Assembly: GCA_963695545.1 (NCBI GenBank)
Contig: OY968796.1
Coordinates: 1,024,001 to 1,088,000 of the forward strand
Source of the DNA: Terriglobia bacterium
GTDB taxonomy: Bacteria; Acidobacteriota; Terriglobia; Acidiferrales; UBA7541
Length of the DNA: 64,000 bases
Direction of reading: 5' to 3'
Position 1 is the first letter of the stretch; each line of letters opens with the position of its first letter. Positions 1 to 64,000 of this stretch are shown piece after piece. Position numbers and translations under genes: made by a program. The notes beneath the pieces are model-generated. The model did no database searches, was not told the origin of the DNA, and saw only the letters and a program-made list of their open reading frames with translations.

Positions 1-1652
1 GGATACACGCTCAAGCGCATTCCGCGCGTTACGCGATCGCTGCGCAAGTGATTCCAATGGCGAAGCTCGAGAGTGGTTACGTCGAATTCATCGGCGACCG
101 AGGCCAGGGTGTCGTCGCGCCGCACTCGATAACTCACGCGGCGGCCCATGGCCGGCTGCGCGCTGGCTTCGACAGGAATGATCAACTTTGCGCCCACCGC
201 CAGCGTCTCGTCGGCATCGATTCCATTCGCGGCGGCGATGGCGGCGGGACTGACGCGATATTGTTTCGCGATGCTCGAGAGCGTTTCATCCGCTTCGACG
301 CGATGATCGCGCCAGCTCACCCACTTATCCGGCGGAATCGCGGCGATCTCGGCGTAAAACCGCTCGGCGGTTCCCTCCGGTAGATGCAGCACGAAATTCG
401 GATCGCTCGGCGTGATCAAACGCAGTAACTGCGGATTGAGCGTGCGCAGCGTATCGAGATCGACGTCGATGGTTTCGGCCACCAGGCGCAGGTCGATGGG
501 ATGGCCGGGCTTCACGCTATCGGGTTCGATGGCCGGCTCGGGATCCACTTCGATGCCGTAGCGCGCCGGATCTTTCGAGATCAGCGCGAGCGCCAGGATG
601 ATGGGCACGTAGTTGCGCGTTTCCTTGGGCAAAACGTTGCGCCGGTACAGTTCCCAGAAATCGGCGTAGCCGGTGCGCTGGATGGCGCGCTCGACATTTG
701 CGGGGCCGCAATCGTAGGCGGCCATGGCCAGATACCAATCGCCGAATTCGTTATACAAGCCGCGCAGATCTTCCGCGGCGGCGCGCGTAGCTTTTTCCGG
801 GTCCTGCCGGTCGTCCACCCACCAACTTTTCTGCAGACCGTAGAGCCGGCCGCTGGAGGACATGAATTGCCACAATCCGCGGGCGCCTTCTCTCGAGAGA
901 GCTTGCGGCTGGAACGCGCTTTCATTTTGCGCGAGGTAAATTAAATCCTGCGGCAAACCCTCTTCGCGCAGCACGCGCGAGATCATGTCGCGATAGCGCC
1001 CGGCGCGGCGCAGTCCCGTGGCCACGATGGCGCGGCCGCGAGGCGTCTGGAAAAAATTGAGGTAGGCCAGAACGTAATCGTTCACGGTCAGCGGAAGATC
1101 GTGCTCCACCGACTCGACCTCGACTTCGGCGTTCCCGCGCAGCGCCGGGTCCGCAGGCAGAGGAGGCGCCTCGGCCAGATCCGGCATTTCGTCGAGCGGC
1201 GCGGGCGCGGTGGCTTGCTCGCTAAAACCGTCGCCGTCGTGGAAGGCCACCATCTCATCGGCGTGCACGGTCTCGACGATGTGCTCGTACAACCGCTGGA
1301 GCTGCGGCTCCTGGTTCAAATCGTAGCCGCTGCCCAGCAGCACTTCGAGCGATTGGTCGAATTCCTGGCGCGCCTGATCCAGGTGGCCGGCCTGGTAATC
1401 GCGCTGCCCGGCTTCAAACGCGGCGTTCGCCGCGCGAGCCACAAGAGCATCGCCATTCGGCGCCTCGGTAGAGAGGGCCACTGGCGCGCGGCGGGAATTG
1501 AGCGGGAGCTGATCCACCCTCGGCGCAGTGGCTACGTTGATGCTCGGCGGACGAACCGTGACCGCGGTGCGCGCCGTGTCTGCACAGCCCGCAGCCGCGA
1601 GAGAACAAACGAGGGCCGCGGCCAAGGTTCGGAGTTTGGAAGTTTTCGTCAA
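1..1652 (-). CDS. Membrane-bound lytic murein transglycosylase D-like lipoprotein (SLT domain + LysM repeats); 3' end runs off the window
   Basis: Manual minus-strand translation (missing from the ORF track because it has no stop in the window): lipobox-like LAAAGC, SLT motifs 'LAQNESAFQPQALS..GARGLWQFM', 'AMAAYDCGP', 'ETRNYVP', then LysM repeats 'HRVEADETLSSIAKQYRVS' and 'YRVRRDDTLASVADEFDVT'. The start (TTG 1652) is approximate. Confidence 0.88.
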   Translation of the reverse strand, partial: MTKTSKLRTLAAALVCSLAAAGCADTARTAVTVRPPSINVATAPRVDQLPLNSRRAPVALSTEAPNGDALVARAANAAFEAGQRDYQAGHLDQARQEFDQSLEVLLGSGYDLNQEPQLQRLYEHIVETVHADEMVAFHDGDGFSEQATAPAPLDEMPDLAEAPPLPADPALRGNAEVEVESVEHDLPLTVNDYVLAYLNFFQTPRGRAIVATGLRRAGRYRDMISRVLREEGLPQDLIYLAQNESAFQPQALSREGARGLWQFMSSSGRLYGLQKSWWVDDRQDPEKATRAAAEDLRGLYNEFGDWYLAMAAYDCGPANVERAIQRTGYADFWELYRRNVLPKETRNYVPIILALALISKDPARYGIEVDPEPAIEPDSVKPGHPIDLRLVAETIDVDLDTLRTLNPQLLRLITPSDPNFVLHLPEGTAERFYAEIAAIPPDKWVSWRDHRVEADETLSSIAKQYRVSPAAIAAANGIDADETLAVGAKLIIPVEASAQPAMGRRVSYRVRRDDTLASVADEFDVTTLELRHWNHLRSDRVTRGMRLSVY

Positions 1653-1935
1653 CGTTTTGACCAAAACGCTCTGACTAACGACTCCAAAAACGATTTTACG
1701 CGTCACCCGTGGCGAGATTTTTCTGTCGTGCGATTGCGATTGGCGGCCCGGCGGCGATTCTCTTCCATGATAATTAGACGGCGCCGCACGGCAAAAGGGT
1801 CGCCTGAGGCATGCTACCGGCCCGCCCGCAATGGGTCAATCCAAAACGGTGGGGATGTTAACTCACTTTGTACACAACGTACTAGCGACGCGGAGGTGTG
1901 CTACGGCGGCTCGCCGGTAGATGAGCGCGCTCCGG

Positions 1936-3144
1936 CTAAGCCAGGGCTTGCTTGAGGTCGGCGATCAGGTCAGCCGCATCTTCCAGGCCCACCGATACAC
2001 GCACCGTGCCGGGCGCCACGCCGGCCGCGGCCAATTCCTGCGCACTCATTCTGTAATGCGAGGTGTATTGCGGCAAAACGATCAGCGATTCGACGCCGCC
2101 GAGGCTCGCCGCCAGAAGGAAAATCCGCGCGCGATCGCAGAAGCGCCGCGCCGCTTTCAATCCTCCCTTAAGGTCGAACGCAAGCATCCCGCCGAAGCCC
2201 GACATTTGCCGCCGCGCGAGTTCGTGACTCGCGTGCGACGCGAGCCCAGGATAGTGCACGCGCGCGACCTTGGGATGCCGTTCGAGAAATCGCGCCACGG
2301 CCATCGCCGTCGCGCACTGCCGGCGAACGCGCAGTTCGAGCGTCTTGAGGCCGCGGATCAGTAGATACGCCGCGCCCGGGTCCATCGAGCCGCCCAGATA
2401 GATCACGCGCTCGCGCACCCGCGCGATCCACTTGTGCGAGCCGACCACCGCTCCGGCGATCAAGTCCGAATGGCCGCCGAGATATTTCGTCGCGCTGTGC
2501 ACCACGAGGTCGAATCCCATCGCAATCGGTTTTTGCAGCACGGGCGAGGCGAAAGTGTTGTCCACCAGCGTCACAATGTCGTGGCGCTCTCCTACGGACG
2601 CGGCTTTGCGCAAATCCACGAGGCCCAGCGTCGGATTCGTCGGCGTCTCAATATACAGCGCGCGCGTGCGCTCGCTCACCAGGCGGTCCACGCCGTCGAG
2701 ACTCGGTTCGACGAAGCGCACGGCGATACCCAAGCTGGGCAGCAGGTCGCGCAACAAACGATACGCGCCGCCGTAGAGTTGCCGCGTGGCGATCAATTCG
2801 TCGCCGGATTGCAACACGGCGAAAAGCGCGCTCGAAATCGCCGCCATGCCCGAGGCCGTTACGATCGCCGCCTCGGCGCCTTCAAGCGCCGCCAGTTTTT
2901 CTTCGGCGATCGCCAGCGTCGGATTGCCGTAACGCGTGTAGATGTAAGCCTTCGATTTCCCTTCCGCCCAGCGCTTCATCTCCGCCGTGTCGGCGAAGAC
3001 GAAGTTCGAGGTGCGCTCGATCGCCGGCGCGACAGGGCCATTGCGTCCTGGCTTCGCGTCGCCGACGTGAATCGCGAGGGTCGCGTCGCCCCAGCTAGGA
3101 GTTTTTGCGGGGCGTTGCCGGGATTTTGGTTTGGTCTTGGCCAT
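1936..3144 (-). CDS. PLP-dependent trans-sulfuration enzyme (cystathionine gamma-synthase/lyase or methionine gamma-lyase family)
   Basis: Motifs [33 protein letters not shown] (PLP lysine), [11 protein letters not shown] 3144 has a GGAG RBS. Confidence 0.92.
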
Positions 3145-3269
3145 AGTCTCTCCGCGCAGAGCGCGTTGCCTCAGGTTGATTCTGCGCAATTACCGTCCGG
3201 GCGCAAGAGCCAATTTGAGCGGCAACGCGAACTGCATTAAACTCCCCACGCGCAGTTCGTTCCAAGTCT

Positions 3270-3905
3270 ATGGCCGGTCAAACCTTACGCGAACCTCGCT
3301 GGCCCGCCTTCGGCGCGATGTTGGCCGCCGCCTGCCTGTATTTGGCGTTGCCGGAATCCCTCTCGGTCGGGCCGAGCTGGTTGTTGCTCGCAATCGTTTT
3401 CGTGTTGCTGATCCCGACAGAAGTGTCCTACCGTCGCGGCCGCTACGACGTCACCCGCATACTCACGTTTGTCGCGAGCGGCGCGATCACCGCCGCCATG
3501 ATCGCTTCGCTGGTCATCTTGATCGCGGATTTGCCGGCGCATCGCGAGTCGCCGAAAAAGCTGTTGGTTTCGGCGGTCGCACTGTGGATCACAAACGTTC
3601 TGGTGTTCGCGCTGTGGTATTGGAAGCTCGACGCCGGCGGGCCGCTCGAGCGCGACAAATCCCGCGGCCGGCACCTGGGCAGTTCGTTTCTGTTTCCGCA
3701 AATGCTCAATTTGGACGATGCGAACCCGCCCTGGTCGCCCAATTTTATGGACTACCTATTTCTGGCCTTCAACACCAGCACGGCGTTCTCTCCCACTGAC
3801 ACGGCAGTGCTGACGCACTGGGCGAAATTCGGCACCATGCTCCAATCCCTGATTTCTCTTACCATCGTGGTGCTGCTCGCCGCCCGCGCCGTCAATATTC
3901 TCTAG
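3270..3905 (+). CDS. DUF1345-like integral membrane protein
   Basis: Several TM helices; motifs 'FLFPQM', 'W.P.F.DYLFLAF.TSTAFSPTDT', 'MLQSLISL...LLAARAVNIL'. Confidence 0.75.
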   Translation: MAGQTLREPRWPAFGAMLAAACLYLALPESLSVGPSWLLLAIVFVLLIPTEVSYRRGRYDVTRILTFVASGAITAAMIASLVILIADLPAHRESPKKLLVSAVALWITNVLVFALWYWKLDAGGPLERDKSRGRHLGSSFLFPQMLNLDDANPPWSPNFMDYLFLAFNTSTAFSPTDTAVLTHWAKFGTMLQSLISLTIVVLLAARAVNIL

Positions 3906-4028
3906 CTTCACCTCGCGCCGATCGCCAGCCTCACGACCGATTTTTTGGATTCGAGCTTCATAGAGTCGCTTCGCGAGATCATCCCGCTCCACGGTGACAA
4001 CGTTGGGTCGTTTTGTTAGAGTCGGCCG

Positions 4029-5414
4029 ATGATTTCGACGGAAACCTATTTTTGGGACGACCTTTTGCCGCTTATCGAAGATGGCCAGGTCGTGCCGATT
4101 GTGGGCCGTGACCTCCTCGAAATGGCTCCCCAGCAGTTCTTTCACCGCATGGTGGCGGAACAACTGGCTGCGGAGCTGAAGATTCCGAGCGATCGCCTCC
4201 CGCCGAACTTCGAGACCAATGACGTGGTCTGCGCCTTCGCCGATTTTCACGGCGATTCGCTGGCCGTCAGACCGCAACTGATTTTGCGCATTCTCAGCAA
4301 GCTGAAACCTCCTGATCCGTCGGCGCTGCCCGAGGCGCTCCGGCTGCTCGCGGAAATTCCCGAGTTCCATTTGTTCATCAGCACCACGTTCGACACGCTT
4401 CTTGAAGAAGCCATCGAGTCCGTGCGCAAACGCAAGCCCGCGGTCGTCTCCTTTCCTCCTTCGTCGAGCAACATCGATTTTGACGAGGCGCTCCTCGATC
4501 AATCGGGCAGCATGGTCTTTCAGGTTCTTGGCCGCGCTTCGGTTTCATCGACGTTCGCGATGACCGAAGGACAGATGCTCGAGCAGATGCACGATTTCAT
4601 GGCCGGCGAGGGACGTCCGAAGAAATTGATCGCCAAGCTGCAGCAAAGCCATTTGCTGATTCTTGGCGTGGACTTCCCCGATTGGCTGGCGCGCTTTCTC
4701 TTGCGGCTGACCCGCTCGAAGCCCTTGTGGGATTCCCGCAACTTCATGGAATTCATTGCCGACGCCCGCTGCATGCAGCCGGGCTTCGCGCAATTTCTCG
4801 AGCGCTTCAGCCCGCTCCGCTCCCATCTTTACACCGACGGAACTCCCACGGATTTTGTGCGCGAATTGCACCGCCGCCGGTTTGAGCGGCATCCCGCAAC
4901 GGAAGCGCCGGTGGTGAATACGACCATCGATCCCGAGAAGCCGTCGGTGATGGCGCCCGGATCGATTTTCGTCAGTTATGCCAGCGAAGATAGAAAAGCC
5001 GCTTTCCAGCTGGCCGACGAGCTTAGCCAGGCGGGTTTGGAAGTGTGGATCGATCGCCGTCTGCGGCCCGGCGACAATTTCCGCGACGTCATCGAGAGCA
5101 ACATTCGCTTGTGCTCGGCGTTTGTAGGCGTGGTCTCGCGCAACACCCAGGACGATTCCGGCGAAGGGCGATGGTTCCGCAAGGAACGCGAGCAGGCCGT
5201 CGGAAGGGCGGGCTTCTGGTACGGCACGGACCGCAGATTTTTGTTTCCGGTTGTGGTGGACAACACGCCGAACAGCGAACTGATGGAATACCGCAAGCAA
5301 ACTTTCGGTGAGCGCAGCGCGGCGAGAGCCGTGGATGGCCGAGTGCCGCCGGAATTGATCCAGGAACTTGACGCCGCACAAAAAGCCTACCGGCGCAATC
5401 CACCCGTCGCATGA
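4029..5414 (+). CDS. SIR2-like (degenerate) N-terminal domain + C-terminal TIR domain protein
   Basis: N-part 'VVPIVG', 'FISTTFDTLLEEA', 'LLILGVDFPDWLARFLLR' resembles the SIR2_2-type fold. C-part 'IFVSYASED...AGLEVWID...PGDNF...SAFVGVVS...WFRKE' is a TIR_2 domain. Confidence 0.8.
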   Translation: MISTETYFWDDLLPLIEDGQVVPIVGRDLLEMAPQQFFHRMVAEQLAAELKIPSDRLPPNFETNDVVCAFADFHGDSLAVRPQLILRILSKLKPPDPSALPEALRLLAEIPEFHLFISTTFDTLLEEAIESVRKRKPAVVSFPPSSSNIDFDEALLDQSGSMVFQVLGRASVSSTFAMTEGQMLEQMHDFMAGEGRPKKLIAKLQQSHLLILGVDFPDWLARFLLRLTRSKPLWDSRNFMEFIADARCMQPGFAQFLERFSPLRSHLYTDGTPTDFVRELHRRRFERHPATEAPVVNTTIDPEKPSVMAPGSIFVSYASEDRKAAFQLADELSQAGLEVWIDRRLRPGDNFRDVIESNIRLCSAFVGVVSRNTQDDSGEGRWFRKEREQAVGRAGFWYGTDRRFLFPVVVDNTPNSELMEYRKQTFGERSAARAVDGRVPPELIQELDAAQKAYRRNPPVA

Positions 5415-8400
5415 GTGCCGCCATGGCACCTTCGTCGGAACTCACGAAACAGAATCCCTGGCCTGGACTGCGCGCGTTCGGAGAGAACGATCGTGATTTC
5501 TTTTTCGGCCGGGAACGCGAGACCGCAGAACTGCTCGGTCTGGTACAGCGCTCGCCTGTGGTCGTGCTCTACGGCCAATCTGGCCTTGGCAAAACGTCGC
5601 TGCTGCAAGCCGGTTTATTTCCAAGACTGAAGGAGCTCAACTATCTGCCGTTCCGCGTGCGCTTCGATCACGGGGACGACGCCCTTCCCCTGGACCGGCA
5701 AATCACGTTGGCGGTCGCCGCGGAACTCGATCGCGCGCAAATTTCGGGGCCGCGGCCGGCCGAGGGCGAAACGCTCTGGGAATATTTTCACCGCACTGAC
5801 CTCGATTTCTGGGGGCCACGCAATCGTCTGCTCACGCCGGTGATCGTGCTCGATCAGTTTGAAGAAGTCTTCACGCTTGGCCATCGCAGCGAAAAATCTA
5901 CCGCCCGGGTGGCCGAATTCCAAAAGGAACTGGAGTCCGTGATCGAGCATCGACCTCCGGACGCCGTGCGCGAACGACTGGAAGCGCACCCGGATGACGC
6001 GCTCCGGTACGACCTGAAGAAGCAGGCGATAAAGTTCGTGATCACCCTGCGCGAGGATTTCCTGCCGGATCTCGATCCCTGGCGGGAGCGCATGCCTTCC
6101 CTGCTGCTGAATCGTTTTCGCCTGGAGCGCATGACCGGCAAGCAGGCGCTCGACGTGATCCTGCGCGGAGGCGGCGAACTTGTAGACCTTGCAGTGGCGC
6201 GCGACATTGTGGATTTCGTTTCCGCCTCGCGGCGCAAACGCTCCGCAAGAACGCTGGAAGAGCGCGAAGTGGAGCCCGCGCTCTTGAGCGTGGTTTGCGA
6301 CGCGCTCAATCTCAGCCGCATCGAGCACGGCAAGGCGCGCATCACGCCCGATCTGCTCACCGAGAAGCGCGAAGAGATCATCCAGGATTTTTACGAGCGC
6401 ACCTTCCAGGGCGTCGATCCGCGCGTGCGTGAGTGGGTCGAAGACCGCTTGCTCACCAGTACCGGCTTCCGCGATCGGGCCGCGCTCGACGACGCCAAAC
6501 GCCTGGGGCTGCCTGAATCCGATTTCGATTTGCTCGTCAATCGCCGCATTCTTCATCGCGAGGAGCGTGAGGGCGTCATCTGGCTGGAACTGACGCATGA
6601 TTTGCTCAGCGATCCAGCAGCGCGCAGCCGCGCGGTGCGCGAGCAGCGAATCCAGGCGGAAGCCGCGAAAGAACGTGAGAAAGCCGCCGCCGAGCGCGAA
6701 GCGCAAGTCCGGAGCAAACTGCGCAGAACTCAACTGGTGGTGGCCGTCTGCGGCGTGCTGCTGGTGATCGCCGCCGTGGCTCTTGACCGCGCGATCGTAG
6801 CCACGCGCAACGCGCGCGCTGCTGAATCCAAAGCGATCACGGCGCAAACGGTTGCCGTGCAAGCGCAAGCCAGCAGCGAAGCCAGTTATGGGTCCGCTCT
6901 TGAAATGACCAACAGAATGGAATCGAGCATCGATGATTCGGGGATTCCCGCAGCGACGGTGATCAAAGATATTGACGACGTGGAACGCACGTACACGCGT
7001 GTTGCGAACCAAGTGACTTCGTCTGATCTGGCGCAGTTTGAATTGCAGCACGCTCAATTCCTCACCAAAGCCGCCGACGCCTATTACCGCATCGGATACT
7101 TGAAACAGGGACTCGCCGAATCGCAGCAAGCACTCGATCTCCTCGAGAAAATCAGCGGATCGGATGTCGCCGGAGATGTGCGCCTCGCGCGCGCAGCGGC
7201 GCTTTACGATCGAGGCCACGGTTTGCAAGTAATCGGCCAGCTCGACGCGGCGCGCGCCAGCTACGAGGACGCCATCAAGTCCGCCATGCCGACACAATCG
7301 CCCGAATCAAGGCAGGCCGCCCTCCGCGTGAACGTGTTGTCGCGAATCGGTCTTGCCGACCTCGACGAACAGATTTGGTCGTACTCCGCGGCGCACACCC
7401 ACCTGCGGGATGCAATCGACATAATTAGAGCGGTGAATACGAATGCATCCGACGCGGACGCGAACGAAGTTCGTTCGTGGAACGCTTTGGCCGAGCAGGG
7501 CCTGGGCATGACTCTGACGCCGGATCCCGAGTCGCGGCAGCATTCGGCCGATGCGGCGGCTCTCATCAGGGGATTGATGGCCAGCGACCCACAAAATCTC
7601 CACTGGAAGCGAATGTTCGCTCACGTCGCGTATGTGCAGGGCATGGCCACCATGAGTCTTGGGCGGCTTGACGAGGCCGAGCCATTACTCGAACAGTCGC
7701 TATCGATCAGCGAAGATCTTTGCAGCCGCGATCCGTTGAATCTCGATTGGCGTTTGGGATTGCTCGAAGGCCACCTGGGGCTGGGTTCGGTCCAGCAAAG
7801 CAGCGGCGAGTGGGATTTATCGCAAGAGGAGTTGACCAAGGCCCAATCCGAAGCGCCGGAATTGACCGACGCGCAGCCCAGCTGGACCCAGGCGATCCTG
7901 GATACCAGCGTCGTCGATCTTGTGCTCGGCAACGTGCTCACTTCCAAATACGGCGACGAATCCGACTCCAAACAAAAAGCTCTCCTGTTGCAGGACGCAT
8001 CCTCCTTGTTCGCGAAGGCGCGCGAATGGTCGGAGAAAGGCATGCGACTCGCACCGGAGAACATGTACTTCGTCGAGTTCGCTACCGGGCCCATCGGACG
8101 CCAGGGATTGGTCCTCGCATACCAGGGCGCGGCGCTGGACACGTCCGTCAAGGGAAATCAAGAAGAGAAGAACCAGAAAGAAACCGAAGCTCTCAAATAT
8201 TACGCCGACGCTCAGGAAAAATTCCGGCCCGTCGAGCGCGTGGCCAAAGACGAACCCAGGACTCTTTCTGACGAAGCGTATCTCCATTTCTGGATGGGCA
8301 ACGCGTTGACGGCGCTTTCCAGGACAAGCGATGCGGTCTCCGCATACCAACAGATGGCTGCTTCGGCCAAGCGCTTGGTCGAACGGAATCCCGTCGGCGA

Positions 8401-10099
8401 AAGTTACAGCGTCCTTTCGGCTGCCTACACCAACGTCGGCGCCGCCTGCGCCACCGAAAACAAACCGGACGACGCTGCCGCGAACGATCTCCTCGCCGAA
8501 GATGCGATTCGCCACGCCCTGCTCTTGAAGCCGGGGAACACCGGTTACCACGCTCAGGAAGCCCAGATTCAAATCCAACTCTTCGAGATTGCGTTTCAGC
8601 GCAATGATTTTGCGGCGGCTCTCGATGCGCTCGATCGGGGAGTTTCCACTTCCCTGGCCGCGCTGAAAACCGATTATTCGGACCCGCGACTCAATCAAGA
8701 CGTCGTCTATTTCAAAAAGCAATTGGGAATCGTTCAGACCGCGCTTCAGACCACGCGTCCGCCGGAAGGACCGGGAGCGGCACAAGGCCATTTGTCGTCG
8801 GAGCAATCGGCGATACTCCTGCAGAAAATCAAAGATCTGTTGGCCGAGACTGCTCCCGACAAGCTGCTCAATCACAATTCACGGCAAGCCGATTGGACTC
8901 TGCGTCCGCTGATCCCCGGCGCGTGGCAGTATCTCGCCGATGCGGATCGTGAAGCGGCGGTCGCGAGCCTGCTGACCCTCGACAAAAATCTGAAAGCGGA
9001 GCAAGTGTGGGGCATTCGCAAGCTTCCCCTCGACTTTTACGATGATGTGACGTTGTACGAAGCGCAAGTCGTCTTGCCGGACGGAACCCACGGAATCTCC
9101 GGCTTCTTGCAGCAGGGGAAGAAACCGCCGCTTCCGGTGGATTCTTCGGGAAGCCAGATCCAAACGCTGAACGCGGAATCACAATTAAAATTGGACAACG
9201 CTTCTCGCGCGGCGGATTACATGCGCTTTTGCGTGAGCATGTTTCAAGGTGACGGTGGATTGATCCATCCGCTCGACGAGCCAGACGATATCAGTTGGCG
9301 GCCCGAGGCCACGGCCCAGCAGCGCGAGAGCGTCGTCGCGTTGATCTCGCCGCTGGTCGCCGAGCCGGTTTCCGATCGCGGTTGGCAAGCGATCGCGACG
9401 GTTCAATTCAACGGCTATCTGAGCAAAATCAGCATTCACCTTTCGCGCTTTGGCGGCTTCCAATTTTTCAACGGAGATCGCGTGACCCAGCGGCTCCCCG
9501 TCAATGTAGAGGTCTTCGACAATGGCCTGCGCGTGCCGCGTACACTGGAAGAAGTCGATAAGCAAACCTGGCAGGGACAGGTCGCGCAGCTCACGCAGAA
9601 GCTCAAGGCCAATCCGAATGACGAGACCGCTCTCTCGCAACTGCCCGGCTTCTACTATGACTTAGCGCGCTGGAACGACGCCGTGGATGCGCAAAAGAAA
9701 TGGCTGGCCTTCGTTCAGAACGAGCCCAAGCATGACGCTGCCTGGACCGCGCAATTGAATCTGGCCTATCGGTATCTCGCGCTGTACCAGCTGTTTATTC
9801 GTGACTTCGCGGGATCACTGGCTTCCAACGACGAGGCAAGAAAGCTGGACAGCTCCGCCCTCGGGATGGAACTGACCCGTGCGGAGGCTCTGGTTTTTCT
9901 CGGGCACACGTCGGAAGCAGAGGTCATCTTCCTCGGGCATCGCGGCGAGAAAATGATCCCGAGTGACCCCAATTCATCGACCTGGGAAAATCAGGTCAAC
10001 CTGAATTTCGACGCGCTGCAAAAGGCAGGGATCATCACACCGGATATGGCCCCCGAAATCGCTCACATTCGCGAACTTTTGAAGACGCCGGCGAAATAA
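5411..10099 (+). CDS. STAND-class (nSTAND1-like) NTPase with a TM helix and a long TPR-rich C-terminus
   Basis: 'NPWPGLRAF..DRDFFFGRE', Walker A GQSGLGKTS, Walker B VIVLDQFEEVF, 'LREDFL', 'ELTHDLL'; coiled coil, hydrophobic helix LVVAVCGVLLVIAAVAL, then TPR-like helical repeats. ATGA overlap with the upstream gene. Confidence 0.85.
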   Translation: MSAAMAPSSELTKQNPWPGLRAFGENDRDFFFGRERETAELLGLVQRSPVVVLYGQSGLGKTSLLQAGLFPRLKELNYLPFRVRFDHGDDALPLDRQITLAVAAELDRAQISGPRPAEGETLWEYFHRTDLDFWGPRNRLLTPVIVLDQFEEVFTLGHRSEKSTARVAEFQKELESVIEHRPPDAVRERLEAHPDDALRYDLKKQAIKFVITLREDFLPDLDPWRERMPSLLLNRFRLERMTGKQALDVILRGGGELVDLAVARDIVDFVSASRRKRSARTLEEREVEPALLSVVCDALNLSRIEHGKARITPDLLTEKREEIIQDFYERTFQGVDPRVREWVEDRLLTSTGFRDRAALDDAKRLGLPESDFDLLVNRRILHREEREGVIWLELTHDLLSDPAARSRAVREQRIQAEAAKEREKAAAEREAQVRSKLRRTQLVVAVCGVLLVIAAVALDRAIVATRNARAAESKAITAQTVAVQAQASSEASYGSALEMTNRMESSIDDSGIPAATVIKDIDDVERTYTRVANQVTSSDLAQFELQHAQFLTKAADAYYRIGYLKQGLAESQQALDLLEKISGSDVAGDVRLARAAALYDRGHGLQVIGQLDAARASYEDAIKSAMPTQSPESRQAALRVNVLSRIGLADLDEQIWSYSAAHTHLRDAIDIIRAVNTNASDADANEVRSWNALAEQGLGMTLTPDPESRQHSADAAALIRGLMASDPQNLHWKRMFAHVAYVQGMATMSLGRLDEAEPLLEQSLSISEDLCSRDPLNLDWRLGLLEGHLGLGSVQQSSGEWDLSQEELTKAQSEAPELTDAQPSWTQAILDTSVVDLVLGNVLTSKYGDESDSKQKALLLQDASSLFAKAREWSEKGMRLAPENMYFVEFATGPIGRQGLVLAYQGAALDTSVKGNQEEKNQKETEALKYYADAQEKFRPVERVAKDEPRTLSDEAYLHFWMGNALTALSRTSDAVSAYQQMAASAKRLVERNPVGESYSVLSAAYTNVGAACATENKPDDAAANDLLAEDAIRHALLLKPGNTGYHAQEAQIQIQLFEIAFQRNDFAAALDALDRGVSTSLAALKTDYSDPRLNQDVVYFKKQLGIVQTALQTTRPPEGPGAAQGHLSSEQSAILLQKIKDLLAETAPDKLLNHNSRQADWTLRPLIPGAWQYLADADREAAVASLLTLDKNLKAEQVWGIRKLPLDFYDDVTLYEAQVVLPDGTHGISGFLQQGKKPPLPVDSSGSQIQTLNAESQLKLDNASRAADYMRFCVSMFQGDGGLIHPLDEPDDISWRPEATAQQRESVVALISPLVAEPVSDRGWQAIATVQFNGYLSKISIHLSRFGGFQFFNGDRVTQRLPVNVEVFDNGLRVPRTLEEVDKQTWQGQVAQLTQKLKANPNDETALSQLPGFYYDLARWNDAVDAQKKWLAFVQNEPKHDAAWTAQLNLAYRYLALYQLFIRDFAGSLASNDEARKLDSSALGMELTRAEALVFLGHTSEAEVIFLGHRGEKMIPSDPNSSTWENQVNLNFDALQKAGIITPDMAPEIAHIRELLKTPAK

Positions 10100-10157
10100 A
10101 TCCGTTTCGATGAAAGCGTGAAATCGCAGCCGCGTTCGTTCCGACTTCCAGCCGCCG

Positions 10158-11402
10158 TCATGGCGCCGCCAGCGCCGCTTCCACCGCCGCCCGCAGTTTA
10201 TCCGGCGTCTCGCCTCCCATGGTGCGGAATGCAATGCGGCCCTGGCGATCGATTAAGAACGTCGTCGGATAACCGTCCACAAAATATTTTTCCGTGATGT
10301 CCGGCTCCGCACCCAGCAGCAAAGTGAACGTGTAGCCTTTCGCGGCGGCAAACCTTGCGACCGCTGCGGTGTTCTCGCCCACGTCCAGGCCCAGCACGAC
10401 CAAGCCTTGATCCCGAAGCTCGCGATGCATCTTTTCAAGTTCCGGCATCTGCGCTTGGCACGGCGGGCACCAGCTTGCCCAAAAGTCCACAATCACAACT
10501 TTGCCGCGCAGCGCAGCCAAGCTCACGGAATTGCCGCTGGTATCTTGCAGCGTGAAGTCCGGCGCGGGCGTGCCCATCAATGTGGTTGTGGGCGCATCGG
10601 TCGCCGCTTCCGGCGCCGGCTGAGCGGGCGCGGCAGCCGCGGTTTCGAGGCGCGCCGATTTCGGCGGCGTGAATGTAAAGAGCGCGGCTGGCTCAGGCTG
10701 GTTCCACTTCACAACCGAGTACAAGACGATCTGCGCGTTTTCGTCCTTGTCGTAAATCGCAGCCTTATAGACCACGAATGTTTTCTCGTTGATGCGGTAC
10801 ATCGCAAACTGCGCGCCCGCGATCGTGCCCGCGGGCCACTGGTCGCGCGCTACCGCCGCAACGTAAACGGGCACGGCCTTCCCATTTACCACGAAAAGAT
10901 CTTCGCGCGCGATGCTCGCCTCGGTTACGTGCTGATCGAGCGATCGAAGTCCGCTGATCGCCGTAGCCGAGTCCGGCGCAAGTGGAGTTTTCGTATAGGT
11001 GTTCGATCCCCGGTCGAGCGTCCATTCCGTTCGCCCATCGGCGACCCGCAACGTCCCGCGCGGCTCTTCGTCCTCAACTCTATATCTGCCCGGACCGGCG
11101 CCGGTTTCCGTCAAGCGCCGCTCGGACATATTTGAGTCTTCGACGGTTTGCACTGTGACGCGAAATTCGTAGCTCTTGAGATTCCGATACGTCGCAGCCG
11201 CGCGCTGCAAGATCTTCATCGCGGCCGGATCGATGGCCGGCGCGGCGGCCGCCGAAGCCGAAGGCGCAGCAGCCGGAGCGTCGCTCTGCGCGGGCGCCGG
11301 GGCCGCGCCGGTCTGCCCCGCGCAGAAAGCGGCGAACAGCACGGCCAGCGCGCACAGGCCAAGCGCGCATTTCAGTATCCGAGTACGTTGAGCACGCAAC
11401 AC
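10158..11402 (-). CDS. Exported TlpA/ResA-like thiol-disulfide oxidoreductase with an N-terminal LolA-like beta domain
   Basis: Signal peptide; C-terminal 'APDFTL..LRGKVVIVDFWASWCPPC', 'YPTTFLIDRQG'. N-terminal 'VADGRTEWTLD...YTK...LFTFTPPKSA' is reminiscent of the LolA fold. Confidence 0.8.
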   Translation of the reverse strand: MLRAQRTRILKCALGLCALAVLFAAFCAGQTGAAPAPAQSDAPAAAPSASAAAAPAIDPAAMKILQRAAATYRNLKSYEFRVTVQTVEDSNMSERRLTETGAGPGRYRVEDEEPRGTLRVADGRTEWTLDRGSNTYTKTPLAPDSATAISGLRSLDQHVTEASIAREDLFVVNGKAVPVYVAAVARDQWPAGTIAGAQFAMYRINEKTFVVYKAAIYDKDENAQIVLYSVVKWNQPEPAALFTFTPPKSARLETAAAAPAQPAPEAATDAPTTTLMGTPAPDFTLQDTSGNSVSLAALRGKVVIVDFWASWCPPCQAQMPELEKMHRELRDQGLVVLGLDVGENTAAVARFAAAKGYTFTLLLGAEPDITEKYFVDGYPTTFLIDRQGRIAFRTMGGETPDKLRAAVEAALAAP

Positions 11403-11523
11403 GGTATCGATTGTCCCTCTTTCTCGCGCTTCTGGATGATTGTTTTCCGCGGTTGGTCCGGCACCGCCGCAGTCCGCCTCCCAAATCCCGATAAACGCAT
11501 TCCAAAAGAATATTTCTGTCCCC

Positions 11524-11550
11524 TGTCGATTCCGCCCTTCCCCCAGCGAC
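11524..11550 (+). promoter_or_regulatory. Putative ECF42-type promoter (TGTCGA-N17-CGAC)
   Basis: tgtcga 11524-11529 and cgac 11547-11550 lie upstream of the DGPF/YciI-ECF operon and match the TGTCGA / CG(A/T)C motif as I recall it for ECF42. Confidence 0.6.
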
Positions 11551-11596
11551 TATCTTATGAAATAAGATGTTCAATCCAGTTTGGCCGGAGGCCACC

Positions 11597-11950
11597 GTGA
11601 AATATCTATGCCTGATCTACACAGACGAAAGCCAGGGCGCCAAGATGACCAAGGAGCAGATGGGCGCGGTTTTCGCCGAGTACACCGCGTTCACCGAATC
11701 GATCCAAAAGAGCGGCCAGTTCATTGGCGGCAACCCGCTCCAATCCGTGACGACCGCAACGACGGTGCGCGTGCGCAACGGAAAAGTCTCCACCACCGAC
11801 GGCCCCTTCGCCGAGACCAAGGAACAGCTCGGCGGCTACTACCTGATCGAGGCCAAGGATCTGAACGAAGCGATTCAAGTGGCCTCGCGCATTCCTTCGG
11901 CAAAATTCGGCTCCATCGAAGTGCGTCCGATCTGGGCGATGGCTCCCTGA
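11597..11950 (+). CDS. YciI/DGPF family protein
   Basis: '[20 protein letters not shown]', 'GSIEVRPI'; GTG start with a GGAGG RBS. Confidence 0.92.
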
Positions 11951-11955
11951 TCGCC

Positions 11956-13278
11956 GTGGCGGGAATCGATCCGACCGCGTTCGGTGCATCCGGCGCGCCC
12001 GATGCAAACGAACCACGCGAGCGCTTCGGGCCAATCGACGCGGTATATCGCGCCGATTCCCGCCGCGTGCTTGCCACACTCATCCGCCTCCTCGGCGATT
12101 TCGATCTCGCCGAGGAGGCGCTGCACGATGCCTTCATCGCCGCGCTCGATTCCTGGCCGCGCAACGGCGTGCCGCAAAATCCTCGCGCCTGGCTCATCTC
12201 CACCGGACGCTTCAAAGCGATCGATCGCCTGCGCCGGGGCGCGCGCTTTGACGCCGCGCTTGCTGCGGCCGCCGATCAGCTCGACGCTGCTGTGACCGCG
12301 CCGCCCGACTCCGGCGATGGCGACGCCGTCGAAGACGACCGCCTCCGCTTGATCTTCACCTGCTGCCACCCCGCGCTCACGCCTGACGCGCGCATCGCGC
12401 TGACGCTCCGCGAAGTCTGCGGCCTTGAGACCGAGCAGATCGCGCGTGCTTTCCTGATTCCCGTTCCCTCGCTTGCGCAGCGCATCGTGCGCGCCAAAGG
12501 AAAAATCCGCGACGCGGGCATCCCCTATCAAGTTCCCTCGCTCGCCGAACTCCCCGATCGTCTCGACGCGGTGCTGCACGTTCTCTATCTCGTTTTCAAC
12601 GAAGGCTACTCGGCTTCCTCCGGCGAATCGCTCCTGCGCGCCGATCTTTCCGCCGAGGCCATTCGACTCGGCCGTCTCTTGACCGAACTACTTCCCGATC
12701 CCGAAGCCGTCGGCCTACTCGCCCTAATGCTCCTGCACGACGCGCGCCGCGCCGCACGCACTTCGCCGCAAGGCGAATTGATTCTGCTCGGCGAACAAGA
12801 TCGCAGCCTTTGGAATCGCGCACAGATCGAGGAGGGACTTGCGCTCGTGAGGAAATCCTTAGTGTCGCGTCGCTTCGGCCCCTACACGCTGCAAGCCGCC
12901 ATCGCCGCCGTGCACGCGGAAGCGCCCGACGCGGCTTCCACGGATTGGCGCGAAATTGTGGGGCTGTATGACGTGCTCCTGCGCGTCGAGCCGTCACCCG
13001 TCGTCGAACTCAATCGCGCCGCCGCCGTGGCCATGCGCGACGGCCCCGGAGCCGGTCTCGCGCTCATTGACGCCATTTTCGCGCGCGGCGATCTGGCCGA
13101 GTATCACTTCGCGCACTCCGCCCGCGCCGAGCTTCTCCGCCGCCTCGGCCGAAATCAGCAGGCCATCGCCGCCTTCGGACGCGCGCTCGAACTCACCACG
13201 CAAGCACCGGAACGCCGCTTCCTCGAGCGCCGCCTCGCCGAGCTTGCCTCGCACGTCGCGCCACCCGACCCGTCTTAG
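11956..13278 (+). CDS. ECF RNA polymerase sigma factor with a C-terminal TPR-like extension (ECF42 type)
   Basis: Region 2 '[24 protein letters not shown]', '[15 protein letters not shown]', 'LYLVFNEGY', '[14 protein letters not shown]'; follows a DGPF gene. The start is uncertain. Confidence 0.9.
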
Positions 13279-14072
13279 TTCTTCGTTGCGCGCGTCATCA
13301 TATATTCCTGCTTAATTATGTTCTCGTCGTAGAATTTCGCGGCAAGCGCGGCGCATTCGCTGCGAAAAGCCGCGAGCTTCGCCGGATCATTCGCCGAAAG
13401 CATTTCCACCAGTTTGACCAGCGGCCCCGCGGTTCGTTCCATTTGAGCTTGATAATGTTGAAGACTCAGCGCCGGGACGCGCATCGTTTCACGCTGGAAC
13501 GCGATGTCCTTTACCGCGCTTCCCAGCCGTTCGCGCACGATGTTTTGGTCTCCCCACTGCGGCGGTGGCGAGATGCCCGGTGGCGGAGGCGGCATGTAGC
13601 TCGCGATCAGCCGGAACATACTCCCGACCAGCAGTTCTGGAGGCCACGTCGCGAAAGCGATGGTCCCGCCCGGTTTCAACACGCGCAGCATCTCGCCGAG
13701 CGCCACGCCAGGCCTCGGCGCGAACATGTGACCGAACTCGCTGAGCACCACATCGAACGCCCCGTCACCATAAGGCAATTGCTCGACGTCCCCCTCCCGC
13801 CAGTCAACCTCGAGCGCGGCGATTTTAGAATTGGCGCGCGCCCTCTCCAGAAGTTCCGGCGTCAGGTCGATCGCGCTCACCATTGCGCCCATGCGCGCCG
13901 CCGTAATCGCCGCCACGCCGGTGCCACAGCCCACGTCAAGCACTTGCTGCCCCGCCCGCACGCCGGCAAATTTCGCCAGTTGCGCTCCCACGGGCGTGGT
14001 GATCATCTCCAGCGGCGCAAAGTGCGCCCATCCCTGCTTCTGCATCGCCTTAAAATTTTCAAACGGGTCCAC
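13275..14072 (-). CDS. Class I SAM-dependent methyltransferase
   Basis: 'VLDVGCGTG', '[23 protein letters not shown]', 'RVLKPGG'. Confidence 0.9.
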
Positions 14073-14193
14073 GTATTCCCCCTCTCGGCGCCGGCTCCGC
14101 CTAGCGCTCGGCGTTTACGGTCGCCAATCTAGCATCGACCCGATCATTTCCCAACTTCCAATCAAGCCGCCACTCGCTGCTGGGCGCACTTCC

Positions 14194-14222
14194 TTGACAG
14201 CCTCACCAGCGACGCCTAGAAT
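14194..14222 (+). promoter_or_regulatory. Sigma70-type promoter for the dksA-like gene
   Basis: TTGACA (14194-14199), 17-nt spacer, TAGAAT (14217-14222). Confidence 0.75.
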
Positions 14223-14280
14223 CTCTCGTTTGCATTGCTGCATCTAAGGCTCACCGTGCAGCTATAGGCCCGGAACGACA

Positions 14281-14634
14281 ATGGACAAGAAACGCACCGA
14301 ATACTACAAAAAGAAACTGGTTACGCGGCGCGAGGAGTTGATTAAGACCATCGCACGCACCGAAGAAGAAGGCCGCGCGGCCGACGACGATCCGACCGTG
14401 GACATGGCGGATAAAGCCGCCAACTCCTACACCAAGGAGTTTTTGTTCGGGCAGACCAACACCGACCGCACCCTGCTCAACCTGATCGAAGGCGCGCTCA
14501 CCCGCATCAAGAACAGCTCCTACGGCACGTGTACGAATTGCGGCGTGGAGCTGCAGCAAAAGCGCCTGGACGCCGTCCCGTGGGCGCGCCACTGCGTCAG
14601 CTGCCAGGAAAAAATGGAGCGCGGCCAGCTGTAA
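14281..14634 (+). CDS. DksA/TraR family C4 zinc-finger protein
   Basis: Coiled coil with DMADKA; 'YGTCTNCG...RLDAVPWARHCVSCQE'. Confidence 0.92.
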   Translation: MDKKRTEYYKKKLVTRREELIKTIARTEEEGRAADDDPTVDMADKAANSYTKEFLFGQTNTDRTLLNLIEGALTRIKNSSYGTCTNCGVELQQKRLDAVPWARHCVSCQEKMERGQL

Positions 14635-14789
14635 CGCCAGCGCGGCGTCGAGGCAGCGGTCCGCTCGGACGGTTTTAGCCATGCGCTTCGGCCCGTCCAT
14701 CTAAGCGTTGCGCTCAGCAAAAGGCCGGTTGTTCTCTCGATAATTCCTCTTTGATGAATATCCGGCCTTAGTGTAGGCTTCCGGACATC

Positions 14790-15629
14790 GTGGGAATCAG
14801 CTTGGCATCCGCGCTCGCCCGCCTGCGTGATTGGGGCGGAGCCCTGGCCGCAATCCTGCTCCCCGCTCCATGCGGCGTGTGTGGCGAACTGCTTGAATCG
14901 GGCCGACGCATACCTATTTGCGACGAGTGCCTCGCGCAATTTCGGCCGCTCCCCGGGAATCTTTGCGAACATTGCGGCCGCCCGATACTTTCCGACTTCG
15001 CCGCGGAAATCTCTCCCTTGCTTTGCCATATGTGCCACCGCGGACTTTACGATTTCGATTTCGCGCACAGCTTCGCACCTTACGGAACCGTCGCTTCGCG
15101 CGCCATTCTCATGCTCAAATACGAGCAGGTGCTCCCGCTCGGCGCCTGGTTCGCGCACAAACTCGCCGAACTGGTCCGCGCGAATCCCGCCGCCTACGCC
15201 GCCGACGTCGTGGTACCGGTACCGCTTCACGCCGCGCGTTTCCGAGAGCGTGGCTACAACCAAGCCGAGCTCATCGCGCGCCCCTTGGCTCGCCTTCTCG
15301 GGATTCCGTTCCGGTCCTATTTGCTCGTGCGCACCAAGCCGCGCCCCGATAAACTCAAGCTCACCACGCGCGAGCGCTGGCGCACTGTGCGTGGCGCCTA
15401 TGCCACACGCGAGGGCACGCAGGTTGACAAGCTCCGCGTATTGCTGGTAGATGATGTATTTACGACTGGCGCGACGCTCGATGCGTGTTCGAGAGCTTTA
15501 CGCAAAGCTGGCGCCGTTCGTGTCGCGGGGCTCACAGTAGCCCGGGTGCTCCCTCCTACTTTCTCCCACCCGGAGTCCCGAAATGTGCCGCAGGGCGATG
15601 CGCCCACCGGCACCGCCGCCTCAACCTGA
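14790..15629 (+). CDS. comF: ComF family protein (double zinc ribbon + phosphoribosyltransferase domain)
   Basis: CxxC pairs, '[15 protein letters not shown]', '[13 protein letters not shown]'. Confidence 0.88.
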
Positions 15630-15660
15630 CAGTTGGGCGGTTGTCCGCGAGCATATTGAT

Positions 15661-16290
15661 ATGGCCACAGGAGAGCAGGTCGGTGATAGGTCTCGGTCGA
15701 GCCAAGTGCTCGAAACCCCCGGCCCCGATGCGCGCCTGGCGGGCAATTCCCTCCGCGCCGCCACACGCAAGCCCGGCATCCTGCAGGAACCGGTTCTCGT
15801 TCTGAACGCCACCTTCGAGCCCATCAACGTCACCGCCGTGCGCCGCGCCATGGTTCTGATGCTCAAGGGCGTGGCCCAGGCCGAAGAGTTGCATCACTCC
15901 GAAGTGCGCTCCGCCGCTCGCACGCTGAAAGTGCCCTCGGTGATTCGCTTGATCGCTTACCGGCACATCCCGCAACAGACGCGCGCACTTTCGCGCAAAA
16001 ATATTCTTCTGCGCGACCGCAATACCTGCCAGTTTTGCGGCCATACCTTTCCCGCATCCGAGCTGACGCTCGATCACATCATGCCGCGTTCGCGCGGCGG
16101 TCACTCTTCCTGGGAAAATCTGGTGGCCTGCTGCTATCAGTGCAACAACAGCAAAGGCGATCGCACGCCCGAGGAAGCTGGTCTGCGCCTGGTGCGCCGG
16201 CCGCGGCCTTTCACGCTCCACACTTCGCGTCAACTCATGCGCCTGATCGGCAACAAAGACGAGAAATGGCGCAAATATCTCTTTTATTAG
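15661..16290 (+). CDS. HNH endonuclease (McrA-like)
   Basis: '[11 protein letters not shown]', '[10 protein letters not shown]', '[32 protein letters not shown]'. Confidence 0.9.
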
Positions 16291-16451
16291 CCCGAGGAAT
16301 ATCGATTAGGTGCCGGCAATTCGCTGAAAAACAATAACTTACAGAAATCTGGCGCCAGGTACTGAGAATGCGGAATTTCCTGCAACCAACTTCAATCCTT
16401 CGGCGTCTAACTTTATAACATCACTTCTAGGACACACCCCGGGAAGCAGCG

Positions 16452-16736
16452 TTGGCTCAGCCAAGGCTGCTTCTCTTCTTTTACGGCCTCTTTTTTTCGA
16501 TAGCGCGCACTAGCTTCGGAAGCATCGGGCGCTCAACGCCGTGGTATCATGCGCTTATTATGATCGCCGTCGATGTGCTTACAACAAGATCGGCCATTCT
16601 CACTGCCCTCTGCGTAGTTGGCTTGGTCGCGCTTCGATTGCTCATGATCGGAAATCACCCAGTGACGCTGCTGTTACCGAAAAGCTGGCAGCGCTGGATC
16701 AAAGGCGGATCTGGTTCGCCTCCGCACTCGAAATAA
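16452..16736 (+). CDS. Small hypothetical membrane protein
   Basis: 94-aa ORF with hydrophobic segments in an AT-richer stretch; TTG start; no family recognised. Confidence 0.35.
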   Translation: MAQPRLLLFFYGLFFSIARTSFGSIGRSTPWYHALIMIAVDVLTTRSAILTALCVVGLVALRLLMIGNHPVTLLLPKSWQRWIKGGSGSPPHSK

Positions 16737-16834
16737 TCCCTTCGTTGCCGACCCACCATCCAGCTCCAACTGACGTGAGAATCTTTATTGCCTCGCCGTC
16801 CGTTCTTACAACCTATCTTTTCGTACCGACTCGG

Positions 16835-17080
16835 TTATGGCGACGCTTTCCGAGACAGCAACTCCGCCTCAATTCTCTTCGTTAGGCAACTACGGCAAAG
16901 GCACCCGTGGACCGGGTCCTGGGGAATCGGCAAAATATTTGGAAGCTCAGCGCACCAGCACCCAGCCTCCTGCATGCAGGTTATTGGCGCACCGCATTGC
17001 GAGCAGAGTTTCTCCACCGCGGAATTATGCTGTCTCGGTATTCGTAGTGGCAAATCGGCGGATCGCCGCACGTTGCTCAT
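16835..17080 (-). CDS. Cysteine-rich CWC family protein
   Basis: 'CSQCGAPITC...GCWCAELP...CLCRSCL'; overlaps the stop of the decarboxylase gene. Confidence 0.75.
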   Translation of the reverse strand: MSNVRRSADLPLRIPRQHNSAVEKLCSQCGAPITCMQEAGCWCAELPNILPIPQDPVHGCLCRSCLTKRIEAELLSRKASP

Positions 17081-18588
17081 CCTGCCTGCGTCCGAAAGCT
17101 TTGTGGTCGCAGCGCCAAATCGGCATCCTTGCCCATCCGGACAACCAGTGGCAACAATGCCTCAACATCCGCGAGCGAAGTGCGAAAATTCACGATGCAC
17201 GCACGCAGCGCAAATTTTCCATTAATCACCGCATTCGAGAGATAAGCCTCGCCGCCGTTCTGCAAACGCGTCAGCAGCTCTCGATTTAGCTCGTCCAAAT
17301 ATCGCTCCACTACCTGATCGCCGCGCTCGAGATCTGGCGGCGCATAACGGAACGTGGTGATGCTCAATGATTGGGTGAACGCCTGGAGCGCGGGGTAGCG
17401 CGCTATTCGCTCGAAGAGTTCTCGGGCCAGGCGAATATCGTCGGACAGCATTTGGACGTAACCGTCGCGCCCGACCTGCTGCAGCGCGAGCCAAACTTTC
17501 AGCGCTCGAAACCCGCGCGAATTCTGCGGCCCAAGGTCGAAGTAATTGATCGCTTCCATCCCGAAATGATAGTAGGGAGGATGGTAGGCGAACGCGTCGC
17601 GCAATTTTTCGGAGTTACGTACCAGCGCGCAGCCCGCTTCAAGCGGCGCGTATAACCACTTATGAGGGTCCACGGCCACCGAATCGGCCTCACGCATTCC
17701 GGCGAGTGCGCCAGGCGCGTCCGGCAAAACCGCGGCCAGGCCGCCGTACGCGCCATCAACGTGGAACCAAAGATCGAACTCACGGCACATCGCCGCCAGT
17801 TCCGGCAATGGATCAATCGCGCCCGTGCTCACGGAACCTGCGGTGCCCACCACCAAAAATGGTCTGTCGCCGGATTTCATATCGCTCAAAATCTGTTCTC
17901 GCAGGGCCGCGACATCCATCCGCAGTTGGCCATCCGTCGCGATCCAGCGGATCGCGTCCGTGCCCAGCCCCGAAATGTCCGCGGCCTTTTGAATCCATGT
18001 GTGCGTTTCCTTTGAACAGTAGACGCGTAGACGCGCGCCGCCCATTCCCGCTGTGCGCACGTCCCACCCCGCTTTGGCTTGCCGAGCCGCGAGAAAGCAC
18101 ACGAAGTTGGCCATGTTCCCGCCGCTAACAAACAGACCTCCGCAATCCACAGGATAGTTCAGCATCTCGGCGACCCAGCGTATCGTTTGCGCTTCGATTT
18201 CGCTCGCCATCGGCGAGAGCGGCCACGCACCGACGTTTGGGTTCACCGTTGCGGCGAGCAATTCGCCCAACGCTCCAATCGGCGCGGCGGATGAGGTGAT
18301 GTATCCCCAAAAACGCGGATGTCCATTGAATAAGGAGTGCTCGAACAAAAGATCGGCGGCGCGATCGAGCAACACCGCTGCGTCCGTACCACGCTGCGGC
18401 AAAGAGCGCTCGGCCCCGAGAGCTTGTCGAACATCAGAAGGTGCTTCACCCGGAGTTACCCGTCGTTCGGGAAGCGAGTCGAGGAAGCCGGCGATCCGAT
18501 CGACAAGTTGGTAGCCCAACGCGCGAAACTCCTGCGAGCCCATGGCCAGTGGCGACACGCGTTCGCGCACACCGTCTTCGTTTTGCAT
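17077..18588 (-). CDS. Group II PLP-dependent amino-acid decarboxylase (aromatic-L-amino-acid/glutamate decarboxylase family)
   Basis: 'HPRFWGYI', 'GGNMAN', 'WFHVDGAYGG', 'DPHKWLY' (PLP lysine), 'SRGFRALKVW'. Confidence 0.92.
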   Translation of the reverse strand: MQNEDGVRERVSPLAMGSQEFRALGYQLVDRIAGFLDSLPERRVTPGEAPSDVRQALGAERSLPQRGTDAAVLLDRAADLLFEHSLFNGHPRFWGYITSSAAPIGALGELLAATVNPNVGAWPLSPMASEIEAQTIRWVAEMLNYPVDCGGLFVSGGNMANFVCFLAARQAKAGWDVRTAGMGGARLRVYCSKETHTWIQKAADISGLGTDAIRWIATDGQLRMDVAALREQILSDMKSGDRPFLVVGTAGSVSTGAIDPLPELAAMCREFDLWFHVDGAYGGLAAVLPDAPGALAGMREADSVAVDPHKWLYAPLEAGCALVRNSEKLRDAFAYHPPYYHFGMEAINYFDLGPQNSRGFRALKVWLALQQVGRDGYVQMLSDDIRLARELFERIARYPALQAFTQSLSITTFRYAPPDLERGDQVVERYLDELNRELLTRLQNGGEAYLSNAVINGKFALRACIVNFRTSLADVEALLPLVVRMGKDADLALRPQSFRTQAG

Positions 18589-18742
18589 TGCGCCCCCGGA
18601 AATATTTCTGACCACTCCGCACCTTATACCACTTCGCGAGAATCGCGATATCCGGCGTTTGCGCTCAAATCTTCAAGCGGCGCGCAATCTTTTGAGGAGT
18701 GATTTCGGATCGCCGTGGTCTACGTCGCGTGCGCGACAATGT

Positions 18743-20293
18743 TCACTGCCGCAAGCTGACGCGCAATCCCGATCGCCAGTTCTCTTGCACGCCCACGCGT
18801 GTCACTTCGATCTCCGGGCGCAGAAATCCAAGCAGCGTGTCCGTTGCGGGATGAAATCGCAGTGCCGGCGCCACCAGAAAAATGCGCGGCGGCTGGGCGC
18901 TGAGTTTGATTCCGTCGAAATATCCGTAGCGGTGAAAATCGTCTTGCTCCAGGTGACCGTTCACGCTCAGCCAGTAATCCGCCGCCTGCAGCACCAATTG
19001 CAAATCTTCGCCGGCCTTCAATTCCAAAATCGCCAGCCGCCCGTCGCGCGTGATGCCCAGCAAATCCAGCACTCCGCGCTCGCCGCCCGTCACCGCCGGA
19101 ACTTGCCGATAGATCCTCTGCGGATCTAGACGCGGATCCACGCGCGTCGGTTCTTCCTCCACTAAAGTTTCCAGCCATCGCTCCGGCTGGGCTCGGTACA
19201 ACGGATGCGACGTCTCGTGCGCCTTCGCGTGCCGGTGCGCGTCGAGCTGCCCGACCAACTCCGCAAGTTGCGGCCGCGTTCGCGCCGTCAGCGCCTCGCG
19301 CCTCAGGCCCAAACCGAAAACGATTCCGTTCGCATCCCACCGCGCGAACTCGAGTCCGCGAAACCGCAGCACAACGCTCCGCGCATCGGCCGCCGCGGAA
19401 GCTTGGATCGCTCGCCGCGCGAGCGCTCCTTTTGCCGCGAGCGCCATCACCGGCGCGATATCTGCGGCGGCTGCGGACAAAATGCTCTCCGCCTCGCGCC
19501 GCGGCACCAAGTGCATAGCCCAATTGCCGCCGCCCGCGCCCTCGAACCGCCGCACAATGCCGCGCTTCTCATCCAATTCATACAGCTCGATCCGCAAGCT
19601 CGGATCGAGCGCCTTGCTGCGTCGCGCCGCCGCATTCAAAGCCGCGCCCGCCGGCAAAAACAATCTGAGTCCCGCGACCGGTGGCCCTGCAGCCCTGCGT
19701 CGCGCTTGCGCCAACCACAAAAGTCCGGCAGTCAAGCTCGCATCGAGCGTCGGCGCGCTTTCTTCCGCCGATACGCCGAGCGCGGCCCAGGCCGTGCTGC
19801 CGCTCCGCAAAATCCCGCGCGCGTAACACCCGGAGAGCGAATGCTCAAGCCGCGCCGCAGTCGTCATCGATTCCACTGTGTCGTCGGCAAACTGATTTTG
19901 CAGGATCGCCAAACACCGTTCGCCGAACGATTTGCGCCGATTTTTTCCCGCCGGCCGTTCGCGCCCCGCCACGCGAATCTCAAGCACCTCGGGACGCTTG
20001 CGCCCGAAGCGCTGCACTTCAAAGCTCACGCTCTCCGCCGATTCCTCTGCGATCCCCACGACGCGCCGCACCAGATTCTGCGCGTCGTTCTGCACTCCAT
20101 TTGCCGCGTCGCTCGGCGCATCGCTTTGCGATTCCGACCACAGATGCAGCAGCGGCGCCGCGCCCTGCGGCCGCACCTCATAGCGCAGACCGTCCGCCAG
20201 TCCCGGAACGCGCCGTCCATTCTCGTGCACTTCAAGCGGCCCGCATTTCGCAAGCTCCGCCAGCGCGCGCTCGATCTCAGCTGCAAGTTGCAT
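18743..20293 (-). CDS. Hypothetical protein with a C-terminal NucS-like PD-(D/E)XK nuclease domain
   Basis: C-terminal 'ERWLE...RQVP...GVLDLLGITRDGRLAILELK...LVLQAADYW' fits the D..ExK and Q...Y motifs of NucS/RecB-type nucleases. Confidence 0.65.
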   Translation of the reverse strand: MQLAAEIERALAELAKCGPLEVHENGRRVPGLADGLRYEVRPQGAAPLLHLWSESQSDAPSDAANGVQNDAQNLVRRVVGIAEESAESVSFEVQRFGRKRPEVLEIRVAGRERPAGKNRRKSFGERCLAILQNQFADDTVESMTTAARLEHSLSGCYARGILRSGSTAWAALGVSAEESAPTLDASLTAGLLWLAQARRRAAGPPVAGLRLFLPAGAALNAAARRSKALDPSLRIELYELDEKRGIVRRFEGAGGGNWAMHLVPRREAESILSAAAADIAPVMALAAKGALARRAIQASAAADARSVVLRFRGLEFARWDANGIVFGLGLRREALTARTRPQLAELVGQLDAHRHAKAHETSHPLYRAQPERWLETLVEEEPTRVDPRLDPQRIYRQVPAVTGGERGVLDLLGITRDGRLAILELKAGEDLQLVLQAADYWLSVNGHLEQDDFHRYGYFDGIKLSAQPPRIFLVAPALRFHPATDTLLGFLRPEIEVTRVGVQENWRSGLRVSLRQ

Positions 20294-20327
20294 CGGCGCC
20301 AATTATAGAGAAGTGAATTAATTCAGC

Positions 20328-20470
20328 CTAGTCCCGCGCCGCCGAATTACGTTTCTTGCGGCCCGTCGACGAATTCCTTGCGCTCTTCGCATTCCGCTCG
20401 ACGCGCAACTTCCACGCGGTATGCAGCGCGCCGGCCAACACGTCCTCATCCGCCGCGGCCACGGCGCGCG
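20328..20470 (-). pseudogene. Possible C-terminal remnant of an MmcQ/YjbR-family gene
   Basis: 'AAADEDVLAGALHTAWKLRVERN' resembles the C-terminus of YjbR-like proteins; the upstream sequence does not give a matching N-terminus. Confidence 0.3.
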
Positions 20471-20662
20471 CCCGCCTCCCCGCGTCGCGCGAAAACCAAG
20501 AACGCCGCTCTCGAAATCCCCGCGCGCTGGTGGCTGAAAACCACCACCCTCGCTTGAAATGCACCATCGATCCGCATTTAGCAAACGCCCTGATCCTCAA
20601 TCACAATCCCCATCGGATTGAAAAAGGTGCACTTACGCGCCATCACGAATCAGCCTCCGGTT

Positions 20663-20678
20663 TGGCACGCTCCTTGCA
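20663..20678 (+). promoter_or_regulatory. Sigma54 (RpoN) -24/-12 promoter
   Basis: TGGCAC-GCTCC-TTGCA, an exact match to TGGCAC-N5-TTGC(A/T), about 58 nt upstream of the ATG at 20737. Confidence 0.8.
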
Positions 20679-20736
20679 TTAATTAACGCTGTAATTCGAG
20701 ATCGAACCGGACTTTGGGATCTCAGAAGGGGCCAAA

Positions 20737-21366
20737 ATGAGATATCTAAAAATCGTCACATTACTTGGCGCTTGCTTGCTCTTCGTACCTTACGCGCACG
20801 CACAAGGAGTTGAGGTCGGCGTTGGAGTCGGCCCGGCCTACGTTGGACCAGCTCCCGTGTGCGCCTATGGCTACTATGATTATTACCCCTACGACTGCGC
20901 GCCCTACGGCTTCTACGGCCCTAGCTGGTTCGACGGAGGCGTCTTCATCGGCGCCGGTCCGTGGTTCCACGGTCGCGGCTTCTACGGAGGCCCCGGCTAC
21001 TACGGCCGCGGTGGCTACGGCTACGTTGGTCGCGGCGGGTACGGCTACGCCGGGCGCGGCGGGTACGGCTACGCTGGACGCGGCGCCTACGGTGGACGCG
21101 GCTTTAATCCCGGCGGACCGATCGCCCGCGGAAGCTCACACGGTGCCTACGAAGGTGGCGGATACGCTCGCGGTTACTCTGGCGGCAACGCACGCGGCGG
21201 CGGTGGCTACGCACGCGGCGGAGGCGGGGGTTACGCCCGCGGTGGTGGCGGTGGCTACGCCCGCGGTGGTGGCGGTGGCTATGCACGCGGTGGTGGTGGC
21301 GGAGGCGGCTTCCACGGTGGTGGCGGTCACGGTGGCGGAGGGGGCCACGGTGGCGGACATCGCTAA
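20737..21366 (+). CDS. Secreted Gly/Tyr/Arg-rich low-complexity protein
   Basis: Signal peptide ending AHA-Q; 'PVCAYGYYDYYPYDCAPYG' two-Cys motif; GGYGYAGR and GGGGYAR repeats. Confidence 0.8.
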   Translation: MRYLKIVTLLGACLLFVPYAHAQGVEVGVGVGPAYVGPAPVCAYGYYDYYPYDCAPYGFYGPSWFDGGVFIGAGPWFHGRGFYGGPGYYGRGGYGYVGRGGYGYAGRGGYGYAGRGAYGGRGFNPGGPIARGSSHGAYEGGGYARGYSGGNARGGGGYARGGGGGYARGGGGGYARGGGGGYARGGGGGGGFHGGGGHGGGGGHGGGHR

Positions 21367-21403
21367 ATCTCGTCTCTGAGCAAACACGCTCAGCGACAAT
21401 CGC

Positions 21404-21445
21404 AAACGGCCGACAGCTCCCCCGCTGCCGGCCGTTTCTTTTTTT
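21404..21445 (+). terminator. Rho-independent terminator
   Basis: aaacggccgacagc...gctgccggccgttt stem followed by a T-run. Confidence 0.75.
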
Positions 21446-21465
21446 GTTCGGCCGAACTGGTGCCT

Positions 21466-21497
21466 GGGTGCCCCACACGCAGTAGTCGCGTGTGGGG
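21466..21497. repeat. REP-like palindrome (GGGTGCCCCA-headed)
   Basis: gggtg-ccccacacgc-agtagtc-gcgtgtgggg; a related copy is at 26019. Confidence 0.55.
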
Positions 21498-21616
21498 TTT
21501 TTTCATTCACGCTCGCCTCGCAGTCGCCTGCCCGCCGGAGGCGGGAAGATTCCCTCTTGCGTTTGCCAGTCGTTCTTGGAACCGCTCGGCTCCGCGATTT
21601 TCCGCAAACGCCGCTC

Positions 21617-22294
21617 CTACGCCGCTCCCCGCCGCGAATACCCATCAATCCGTTTCTTGTAAAGCAGCAGCACGCTCGGACCAAACGCGAGCAGCATGAT
21701 CGCGATCCCCGTCGCGATTCCAAAACTCGTCGCGACAGGCGCCGAGCAGTCGTCCTTGCGCCGCACGATGATGTGGCTCGGCACCGCGATCAGCAGCTCC
21801 AGCACGCTCCCGCGCAGCAACCACGAAATCACGCGCGTCACCGCATCGCTCGATCCCCGCAGATAAACGTAAAAGAAAATCCCCCACAGCGCCCACAGCG
21901 CCGCCACAAAACACACGATCTCCCTGGCGCTCGCGATCACAAACGAATTCGCGAAATCGTCGCCGCGCACCACAAATCCCACGCACCAAATCGCCGCCGC
22001 CGTCAGCAGCGCCGTCAGCCCGGCCGCCACCGTGCCCGAAATCGCGATGTGCGCTCGCGGCCGCAGCCGCCGCCACGACGTGTCCACGCGCAAAAAAAGC
22101 AGCGCAGCCTCGCCGCACACAACCATCCCCACAGGGAGCCAGAAAAGCCAGCTTGCGTACACCAACTCCAGATTTGTCCTCAACAATGACCACGTCGCGT
22201 TGTCGCCTCCCATCACCCAAATCGCGCCCGGCGTCAGGAGCCCCAAAACGATCAGCGCGTAAACCACCGTAATCACGATCCCCCATTTGCGCAT
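21617..22294 (-). CDS. Hypothetical integral membrane protein (about 6 TM)
   Basis: Hydrophobic helices; 'WLLRGSVLELLIAVPSHIIVRRKDDCSAP'. Confidence 0.75.
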   Translation of the reverse strand: MRKWGIVITVVYALIVLGLLTPGAIWVMGGDNATWSLLRTNLELVYASWLFWLPVGMVVCGEAALLFLRVDTSWRRLRPRAHIAISGTVAAGLTALLTAAAIWCVGFVVRGDDFANSFVIASAREIVCFVAALWALWGIFFYVYLRGSSDAVTRVISWLLRGSVLELLIAVPSHIIVRRKDDCSAPVATSFGIATGIAIMLLAFGPSVLLLYKKRIDGYSRRGAA

Positions 22295-22618
22295 GGCCCC
22301 TCCTCTCGACGCCCCTCTCTATCACACTCCCCGCGCCTTAGATCGGAAAATTCGTTCGGTCGAGCAGGCCGGCGGCGAGCGTTTCCTGCGAGTCCGAACA
22401 ACCCGCGGCGCCGCATGTCTCCGCCTGCGGCGAATATTCCCACAGCATTCACGGTTCGTTCACATTGCTCGTGTAAATCCTAAGGCATCGTTGCCGACCG
22501 TGGAAGCAGATTGGGGCCTGCCCCTGTCGCAACCAAGTGCGTGACGCGCTCCGTAGCGCTTCCCACGGGCCTGATTGAAAAAGCAAGCCATCCCAATAAA
22601 TGCAAATGGAGAGCGCGC

Positions 22619-25600
22619 ATGAAGATTCAAATGCCGGTGACGCAGGCAATCAGCAGTAATCACTCCACGCGGCCGCACATCCTCCCCGTGATTCGATTCG
22701 CGATCGTTGCGCTCGCGATGATCGTCGCAAGCTTGCCGGCGCGCGCTCAATCCGAAAACGCCGAGGTCCTGGGATCCGTTCGCGATGCGACCGGAGCATC
22801 CGTCGCCGGCGCCGACGTGACGCTCACGAATCAGGGCACCCACATTCAGGACAAGACCACCACCGACGGCCAGGGAGATTACGACTTCCTGAATGTCCCC
22901 ATCGGTCAGTACGAGATTTCAGCTGAGCACACCGGCTTTTCCATTTTCACCTCGGACTTTCGCCTGGACGTCGGCGCTCGGCAGCGCGTGGACATCGCGC
23001 TGCAAGTTGGCGCAAGTTCCGCCACCGTCGTGGTCACCGGCGCGGCCGTTCCGCTCGACACCGATTCGAGCGACCACGGCCAAATCATCAGCACCGCAGC
23101 CGTCGCCGAGCTCCCGCTCATCGGCCGCAACTACGCCGACCTCGCGCTGCTCTCCACGAACGCCGTGAAATCTCCGATCGCCGATTCTTTCGGCCCCACT
23201 GGCACGCCGCGCGAGGGCGCCTTCAACGTAAACGGCATGCGCAGCACCTACAACAATTTTCTCCTGGACGGCGAGGACAACAACGCCTACTCGACCAGCA
23301 ACCAGGGCTACTCCGCGCAAGTCGTCCAGCCATCGCCCGACGCCATCGCCGAATTCAAAGTGATCACCGGCGATTACAGCGCCGAGTACGGCCGCGTCGG
23401 CGGCGCCGTGGTGGACGCTGTCATGAAATCCGGAACCAATCAGTTTCACGGCAGCACCTACGAATTTGTGCGCAACACCGTCCTGAACGCCACAGGCTTC
23501 CTGTTCAGTCCGGCCCCCAAAAACCCGCTCGAGAGAAACCAGTTCGGAGCGACCGTCGGCGGCCCGGTCCTCAAAAACAAACTTTTCTTCTTCGGCGACT
23601 ACGAAGGCTTCCGGCAAAATCAGAGATACAATAATTACGACTCCATTCCCACCGCGGCCGAAGTCGGCGGCGTTTTGCCCGTAACGGTCGTAGATGATCT
23701 GACTGGCACGGTCTACAACGCCGGAACCACGATTCCCATCGCCACTCTGAATCCGTTTGCTGCGACCGTTCTGAGCGCACTCCCCCCGACCACCCCCGGC
23801 CTCACCGGAGCCTCCAACAATTTGCTCGAGCAGTTACTCATCACCGATGACGACGACAAGTACGACGTGAAGATCGATGGCAAATTCACCAACACCATGT
23901 CCGGCTTCCTCCGCTTCAGCGAGCGTTGGGACACTCAATATTTCCAGCCGGATATCCCCGGTGCGTCGGGCGGCAACGGCAACGGCCACATTAAGGCCGA
24001 CGATCAGAACGTCTCGGTTGGTTATGTCTGGTCCCTGTCCTCGACCTCCATTTTCGAGGCTCGCTTTGGCCTCTCCCACATCGCCGCCGGAAAAACACCG
24101 GTCACTCTCGGCGAAGAAAGCATGCTCGCGCTCTACGGCATCGCCGGCCTGCCGACCGGCTCGAATCTCACCGGCGGCCTCAACTCCCAAGCGGTCAGCG
24201 GCCTCAGCCAGTTCGGCCGCCAAACCAGCAATCCCCAGTTCCAGAACCCCACTTCGTTTGGCCCGAAGTTCAGCTATTCAAAGATCGTCGGCCGCCACTC
24301 TCTGAAAATGGGCTACGAATTCATGGCCATTCGCACCGAGATCCTGGACGTCAACCCGCTCTACGGCGAAGACACCTACGCCGGTCAGTTCAGCAAACCC
24401 ACCTGCGGCCAATTGGGCATGGCCACCGGCTGCACGATTGCCAGCAATGCCACGGCTTACAATTTGGCGGATTTCATCTTCGGCACCCCCAGCACCATCA
24501 ACCTCGGCAACGATGACGTCGTCAATCTCCGCCAGCACATCCAGGCCCTCTACTTTCAAGACGACTATCGCGTGACTCCCAAGCTCACCCTGAATCTCGG
24601 CTTGCGCTGGGACTTCGCCACGCCGCTCTACGAGCGCGACAACAACTACTCCGATTTCAATCCCGCCAACGACACCATGACCCCCGCCACCAGCGGAAGT
24701 CTTTTCCAGCGTTCCCTGGTTCATCCCGACTACAAAAACTACGGCCCGCGCATCGGCCTGGCCTACAGCTTTTTGCCGAAAACCGTTTTCCGCGCGGCCT
24801 ATGGCATCAGCTACGACTATTTCAACCGCGTCGGCAGCGCGCTTGAAGGCATCAACGCTCCGCAAGCGCTTTTCGGCGTAATCAGTCAATCGATTCCCGC
24901 GGGCGGTCCGGTGCCCTCCAATTTTCTCATCACCAAGAATAGTTTCACCACCGGCATCGACGTCCCCGCGAACTTCAATCCTCTGGTTTCCAACGTGGTC
25001 TACATTCCGGCGAACAGCCCGTGGCCGTACATTCAAACCTGGTTCGCCGGAATTCAACAGGAAATCACGCCCAATACCATTCTCGAAGTCGACTACAACG
25101 GAAATCACAGCCTGGATCTCCCGATCCTCGCCGATTACAATCAGGCCGCTCCCAACGCCGTCGGCGGCACTCTCTCCATCGCCGCCCGCGTGCCGATTCC
25201 AACCTACGGACCGATCACCTGGGTCGATCCCGTCGGCAACAATAATTACAACGGCCTCTCGTTTCGCGCCGAACACCGCTTCACCGGCGGCTTATATTTC
25301 CTGAATTCGTTCACCTGGGGCAAAGCGCTCGGCGATTCCGAGCAAGCCCTCGAGTACTATGCCGGCTACGTCGAAGCCAATCCGCAAAACATTCACGATC
25401 TCTCCGCCGAATATGGCCCTTCCAGCTTCGACGTGAAGCTCAACAACGTCACCTCGATCGTCTATCAGCTTCCTTTCGGCCGCGGCCTCAGATACGGCTC
25501 GAAAATGAATCGCGGCGAAGACGCCGCCCTCGGCGGATGGGAACTCAACTTCATCAACTCCGCGCACACCGGCACGCCCCTCAACGTTTACTACGGTCCC

Positions 25601-26002
25601 ACCAGCACAGAGAGCGTCTCCAGCCTGACCAACGACTATCGCGGTGAACCTTTCCTGCGTCCCGACGTCACCGGCAGCGCCGTCTCCCAATCCACGGCCC
25701 AAATGCTCAAAACTTATTTCGCCGGCTACACCTTCACCATCCCGCCCATCAACACTCCCTTCGGCGATATCAGCCGAAACGATTTCCGCACTCCCGGCCT
25801 CGAGCAATTGGATTTTTCGCTCGACAAAACTTTCCAGATCACCGAAGGCATTCGCCTGCAGTTCCGCTCCGAATTCTTCAACGTCATGAATCACACAAAT
25901 TTCGGCATCCCCAACACCCAAACCACCTCCGCCGCGTTCGGCACCATCACCACCACGTACCCGGCGCGCCAGATTCAGTTCGGCCTCAAGCTACTTTTCT
26001 AG
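22619..26002 (+). CDS. TonB-dependent receptor (carboxypeptidase-regulatory-like N-domain, Oar-type barrel)
   Basis: 'GSVRDATGA.VAGADVTLTN', 'ELPLIGRNY', 'FLLDGEDN', 'PSPDAIAEFKV', 'KSGTNQFHGS', C-terminal 'RQIQFGLKLLF'. Confidence 0.93.
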   Translation: MKIQMPVTQAISSNHSTRPHILPVIRFAIVALAMIVASLPARAQSENAEVLGSVRDATGASVAGADVTLTNQGTHIQDKTTTDGQGDYDFLNVPIGQYEISAEHTGFSIFTSDFRLDVGARQRVDIALQVGASSATVVVTGAAVPLDTDSSDHGQIISTAAVAELPLIGRNYADLALLSTNAVKSPIADSFGPTGTPREGAFNVNGMRSTYNNFLLDGEDNNAYSTSNQGYSAQVVQPSPDAIAEFKVITGDYSAEYGRVGGAVVDAVMKSGTNQFHGSTYEFVRNTVLNATGFLFSPAPKNPLERNQFGATVGGPVLKNKLFFFGDYEGFRQNQRYNNYDSIPTAAEVGGVLPVTVVDDLTGTVYNAGTTIPIATLNPFAATVLSALPPTTPGLTGASNNLLEQLLITDDDDKYDVKIDGKFTNTMSGFLRFSERWDTQYFQPDIPGASGGNGNGHIKADDQNVSVGYVWSLSSTSIFEARFGLSHIAAGKTPVTLGEESMLALYGIAGLPTGSNLTGGLNSQAVSGLSQFGRQTSNPQFQNPTSFGPKFSYSKIVGRHSLKMGYEFMAIRTEILDVNPLYGEDTYAGQFSKPTCGQLGMATGCTIASNATAYNLADFIFGTPSTINLGNDDVVNLRQHIQALYFQDDYRVTPKLTLNLGLRWDFATPLYERDNNYSDFNPANDTMTPATSGSLFQRSLVHPDYKNYGPRIGLAYSFLPKTVFRAAYGISYDYFNRVGSALEGINAPQALFGVISQSIPAGGPVPSNFLITKNSFTTGIDVPANFNPLVSNVVYIPANSPWPYIQTWFAGIQQEITPNTILEVDYNGNHSLDLPILADYNQAAPNAVGGTLSIAARVPIPTYGPITWVDPVGNNNYNGLSFRAEHRFTGGLYFLNSFTWGKALGDSEQALEYYAGYVEANPQNIHDLSAEYGPSSFDVKLNNVTSIVYQLPFGRGLRYGSKMNRGEDAALGGWELNFINSAHTGTPLNVYYGPTSTESVSSLTNDYRGEPFLRPDVTGSAVSQSTAQMLKTYFAGYTFTIPPINTPFGDISRNDFRTPGLEQLDFSLDKTFQITEGIRLQFRSEFFNVMNHTNFGIPNTQTTSAAFGTITTTYPARQIQFGLKLLF

Positions 26003-26018
26003 AATCTATCTCGACACC

Positions 26019-26054
26019 GGGTGCCCCATCCTTGCGCGCCCCGCAAGGGTGGGG
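26019..26054. repeat. REP-like palindrome (GGGTGCCCCA-headed)
   Basis: gggtg-ccccatccttgcg-cgccc-cgcaagggtgggg hairpin directly after the receptor stop codon. Confidence 0.6.
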
Positions 26055-26084
26055 ATTCTCCCTCGCCGCTTTTGCCGTAACGTT

Positions 26085-26273
26085 GTCATCCCGAACCCGG
26101 TCGCCGGCCCTCGGCGAACGCGGGACCGCAGCGGAGGCACCTCTCCGCCGGTTCTTACTTCGCACTTTTCTCCCCACACCGCCCACCACCCAACCGTCAT
26201 TCTGAGCGGAGAGGCGGCTCTTTTTCCGCCCGTCCGCGTCCGCGGACGAGTCGCCTTGCAGTCGAAGAATCCC
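26085..26273. repeat. Two GTCAT(C/T)C(C/T)GA-headed REP-like elements
   Basis: gtcatcccgaac... at 26085 and gtcattctgagcg...gtcgaagaatccc at 26196-26273, with internal GC hairpins. Confidence 0.45.
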
Positions 26274-26363
26274 TCCCGCGGTTGCCCCGCCTTCCCGCTC
26301 CTCTGTTCGAAATGAAATTGGTACTTTTCCACCCAATCTATTCGAATAGCTCATAAAATATCG

Positions 26364-26393
26364 TTGACACACTAGTATTGTTCATGCTAGCGT
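26364..26393 (+). promoter_or_regulatory. Putative sigma70 promoter with an extended -10
   Basis: TTGACA (26364), 18-nt spacer, TGc-TAGCGT. Confidence 0.5.
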
Positions 26394-26742
26394 ACGGAAT
26401 GAGCCGCGAACAAACTTCCTCGTCCCAGATTGCGCCAACAACGCGCCCTGCCCCGCGCCATCTTTCCCCGTCCGTGTCGCACTCTTCTGCACAAAAACGC
26501 CTCTCCATCCACTTTAGTTTCAATCGATTGCAAATGAGTGCGCATCTCATTGAAACCATTCGATATCAACGCACTTGTTTTCACACTCATCCGCACTCTT
26601 TTCCTGGAAGTCCTTTGTTTGCAGCTTTTTACGATTTTGGTACGGGGGTGTATATAGGGGCGGCTCCAAAATTACCAACGCCCGCCGCCGCTGCGCCCGC
26701 CTCACAGGTTCGCACATCGAATGCCTGGGGGGTAACACGACC

Positions 26743-27732
26743 ATGAAAGCAGCCGTTGTCACAGCGAAGGGCGGACCGTGGGAGATTCAAAGCGTTCCCG
26801 ATCCGAAGATTGAAGCCGGGCAAGTGCTGGTGAAGATGCACGCCAGCGGCATTTGCTTCAGCGACGTGCACGAAACGCTCGGCCACTTACCGGGCGCGTT
26901 CCCGCGAATCCTCGGCCACGAACCGGTCGGCGAAATCATCGCCGTCGGCGCGGGCGTCACCTCGCGCAAAGTCGGCGACCGCGTGGGCACCGCATGGATC
27001 CAGGCAGCCTGCGGCCGCTGCGAGTGGTGCCAGCGCGGAAAGCAAAACTTCTGCTCCGTCGATCCGAAGGTCACTGGAATCCAGTTGCAGGGCGGCCACG
27101 CGGAATTGATGCCCATGTACGCCGATACCACCACGCTGATTCCCGATGGCCTTTCCTACGAACAAGCCGCGCCGATTTTCTGCGCGGGTTACACCGTGTG
27201 GGCCGGCCTCCGCCTCGCCGCTCCCGTGCCGGGCGAACGCATCGCCGTGCTGGGCATCGGCGGGCTCGGCCACCTGGCCGTGCAATACGCGAAAGCCGCG
27301 GGCTTTGAAACCATCGCCATTTCGCATTCGCCCGACAAGGATAAATTCATTCGCGAGCTCGGCGCCGATGAAATCGTGCGCGACGGCAAGGGCCTCCTCG
27401 ACGCCGGCGGCGCGGACATCGTGCTGAGCACCACGAATTCCGTTCCCGCCATGGCCGATAGCGTCAATGGCATCCGCCCCGACGGGCGCTTCGTCGTCAT
27501 GGGCGCGGGCGCCGAACCGCTCGCTCTCTCGACCATCACGCTTCTCAGCAAACGCATTCGCGTGATCGGCAGCACGCAAAATGGCCGCGAATATCTTTAC
27601 GAGGCGCTCGATTACGCCGCGAAAGGCAAAGTGAAAGTGATCGCCGAAACGTACAAATTGGACGACGCGGCGAAGGCCTACGCGCGCGTCGCCGAAGGGA
27701 CCGTGCGTTTCCGCGCCGTGCTGGCGATCTGA
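26743..27732 (+). CDS. Zinc-dependent alcohol dehydrogenase (MDR family)
   Basis: 'SGICFSD', 'GHEPVG', 'CGRCEWC.......C', 'GIGGLGH'. Confidence 0.93.
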   Translation: MKAAVVTAKGGPWEIQSVPDPKIEAGQVLVKMHASGICFSDVHETLGHLPGAFPRILGHEPVGEIIAVGAGVTSRKVGDRVGTAWIQAACGRCEWCQRGKQNFCSVDPKVTGIQLQGGHAELMPMYADTTTLIPDGLSYEQAAPIFCAGYTVWAGLRLAAPVPGERIAVLGIGGLGHLAVQYAKAAGFETIAISHSPDKDKFIRELGADEIVRDGKGLLDAGGADIVLSTTNSVPAMADSVNGIRPDGRFVVMGAGAEPLALSTITLLSKRIRVIGSTQNGREYLYEALDYAAKGKVKVIAETYKLDDAAKAYARVAEGTVRFRAVLAI

Positions 27733-27746
27733 AGCGTCGTGGTTTT

Positions 27747-27777
27747 GTAGGGGCGGAGCTCGCCTCCGCCCGCTTTT
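27747..27777. repeat. GTAG-type REP-like palindrome, possibly also a terminator
   Basis: gtag-gggcggag-ctcgc-ctccgccc-gctttt between convergent genes. Confidence 0.5.
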
Positions 27778-27799
27778 GGGAGATGAACTTGCGATGTCG

Positions 27800-28282
27800 C
27801 TATTTCAAATCGAGGCCCGTGATCGTCATCGTGGGGTACTGCTGGTTCCACTGGTCGGGGAGGTGCTCGTAGCTCAATTGAAAATCGTACTGCTGCCCGG
27901 GACCGAGCGGCCCCGCCGTCGCAGGAAACAGCCGCTGCTGATCGCGCAGCACCACCTGGCCAAAGATGTCGTGAAACTCGAGCGTGACTTCGATCTGATT
28001 CACGGTGCGCGGTCCGTCGTTTTCAACCGTGCCGAAAACATACGTCACCTCTTGATTCAGAAAATTCGTGGCGCGGCTCATCGGCGTGTTCGCCGGCCGG
28101 GTGAATTTGATCTGCGGCGCGTAGGCCTGCTCGGCGGCGCCCATCGGCAGCGGCGGCGGCGCGGTCGATTGCGTGGTGGCCGAGTGTCTGCTCCACAAAA
28201 CCGCCGCGCCGACCAGCAGAGCCACAATCACGGCGCCGATCAAAAACGCCACGGGCATTTCGCGCTTTCTAGTTTCTGCCAT
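27800..28282 (-). CDS. Membrane-anchored hypothetical protein with an Ig-like (FxLYD/DUF3426-like) domain
   Basis: N-terminal TM helix; 'VFGTVENDGPRTV..IEVTLEFHD..GQVV', 'PLGPGQ..DF'. Confidence 0.65.
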   Translation of the reverse strand: MAETRKREMPVAFLIGAVIVALLVGAAVLWSRHSATTQSTAPPPLPMGAAEQAYAPQIKFTRPANTPMSRATNFLNQEVTYVFGTVENDGPRTVNQIEVTLEFHDIFGQVVLRDQQRLFPATAGPLGPGQQYDFQLSYEHLPDQWNQQYPTMTITGLDLK

Positions 28283-28320
28283 GGTGCGAACCTCGTTCCG
28301 CTCTCTTTCGATTCGATGCC

Positions 28321-29064
28321 TCAGCGCCCGAAGGAGAGGCGCGAGATCAGCGGCTCCGGCAATCCCGCCTCGCGCATGCGTTCTTGCACCGCCGCGATAT
28401 TGTACGGCACGCGCCAGAATTCGATCACGCCGTGATCGCGATCGGCAATCGCAAAGCCCGCGCGCGGATCGCCGTCGCGCGGCTGCCCGACCGAGCCGGG
28501 ATTCAGCAGGTAGCGCGTGCCCGCTTCCACGCGCAGCGCCGCGAAGCTCGTGCCCGCCGGCACGCGCATCTGGATCACTTGCAGATCGTCATCGCGATAC
28601 GAGAAGCCGCCTTGAATGTGCGTGTGGCCGAAAAAAGTAACGTTCGTCGGCGAACCCACAAGTCCGCCGAGCGCTTGCGCCGGAGAAAAAACGTAGTCGT
28701 CTTCATCCTGATACGAGCCGTGAACCAGCGTCAGCTCGCCGGCGCGCAGCGGCCCGGCCGGCAGCCGCTCGATGAATTCGAGATTCGCGGAAGTAAGTTG
28801 CTCGCGCGTCCACTGCGCCGCCATCAGCGCCATGGGATTCAGATCCTCGGCGCTCGGATCGCCGGCGGCGGCTTTGTCGTGATTGCCGCGAATGATCGCC
28901 GGCGCGATCGATCCCAGACGATCGATCACTTCGTTCGGGTCGGGCCCGTAACCGACCACGTCGCCCAAACAGACGGCGCCTTCCCAGCGTCCGCGCGCCG
29001 CGGCCAGCGCGGCTTCGAGCGCGGTCGAGTTGGCGTGAATGTCGCTCAGTACCAGAAGACGCAT
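28321..29064 (-). CDS. Metallophosphoesterase (calcineurin-like)
   Basis: 'SDIHAN', 'LGDVVGYGP', 'RGNHD', 'GHTH', 'NPGSVGQPRD'. Confidence 0.93.
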   Translation of the reverse strand: MRLLVLSDIHANSTALEAALAAARGRWEGAVCLGDVVGYGPDPNEVIDRLGSIAPAIIRGNHDKAAAGDPSAEDLNPMALMAAQWTREQLTSANLEFIERLPAGPLRAGELTLVHGSYQDEDDYVFSPAQALGGLVGSPTNVTFFGHTHIQGGFSYRDDDLQVIQMRVPAGTSFAALRVEAGTRYLLNPGSVGQPRDGDPRAGFAIADRDHGVIEFWRVPYNIAAVQERMREAGLPEPLISRLSFGR

Positions 29065-29530
29065 TCGCTCTCACCCGCTCGCTCGCGTCGCGCGCGCCTG
29101 CGATTGCTTGCCACACGCGCGCCCCGCGCTCGCCCGAGCCGGACTTCTCGCGCGAGCGCCTGATTATAATCGAAGCCCTGTCACTCCGCGCGATCCTTCG
29201 CGATGTGCGCGCGGAGGTTCGTCGTTTTGCCAAACCGCGCGCCGTCCCGTCATCCTTTTCGCTCGCCCGCTCGCTCGTCCCCTTGCTCACCTATGGAAAT
29301 ATTCGGCGTCCAACGCAACAAGAATTGAAACATTCGGAGGAACGCACTCGTACTACTGAATGCAGGCGCACTGAGCTGCACGGCGCGGGAATCGAGAGCA
29401 GGCCAATCGGCGAGTAAGGCCGCAAATGGCAGGCCGCATTGCTCCATTTTGGTTCTTGTGCCGCAGCGCATCGTGCGCAGAATCGAATCGTTCGGCTTCG
29501 CCGGACGATAGCAGCAAAAGGGGTGCGAAA

Positions 29531-29944
29531 ATGCGTTCTGCACGGTTCCAATTGTTCGGTCGATATCTCGTTGCGTTTCTCGGTGTCATAGCATTGACAT
29601 TCTCGGCCGCGGCCACAGCCTCGGCCAACACCACCGTGAAACACGTCACGCTCGTACATGATGTGCTTGTCGGGGAAACCATGCTTCCGGCCGGAGACTA
29701 CCTACTGGTGATTGACGGCGGGAAGATGTTAGTGGAACAGGGCAAGCGCGTCGTCGCGCAGGCGGCGGCGCGCTGGGAAGAGCGCGACGAGATGCCCGTC
29801 TACGATTCCGTGCTTTACGCGGATGGATATCACGTGATCGAAATTCGATTCAAGCACCAGCGCGATGTGCTAGTGGTCGTCGCGCCGCCGGTGCGCTCGG
29901 CAAGCTTGCCTTCGCGAAGCGACACGCAAACGCCCCAGCCATAA
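29531..29944 (+). CDS. Small secreted beta-rich hypothetical protein, paralog 1
   Basis: Signal peptide ending ASA; 'DVLVGETMLPAGDY'. Confidence 0.75.
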   Translation: MRSARFQLFGRYLVAFLGVIALTFSAAATASANTTVKHVTLVHDVLVGETMLPAGDYLLVIDGGKMLVEQGKRVVAQAAARWEERDEMPVYDSVLYADGYHVIEIRFKHQRDVLVVVAPPVRSASLPSRSDTQTPQP

Positions 29945-30257
29945 AACCGACCAGCCGTTTCTACGGCACTTCCGGAGTCGCCGCCGGCGACATAAACGCT
30001 CGTCCCCTTGCTCACCTATGGGAGCGCTCCGCGTCCAACGGCACAAGAGTCGGGAACTTTCGGAGGGGGACGATCGTTCTTCCGAGCACAGGCCCGCAGG
30101 GCCGCGCGGTACGAAAATCCAACGCAGGCCAATCGGCGAGCGGCGCCACAAATGGCACCTCGCGACGCTCCACTTTGGTTCTTGTGCCGCGGCGGATCGT
30201 GCGCAGAATCGGATCGTTCGGACTCTTCCGATAACGAGGGGAAAAAGGGGTGCGAGA

Positions 30258-30617
30258 ATGGGTGCAACACGTTTGCGACTGTTCGGTTCGCGTCTATTCG
30301 TCTTTCTCAGTGTGATGGCTTTGGCGCTCTCATTCACGGCCGCGGCGTCAGCCGACACCGCCACAAAACACATAACGTTCGATCATGATGTACTGATCGG
30401 AGGGGTCAAGCTGCCGGCCGGAGACTACGTCCTGGTAATCAGCGATGGGCACCTGACCGTGAAGCGCGAAAACAAGATTGTTGCGCAGGCCACCACGCAC
30501 TGGGAGGCGCGCGACAATACGCCGACTGCAGATTCCGTGCTCTACGGAGATAACAATCTGGTGCTCGAGATCCGATTTGCTCACGAGCGCGCCGTGTTGG
30601 TCGTCGCGGCTCCCTAA
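30258..30617 (+). CDS. Small secreted beta-rich hypothetical protein, paralog 2
   Basis: Signal peptide ending ASA; 'DVLIGGVKLPAGDY', 'WEARD...DSVLY...LEIRF.HER.VLVV' aligns with paralog 1. Confidence 0.75.
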   Translation: MGATRLRLFGSRLFVFLSVMALALSFTAAASADTATKHITFDHDVLIGGVKLPAGDYVLVISDGHLTVKRENKIVAQATTHWEARDNTPTADSVLYGDNNLVLEIRFAHERAVLVVAAP

Positions 30618-30650
30618 GCCGGTGGCACAATTGCGCGGTACGAGGCGGCA

Positions 30651-31772
30651 CTAGCGGATCAGCATGCAGTCGCCGTAGCTATAAAAGCGATAGTTCGCTT
30701 CGACCGCATGCCGATACGCAGCGAGCAAGTGTTCGCGGCCAGCAAATGCAGAAACGAGCACAAGAAGCGTGGATCGCGGAAGATGAAAATTGGTCAACAG
30801 CTGGTCAACAACGAAGAACTGCTGGCCAGGATACAAAAACAGATTCGCTGCCGCGCGGCCGGGGCGCACGCGAGAAAATAATTTGTCCGCCACGGCGCGG
30901 CGCTCATCGCGCGGTTCCGATTTGCGAGCCGCGTCTTCGAGCGCGCGCACGACGGTTGTGCCGGCGGCGAGGATTGGGCGCGCGTCTCGTTTTGCATTTT
31001 CGATCGCGCGCGCGGCAGCCTCGGAAATTTCGTAAGTTTCCGAATGCATGACGTGAGCTTCGATTTCTTCGGAGTGGATCGGCTGGAACGTTCCGAGGCC
31101 GACTTCGAGTGTGATCTCGGCGATTTCGACGCCACGTGCGCGCAATCTCGCGACAACGTCCGGCGTAAAGTGCAAGCCGGCAGTGGGCGCGGCGACGGCT
31201 CCCGGCTCCCGGGCGAAGATCGTCTGATAGCGCTCGCGATCAAAAGGTTCGTCACCGCGCGCGATGTAGGGCGGAAGCGGAACGTGGCCGAGTCGTTCGA
31301 GCGATTGCTCCACGGAACCGGGGCCGCGGAAGCACAGCCTCCGTAGTCCGAATTCGCCGCGATCCAGAACCTCGGCTTCGAGTTCGCCGTCTCCAAATAA
31401 AATCTTTTCGCCTATCGGCAATTTCCGGCCGGGGCGTACGAGCGCTTCCCACTCCTTGTCGTTAACACGCCGTGTGAGCAGGATCTCGATTTGCGCGGAC
31501 AGATGCTCGCGGCGCGTGCGCGGAGATCTTCCGACCTTTTGCGCGCGCACGCCGGCGCGTCGGCCAAACAATCGCGCCGGAATCACGCGAGTATTATTGA
31601 CGACGAGCAACTCCTCGCCGCGAAGCAGGTCCGGCAAGTCCCGGAACATTCCATCTTGAAAGCGGCCGGTCGTACGGTCGAGTAGGAGCATTCTCGACGC
31701 ATCGCGAGGCTCGGCCGGGCGCTGAGCGATCAATTGCTCGGGCAAATCGTAGTCAAATTGATCGAGGCGCAT
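30651..31772 (-). CDS. queA: S-adenosylmethionine:tRNA ribosyltransferase-isomerase
   Basis: 'FDYDLP..LIAQRP', 'GHVPLPPYI', 'AVAAPTAGLHFT', 'TNFHLPRSTL', 'YRFYSYGDCM'. Confidence 0.97.
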   Translation of the reverse strand: MRLDQFDYDLPEQLIAQRPAEPRDASRMLLLDRTTGRFQDGMFRDLPDLLRGEELLVVNNTRVIPARLFGRRAGVRAQKVGRSPRTRREHLSAQIEILLTRRVNDKEWEALVRPGRKLPIGEKILFGDGELEAEVLDRGEFGLRRLCFRGPGSVEQSLERLGHVPLPPYIARGDEPFDRERYQTIFAREPGAVAAPTAGLHFTPDVVARLRARGVEIAEITLEVGLGTFQPIHSEEIEAHVMHSETYEISEAAARAIENAKRDARPILAAGTTVVRALEDAARKSEPRDERRAVADKLFSRVRPGRAAANLFLYPGQQFFVVDQLLTNFHLPRSTLLVLVSAFAGREHLLAAYRHAVEANYRFYSYGDCMLIR

Positions 31773-31908
31773 GGTGAAATGCGACTATATCTCGAATTCA
31801 GTCGGAGGGCAATTTGCGGGGCCTGTAGCTATCACGTCTGCCGCCAAAATTCACGTACTATGATCATACTAAATGACTTACACAAGTTCGTAGATTGGCG
31901 CACTACTA

Positions 31909-31937
31909 TTGACATTATGACACGCATATTATATGCT
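31909..31937 (+). promoter_or_regulatory. Sigma70-type promoter of hsp20-clpB-htpX with an overlapping palindrome
   Basis: TTGACA (31909), 17-nt spacer, TATGCT (31932); inverted repeat GCATAT-T-ATATGC at 31924-31936. Confidence 0.65.
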
Positions 31938-31986
31938 TCTATGAAGATTAGATGTACGAAAACACCTTAATCGGAGGGATTAGGTC

Positions 31987-32415
31987 ATGACAACCATCTC
32001 AACTGTTGACCCGTTTCGCGCGTTTCTTGCGGAGACCGGCCTGGGGAATCAGGCGGGCGAATCCGCACCAGCGGCTTGGATTCCGGCCGTGGATATTTAC
32101 GAGACCGAGAACGAGCTAGTGGCGAAGATCGACCTGCCGGGAGTCAACCAGAAGGATCTGGACGTCCGGGTGGAGAACAACACGCTGACAGTCCGTGGCG
32201 AGCGAAAATTCGAGAGCACGGTATCGGAGGACAACTACCTACGCGTGGAGCGTGCGTATGGCACCTTCAGCCGCAGCTTCTCATTGCCGCCGCGGGTGAA
32301 TACCGAAGCCATCGGCGCGGAGTACAATGAAGGCGTGCTGACGCTGCGAATGCCGAGGCGCGAAGAGGCAAAACCGAAGCAAATCCAAGTGAACGTGACG
32401 ACCAACGGCAAGTAA
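31987..32415 (+). CDS. Hsp20/alpha-crystallin small heat-shock protein
   Basis: 'PAVDIYET', 'DLPGV', 'ERAYGTFSRSFSLP', 'AEYNEGVL'. Confidence 0.95.
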   Translation: MTTISTVDPFRAFLAETGLGNQAGESAPAAWIPAVDIYETENELVAKIDLPGVNQKDLDVRVENNTLTVRGERKFESTVSEDNYLRVERAYGTFSRSFSLPPRVNTEAIGAEYNEGVLTLRMPRREEAKPKQIQVNVTTNGK

Positions 32416-32552
32416 AGCCCCGGCTGTCCGGTGGGAGAAAGCGCGAAGGGCCGGCGGGATGTATGCGTAACCGGCCCTTCGGCATCTAATCACCCAGAGA
32501 GTCAGGCCGACGCAAACGAGGAAATTAATCAGCGGTAGAAAGGAAGTTCGCA

Positions 32553-35243
32553 ATGTTTCGATTCGACAAACTCACGGTAAAGGCGCAAGAGGCGGTGCAG
32601 GAAGCGCAGGAGATCGCGGCGCGGCACGATCAGCAGCAGATCGAACCGCTGCACTTGCTCGCCGCGCTGGTGGCGCAGCCGGAAGGAATCGTCGCGCCGC
32701 TGCTGCAACGGCTGGGGGTGCGCCCAGAGGGTCTGGAGAGTGAGATCGAAGCGGCGCTCGACCGGTTGCCCAAAGTGACCGGTGTGGCGCAGCAGCACAT
32801 GGGGCCGGCGTTGAACAAGGTTTTGGAACGCTCGTTCGATGAAGCTGAACATTTTAAGGACGAGTTCGTTTCGTCGGAGCACCTGCTCCTGGCGATCGCG
32901 GCGCAACCGAAGGATCCCGCGGCGGAACTTCTGGCGCGCAATGGAGCGTCGCGCGAGGCGCTGCTGCAGGCGCTGGCGACCGTGCGCGGCAGCCATCGAG
33001 TGACATCGCAGAATCCCGAAGGCACATTCCGCGCGCTCGAACAATATGCGCGCGACCTGACGGATATGGCGCGGCGGCGCAAACTCGATCCGGTGATCGG
33101 GCGGGACGAAGAGATTCGGCGCGTGATGCAAATTCTGGCGCGCCGCACGAAGAACAATCCGGTGCTGATTGGCGAGCCGGGCGTGGGCAAAACCGCGGTG
33201 GTGGAAGGACTGGCGCAACGCATTGTTTCGGGCGACGTGCCCGAAGTGCTGCGGCCGAAGCGAATCGTGGCTCTGGATTTGGCGGCGCTGATTGCCGGCG
33301 CAAAGTATCGCGGTGAATTCGAGGATCGCCTGAAGGCCGTGCTGAAGGAAATATCGGAATCGAACGGGCAGATCATTCTGTTCATCGACGAATTGCACAC
33401 GCTGGTGGGCGCAGGCGCCGCGGAAGGTTCGATGGACGCTTCCAACATGCTGAAACCGGCTCTGGCGCGCGGCGAACTGCGCGCGATCGGCGCCACCACG
33501 CTGAACGAATACAGAAAACATATTGAGAAGGATCCCGCACTCGAGCGACGCTTTCAGCCGGTGTTGATTCCGGAACCGACAGTGGAAGACACCATCGCGA
33601 TTTTGCGCGGACTTAAGGATCGTTACGAACTGCACCACGGCGTGCGCATTCAGGACGCGGCGATATTGGCGGCGGCTACGCTATCGCACCGTTACATCAC
33701 CGATCGATTTCTGCCGGACAAGGCGATTGACTTGATCGACGAGGCGGCGGCCAGCCTGCGCATGCAGATGGATTCTCTGCCGCTTGAGATCGACCAAATC
33801 GAGCGGCGCATCCTGCAACTGGAGATCGAGCGGCAAGCGCTGCTGCGGGAATCCGATTCGCATTCGCGCGAACGATTGAAGGCGCTCGAAGGGGAATTGG
33901 CCAAGCTTCGCGAAGAGTCGCACGCGCGGAAGGCGCGCTGGGAAGTGGAGAAGGATGCGATCGGCAAAATCCGCAAGCTGAAGGGCGAGATCGAACAGCT
34001 CAAGGCGGACGAACAACGCCTGGAGCGTTCCGGCGATTTGGCGAAAGTGGCGGAGATCCGTTACGGCAAATTGGCGGCCACGGAAAAACAATTGGCGAAG
34101 GCCCAGGCGTATCTAGCCGAAGTGCAGAAGGACGGCGCGATTCTGCGCGAAGAAGTGGGCGAAGAAGACATTGCAAAAATCGTGGCCAAGTGGACGGGGA
34201 TTCCCGTTGGCAGGCTACTTGAAGGGGAAGCGCGGAAACTCGTGAACATGGAAGAGCGCCTGAAGCAGCGCGTGGTGGGGCAAGACGACGCGGTGGCGCG
34301 CGTCTCGAATGCGATTCGCCGCAACCGCGCCGGGTTGTCCGATCCGCGGCGGCCCATCGGGTCGTTCATTTTCATGGGGCCGACCGGCGTGGGCAAAACA
34401 GAATTGGCGCGGGCGCTGGCGGAATTTTTGTTCGACGACGAGAAGGCGCTGATTCGTTTGGACATGTCCGAGTACATGGAAAAGCATTCGGTTGCGCGGA
34501 TGATCGGCGCGCCTCCCGGCTACGTGGGGCACGATGAGGGCGGGCAATTGACGGAGAAAATTCGACGGCACCCGTATGCGGTGGTGCTATTCGATGAAAT
34601 CGAGAAGGCGCATCCAGATGTGTTCAACGTGCTGCTGCAAATCCTGGAAGACGGCCGGTTGACGGACGGAAAAGGCCGCACGGTGGATTTCCGCAACGCG
34701 GTTTTGATCATGACCAGCAACGTGGGATCGACGGCGCTGTTCGAGCTTTCGGAGAAGGATCCGAAGCGCGCGCATGAGCAAGCCATGGAAGCGCTGAAAC
34801 AATTGTTCCGGCCGGAATTTTTGAACCGCATCGACGACATCGTTCTGTTCAATCCGCTGGGGCATGCGCAACTGGAAAAAATCGTGGACCTGGAGCTGGC
34901 GAAGTTCCGCAAGATGCTCGAAGGGCGCGGTGTGGAAATCGATCTGACGGCGGGGGCGCGCGAACGGCTGCTGCGCGAAGGCTACGACCCGGCGTACGGG
35001 GCGCGGCCGTTGCGACGGACACTGCAACGGCTGGTGCAGGATCCGCTGGCGCTGCAAATTCTCGACGGGAAAATTCTGCCCGGAGAACACGTGCGTGTGG
35101 ATGCCGATCCGGCGTCGGACCAGATGACGTTCGTGGGCGTTCCGGGCGCCGGCGCGGCGAGCGCGCAGGCTGCGGCGGCGAGTTCCTCGCCGACGCAGAC
35201 CGAAGCGCCGGTGCAGGCGAAATCGAGCAAGCGCGATCGGTGA
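32553..35243 (+). CDS. clpB: ATP-dependent disaggregase ClpB
   Basis: Two AAA+ modules ([16 protein letters not shown]), long coiled-coil middle domain, 'GARPLRR'. Confidence 0.97.
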
Positions 35244-35346
35244 CGAAAACGGATTCGAGGCACGCCGGAGCGCAGTTTGACCGCGACTGTTGCGGCATCT
35301 AGACTAATTTGTTCCGGGTTCTAGTCCGGAAGAGACTGAGGCGACC

Positions 35347-36210
35347 ATGAGAGGCATCAAGACATTATTTCTGCTGACAGCGCTGACGCTGCTGCTCGTG
35401 CTTGGCGGAGGGGCCCTGGCGGGCAGACAGGGCATGACCATCGGCTTGATCTTCGCCGTAGCCATGAACGGCTTTGCGTATTTTTTCTCGGACAAGATCG
35501 CGCTTAAATCAAGCCATGCGCAGCCCGTGACCCGCGAGCAGATGCCGCGGCTCTACGCCGTGATGGAGCGGCTGTGCGCCAAGGCCAATCTGCCGATGCC
35601 GAAGCTCTACGTGATCGCGCAACCGGCGCCCAACGCATTTGCCACGGGGCGCAATCCGAAGCACGCATCGGTGGCGGTGACCGAGGGACTGATGCAATTG
35701 ATGAACGACGATGAGCTGGAAGGCGTGATCGCGCACGAACTTTCGCATGTGCGCAATTACGACATTCTGACGACTTCGATCGCCGCGACGCTGGCGGGCG
35801 CGATCACCTGGATCGCGCACATCGCGCGATTTGAGATGTTCTTCGGCGGCGGATTCGGCGGAGGGCGCGGGAATCGAGGCGGCGGCTTGTCTGCGCTGAT
35901 GATGATGATTGTGGCTCCGATGGCGGCGCTGGCGATTCAACTTGGAATTTCGCGGCAGCGCGAATTTGCGGCAGATGCGTCGGGCGCGCGCATGGTCGGG
36001 CAGCAATATGGGCTGGTCAGCGCGCTGGAGAAGCTCGGCGCATACAACAAGCGGATTCCGATGAACGTGCCGGCCACGACGGCGTCGCTATTCATCGTCG
36101 CACCGCTGGCTCCCGGGCAGATGTTTCGCGGGCTGTTCAGCACGCATCCGCCGCTTGAGCAGCGCATCGCGGCGCTCAGGAACATGGTGATCACACCGTC
36201 GGGTCGCTGA
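35347..36210 (+). CDS. htpX: Zinc metalloprotease HtpX (M48)
   Basis: 'PNAFATGRNP', HELSH, 'SRQREFAAD', 'FSTHPP'. Confidence 0.95.
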   Translation: MRGIKTLFLLTALTLLLVLGGGALAGRQGMTIGLIFAVAMNGFAYFFSDKIALKSSHAQPVTREQMPRLYAVMERLCAKANLPMPKLYVIAQPAPNAFATGRNPKHASVAVTEGLMQLMNDDELEGVIAHELSHVRNYDILTTSIAATLAGAITWIAHIARFEMFFGGGFGGGRGNRGGGLSALMMMIVAPMAALAIQLGISRQREFAADASGARMVGQQYGLVSALEKLGAYNKRIPMNVPATTASLFIVAPLAPGQMFRGLFSTHPPLEQRIAALRNMVITPSGR

Positions 36211-36475
36211 GGGCAACGGGCTGTGGGCGGCATAGAACCGTACCTGTGCCCCGGAAGAAAAGAGACACCCCGGCAAGAATTTCCCGATTCCGCCGAGGAT
36301 TTCCACAGGGCCCGTGCGTGGCAGGTTCCTAGCCCTCTGATAACAAAAGGCTTACCGGAATGGAAATTACTTTCACTATGGCTTTCGCATTGCAGAGACA
36401 TAGACGGCAGCAATCAGGGGAAAAGTAGTCGGGGTCAAGTTTGAGCTAACGAAGTCAGGAGCTGCCAAAAGAACC

Positions 36476-36676
36476 ATGAGTTGCAAAGAGACAATTCGCT
36501 TGATGTGTGAATTCATCGAAGAGCGGCTGACGCCGACGGTGGCGCACGAAGTGAGCATGCACCTGAGCCACTGCGAGAACTGCAGGCTGGTTCTGGAAGC
36601 CGCCGAGCATACGCTGGAGATTTACTTCGACGAACCGCACATGGCCACGATGCTCGAGCGATCGAGGGTCGCCTAG
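36476..36676 (+). CDS. Small stand-alone zf-HC2 (anti-sigma-type zinc finger) protein
   Basis: 'MSC...HLSHCENC' (C..HxxxCxxC), 66 aa. Confidence 0.75.
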   Translation: MSCKETIRLMCEFIEERLTPTVAHEVSMHLSHCENCRLVLEAAEHTLEIYFDEPHMATMLERSRVA

Positions 36677-37074
36677 GCAGTTGCTCGTGTCGCGCGGCGC
36701 TTGCCGCGCGATTCGCCGAGGCTCCGCTCCGCGCACTTCCGATTTGCCCGCACCAATTCTCTCCTAAAGTTTCTTACTTCCGCCAATGCGTTTGCGCGCC
36801 CGTACCGAAGAAATCGGACCCGTGGCGATCTGCCAATCGGGGAGCTCGGCGACTTGACTGACACGAAAGAGTTAACAGAAATAACATACTGGACCGCGTA
36901 AACCTTACTCGATCACGGGGCGCGCGCGCCGGCGCGCAAAGTCTAGAACTCGCCGGCAAATGGCTTGCCCGCCGTGAGTTACGGGCCTCCCGAGCGAGCC
37001 GAGAGGGATTGGTTCGAGGCGTGCATATCTCCATGCGTGCAGGGGACGCACGCAAGTGCACAAGGAGAATTTCG

Positions 37075-37938
37075 ATGACCAACTTAATGGGGCACGAAGA
37101 AACACCGACTTCCGGAACAGAAGGCACGCCAACAGAAGGCACGCCGCGCTGGGTGGGTATCGCGGTGGCCGCGCTGGCGGCCGTATCGCTGATTGCGCTG
37201 GGAGTAGGCTGGAACGCGACAACGCAGGCGCGCAACGCGGAGCAGAGCCTGACGCAGCAGAGCAAGAGCTTTCAGCAGAATGAAGATTCGCTGGCGCAGC
37301 GCCTGACGCAAACCGAAGAAGCCGACGCGCAGGTGCAGAGCGATCTGAACGTGGTGACGAACAAGCTGCAACTGACGCAGAGCCAACTTGAAGCAGCGCG
37401 CCACCAGGAAACACAGATCAAGAAGGACTACACGAGCCAGATCGACAACGTGAACACGCAACTGCAAACCAAGGCCAGCTCCGATGACGTGAAGACGCTC
37501 GGCGGCGACGTGGACGGCGTGAAGACCGATCTCGCGAGCACCAAGGCCTCGCTCGCGAGCACGACCGACCAATTCGGGCAATTGATCGCCAAGAACCACG
37601 ACGAACTCGATCAACTGCGCCGGTTGGGCGAACGCGACTACTACGAATTCACGCTGACCTCGACGAGCCAGAAACAGACCGTTGGAGACATGCAGATCCA
37701 ACTGCGCGGCACGAACGTGAAGCACAATCAGTTCAGCCTGGCGCTCTATGTCGACGACATGCGTCTTGAGAAAAACAACCGCGCCGTGGATGAGCCGATT
37801 TACTTCTACACGCGCGGCACGCGCACCCCGCTCGAACTGGTGGTCAACCAGATCAGCAAGAACAAAATCACGGGCTACCTGAGCGTTCCGAAGGCCAGCC
37901 CGACGCAGACTTCGGCATCAGCCGGGGCCGCAAACTAA
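37075..37938 (+). CDS. Membrane-anchored coiled-coil hypothetical protein
   Basis: AAGGAG RBS; TM helix, Q/T-rich coiled coil, C-terminal beta domain 'GERDYYEFTL...ELVVNQI...GYLSVPK'. Confidence 0.8.
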   Translation: MTNLMGHEETPTSGTEGTPTEGTPRWVGIAVAALAAVSLIALGVGWNATTQARNAEQSLTQQSKSFQQNEDSLAQRLTQTEEADAQVQSDLNVVTNKLQLTQSQLEAARHQETQIKKDYTSQIDNVNTQLQTKASSDDVKTLGGDVDGVKTDLASTKASLASTTDQFGQLIAKNHDELDQLRRLGERDYYEFTLTSTSQKQTVGDMQIQLRGTNVKHNQFSLALYVDDMRLEKNNRAVDEPIYFYTRGTRTPLELVVNQISKNKITGYLSVPKASPTQTSASAGAAN

Positions 37939-37978
37939 GTCACGGCAAACTGACTCAGTTTTTTCCGCCAGAAAGCAG

Positions 37979-38008
37979 GAGGGCCCCTTCGGGGGCCCTC
38001 TTTTTTTT
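37979..38008 (+). terminator. Rho-independent terminator
   Basis: gagggcccc-ttcg-ggggccctc followed by T8. Confidence 0.9.
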
Positions 38009-38087
38009 GCGCAAAATGCCGCGGCCGCTCTTGTGAGGACGGCGGCTGGCGCGGGTGCGAGTGTTTCAGTAGGATGGTCGGAATCCG

Positions 38088-39281
38088 ATGCCGCCCTTAG
38101 CTATTTACGCGGAACGCGCGCTGACGCCGCTGAAAGAAATTCGCGACGCGGTGATCGTGGTGGATGGCGCGCGCATTGCGGCGGTGGGGCACAGAGGCGA
38201 GATTGAGGTGCCGCGCGGCGCGGCAGAATATTCGGCGGGCGCGGGGACGGTGGTGCCGGGATTTGTGGACGTGCACATCCACGGCGCGGGCGGGCACGAC
38301 GTGATGGAAGGGACGGAGGAGGCGTTCGACGCGGTGACGGAGACGGTGGCGCGGTTCGGCACGACGTCGTTCGTGGCGACCACCGTGACGGCGAGTCCGG
38401 AAGAGACGTGCCGCAGCGTGGCGGCGATCGCGCGGGCGGCGACGCGTGTGGCGTCGGAAACGGGATCGGGGCGCGCACGCGCGGAAATTCTGGGCGCGCA
38501 TTTCGAGGGGCCGTTCATTAGCGCGGCGCGGCGCGGTGTGCATCCGGCGGAGTGGATCGCGGCGCCGTCGATCGAGCTGCTCGATCGTTTTGTGGAAGCC
38601 GCGCACGACACGGCGCGGATGTTGACGCTGGCGCCGGAATTGCCGGGAGCGCTCAAGCTGGTGAGCGAGGCGCGGCGGCGGGGACTTATCGTGGCGATGG
38701 GGCATACGGACGCGAGTTACGCTGAGGCTGAGGCCGCGATCGCGGCGGGCGTGCGGCACGCCGCGCATGTGTTCAACGCCATGCGGCCGTTTTCGCATCG
38801 GGAGACCGGCGTGCTGGGCGCGGTGCTGACGTCGCACAAGGTCACCGCCGAATTGATCGCGGACGGCGTGCATGTGGACGACGCCGCGATTCGAGTGCTG
38901 CTGGCAGCTAAGGGTGTGGAGCGCACGGTGCTGGTGAGCGACGGCACGGCGGCGACCGGAATGCCCGATGGGAAGTATCGGCTCGGAACGTTCGAGGTGA
39001 CGGTTACCGGCGGCGTGTGCCGAAACGCGGAAGGCAAACTGGCGGGCAGCACGCTTACGCTCGATCGCGCGGTGCGGCACATGGTGAGCTTGGGTGTGGG
39101 GCTGTCCGATGCGGTGCGCATGGCCACATTCAATCCGGCTCGCGTGCTGGGCATGGAAACGCGCAAGGGAATTTTGGCGGCCGGCGCCGACGCGGACTTG
39201 GTGCTGCTGGACGAGAAAATGCAAGTTGCCGGGGTGATGGCGCGCGGATTAGGTTGGCCGGTTACTTCTTCGCGGGATTGA
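38088..39281 (+). CDS. nagA: N-acetylglucosamine-6-phosphate deacetylase
   Basis: 'PGFVDVHIHG', 'HFEGPF', 'GHTDA', 'HVFNAM', 'DGVH', 'LAGSTL'. Confidence 0.95.
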   Translation: MPPLAIYAERALTPLKEIRDAVIVVDGARIAAVGHRGEIEVPRGAAEYSAGAGTVVPGFVDVHIHGAGGHDVMEGTEEAFDAVTETVARFGTTSFVATTVTASPEETCRSVAAIARAATRVASETGSGRARAEILGAHFEGPFISAARRGVHPAEWIAAPSIELLDRFVEAAHDTARMLTLAPELPGALKLVSEARRRGLIVAMGHTDASYAEAEAAIAAGVRHAAHVFNAMRPFSHRETGVLGAVLTSHKVTAELIADGVHVDDAAIRVLLAAKGVERTVLVSDGTAATGMPDGKYRLGTFEVTVTGGVCRNAEGKLAGSTLTLDRAVRHMVSLGVGLSDAVRMATFNPARVLGMETRKGILAAGADADLVLLDEKMQVAGVMARGLGWPVTSSRD

Positions 39282-39525
39282 GGGCGATGTTGAGTTCGCT
39301 CGAGAGAAGGTAGGGATCGAAGGGGCTGCAGGCGAAAAATTTGCCGGCGTGTTCGATGGTGGGGACTTTGCGGCGACCGTCGTTCACGCGAAGAATTAAA
39401 TCTTCGGCGTCGGGATCTTCATCGACGTCAACTTCGCGGTAGGCTACGCCGCGTTCGGTCAGGAATTGCTTGGCGCGATGGCAATCGCTGCACCAGGCAG
39501 TTGTGTAGAGTGTGATCTCGTCCAT
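39262..39525 (-). CDS. Glutaredoxin-like (NrdH/mycoredoxin-type) protein
   Basis: 'YTTAWCSDC', 'GRRKVPTI'. Confidence 0.88.
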   Translation of the reverse strand: MDEITLYTTAWCSDCHRAKQFLTERGVAYREVDVDEDPDAEDLILRVNDGRRKVPTIEHAGKFFACSPFDPYLLSSELNIALNPAKK

Positions 39526-39677
39526 TCTCTTTCTCAATTCCAGTTGCGATCTTCTTGCCATCTATTTTCAGGCCGTGGCGAGGCAATTTCCAGGCGGATA
39601 GCAGAGTTGCTCCCGATGAGTTACGCGCCGAGCCGCACTTTGATTGGATGCAGACGACAGACGAGCGATGCAGCGGT

Positions 39678-40124
39678 TTACGCTTCGACGCCGACGGGAG
39701 CCCCGGCTGCGGCCGTGGCGCCGGCTGCGGCTGCGAGGCGCGCTTCGGCGCTGGCTAGCTCGCGCAGGATTTCGTCCCAATTGGTTGCCGCGTCGCCGTG
39801 GCTTGCGAGGAGTTTCCTGGCACGATCGGCGTCGGCTTGCGCTCGCGGGACGTCAATTTCTTCCGCGCGTTCGGCGGCGTCGGCGAGGACGATGACGCGA
39901 TCGGGCAAAACTTCGGCGAGGCCGCCGATCACGGCGATGAAAAATGTTTCGGAGCCTTCCTTATAGCTGAGCGCGCCGATGCCGAGTTCAGTGAGCAACG
40001 GCGTGTGGCCGGGGAGAATCCCGAGAAAACCGTCGCGGCCAGGCACCTGGATTTCGGAGACGGTTGCGCGCACGACGCTGCGTTCGAGCGTGACAACTTC
40101 GAGTTGGATGGCTTCGGGCAGCAT
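39678..40124 (-). CDS. atpC: ATP synthase F1 epsilon subunit
   Basis: 'LEVVT.ER', 'GILPGHTPL', position after atpD. Confidence 0.95.
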   Translation of the reverse strand: MLPEAIQLEVVTLERSVVRATVSEIQVPGRDGFLGILPGHTPLLTELGIGALSYKEGSETFFIAVIGGLAEVLPDRVIVLADAAERAEEIDVPRAQADADRARKLLASHGDAATNWDEILRELASAEARLAAAAGATAAAGAPVGVEA

Positions 40125-40162
40125 CGCGTTTTATATTGTGTGTGCTCGGCGCGCTCGCCGGG

Positions 40163-42534
<2,372 letters not shown>

Positions 42535-42555
42535 AAGAGATCGCGCGCGCCAAAA

Positions 42556-44094
42556 CTACTTGGCTTTGGCCTTCTCTTTCTCGCCTTTGAAGCGCTCTTT
42601 GAACTCATTGATCGCGTTCTTGAGCGATTCGCGCATGGCGTCGTCGATCTGTTTCTTCGTAGCGATCTGCGCGAGCAACGAGCCGTACTTCGCGTCCATG
42701 AAAGCGATGAGATCGGCCTCGAAGCGCACGACATCGGCAACCTCGATATCGTCGAGATAACCGCCGGTGCCGGCGAAAATTACCAGCACCTGTTTTTCGA
42801 TGGGCAGCGGCGAAAACTGATTCTGCTTGAGCAGTTCGACCAAACGCTGGCCGCGAGCGAGTTGCGCCTTGGTGGCTTTATCGAGCTGGTCGGCGCCGAA
42901 CTGCGCGAACGCGGCGAGCTCGCGATACTGCGCGAGATCCAAGCGCAGCGTGCCCGCGACCTGGCGCATAGCCTTGATCTGCGCATTGCCGCCGACGCGG
43001 CTGACGGAAAGGCCGACGTTGATGGCCGGGCGAATGCCGCTGTTGAACAAATCGGCTTCGAGATAAATCTGGCCGTCGGTGATGGAGATGACGTTGGTCG
43101 GAATGTAGGCGGAAACGTCGCCGGCCTGCGTTTCGATCACGGGCAGGGCGGTGAGCGATCCGCCGCCGAGTTTGTCGTTCAGTTTTGCGGCGCGCTCGAG
43201 CAGGCGCGAGTGGAGATAGAAAACGTCGCCGGGAAATGCTTCGCGTCCGGGCGGACGGCGCAAGAGCAGCGAGATTTCGCGATAAGCCTGCGCGTGCTTC
43301 GAGAGATCGTCGTAGAAACAAACGGCGTGGCGGCTGGAATCGCGGAAATATTCGCCCATGGCGCAGGCCGCGTACGGCGCGATGTACTGCATGGTGGCAG
43401 GCTCGGTGGCGGAGACGGCGACGACGATGGTGTAATCCATCGCGCCCTCGTCGGTGAGCTGCTTCACGACCTGCGCGATGGTCGAGCGCTTTTGCCCGAT
43501 CGCACAGTAGATGCAGATCATATCGCCGCCCTTCTGGTTGATGATGGTGTCCAGAATGATGGCCGTCTTGCCGGTTTGCCGGTCGCCGATGATCAATTCG
43601 CGCTGCCCGCGGCCGATGGGGATCATCGAATCGATGGCCTTGATGCCGGTTTGCAGCGGCTCGCGCACGGGCTGGCGATCGACAACGCCGGGCGCGATGC
43701 GCTCGATGGGGATGCGCTTATCGGCGAGGATCGGGCCTTTCCCGTCGAGCGCGACGCCAAGCGGATTGACCACGCGGCCCACCAGCGCTTCTCCGACCGG
43801 CGCGGACATGATGGTGCGCGTGCGCTTGACGGTATCGCCTTCCTCGATCGCGGTGTATTCGCCGAGGAGCACGACGCCGACCTGGTCTTCTTCAAGGTTG
43901 AGCGCGATGCCGACGACGTCGTGGGGAAAGCTGAGCATCTCGCCGGCCATAACTTTGTCGAGACCATAGACGCGCGCGATGCCGTCGCCGACCGAGAGAA
44001 CCGACCCAACTTCGTCGACGGTGACCGACTGTTCGTAGTTGGCGATTTGTTCCTTCAGAATCTTGGTGATTTCATCCGCTTTGATGGGGGGCAT
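42556..44094 (-). CDS. atpA: ATP synthase F1 alpha subunit
   Basis: GDRQTGKT, '[12 protein letters not shown]'. Confidence 0.98.
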
Positions 44095-44102
44095 GCGTGC
44101 TC

Positions 44103-44639
44103 CTATTCGGAAGACAGCTGTGCGCGCAATCGATCGAGCTGCGCCCGCACTGAACCATCATAAATCGTGGAACCTACGACCACACGCGCGCCGCCTATGA
44201 TCAGCGGGTTCACTCGATACGTCGCTTCAACCTTACCGCCGATCATGTGTTCGAGCGCGCGAACCAGTGCCGCCCGCTCATTGGCATCGATCTCTTCGCC
44301 GGTTCTGACGTCGGCGCGCGTGATGCCGAGCTTAGCGTCGAGCAGCGATCCGTAGGCTCGCTCGATCTCCGGCAGAAGCGCCGAGCGCCGGTGATCCACG
44401 AGCAACAACATGAAATTGCGCACGGTGCGGCTGGAACCCAAGCGTTCGGCCAGACGCTCGATCACGGCGTGTTTGCCGGAGCGCGGCACGGCGGGATTCG
44501 CCATCAATTGCCGCAACGCAGGCGATTCGTCGAAGAGGCCCTCAAATGCGGCGATTTCCGTCTGAACCTGCGGCGCGGAATTGCGCTCGAGCGCCACATC
44601 GGCAAGCGCGGCTGCATACCGCTGAGACATTGCTTTCAA
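44103..44639 (-). CDS. atpH: ATP synthase delta subunit
   Basis: 'RYAAAL', '[18 protein letters not shown]'. Confidence 0.93.
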
Positions 44640-45235
44640 TTCCGCATTCTCCCAAGTTGCGCGAGAAACGATTGGAACAACGCGGTTCGTGCGGCTTCAT
44701 TCGTGGGCAAGTTGGCGCGCAATTCCTTTTCGGCCGCGGCCACGGCCATCTGGGCGGCGCGCGCGCGCAATTGCTGGCGGCCGGCTCGCTCCGCGGATTC
44801 GATTTCAAACAGCGCGGCGCGGTCGATGCGTTCGATCTCGCGGCGGCCGGATTCGGCCTGGCGCTGCGCTTCCGCAGCCTCTTCCCGAACGGCATCGGCG
44901 CGCACGCGCGCGATTTCCTGATCGAGGTGCGCGACTTTATCCTCGATTTCGCGCAACTCGCGCTCGGCTTCGGCCTTGGCCGCCGTCGCATCGCGAATGG
45001 CCACGCCGATTTCAGCGCCGCGTCCGCGAAAGTATGGGCCGCCCCAACGCGCCAGAACGTAAGCGAGCGCGCCAAAGACGAGAATGAAATTCAGCCAGCG
45101 AAAAATCAGGCCGGCGGTGGAATCGGCCGCCTCGGCTGGTCCACCATCCGCCGCGAATGCCGGCGCGGCGAACACCGCCATAACTAGAAGCGCAGTGGCA
45201 AATCGCCGGGCCAATTTTACGCAGAGGCGTTTCAT
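44636..45235 (-). CDS. atpF: ATP synthase F0 subunit b
   Basis: 'FRWLNF' TM helix followed by a charged coiled coil; operon position. Confidence 0.85.
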   Translation of the reverse strand: MKRLCVKLARRFATALLVMAVFAAPAFAADGGPAEAADSTAGLIFRWLNFILVFGALAYVLARWGGPYFRGRGAEIGVAIRDATAAKAEAERELREIEDKVAHLDQEIARVRADAVREEAAEAQRQAESGRREIERIDRAALFEIESAERAGRQQLRARAAQMAVAAAEKELRANLPTNEAARTALFQSFLAQLGRMRN

Positions 45236-45702
45236 CGCTGACCTGCAAGGCCCGGTCCTGGGGCATCGGGCGGAAGGAAAGTCTTGGCGATTTCGCGGCC
45301 CAGAGCGATGCTGGGCGCTTCGAGGGCCGCGCGGGCCGCGGCGAATTCCTGCTCCTGCTGCCGCTTCGCGGCGCGAACGCGCTCCTGCGCGGCGGCGCGG
45401 GCGGCGCGGACAGCAGCTTCGCGCTGCTCGACCGCGTGACGGCGCGCGGTCTCCTGCTCGGTGAACAATTGCAGGCTGGCATTCTTGAGCGCGGCGCGGT
45501 AGCCGCGCAGTTTTTCCTGTGCTTCGCGGTGGATCGTCTCCGCGGAGTGGCGCGCGCCTTCGATGCGCGCGCGGCGTTCCGCCAGAACGCGCGCGATCGG
45601 CGTGAAAAAGCTCCAGCGCAGGAAAAAGTAGAACAGAAAAACCATCACGACGGTGGGCAGGGCCGCTAGAAACAACTGGCCCAGTTGATGGACGACGTCC
45701 AT
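45232..45702 (-). CDS. ATP synthase F0 subunit b'
   Basis: N-terminal TM, 'FFTPIARVLAERR..IEG', coiled coil. Confidence 0.85.
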   Translation of the reverse strand: MDVVHQLGQLFLAALPTVVMVFLFYFFLRWSFFTPIARVLAERRARIEGARHSAETIHREAQEKLRGYRAALKNASLQLFTEQETARRHAVEQREAAVRAARAAAQERVRAAKRQQEQEFAAARAALEAPSIALGREIAKTFLPPDAPGPGLAGQR

Positions 45703-45807
45703 GTTCGTTTAAGGGGCGCTCGGGCGCCCCGATTGTGGATCTCCGTCGGAAAAACAGAGGGCGAGCGCCACCCTGCTGGCTATTTCAAGCCTTTGTGAAA
45801 GCAAGGA

Positions 45808-45836
45808 TTTATAGCATCGGCAGCGGGTTCCGTCAA
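45808..45836 (-). promoter_or_regulatory. Sigma70-type promoter of the atp operon
   Basis: Minus strand TTGACG, 17-nt spacer, TATAAA with an extended TG. Confidence 0.6.
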
Positions 45837-45916
45837 CGAGGCACGGGATGCCGCGAAATATGTTTAACGGCGCGGCACACTGGATTCGCCGTGCAGGGGC
45901 CAGCGACTCGCAAGCT

Positions 45917-47017
45917 TCAGTCGTAGGCCAGCGCTTCGACTGGGTCCTTGCCGCTGGCGAGGTAGGAGGGATAGGTGGCGCCCAAGAGGCCCGCGGCGAC
46001 GGAGATGGCCGCGGCGCGGATGATCCAACTGATGGAGATTTCAATGGTGATCGTCGGAAACGCCGAGAGAAACGCGGCGCGCGTGAGGTAGCTCAAGAGA
46101 ATGCCGGCGACGATCCCAACGCCGCAGATCAGCAGCGTTTCACCCAGGAGCGCCTTAACGATGTAGCCTTTGGACGCTCCGAGGGACTTCAGAACTCCGA
46201 TATCGCGCGTGCGTTCGATCACCGTGGTGTACATGGAGAGAAAAATCACCAGAAAGCCGATGGCCACGGCCAGGCCGATCATGCTGCGGACGAAGGCGTC
46301 AAGACCCGGCAAGCTGGTCTGCGTCATCAGGGAGAGATAATCCTTGAGAGGCCGAATCTGATAGCCGCGAAAAATGTCGCGCATCTCGTCCATCACGGCG
46401 GCGGTGCGGTCGGGGTGCGTGCACTTGATGAAGAAGACCGAGGTTTTGCCCGGCGAGGCGGTCAAGTCTTGCAGCGTCGAGAGCTGCACGAATATTCGCG
46501 CGCCCTTGCCGTGCTCGACGATCCCCGCGACGTTGAAATCGTGATCGAGCATGCGGAACGTGCTGCCGACGGTGAGGTGCTTGGACTGCGCGAGAACGTC
46601 GTCGGCCAACATGTCGTAAGGGCCCTGCAAATCATGTCCGGAGAGAAACACGAACCCGCCGGAAACGTCGCGGAAGCTATCGGGATCGATACCGTAGAGA
46701 ATGTCCACACCGCCGGTCAAATTGAAATAGAAAAGCACGGGCGTGTACGACTGAATATATTTTATTTCGCGCAGCTTATCGCCGAGCTTGATGGGCATCG
46801 GCGCGCCGCTGAAGGCGATGAAAACTTGCGCCGATGGCGGCTGGAGCATGATATCCGCGCCGATGCCTTCGATGCGCTTGCCGGCGTCCTGCATCATGCC
46901 GCTAGTGAGTCCGACGACGATGATCACGAGCGTCACCTGCACGGCGACGGCCAGGATGCTGACGATCGTGCGCACGGGGCGATGCACGACGTTGCGGTAC
47001 ACCATCTGGCCCATCAT
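45917..47017 (-). CDS. ABC transporter permease (MacB/FtsX/LolC-E family)
   Basis: 'ERTRDIGVLKSLGA', 'DPVEALAYD', large periplasmic loop. Confidence 0.9.
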   Translation of the reverse strand: MMGQMVYRNVVHRPVRTIVSILAVAVQVTLVIIVVGLTSGMMQDAGKRIEGIGADIMLQPPSAQVFIAFSGAPMPIKLGDKLREIKYIQSYTPVLFYFNLTGGVDILYGIDPDSFRDVSGGFVFLSGHDLQGPYDMLADDVLAQSKHLTVGSTFRMLDHDFNVAGIVEHGKGARIFVQLSTLQDLTASPGKTSVFFIKCTHPDRTAAVMDEMRDIFRGYQIRPLKDYLSLMTQTSLPGLDAFVRSMIGLAVAIGFLVIFLSMYTTVIERTRDIGVLKSLGASKGYIVKALLGETLLICGVGIVAGILLSYLTRAAFLSAFPTITIEISISWIIRAAAISVAAGLLGATYPSYLASGKDPVEALAYD

Positions 47018-48024
47018 GGCTTGGCCTCGGGCTGGGCGGCGGGCTGGTTGTCTTTCTGGGTGCCGGCGGCCTCTTCGTCGACGTTCACGAGCTGCGAGCC
47101 GGCCGGTTGCGCGAGCTGAAAACGATCGGCGGAAATCGGAGAATTGAGCGTGACCTTGGTGGTGCGAATCTCGAGCTGATAATCCTCCTGGGGGCGACGA
47201 AGGTGGATATCGCGCGCAAATTGCGGAGTGGACGCCGGGGATGAGGGCGCCGCGGCGGGCGGATTCGTGGCTGGCGGCGTCGCAGCAGCTTGCGCAGCGG
47301 AAGGCTCGGCGTCCGGCGCGGCCCAGTCGGAGTACGTGATGTCGGAATCGAGGCGGCCTTCGGGTCCATACACCTGAACGCGCGAGATGGAAAGATCGGC
47401 GCGATCAAACCAAATCTTGCGCGCGATTTCCGGACCTGCATCGGCGCGGCGCAACAGCGTCAGAATGTAGAAGCGATCGGGCGAGACATCGAACTGTTCG
47501 ATCAGCACGGGCGAGCCGTCCGGAATTTCCGGCCAGAACAGCGCGTCGAGGACGTGCTGCGGACGCAGATTTTCGATAGGCTTCTTGCCGGGGCGCACAA
47601 GAGCATCCGAGCCGACCAGGAATTTATTCTGCGACGGAATGAAGATGCGGAACGTTTTTCCGTCGCTGGTCATATCGAAAACGTCCTTGGCGACAACGGG
47701 TGCTTGGCCGATCATGCGAATCGAAGCAGGGCGCTGGGCCAGGATGAATCCATGGACGTCATGATACTGCTCGATGACGCCGCTATAGGCGGAACCGGCG
47801 GTGGGGATTAAATCCACCGTGGCGTTCAGGCTTTGAATGCTGCTGGCCTGCTTGTTGTACGCGGCGAGAAGCGCGGCTTTCGTGGCGTCAAGCGCCGGCC
47901 GCGCGATTTGCGATGGAGGAACGGTCGTTTTTGTAGAAATCCTGCACCCGGCGGCGGCAAGGACGAGCAGAAGGCTGGCGGCGCGGGCCGTCCGGAAGGA
48001 TCGATCGAGGATGGTGTTCTTCAC
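47014..48024 (-). CDS. Lipoprotein with a LolA/LolB-like fold (hypothetical)
   Basis: Lipobox-like 'LAAAGC'; beta-rich 'DMTSDGKTFRIFIP', 'RKIWFDR'; coupled to the permease gene. Confidence 0.65.
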   Translation of the reverse strand: MKNTILDRSFRTARAASLLLVLAAAGCRISTKTTVPPSQIARPALDATKAALLAAYNKQASSIQSLNATVDLIPTAGSAYSGVIEQYHDVHGFILAQRPASIRMIGQAPVVAKDVFDMTSDGKTFRIFIPSQNKFLVGSDALVRPGKKPIENLRPQHVLDALFWPEIPDGSPVLIEQFDVSPDRFYILTLLRRADAGPEIARKIWFDRADLSISRVQVYGPEGRLDSDITYSDWAAPDAEPSAAQAAATPPATNPPAAAPSSPASTPQFARDIHLRRPQEDYQLEIRTTKVTLNSPISADRFQLAQPAGSQLVNVDEEAAGTQKDNQPAAQPEAKP

Positions 48025-48077
48025 GTTGATTTGTGATTGCTCGCTAGTCGGCGAATCGTCTTGTAAGCAAACTTGAA

Positions 48078-48106
48078 AATTTAGCAGCGCCGTACGGCAG
48101 CGTCAA
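48078..48106 (-). promoter_or_regulatory. Sigma70-type promoter
   Basis: Minus strand TTGACG, 17-nt spacer, TAAATT with an extended TG. Confidence 0.55.
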
Positions 48107-48122
48107 CAAAGCATGTCGCGCG

Positions 48123-48731
48123 TCAAGCCGGTTCGGCGCGCACGATGTCGACATTCAAAGGCAGTTTCTTGAGCGCCGGCTGCAGTCGGCGAATCACTTC
48201 CTCACTCGAGAGGCGATTCGTCAGCAACGTCAAAAAGCCATTCTCGAAATCGCAGACAGCGCAGAACAAGTAAGAATCGATCACCGGCGCGTAGGCGTCA
48301 ACGCCGCCGCTTGAAAGCGTGCCTTCGAGCGCGACATCCTCGGCCGGCAGCGATCCTCCGGCGCGCGCGCCGAAAGTTTCCGCAGCGAACCGCTCGACGA
48401 GTCCGGCCAACGCGTCCGGCGCAAGCTCGGTCGCGGGAATGACGAGCGAGCGCGACGCGGCTTGGCGAAATTCGATCTCATGACGCGCGCAATAATCGCG
48501 CACGCGATCGACGTGCGCGAAGAAATCAAGCGCCCAGGGCTCGCCGGCGGCCATCGCGGAAAGAGACGCGCCCCAAATGCGCCCAGCGTCGGGACCGCGC
48601 ACGGGTTCGCGCGTGGAGCGCTCGATAAGCTCAAAACCCACGCCTTTCGCGCCGGCGCCGAGATCGAGCGGATCAATCTCGAGCTTGTAACCCAGGTCCG
48701 GCGTCTCCGCGCCATTTCCCCCTGGCGTCAT
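48123..48731 (-). CDS. Hypothetical protein
   Basis: 202-aa ORF coupled to the upstream gene by an ATGA overlap. Confidence 0.65.
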   Translation of the reverse strand: MTPGGNGAETPDLGYKLEIDPLDLGAGAKGVGFELIERSTREPVRGPDAGRIWGASLSAMAAGEPWALDFFAHVDRVRDYCARHEIEFRQAASRSLVIPATELAPDALAGLVERFAAETFGARAGGSLPAEDVALEGTLSSGGVDAYAPVIDSYLFCAVCDFENGFLTLLTNRLSSEEVIRRLQPALKKLPLNVDIVRAEPA

Positions 48732-49312
48732 GCGTCCTCCCTGGACGCAGGCGAGCCAAAGCGCGCGACGAAATCAGGCGACTGCTTGCGAATTTCGAGC
48801 CAATCGAAAAATGTTTCCGGCGTTTCGAGCCAGATGCGAAACCATTGCAGGATTTCTTCCTTGTCGGCGCGCTTCTGCCGGTCCACTTTCCGATTGCGCG
48901 CGATCATTTCGGCGCGCCGGCGGCCCAGGCGGCCGACTTCAAGGACGCGCTCGGCGGCGGCGCGGTCGTGTTCGGCGCGGAATTTTCGCAGCATTTCGTC
49001 AAGCCGCACCAGACACATCTCGGCTTCTTCGAGCGTGGCGAAACGCAGCAGATCGCGAAACTCCTCTTCGTGCCGGCCGTCGGTGTCTGACTGCGTGGAG
49101 CGCGCGACGCGCAAGCCGGCGTCTTCCAGCACGTCAGTGACGTAATCGACGGAAGTCTTGCCGGGCGCGCCAAGACGCGCCGCGAGCTGCCGGCGAATCT
49201 GCTCGATCTCGGCGGGCGTGTAGCGCGTGACGCGCAATTCCGCCGCGATCGCCAGGATCACGTCTTTCTTGGAAATTTTGGAAGCGCTCATGAGCATCAC
49301 CTTCAGATTCAC
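48728..49312 (-). CDS. Hypothetical helical protein
   Basis: In the ruvX-mltG operon; C-terminal 'EILQWFRIWLETPETFFDWLEIRK'. Confidence 0.75.
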   Translation of the reverse strand: MNLKVMLMSASKISKKDVILAIAAELRVTRYTPAEIEQIRRQLAARLGAPGKTSVDYVTDVLEDAGLRVARSTQSDTDGRHEEEFRDLLRFATLEEAEMCLVRLDEMLRKFRAEHDRAAAERVLEVGRLGRRRAEMIARNRKVDRQKRADKEEILQWFRIWLETPETFFDWLEIRKQSPDFVARFGSPASREDA

Positions 49313-50367
49313 TTCGGCTTCGGCGCAGTTTGCGCGGCGTGGTCGTTTTGAGCCGGGGCGCTTTCCTGGGCCGCGCGCAGCTTGCGGTAGCGCGCGACGT
49401 TGCGATTGTGCTCGGCAAGTGTCTTGCTGAAAAAGTGGCCGCCCTGCGTGTTCGCGACGAAGTAGAGATAATCGGTGGGCGGCGGATCGAGAGCTGCGCG
49501 CAACGAAGCTTCGCCGGGATTCGAGATCGGGCCCGGGGGCAGGCCGACAACTTGGTACGTGTTGTACGGCGATTTAAAATGCAAGTCGGCGTCGTCAAGC
49601 GGTCCCGTTGAGCGGCCGGCGAGCGCGAGCGCGTAGGCCACAGTGGGATCGCATTCGAGCGGCATGTTGCGCACCAAACGATTCGTGAAGACGCCCGCGA
49701 CGAGCGGCCGCTCGGCGTCGAGCGGCGTTTCGCGCTCGACGAGCGAAGCGAGCGTCACCACGCGCTCGACGGGCACGGGAAATCTGGAATTTGGCTGCGG
49801 CAGAGTGTCCCACTCTTCGCGAAATTTATTCACCATGGCCTGCACCATTTCCGCGGCGGTGATGTGGCGCGGAAACTCATACGTCGCCGGAAACAAAAAC
49901 CCTTCAAGGTTCGGCGCCGTCGGGGCGAGATCCAGAATCGGAGCCGGATCGGCCGCGGCGGCGAGAAATTCATCGCGAGTCACAAGGCCCTCTTGCTGGG
50001 CCAGGTCCGCGATGTCGAACATGTTGTAGCCCTCCGGAATGACCAGCGGAATCACAAAAACGCGGCCGCTGGCGATCGCGTCGAACACCTGGCGCTGCGT
50101 CTCGGCGCGATCGAAGTAATACTCGCCGGCTTCAAGCGGGCGCAGATCGCGGAAGCGCGCCAAAATTTCAAACGCCAAACGGCTGCGTATCACGCCTTGC
50201 TCGGCGAGCAACCGGCCGATCGTGCGGCGCGATGCGCCGTGCGGGATATCCACATAAACGCCGGGCGGCGAGGCGAATCCTTGATAGGGCAAGTACCACG
50301 CGGCAGCGAGCCACGCACCTGCAGCCACGATCGCCAGAATCAGTAGCGTCCAAAAGGCGCGGCGCAT
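49309..50367 (-). CDS. mltG: Endolytic transglycosylase MltG
   Basis: 'LEGFLFPATY', 'LASLVERET', 'SPYNTY...GLPPGPISNPG', 'YLYFVA'. Confidence 0.95.
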   Translation of the reverse strand: MRRAFWTLLILAIVAAGAWLAAAWYLPYQGFASPPGVYVDIPHGASRRTIGRLLAEQGVIRSRLAFEILARFRDLRPLEAGEYYFDRAETQRQVFDAIASGRVFVIPLVIPEGYNMFDIADLAQQEGLVTRDEFLAAAADPAPILDLAPTAPNLEGFLFPATYEFPRHITAAEMVQAMVNKFREEWDTLPQPNSRFPVPVERVVTLASLVERETPLDAERPLVAGVFTNRLVRNMPLECDPTVAYALALAGRSTGPLDDADLHFKSPYNTYQVVGLPPGPISNPGEASLRAALDPPPTDYLYFVANTQGGHFFSKTLAEHNRNVARYRKLRAAQESAPAQNDHAAQTAPKPK

Positions 50368-50368
50368 T

Positions 50369-50881
50369 CTAGCTGCCGACCGAACTTGATGCGCCCGAAT
50401 TGTTGGATGCATCGGACGATCCGGTTGCGCGCGCGGGCTTGGCGGGGCGCTCGCGAAGCAAGTATTCGTCGAGGATCAGCGCAGCGGCGCGCGCGTCAAG
50501 GCCAACATCGCCGCGGCGCGGCGCACGCTCCTGCGCGGCTTGCCAACTGGTGAGGCGTTCGTCGGCCAGCGCGACGGGCAGGCCCAATTGCCGCCCGAGT
50601 TGAATCGCAAAGCGACCGGCTTCGGCGGACATTTCGCTGGGCGCGCCATCGAGATGCAGCGGCAGGCCGACGACGATGCGGCGCACGCCGTGGCGGCGCA
50701 CAAGCTCGCGCAGGCGCGTGATATCGCGGCGGCGATTCGTGCGAATCCAGGTGGCCAGCGGGCGCGCGGTCACGCCGAGGGCGTCGGAGAGCGCAAGACC
50801 CCAGCGTTTGCGGCCGTAATCGATGGCCAAGACTGGGCCGAAACGTGGCGGCGACGGCTTGCCTAAAGCGGCAGCACTCAT
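50369..50881 (-). CDS. ruvX: RuvX/YqgF RNase H-fold nuclease
   Basis: 'LAIDYG.KRWGLALSD', 'VVGLP', 'DERLTS', 'DARAAALIL'. Confidence 0.92.
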   Translation of the reverse strand: MSAAALGKPSPPRFGPVLAIDYGRKRWGLALSDALGVTARPLATWIRTNRRRDITRLRELVRRHGVRRIVVGLPLHLDGAPSEMSAEAGRFAIQLGRQLGLPVALADERLTSWQAAQERAPRRGDVGLDARAAALILDEYLLRERPAKPARATGSSDASNNSGASSSVGS

Positions 50882-50901
50882 GCTTCTATTATAGCGCGGC
50901 G

Positions 50902-52008
50902 TTAGCTGCGCCAGCGGAGCGTCACGGGACCGGGAATGGGATGTTCAAAGGGCCGGCCGGTGCGGCGCGAATCGAGATAGGCCTTTTTCAATTGGAAATA
51001 CCAGCGCGCGGGTCGATCGGCGTCGTCCACAAGCATCAGCGTGGGATGGCTGCGCAGGCCGACCACTTGCTTTTCCATGGTGCGCTGATCCTGGCCGATG
51101 AATCGCGTGGCGAACGAGCGGAAAATCGGCACGACGAAAGGCATCCACGGAAAAATATTCCACGCGGCGCAGAAGTCGATGCGGCACTTATCGGCGGTGA
51201 CCGGCGTCACGGTGGTGCGGCTTGAAAACCAGAAGCGGCCGCAGTGAATCACTTCGAGGCGATGATTCGGCAAGATGAAGTCGATGGTCGTGGTGATGGG
51301 CTCTTTGTAAATGCGCAGAAGCTTGTACGCGCCGCTATTGGCCGAAGGCTTGTGCGCGCTCATGCGAAAGCCCAGCGGAATCGGCTCGAACATTTTTTCC
51401 TTGGTTTGGATGCTGCGCCGCGATCGCCACCACCACGATTGGTGAACGAACGGGCCGTGCGCGGGGTCCATCAGGCCGATGATGCCGTGATCGACATTGC
51501 TGGGAAGATCGGCTTCGAGACGCGTGATGCGATAGCGCGCGCTGAACGTTTCCAGTTTCGGCGCGGGCGGCGGATCGACGGCGCGCGCGGCCGGTCCGCG
51601 CAGCGCTTCGTCGGGCATATAGACCCACACGTAGCCATCGTGCTCGGCGGCGGGAAAACTGCCGCAGTAAATGCGCTCGACCTTGAGCTTTGAATCCTCG
51701 GTGATCGAAGGAACCAATCGGCATTGGCCTGTGTGCGGCTCGAATTGCCAGCCGTGATAGCAGCATTCGACATTGTCGCCTTCAAACCGGCCGGCGCTGA
51801 GCGGCATTCCCCGATGCGGACAAACATCGCGCAACGCAAACGCACGCCCAGAAGGATCTCGCCCGATCACCAGTGGCTCGCCAAGCAGATGCACGGCAAG
51901 AAGGCCGCGCTTCGGCACGCGCGCTGTCAGCGTCGCGGGATACCAGAAACCGCGAAGCATTTCGGCTCCGACAGTTTGATCGGTGGATGGCGGCTGGAGT
52001 TCGGTCAT
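50902..52008 (-). CDS. Rieske non-heme iron oxygenase alpha subunit (VanA-like)
   Basis: 'CPHRG...C.YHGW' Rieske motif; 'DPAHGPFVH' mononuclear iron motif. Confidence 0.9.
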   Translation of the reverse strand: MTELQPPSTDQTVGAEMLRGFWYPATLTARVPKRGLLAVHLLGEPLVIGRDPSGRAFALRDVCPHRGMPLSAGRFEGDNVECCYHGWQFEPHTGQCRLVPSITEDSKLKVERIYCGSFPAAEHDGYVWVYMPDEALRGPAARAVDPPPAPKLETFSARYRITRLEADLPSNVDHGIIGLMDPAHGPFVHQSWWWRSRRSIQTKEKMFEPIPLGFRMSAHKPSANSGAYKLLRIYKEPITTTIDFILPNHRLEVIHCGRFWFSSRTTVTPVTADKCRIDFCAAWNIFPWMPFVVPIFRSFATRFIGQDQRTMEKQVVGLRSHPTLMLVDDADRPARWYFQLKKAYLDSRRTGRPFEHPIPGPVTLRWRS

Positions 52009-52124
52009 TCGGATCGAATATCGCGCTCGCTGATTTTTTCGTTTCGCGCGGCAAGCGTACTACGCGCTCTCACTCGGAGCAATGACATGCCAGGATACCG
52101 CGATCGACCCGAGCGCTCGTCCGA

Positions 52125-53255
52125 TCACCGCGGTCCGGCTTGCTTCATGAGCGCCTCGGCCTCCGCGCGCGAAAGGCGCGGCCCGAGCGGGGCCACATCT
52201 TCGGCGACGTCGAACGCGGTGACCCCAGCAATTGCCGCGTGGCGCCCCAATTCCTGAAGATCTGGTTGGTCGAGCGTGATCGAGGAAGCCGCGTTCCACT
52301 GTTGGGGTTCCGCAACAATCGTGGGCACACCTTGTAGAAGGAATTGCAGAGTGCAGTTGGCGTCGGCATCGGACTCGGAGTAGGAGTCCGGCGCCGGCGC
52401 CAGCTTTTCGAGGGGTTTCAGGGCTTCACTCACTTGCGGCTCAATGTCTTGTCGGCCGTTTAGGAGATAACGCGTGCCCCGACCCATGCCCTGCGCCACG
52501 AAGATTGCGGCGATCGTGCCGTCCAATTCGGCAACGTGCGCGCTAACGTAGTCGGACGCGCCGCATTCGTCCGTTCCCGCGGCATAGAAAAGAACGAAGC
52601 GAATTGTGCGTCGGGGCAGAAGGCCGGTGGCCGCGATATCGCGCGCAGCTTCGACCAACACAGCGGCATTGGCGACCCCATCAGGGTCGCCTTGGAGGCG
52701 AAGAGATGAACCGACTGCCGCGGCCAGGATGACAACTTCGCCCGGTTTTTCGCGGCCGCGGATTTCCGCGACGACATTTTCCAACCCGGGTGCGCGCGGT
52801 GAAGAAGGCTCCGTGTGCACCTGGAGTCCCGCCGCGCGAAATGCGGCCACGGCCCAATCGACCGCGCGCACGTCGTCAACGACACTTTGCGGAGCCGCCG
52901 CTCCCATGGCGTGGCCGCCTTCTCCGCCTGCCAGAATGCGCAGATTCGCCTCAATCGTCGAATCTTTGCCCATGGCGTTGGCGATGATCTTGGGCGCGGC
53001 TTCGGCGCAGAGAGTGGGTTCGGCTTCGGAGCAAACCTGCGCGGGAGGCTGCGCTCGAATGCGCGCGAGCGGATCGGGCTCGGGCGGCGTTACCTGCGAG
53101 AACGCGGGGACGGCTGCGAAAAGCAAGAGTGCTGGGAGAATGGTCAGCGCCAGGAAGGCGGCTCGCGATTTCACGCGCGTTGCGAACCGAGCGGGCGGTG
53201 GTGCCGCGAAGCGCAAGAGCCTCTCCTGTGGCGCACTGGGCTGCCGGACAATCAT
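52125..53255 (-). CDS. M28-family peptidase homolog with degenerate metal ligands
   Basis: 'NVVAEIRGREKPGEVVIL', 'PRRTIRFVLF', 'FLLQGVPT' match the M28 scaffold, but the HxD and EE motifs are absent. Confidence 0.75.
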   Translation of the reverse strand: MIVRQPSAPQERLLRFAAPPPARFATRVKSRAAFLALTILPALLLFAAVPAFSQVTPPEPDPLARIRAQPPAQVCSEAEPTLCAEAAPKIIANAMGKDSTIEANLRILAGGEGGHAMGAAAPQSVVDDVRAVDWAVAAFRAAGLQVHTEPSSPRAPGLENVVAEIRGREKPGEVVILAAAVGSSLRLQGDPDGVANAAVLVEAARDIAATGLLPRRTIRFVLFYAAGTDECGASDYVSAHVAELDGTIAAIFVAQGMGRGTRYLLNGRQDIEPQVSEALKPLEKLAPAPDSYSESDADANCTLQFLLQGVPTIVAEPQQWNAASSITLDQPDLQELGRHAAIAGVTAFDVAEDVAPLGPRLSRAEAEALMKQAGPR

Positions 53256-53300
53256 TGTAGCGTGGACGTGTACCGCGGCGGCCCACGAGTCCCGGTGCGC

Positions 53301-54182
53301 TTAGATGCCGTCGAGCACCGAGTCGGCCACGCGCGCGACCTGGGCCATTTCGGCGACATCGTGAACGCGAACGATATGCGCGCCGCACAGGATGGCGGCC
53401 GTCACGGCGGCCGCTGTGCCCCAGAGACGCTCGGCGACCGGAGGCACTTCGGTTTTCCCAGTCTGCGCCCAGCCGATTGAGCTTTTGCGCGAAGGCCCGA
53501 TCGCGATGGGGAATCCGAGACGAGCGAGTTCGGGCAGGCGCGCGAGCAACTCGAAATTTTGCGCGTGCCGCTTGCCAAAGCCGAAGCCTGGGTCGAGCAC
53601 GATCCGATCTTTTGTGACGCCAGCGGCGCGGGCTTGGCGCACGGCGCGGCGCAAACTTCCGACAACATCGCGCATGGCGTCGCGCGCGAATGGACCGCGC
53701 TGCATCGTGGCAGGCGTGCCGCGCATGTGCATCAGGATCAGCGCGAGGCGATGGCGCGCGGCGACTTTGGCTAATTCCGGGCCAGCGCGCAGCGCGGAGA
53801 CATCATTCAGGATTTGTGCGCCGCCATCCGCCGCGGCTTCCGCGACCTCGGCGCTCTGCGTATCGACGGAAATCGGAACGCGCAATTGGCCGCGCAATTC
53901 TTTGAGCACCGGCAGCAGAAGCCTGATTTGCTCGGCTGGGCGCACGGGCACCGAACCGGGGCGCGTGGATTCGGCGCCGATATCGATCAGATCAGCGCCG
54001 GCGTGCTCCATCGCGAGCGCGTGGGCCACGGCGGATTGCGAATCGAGATAAAGCCCGCCATCGGAGAAACTGTCGGGCGTGACGTTGAGCACGCCCATCA
54101 CCAGCGTGCGCTCGCCCAGCACAAGCGCGCGCGATCCGAGACGCAGACGGAAACGCCGGCGAGCCGTCGTCTTTATTGGCAT
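53301..54182 (-). CDS. folP: Dihydropteroate synthase
   Basis: 'MGVLNVTPDSFSDGG', 'IDIGAESTRPG', 'DPGFGFGK', 'SRKS', 'RVHDV'. Confidence 0.96.
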   Translation of the reverse strand: MPIKTTARRRFRLRLGSRALVLGERTLVMGVLNVTPDSFSDGGLYLDSQSAVAHALAMEHAGADLIDIGAESTRPGSVPVRPAEQIRLLLPVLKELRGQLRVPISVDTQSAEVAEAAADGGAQILNDVSALRAGPELAKVAARHRLALILMHMRGTPATMQRGPFARDAMRDVVGSLRRAVRQARAAGVTKDRIVLDPGFGFGKRHAQNFELLARLPELARLGFPIAIGPSRKSSIGWAQTGKTEVPPVAERLWGTAAAVTAAILCGAHIVRVHDVAEMAQVARVADSVLDGI

Positions 54183-54191
54183 TTGTCGTCG

Positions 54192-54506
54192 CTAATCGAG
54201 ATCGTAATCGCGGAGGGGTTTTTCAACCGGCTGGTCCTTGGCTCGCTTCAGGGCTTCTTCAAATTTGCGCGTCAGAACGTCTTCCTTGTTTTTTTCCGCT
54301 TCGCAGGACTGGCGGAATTTATCTTCGCGCAGCCGCTCCTGCTCGGCCAGGATATTCGCGGAGTCGGTCAGATCCACGCCCGGCGCGGCGCGAGCAGGCA
54401 GCTCGTGCGCGAGAACCACGGCGAGCTGCGTATCGATCGTCAACTTCGCCCGGCAGCACGGGCAATCGACTTCGATGGTGGATGGGACTGCCGGCTTCTG
54501 CGCCAT
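54192..54506 (-). CDS. Small hypothetical protein with an N-terminal CPCC motif
   Basis: 'EVDCPCCRAKLTID', charged helical C-terminus. Confidence 0.75.
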   Translation of the reverse strand: MAQKPAVPSTIEVDCPCCRAKLTIDTQLAVVLAHELPARAAPGVDLTDSANILAEQERLREDKFRQSCEAEKNKEDVLTRKFEEALKRAKDQPVEKPLRDYDLD

Positions 54507-54595
54507 GCCGGTATTCTACGCCACATCGCCGTGGTGGAGGTATCGAGAGCAGCGCCGAATAGCTCCGTGCGGGCTTATGATGTGCCGGGGGCGAC

Positions 54596-56368
54596 ATGAC
54601 ACAATTATTCGAACGGCGGACGTTGATCGGCGCGGCGCTGGCGTTGGCCGCAGCGGCCTTGCTCGCGGGACCACACATCTACGGAGCACAGCAGGCCGCC
54701 GCGCCGCAGGCCACGGCGCCCGCTAACACTTCGCCGACCGGTGAATCGGCCACACCGCCGGTAGTGATCGACGTCGACGCCGCGCATCCCGGCGGCGAAT
54801 ACCGTCCCGCGTGGAATTTCTTCGGCGCCGACGAACCGAATTACGTCTACACGCCGGACGGCGAAAAATTGCTACATGAACTCGCCGTGCTGAGCCCAAC
54901 GCCCGTGCACATACGCTTGCACAACCTGCTGACGAGCGGCGACGGCACACCATCGCTCAAGTGGGGATCGACAAACGCGTATAGCGAGGATGCCGCGGGC
55001 AATCCCATTTACAACTGGACGATCACGGATCGAATTTTCGACGCGCTGCGCGACACGGGCGTCGAGCCTCTGGTGGAAGTGGGCTTCATGCCCGAGGCGC
55101 TTTCGACGCATCCCGAGCCCTACCGGCACACGTTTCCGAATACCGGCGTTAGCGGCATTTTCACCGGCTGGTCATATCCGCCGAAAGATTACGCGAAGTG
55201 GGGCGCGCTGGTGACGGCGTGGGCCACGCATCTGCGCGATCGCTATGGCGCCGACGCGACGCGCGGTTGGCTGTGGGAAGTCTGGAACGAGCCGGACATC
55301 GGATATTGGCACGGCACGCCCGAAGAGTACGACCGTTTGTACGACGTGACCTCGGCCGCGATCCGCAGCGTGCTGCCCGACGCGAAAATCGGCGGCCCTG
55401 ATTCGACCGGCCCCGGCGGTGAGCGCGCGTCGGCGTTTCTCACACAGTTCCTCACGCATTGCAGCAAGGGCGTGAATTCCGCGACGGGCGGCGTTGGTGC
55501 GCCACTCGACTTCATCAGTTTTCATCCGAAGGGCGCGCCGAAAATGGTCGATGGGCACGTGCAGATGGGCATTCGGAATCAACTCGCTGCGATGGATCGC
55601 GGAATGAAAATCGTGGCCTCGTTTCCGGAGTACCACAACACGCCGATCATCCTGGGCGAAAGCGATCCGGAGGGATGCGGCGCGTGCTCACTGGCCACAA
55701 ATCCCGTCGAGGCGTATCGCAACGGGCCGCTCTACGGAGTTTATGTGGCGGATGCCGAGGCGCGCACGTATGAGCTCGCGCGGAAAAATGGCGTGAACCT
55801 CGAAGGTTCGGTCACTTGGGCGCTCGAATTCGAGGGCCAGCCATATTTCGCGGGATATCGCGATTTAGCCACGAACGGCGTGGATAAAGCCGTGCTCAAC
55901 GTTTTCCGAATGCTGGGAATGCTCAAGGGCAATTGGCTGCCGGTCACAAGCTCCGGCGGATTACCGGTCGAAGATATTTTGGCGAACGGCGTGACGGGCG
56001 CGCCGGACGTGAACGCCATCGCGACGCGCGCGGACAGCGAAGTGGACGTGCTGGTCTGGAATTACCACGATGACGACGTGAAAGCGTCCGCAGCCAGCGT
56101 ACAAATTCACGTGGATGGGTTGCAGAAAAAACAGGTAAGCGTCGAACAATTTCGTATGGATGAAACTCACAGCAACGCGTATCGCGCCTGGCTCGACATG
56201 GGTTCGCCCGCCTCACCGACGGCGGAGCAGCAAACGGCGCTCGAGCGCGCGGGTGGACTGGCGGCACTTGGAAATCTGCAAGAACTGAAGGTTAAGGGCG
56301 GAACATTGACGCTGCCGCTTGAACTTCCCCGGCAGGGCGTGGAACTCGTGCGAATCAGTTGGCGATGA
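54596..56368 (+). CDS. Glycoside hydrolase family 39 (beta-xylosidase-like), exported
   Basis: 'WEVWNEPD' (acid/base), 'LDFISFHPKG', 'ILGESDPEG' (nucleophile); N-terminal export signal. Confidence 0.9.
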   Translation: MTQLFERRTLIGAALALAAAALLAGPHIYGAQQAAAPQATAPANTSPTGESATPPVVIDVDAAHPGGEYRPAWNFFGADEPNYVYTPDGEKLLHELAVLSPTPVHIRLHNLLTSGDGTPSLKWGSTNAYSEDAAGNPIYNWTITDRIFDALRDTGVEPLVEVGFMPEALSTHPEPYRHTFPNTGVSGIFTGWSYPPKDYAKWGALVTAWATHLRDRYGADATRGWLWEVWNEPDIGYWHGTPEEYDRLYDVTSAAIRSVLPDAKIGGPDSTGPGGERASAFLTQFLTHCSKGVNSATGGVGAPLDFISFHPKGAPKMVDGHVQMGIRNQLAAMDRGMKIVASFPEYHNTPIILGESDPEGCGACSLATNPVEAYRNGPLYGVYVADAEARTYELARKNGVNLEGSVTWALEFEGQPYFAGYRDLATNGVDKAVLNVFRMLGMLKGNWLPVTSSGGLPVEDILANGVTGAPDVNAIATRADSEVDVLVWNYHDDDVKASAASVQIHVDGLQKKQVSVEQFRMDETHSNAYRAWLDMGSPASPTAEQQTALERAGGLAALGNLQELKVKGGTLTLPLELPRQGVELVRISWR

Positions 56369-56407
56369 GGCCGATGAGACGTGACGGCGTCTCGCGACGC
56401 GCGATCG

Positions 56408-58342
<1,935 letters not shown>

Positions 58343-58576
58343 GGCTTTCCTCGCCTGCGGGGAGAAGAGAACTATAGTCCGCCCAAGCCCGCGACAACCC
58401 CGCGCCCTGCTTCGGGCGTCTTCCCAATATAAAACAAATCTACACGCACGCCACGACTTCGTGCCTGCCCGTAGCCTGCTAGATACTTAGATGCGCCAAC
58501 CCGCAAGAGGTCACCCGCATCCGGTTGAACCGAGACGTGAGACGAGCCGCGGAAATCGCGGTCGTATCCCTCGGCG

Positions 58577-60109
58577 TCACAACAACTCCTCCTCGATCAC
58601 CACCCCAACTTCGGTCCCTGCCGCCGCGGCGAATTCCGCTGCCACCGGAAACCCCCGCGCCCAAACAATCGCGCCGGCACTGGTAAGCACCGGCCAGCCT
58701 GCGCGATCGCGTCGTGAAATGCGCGACTCGAGCAGCAGCCGTTTCAACTTGCGATTATGCCGCCGCCCGGAAGGACGAAACGTATCACCCGGAAGCCAGC
58801 TCCTCACCACCAGCGGAGAGCGCAACCGATCCCGGTCGAGTGCAATCTGCCCAACTCTAGTTTCGCCCGTGGCTCGCGGCCAGTCAATCAATTTGAGCCG
58901 GAGTCGCCGGCCGATTTCGGGGACCGCGACCTCGGCCGATTGCGCGCCTTCAATTTGAACCGGATACTCGAAACGCGAGGCTTCGCGAGATGCGGCCGCG
59001 GCCCGCGACTCGGTGCTGTCCGCGGGCACCGCGAAAAAGCGGACCATGTCAAAATTGCGCTCCACGCGCACGCCCGGCAGGTGTGTTTCTGCGCCGCTCG
59101 GCGATCTCTCTTGCTGGCCCGCGCCATCCGAGTGAGAACTTCTCGCGAGGCGCAGCACCTGATCGGTGTGGCGTGCCGTGAGTCCCATGCGATCACCGCG
59201 CAATTCTTGATAAATCCGCCGCACCAAGCGCCGCGAAAATGCCGCGGAGGCGAAAGCGGCGCCGACGCCGGGGGCGGCGCCCGGAGCGGCGCCCGGAATC
59301 GCAAAACCGGCTGGCTCGAGCAAGTCGGCCGCGCGAATCGAGATCGTGCCCGAAGCTTCGCGCTGCGTCTTGCTTTGAAACGCTGCGGCAACCCACGAAT
59401 CCCAGAACGCTTCTTCGTCTGCCGCCAGCGACGCGAGCCGGCACAACTGCGCCACCATCTGCGGCTCGAAATCTTTTTCGAGAAACGGCAGCAGCCGATG
59501 CCGGATGCGCGCGCGCAGGCGCGTGGTGTCTTCGTTCGTCGAATCCTCGCGCCACGGTTGCCCTGCGGTCACCAAGTACTCGCGCAATTCACGCCGGCGA
59601 ATTTCAAGCAGAGGCCGGACGATCGTCCCAAAGACGGGATGAATCCCCGCAAGTCCGGTCAGTCCCGTGCCGCGCACCAGATGCGCCAGCACGGTTTCAG
59701 CCTGATCGTCGGCCGTGTGCGCAACAGCCACACGTGTCGCGCGGCCTTGCGCGACGACTTGATCGAAAAATTGATAGCGCAGCCTGCGCGCGGCGTCTTC
59801 GAGATTCCAGCTTTTCTGGCGCGCGACCCCGCGCACATCCTGCGCGCTTACTTCACAAGCCGCGCCGAGTGCCGCCGCCAATTCTTCGACAAAACGCTGA
59901 TCGGCATCCGCGTCGGCGCCGCGAAGCTGGTGATTGAAATGCAAAACCAGAAGACCAATGCCCAGCCGGTCGCGCAATTCCAGCAAAATCCGCAACAGCG
60001 CGACCGAATCGGCGCCGCCGGAAACGGCAACGCCCAACGTATCGCCGGCGCGCACCATCCGCTGCCGCGAAACGCTATCGAGAATCCGCGATTGAATTGA
60101 GGATTGCAT
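58577..60109 (-). CDS. tilS: tRNA(Ile)-lysidine synthetase
   Basis: 'AVSGGADS', 'AHTADDQAET', 'RGTG', 'RPLL', 'EDSTN', TilS C-terminal domain; upstream of ftsH. Confidence 0.95.
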   Translation of the reverse strand: MQSSIQSRILDSVSRQRMVRAGDTLGVAVSGGADSVALLRILLELRDRLGIGLLVLHFNHQLRGADADADQRFVEELAAALGAACEVSAQDVRGVARQKSWNLEDAARRLRYQFFDQVVAQGRATRVAVAHTADDQAETVLAHLVRGTGLTGLAGIHPVFGTIVRPLLEIRRRELREYLVTAGQPWREDSTNEDTTRLRARIRHRLLPFLEKDFEPQMVAQLCRLASLAADEEAFWDSWVAAAFQSKTQREASGTISIRAADLLEPAGFAIPGAAPGAAPGVGAAFASAAFSRRLVRRIYQELRGDRMGLTARHTDQVLRLARSSHSDGAGQQERSPSGAETHLPGVRVERNFDMVRFFAVPADSTESRAAAASREASRFEYPVQIEGAQSAEVAVPEIGRRLRLKLIDWPRATGETRVGQIALDRDRLRSPLVVRSWLPGDTFRPSGRRHNRKLKRLLLESRISRRDRAGWPVLTSAGAIVWARGFPVAAEFAAAAGTEVGVVIEEELL

Positions 60110-60252
60110 CGGATAGACCCCGCGGCTCGCCCGCCAAATCGGGTCGTACGTATCGTAGCAGCCGGAGCGCTGCACTCACAATTTTAGGAAGGCAAGCGGA
60201 GGGATAAGCGCTTCATCTTTCCGCAAAAAACGGTCCTGAGAAAATGACGGAG

Positions 60253-60660
60253 CTACCTCTTTGGAATCTGACCGCTCATCAACGCGCGGCTCGAAGCAAT
60301 CCGATGATCCAGCGCCACGGCCGCAAAGTAAGCGCATCCGCCGCGTTCGCCCTCGAGCCAATCCGCAAAGCCGCGCGACGTCCATCCCAGCGAAGTACGC
60401 ACGCCGCCCAAAAACGCGTAGTAGAGGCGAACTGGAGCCAGCGCCGGACCGCTGCCGGCCAGCACCGGGCACAGGCGCATCAGTTGCAGCACGCGGCCGA
60501 ACTCGCCTCCGCTGACATTCCGCACGGTGAAACCCGTGACCGCTCGCGCTTGTCCCGATAGCTCCAGATCCCGCGATGCGCGAACCAACGCGTGGCAGTA
60601 GCAGACGAAAAACTGCAAGAGCGCGGTTACCGAGATCACGAGAATCAGAAAGTCCATCAT
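60253..60660 (-). CDS. 135-aa hypothetical protein with an N-terminal TM helix (third gene of the peptide module)
   Basis: ATG 60660 overlaps the TGA of the 7TM gene (ATGA); MMDFLILVISVTALLQFFVCYC... The longer ORF-track start at 60930 lies inside the upstream gene. Confidence 0.75.
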   Translation of the reverse strand: MMDFLILVISVTALLQFFVCYCHALVRASRDLELSGQARAVTGFTVRNVSGGEFGRVLQLMRLCPVLAGSGPALAPVRLYYAFLGGVRTSLGWTSRGFADWLEGERGGCAYFAAVALDHRIASSRALMSGQIPKR

Positions 60661-61376
60661 CGGTTCGACATCGGATCCGAAATCGGACCGGAAGCCGCGA
60701 CGCTGGCCACAGCCAGTCGCGCATCCTCGCCGACTTGCGAATAGGTGTAGGCCCACGCGGCGGGCAGGCAAATTCCCAGAATTGGCGGCATGTATTGCCA
60801 GAGTGTGATGCGTGGATAGAGATTGCACAGCGCATACGTCGCGGCAAATGCGCTGAAATAGACGCCGAGCGAAAGCACGAACTGAATCAGCCGAGTGCGC
60901 GTCTCGCGAAGCTTCATCACCGCGCCCCACAGAACGTAGGTGAGCACCAGACCCACGAAATAAAGATTCTGCGAAAGCTCCACCACAAACAGCGTCAACA
61001 TCTTGCCGTGCGACGCTGCCACAATCTTCAGCGAGACTCCCGCGGTGGCCAGCAGGATGAGCATCGCTCCTGCTCGAACGTATTTTCCCAGGCCCAGTTC
61101 AGCGAAAACGTGCGTGTACAAACCCATCAGCACGAAGAAGAGAAAGATTGACAACAGTACGTCGGAATAGAAGTAGAAATAAAAGTATTGGTGGGAATTG
61201 TAGCCGTGAGTTTTCAGGATGCCGTAGCTGACAATCGTGAAAACACCCGCTGTCACGATGTACAGATTGAGGGTGAAATATTTGAAAAAGGACTTGGAGC
61301 GGATTGCGCACACCAGTGCGAGAGCATCCATAAGGACGCTTGCAGCCCATAACACGTAATCAGCCGGACTCAGCAA
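60657..61376 (-). CDS. Hypothetical polytopic membrane protein (about 7 TM, no soluble catalytic domain)
   Basis: 239 aa with seven hydrophobic segments by eye; TTG start preceded by GAAAGG. Confidence 0.8.
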   Translation of the reverse strand: MLSPADYVLWAASVLMDALALVCAIRSKSFFKYFTLNLYIVTAGVFTIVSYGILKTHGYNSHQYFYFYFYSDVLLSIFLFFVLMGLYTHVFAELGLGKYVRAGAMLILLATAGVSLKIVAASHGKMLTLFVVELSQNLYFVGLVLTYVLWGAVMKLRETRTRLIQFVLSLGVYFSAFAATYALCNLYPRITLWQYMPPILGICLPAAWAYTYSQVGEDARLAVASVAASGPISDPMSNR

Positions 61377-61403
61377 CCATGCCTTTCAGCAGCTGAGTCC
61401 GAC

Positions 61404-61430
61404 AAACTAAGGCCAACGAGGCCTTAGTTT
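61404..61430. other. Intergenic stem-loop between the peptide gene and the 7TM gene
   Basis: aaactaaggcc-aacga-ggccttagttt, a perfect 11-bp stem, extendable by agctga/tcagct. Confidence 0.7.
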
Positions 61431-61437
61431 TTCAGCT

Positions 61438-61776
61438 TCAGCTCACCACCGCGGGCGGTGGTAGAGGCGGAACCGGCCCACCGATATTAGCGGTGAGTAC
61501 GCTTCCCCGGGCCGGCGGCGGTAGTGGCGGAACTGGCCCACCGATATTAGCGGTGAGTACGTTCGCCCTTACCGGTGGTGGTAGCGGCGGAACTGGCCCA
61601 CCGATGTTAGCGGTGAGCACGTTCGCCCTGGCCGGCGGTGGCAACGGCGGAACTGGCCCGCCGATGTTAGCAACGAGTGCGCTCGTGCCGGCATGATGCG
61701 CCGTCACGACCCCACCCATGGCTCCCGTAAGTACCAACAACGTTGCTACTACGACTACTGCGAGGTACTTGGGCAT
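61438..61776 (-). CDS. Secreted multi-core repeat peptide precursor (4 x NIGGPVPPLPPP)
   Basis: GGAGG RBS, ATG 61776, 112 aa; signal-peptide-like N-terminus and four 20-aa repeats. Confidence 0.85.
   Translation of the reverse strand: MPKYLAVVVVATLLVLTGAMGGVVTAHHAGTSALVANIGGPVPPLPPPARANVLTANIGGPVPPLPPPVRANVLTANIGGPVPPLPPPARGSVLTANIGGPVPPLPPPAVVS
61451..61682. repeat. 60-bp coding tandem repeat, about 4 copies
   Basis: Lines 61441/61501/61561/61621 align in register (ggcggaac(c/t)ggccc(a/g)ccgat(a/g)ttagc). Confidence 0.95.
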
Positions 61777-62150
61777 ATAGCCCTCCGAGAGAGACAACAA
61801 CGGAGGGACTATACACCGAACTGTGCCAGAATGGTACTAAAGTACTATTTTTTCTTCGTACGCGAACACCCCCGGCTTTGGCCGTCCCGGCGGGGTCTAG
61901 CCCGCCAAACCGGCCAATTGCCTGGAAATGTCCCGCTGTCAGGGTAAGAACACGGACCATCGCGAACAATAGTACGGAAGTTCTAATGGGCTAACGGATT
62001 GGAATCTCGTGACGCAGCACCTTCCTCGAAGCTGTGCCGTTGCGGCACAGAGCGCCCGCGGCGCAGCCTCCGCTGGCTCGACGAGCGTCTTCCGAACTCC
62101 GCGTGCCGCGCTACGCGGTGTTATCCGAGCTGTGCCCGGCTTTCGCGCGC

Positions 62151-62180
62151 TTGACAGTCACGGAAGCGCATCCGTACCAT
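62151..62180 (+). promoter_or_regulatory. Sigma70-type promoter of the tRNA
   Basis: TTGACA, 18-nt spacer, TACCAT. Confidence 0.6.
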
Positions 62181-62201
62181 GCATGTCGAAGTCCCGCAAA
62201 T

Positions 62202-62276
62202 GCCGGCGTAGCTCAGGGGTAGAGCGAGGGTCTCATAATCCCTAGGTCGTGGGTTCGAGTCCCACCACCGGCACCA
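62202..62276 (+). tRNA. tRNA with CAT anticodon, most likely elongator tRNA-Met
   Basis: GCCGGCG acceptor stem, D-arm GCTC/GAGC, anticodon loop CT-CAT-AA, GGTTCGAGTCC T-arm, encoded CCA. The G1-C72 pair argues against an initiator tRNA. Confidence 0.93.
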
Positions 62277-62286
62277 TTCTTGCTTT

Positions 62287-63270
62287 CTATCCCGGATACC
62301 AGATCTTGCGCTCGTCGCCCGCGACGCGTTGATAGGTCCAAGCTTCTTCGATGAGTCGCGGCAATTCGTAGCGCGGTCTCCAGCCCAGCAGAAATTTCGC
62401 CTTGGTATTGTCCAGCCACGTTGAGTGATAAAGAGTGCTGATCTCAACCGCCGGCAATCCACGTGTCCCGCGCAGATAGTCCGCCACGTCTTTGTAATCC
62501 ACCGGCTCATTCGTACAGATGTTGAACGTTTGCTGGCGGGCCTTCGGATTATCGACGGCCGCGATGATGGCCTCCACCAGGTCGGTTACGTGCACAAAAT
62601 TGCGCTTCACGGGCTTTCCATCCGGATCAAGCATCAGCGGCACCGCGCCGCTTTTCACATACGCATCGGCGCGCTCCGCTCCCACCAAATCCCTCCAGCG
62701 CGGCCCGCCGAAAACGTCTTCGCCAAACGAGAGTGAATATTTGAAATCGTCCTTCTCCATGATCCATGGAGCACGCAGGCAACATCCCGTTAGATCGTAT
62801 TGCACGTAATACTGCTCCAGCATGACCTCTTCGAGGACCTTCGATAGCGCGTAACAACCGGGATAGGCGGTGTGCTTTTGCTCCTCAGTCACCGGGATCG
62901 GGTGCGCGTAAAAAAAATGTCCAACCGCTCCATCCCCGCCAATCAGTATGAACTGCTCAAAAGTTTGGCTAACGCGGCATTCCTCGAGCAACCAGAACAA
63001 ACCCTTGACCGTTACGTCGATCACCTCGTCGGGGGTCTCCTTGCAAGTGGCGCAATGCAGCACATGAGTCACGCCCTGCATGGCTTCGCGGACCACTTCG
63101 CGATCGGCGATGCTGCCTCGCACAATTTCCAGGCGCTCGTGCGCACCAAGCGCCCGGTTGTGGCACAGCGCTCGAACACGCGCGTCCCGCCAATCGTCGG
63201 ACTCGAGGATCCGCTTGATGGCATGCGATCCCACTTTGCCTGTTGCGCCGGTGACAAGAAGGCGTTTCAT
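62287..63270 (-). CDS. NAD-dependent epimerase/dehydratase (extended SDR)
   Basis: 'VTGATGKVG', 'YALSK', 'RNFVHVTDL'. Confidence 0.9.
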   Translation of the reverse strand: MKRLLVTGATGKVGSHAIKRILESDDWRDARVRALCHNRALGAHERLEIVRGSIADREVVREAMQGVTHVLHCATCKETPDEVIDVTVKGLFWLLEECRVSQTFEQFILIGGDGAVGHFFYAHPIPVTEEQKHTAYPGCYALSKVLEEVMLEQYYVQYDLTGCCLRAPWIMEKDDFKYSLSFGEDVFGGPRWRDLVGAERADAYVKSGAVPLMLDPDGKPVKRNFVHVTDLVEAIIAAVDNPKARQQTFNICTNEPVDYKDVADYLRGTRGLPAVEISTLYHSTWLDNTKAKFLLGWRPRYELPRLIEEAWTYQRVAGDERKIWYPG

Positions 63271-63421
63271 AGGTCTGGACAGTCTACACTTGTTTCGGAG
63301 AGCCCATCGTCATCCTCATTTTTGTCCCGTTTCACTCGCTCCGTTCGCGTCAGCAACGGTTACAATATTTAGCGCGTTGCGCGCTCACGCAGTTTCCAAA
63401 TCGAATCGGAGGTTCATCGAC

Positions 63422-64000
63422 GTGCTGCCCAGCCGGCCGGTCCTCATATCGTGCTGCGTCATCTTATATTTTGCGTTTTTCACTCCGTTCGAGACGGTGC
63501 GCGCCGAGGTAAAGCCCGCGGCGCTTTTCAGCGATCACATGGTGCTTCAAAGCGGCATGCGCGTACCCATCTGGGGAACCGCGGGTCCCGGCGAAAAAGT
63601 CACCGTGACTTTCGAGAACCAAAAAAAATCCGTGATCGCCGGCGCCGACGGTAAATGGATGGTGCGCCTCTCCAAGCTCACCGCCGGCGGCCCCTTCGAG
63701 ATGACCATTGCCGGCGACAATACCATCACCGTGAAGGATATTCTGGTCGGCGAAGTGTGGCTTGCTTCCGGGCAATCGAACATGGCGTTCACCGTCTCGA
63801 AGCAGCACGCGTCTTACGCCGGCCTGCTCAACGAGGATCAGGAGATCGCCGCAGCCAACTATCCGCAAATTCGCATGTTCACCGGCAAAACGGCAAAGGA
63901 CTACGAACCTCAGTCCGAGATCGAAGGCCAATGGCTGGTGTGCAGTCCGGAAACTGTCGGCGATTTTTCCGCCGTCGGCTATTTATTCGCGCGCGACTTA
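63422..64000 (+). CDS. Sialate O-acetylesterase family protein (SGNH), truncated by the window end
   Basis: Manual translation from GTG 63422 (GGAGG RBS): 'LFSDHMVLQ....PIWG', 'GEVWLASGQSNM', 'FSAVGYLFAR'. Confidence 0.9.
   Translation, partial: MLPSRPVLISCCVILYFAFFTPFETVRAEVKPAALFSDHMVLQSGMRVPIWGTAGPGEKVTVTFENQKKSVIAGADGKWMVRLSKLTAGGPFEMTIAGDNTITVKDILVGEVWLASGQSNMAFTVSKQHASYAGLLNEDQEIAAANYPQIRMFTGKTAKDYEPQSEIEGQWLVCSPETVGDFSAVGYLFARDL

Follow-up and report, generated by a model that had tools for sequence, protein, structure and literature searches.

Repeated cores in the precursor gene

The minus strand of the window (the whole stretch of 64,000 nucleotides analysed here) carries an ORF in which one proline-rich peptide is written four times. 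The ORF at 61438..61776 encodes 112 aa (ATG at 61776, TGA at 61438), has orthologs, and matches no Pfam or NCBIfam family. Its product consists of a basic N-terminus, a hydrophobic helix, a short pro-region, and four cores, in which ANIGGPVPPLPPP occurs four times with a period of 60 nt. Read from Asn, the cores lie at 61633..61668 (copy 1, NIGGPVPPLPPP), 61573..61608 (copy 2), 61513..61548 (copy 3), and 61453..61488 (copy 4), all on the minus strand. An earlier note on this DNA, which was confined to the precursor, had listed the four copies as 13-codon strings with only silent differences between them; the ORF and all four strings agreed with our reading.

The four copies differed at 9 nucleotide columns, which required at least 10 changes, and every change was silent, including a first-position change in a Leu codon (TTG/CTA). 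Given 31.6% synonymous sites, the probability of this pattern was ~1e-5 with a core boundary drawn post hoc. Because that boundary was picked after the identity was visible, the test was redone on the whole 20-codon units 2–4 (31% synonymous sites), where 11 changes were silent and 3 were replacements (P=3.3e-4). These results support a real ORF with purifying selection on the repeat. The linkers ARANVLT, VRANVLT, and ARGSVLT read as claimed earlier and do change amino acids (3 replacement changes), but they also carry 4 silent changes and are constrained as well, and for this reason the contrast between cores and linkers was borderline within this single gene (Fisher P=0.051).

Six contigs from RNA libraries (four runs of one study) covered the precursor gene within 61351-61871 at an identity of at least 99%. 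They are a weak hint of expression, and DNA carry-over is possible because the contigs come from one study without a silent-stretch control. No such contig covered the two genes downstream (described below), although absence from contigs proves nothing. A perfect 11-bp hairpin follows the precursor stop codon on the same strand (61404..61430, z=-6.1) and is a possible terminator or stabiliser; as a family-wide feature it was rejected, since z was -2 or lower in just 16 of 88 orthologs. Elsewhere in the window, Gly/Arg/Tyr-rich 24-nt tandem repeats at 20994-21302 are unrelated to these genes.

Peptide variation and processing

The precursors of relatives share the core pattern N-G-G-[AG]-P-x-P-P-x-P-[WYF]. 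The conserved unit thus begins at Asn across the family, not at the Ala chosen in the earlier note, and the mature peptide of the precursor studied here is likely NIGGPVPPLPPP. Among 102 unique precursors, 26 had a single core and 76 had 2–7 exact copies, which agrees with the proposal that the core is the likely functional unit. Silent changes between copies were present in all 76 multi-copy precursors, a count from which replacement changes are excluded by construction. The copies were the same within a genome and different between genomes: 77 distinct 11-mer cores were found among 88 precursors, and the two nearest relatives carried other cores. Mean core identity rose from 0.38 to 0.91 as the identity of the neighbouring seven-transmembrane (7TM) protein climbed from 40% to >90%. 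A comparison of the core in relatives had been suggested as a check on its function; the cores do diverge, but this does not refute a function and fits lineage-specific signals.

One ORF (L045, glutamyltransferase-like by eye) was a false pick and was removed from the precursor counts, and the distant loci L031-L050 were left out of the promoter and core-diversity counts. As loci L051-L129 partly duplicate L001-L030, counts were taken on unique precursors where stated. Six unpublished genomes (G007, G013, G026, G043, G106, and G357) contributed single rows to several counts, and no claim is solely theirs.

The leader (61672..61776, minus strand) resembles a signal peptide, as had been suspected; judged from charge and hydropathy, its h-region extends to near GAMG and is followed by a pro-region of ~14 aa that ends in L-V-A. 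Of the 102 precursors, 95 had a K or R among residues 1–6 and none had a lipobox Cys. Across the family the L-x-A site lay a median of 16 residues past the h-region motif, and Ala preceded the first copy in 65 of the 76 multi-copy precursors. The leader would presumably be cleaved at this site. The earlier note had observed L-x-A ahead of each of the four copies and proposed it as a general cleavage site. The motif does precede each copy, but its Ala doubles as the first core residue of that proposal, and across the family the rule fails: among 192 later copies the preceding residue was A in 53, K in 42, R in 26, H in 18, and S in 14. In view of this frequency of Ala (53/192) and of the many linkers of 0–1 residue, cleavage after L-x-A does not extend to internal copies in general, and it can at most account for the first cut. 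The linkers between cores span 0–9 residues with mostly a single K or R at most, so that dibasic Kex2 sites were not found between cores, and no single cleavage rule fitted all internal copies.

A 7TM protein with a predicted GPCR-like fold

Downstream of the precursor lies the gene of an orphan 7TM protein of 239 aa (60657..61376, minus strand). An AlphaFold2 model built on 147 sequences contained seven helices (pLDDT 91.6, pTM 0.86), and its fold is predicted to be GPCR- or rhodopsin-like. A Foldseek search with the model gave no match at E<=1e-3 (best 9.4e-3, GPR20), and all 49 matches shown were of GPCR or rhodopsin type. In the VIA search the top match was a designed GPCR-like fold (Z 14.5, rmsd 4.4, 206 residues aligned), and the best 50 rows were all 7TM proteins of GPCR or rhodopsin type, with Z 10.7 at rank 50. 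The comparison with EP2 (Z 13.3, rmsd 4.2, 195 residues aligned) agrees with a GPCR bundle and topology at a score near the common-bundle level, as helical bundles can reach Z ~13 through arrangement alone. Sequence identities in these fold matches were 6–17%. Lys and Arg were placed in loops 1-2, 3-4, and 5-6 and in the C-terminal tail (positive-inside), and on this charge distribution the topology is predicted to be N-out/C-in.

No Pfam or NCBIfam family, including the GPCR families, matched any of 44 members; a sequence search of the PDB gave no match, and the Atlas search returned unnamed Acidobacteriota clusters only. A retinal-binding Lys in TM7 was present in at most 1% of the 147 sequences at positions 196-213, and 29% had a Lys at position 214, at the cytoplasmic end. 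No column of the same alignment reached 60% Cys or His, and the catalytic Cys/His or EE..H..H residues of AgrB or CAAX/Abi proteins were not found in the 7TM protein, which has no family match. The top 150 matches of the 7TM profile were 95–426 aa long, and no fusion to a kinase or another enzyme was detected among proteins of 500–2000 aa, which is a weak test.

The outer half of the 7TM protein was more variable than the inner half (45% vs 59%), and its conserved residues are S61, Y64, Y68, D72, E133, Q136, and N137. Peptide similarity followed the outer half no more closely than the inner one (partial r 0.15 vs 0.23), and co-evolution of the peptide with the pocket was thus unsupported. Complex prediction with residues 1-225 and a two-core 33-mer gave a score of 0.01 in a run whose controls did not fold, which counts neither for nor against binding.

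The partner protein and conservation of the gene order

The third gene (60253..60660, minus strand) encodes a 135-aa partner with an N-terminal membrane helix and a helical body, and its start overlaps the stop codon of the 7TM gene as ATGA, an overlap seen at 106 of 109 loci. In the model of the partner (pLDDT 82) a long helix at the N-terminus is followed by a small body of helices. It had no fold match (no Foldseek E<=1e-3, best VIA Z 7.1), and neither Pfam/NCBIfam nor HAMP/MCP matches were found.

The order on the minus strand is precursor, 7TM, and partner, followed by tilS (58577..60109), a common downstream landmark outside the system, and ftsH. Upstream, a divergent tRNA(CAT) gene on the plus strand (62202..62276) is a conserved landmark, present in 46 of 49 main-clade loci scanned. 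This tRNA, called Met by ARAGORN, lies ~2 kb from tilS. The substrate of TilS is tRNA-Ile2.

At 79 named loci the precursor was intact in 73, at a contig edge in 4, and frameshifted in 2, and the partner was present at 77. Frameshifts, from assembly error or decay, were seen in the precursor (L053, L083), the 7TM gene (L040, L037), and the partner (L002). The 7TM gene occurred in 48 of 61 related (Acidiferrales-like) genomes and in 33 of 36 genomes of the same family, and the closest named relatives of its product (71%) were Candidatus Acidiferrales. The profile search returned 1,153 clusters at 50% identity. In a sample of the phylum, 26 of 301 genomes, mostly of the same class, had a match, in a search limited to few scored candidates and not free of false matches; L156, L157, and L132 are likely false.

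Judged from sequence starts, the recurring neighbour families at 129 loci were the partner, tilS, ftsH, and unrelated genes, and no tailoring enzyme recurred near the cassette. No dedicated exporter recurred at the loci, no linked regulator recurred at the main locus, and no heterotrimeric G protein gene was found at the loci; such genes are not expected in bacteria.

Paralogous cassettes

The same genome carries a second, distant cassette with a single different core (C1:2565375-2567100). This cassette has a REC/HD-GYP gene downstream and an XRE gene with a divergent unknown ORF upstream (C1:2565375-2568357), and the latter pair was present at 9 of 24 distant loci. Several paralogous cassettes whose peptides differ occurred together in one genome, and distant paralogs kept the three genes in the same order and encoded other Pro-rich peptides. 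Their neighbours included genes for REC/HD-GYP, GGDEF, PilZ, REC-LuxR, kinase, cyclase, and XRE proteins; as these 60 ORFs were hand-picked from 172, the list is not an enrichment test. Tandem 7TM gene pairs were seen at L138 and L143 and a tandem peptide gene pair at L155, and some distant cores contained two Cys.

Promoter motif and leader RNA

The upstream regions of the precursors share the motif TAGTAC-N4-GTACYRTTG; in 74 of the 88 regions a distal copy lies directly against a -35-like element. The precursor studied here has two copies on the minus strand, a proximal one at 61829..61847 (24.9 bits) and a distal one at 61967..61985 (19.2 bits), which precedes a TTG -35-like element; both were scored with the own locus left out of the matrix. 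A -10-like box, TATAGT (61808..61813, minus strand), whose position is conserved in orthologs, would belong to the proximal promoter, and the region 61781-61985 likely holds two promoters. A second palindrome of the GTGT..ACCGTTTAGACAC type was present in 53 of 88 orthologs and is degenerate in this region.

Directly after the -10-like box, CCCTCCG and CGGAGGG form an anti-SD/SD hairpin on the minus strand (61781..61807). In 81 of 88 orthologs the SD of the precursor was paired in this way, against 110 of 1,760 shuffles. The 5' arm lies 2–6 nt past the -10 box; a transcript from the proximal promoter would therefore lose most of the arm, whereas the distal promoter would give a transcript with the arm intact. 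In computed proximal transcripts the median dG changed from -13.8 to ~-5, and the number with a paired SD fell from 63 of 72 to 22–42. A resemblance of the leader to a c-di-GMP riboswitch was rejected, as Rfam gave no support.

The motif also preceded unlinked partner paralogs, at 5 bits or more in 23 of 32 against 10 of 640 shuffles and mostly 53–72 nt upstream; one cassette copy (L250) was left out of this count. Stand-alone partner paralogs are common across the family, and the motif matrix pointed to a tandem pair in the genome studied here, at C1:1707124-1708056 (1707124 and 1707664), with a GTAC motif before each gene. The shared motif thus joins these unlinked genes in one likely regulon. 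Genome-wide, 25 matches reached at least 12 bits, within the 14–57 given by column-shuffled matrices, and for this reason weaker sites near PilZ, kinase, TonB, and SLT genes are not claimed. A Zn-ribbon XRE gene was considered as the regulator of the motif and dropped, as the motif reached 10 bits at only 2 of 29 orthologous loci. This gene (C1:662692-663492) encodes a regulator with a Zn-ribbon-like CxxC and an XRE-HTH, present in 41 of 41 genomes of the family at ~68–94% identity. A strong motif site precedes a divergent PadR gene nearby, in this genus only.

Discussion

We consider that the three genes probably encode a lineage-specific exported peptide signal, its 7TM receptor, and a relay partner. 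The precursor would be exported via Sec and first cut after (V/I/L)-x-A directly ahead of the first core, and other periplasmic proteases would part the tandem copies, the repeats giving more peptide per transcript. The cognate 7TM protein would bind the core in its outer half (S61, Y64, Y68, D72, E133, Q136, and N137), and the partner may relay the signal to kinases or c-di-GMP enzymes whose genes are unlinked. Feedback would come from a regulator acting on the GTAC motif; this regulator may also drive the stand-alone partner paralogs, which would form a possible damping loop. The two promoters may act as a switch: the proximal transcript alone, freed of the anti-SD arm, would allow the precursor to be translated well.

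Several points count against a signal and its receptor. No output domain was found fused to the 7TM protein in the weak test among proteins of 500–2000 aa, a regulator linked to the main locus was not seen, and the fold of the partner is without a match (best VIA Z 7.1). The Foldseek E-values of the 7TM model are weak (best 9.4e-3), and a Z of ~13 can be reached by helical bundles. Specific co-evolution of the peptide with the outer half is unsupported, and there is no single cleavage rule. In a diderm envelope, a peptide of ~1.1 kDa must cross the outer membrane to act between cells, and this barrier also counts against the reading.

The envelope also bears on the alternative of a cell-autonomous sensor, in which the peptide stays periplasmic or tethered to its helix and the 7TM protein reads export capacity, periplasmic proteolysis, or outer-membrane leak instead of cell density. 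The diderm envelope, the lack of a recurrent dedicated exporter, and the distance of L-x-A from the h-region motif (median 16 residues), an unusually long distance for a classical signal peptidase site, all favour this explanation, and precursors with zero-length linkers would serve uncleaved as multivalent ligands. Lineage-specific cores (77 among 88) and several cassettes per genome, however, suggest discrimination of identity, and we regard such a sensor as unlikely, if worth keeping in view. It is less probable still that the 7TM protein processes or exports the peptide as an AgrB-like protein or RiPP-type maturase, with the receptor elsewhere. The precursor adjoins a membrane protein as in agrBD, multi-core precursors are common in RiPPs, and polar residues (S61, D72, E133, Q136, and N137) are conserved; but no Cys or His is conserved at 60% among the 147 sequences, none of the 44 members matches a Pfam or NCBIfam enzyme family, the fold matches are receptors, and no tailoring enzyme recurs nearby.

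Multi-copy Pro-rich precursors also resemble the insect apidaecin precursors, and the variation of the peptides between lineages would suit a Pro-rich bacteriocin with a 7TM immunity protein. The cores, however, are uncharged and have none of the Arg/Lys content of Pro-rich antimicrobials, the cassette holds a fixed position by the tRNA and tilS in most genomes instead of a patchy mobile spread, and the paralogs have signalling neighbours, which together make a bacteriocin very improbable. Least probable of these explanations is a membrane-anchored Pro-rich structural or surface protein with repeats kept alike by a scaffold role. The N-terminal hydrophobic helix and the PxPP repeats would fit it, and release of free cores is itself conjectural; against it, 26 of 102 precursors have a single core, the linkage to the 7TM and partner genes is strict, and the copies are residue-identical within a genome while the linkers vary.

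The reading as signal, receptor, and relay partner is thus preferred. In its most far-reaching form, which we find possible and put forward tentatively, it would describe a eukaryote-style peptide hormone system of Acidobacteria, a dominant phylum in soil, with a polyprotein pheromone precursor, a GPCR-fold receptor that stands alone, a new class of membrane-anchored transducer, peptide dialects specific to each lineage, a two-promoter switch under autoregulation, and transducer paralogs as decoys; the system would control c-di-GMP-linked behaviour.

Compared with known systems, the cassette appears most like α-factor/Ste2 in design and most like Agr/Com in gene layout. Yeast MFalpha1/Ste2 and the fungal Kex2-processed repeats share with it a signal peptide, a pro-region, tandem identical species-specific cores, and an N-out/C-in 7TM protein; unlike them, the bacterial cassette has no dibasic KR/EAEA spacers, its putative receptor gene is adjacent and paired with a membrane-anchored partner instead of a G protein, and no sequence homology was shown. 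Agr (AgrBDCA) and ComCDE also have a peptide gene beside a polytopic membrane protein, pherotype-like variation, and a likely autoregulated promoter, whereas the cassette resides in a diderm host and has a multi-copy precursor; its stand-alone 239-aa 7TM protein carries no histidine kinase domain, and neither a response regulator nor AgrB or a ComAB exporter is linked to it. Multi-core RiPP precursors (cyanobactins and graspetides) likewise combine a leader with repeated cores, but the leader here is of a hydrophobic Sec type and the loci show no recurrent tailoring enzyme, although an unlinked one is possible. SRII-HtrII resembles the cassette in that a 7TM protein is co-encoded with a membrane-anchored partner, but the 7TM protein here has no TM7 lysine and the partner no HAMP/MCP match. 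Bacterial 7TM sensor domains include 7TMR-DISM and HisKA_7TM. In bacteria and archaea, sensor domains of kinases and cyclases can have a GPCR-like 7TM fold (PMC13581589). In contrast to such domains, the 7TM protein of the cassette is stand-alone, has no Pfam match (44 members), and has a dedicated peptide gene upstream. The cassette is missing a defining feature of each of these families: the kinase, the catalytic Cys/His, the retinal lysine, the dibasic spacers, or the tailoring enzyme.

The literature searched held no description of this three-gene system; subscription papers and closed supplements may hold one, and the system is apparently undescribed. Gram-positive bacteria provide the best-known peptide pheromones, and eukaryotes the best-known polyprotein pheromones that act through 7TM receptors. 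For Acidobacteria, which abound in soils, the literature searched contained no paper on a peptide cell-to-cell signal. The pair of a peptide and a GPCR-fold protein, for which ~77 variants of the putative ligand exist in nature and a target promoter motif is predicted, is directly testable with synthetic 11–12-mers. If true, the proposed system would be relevant to how peptide-binding 7TM receptors arose and may help in growing uncultured Acidobacteria.
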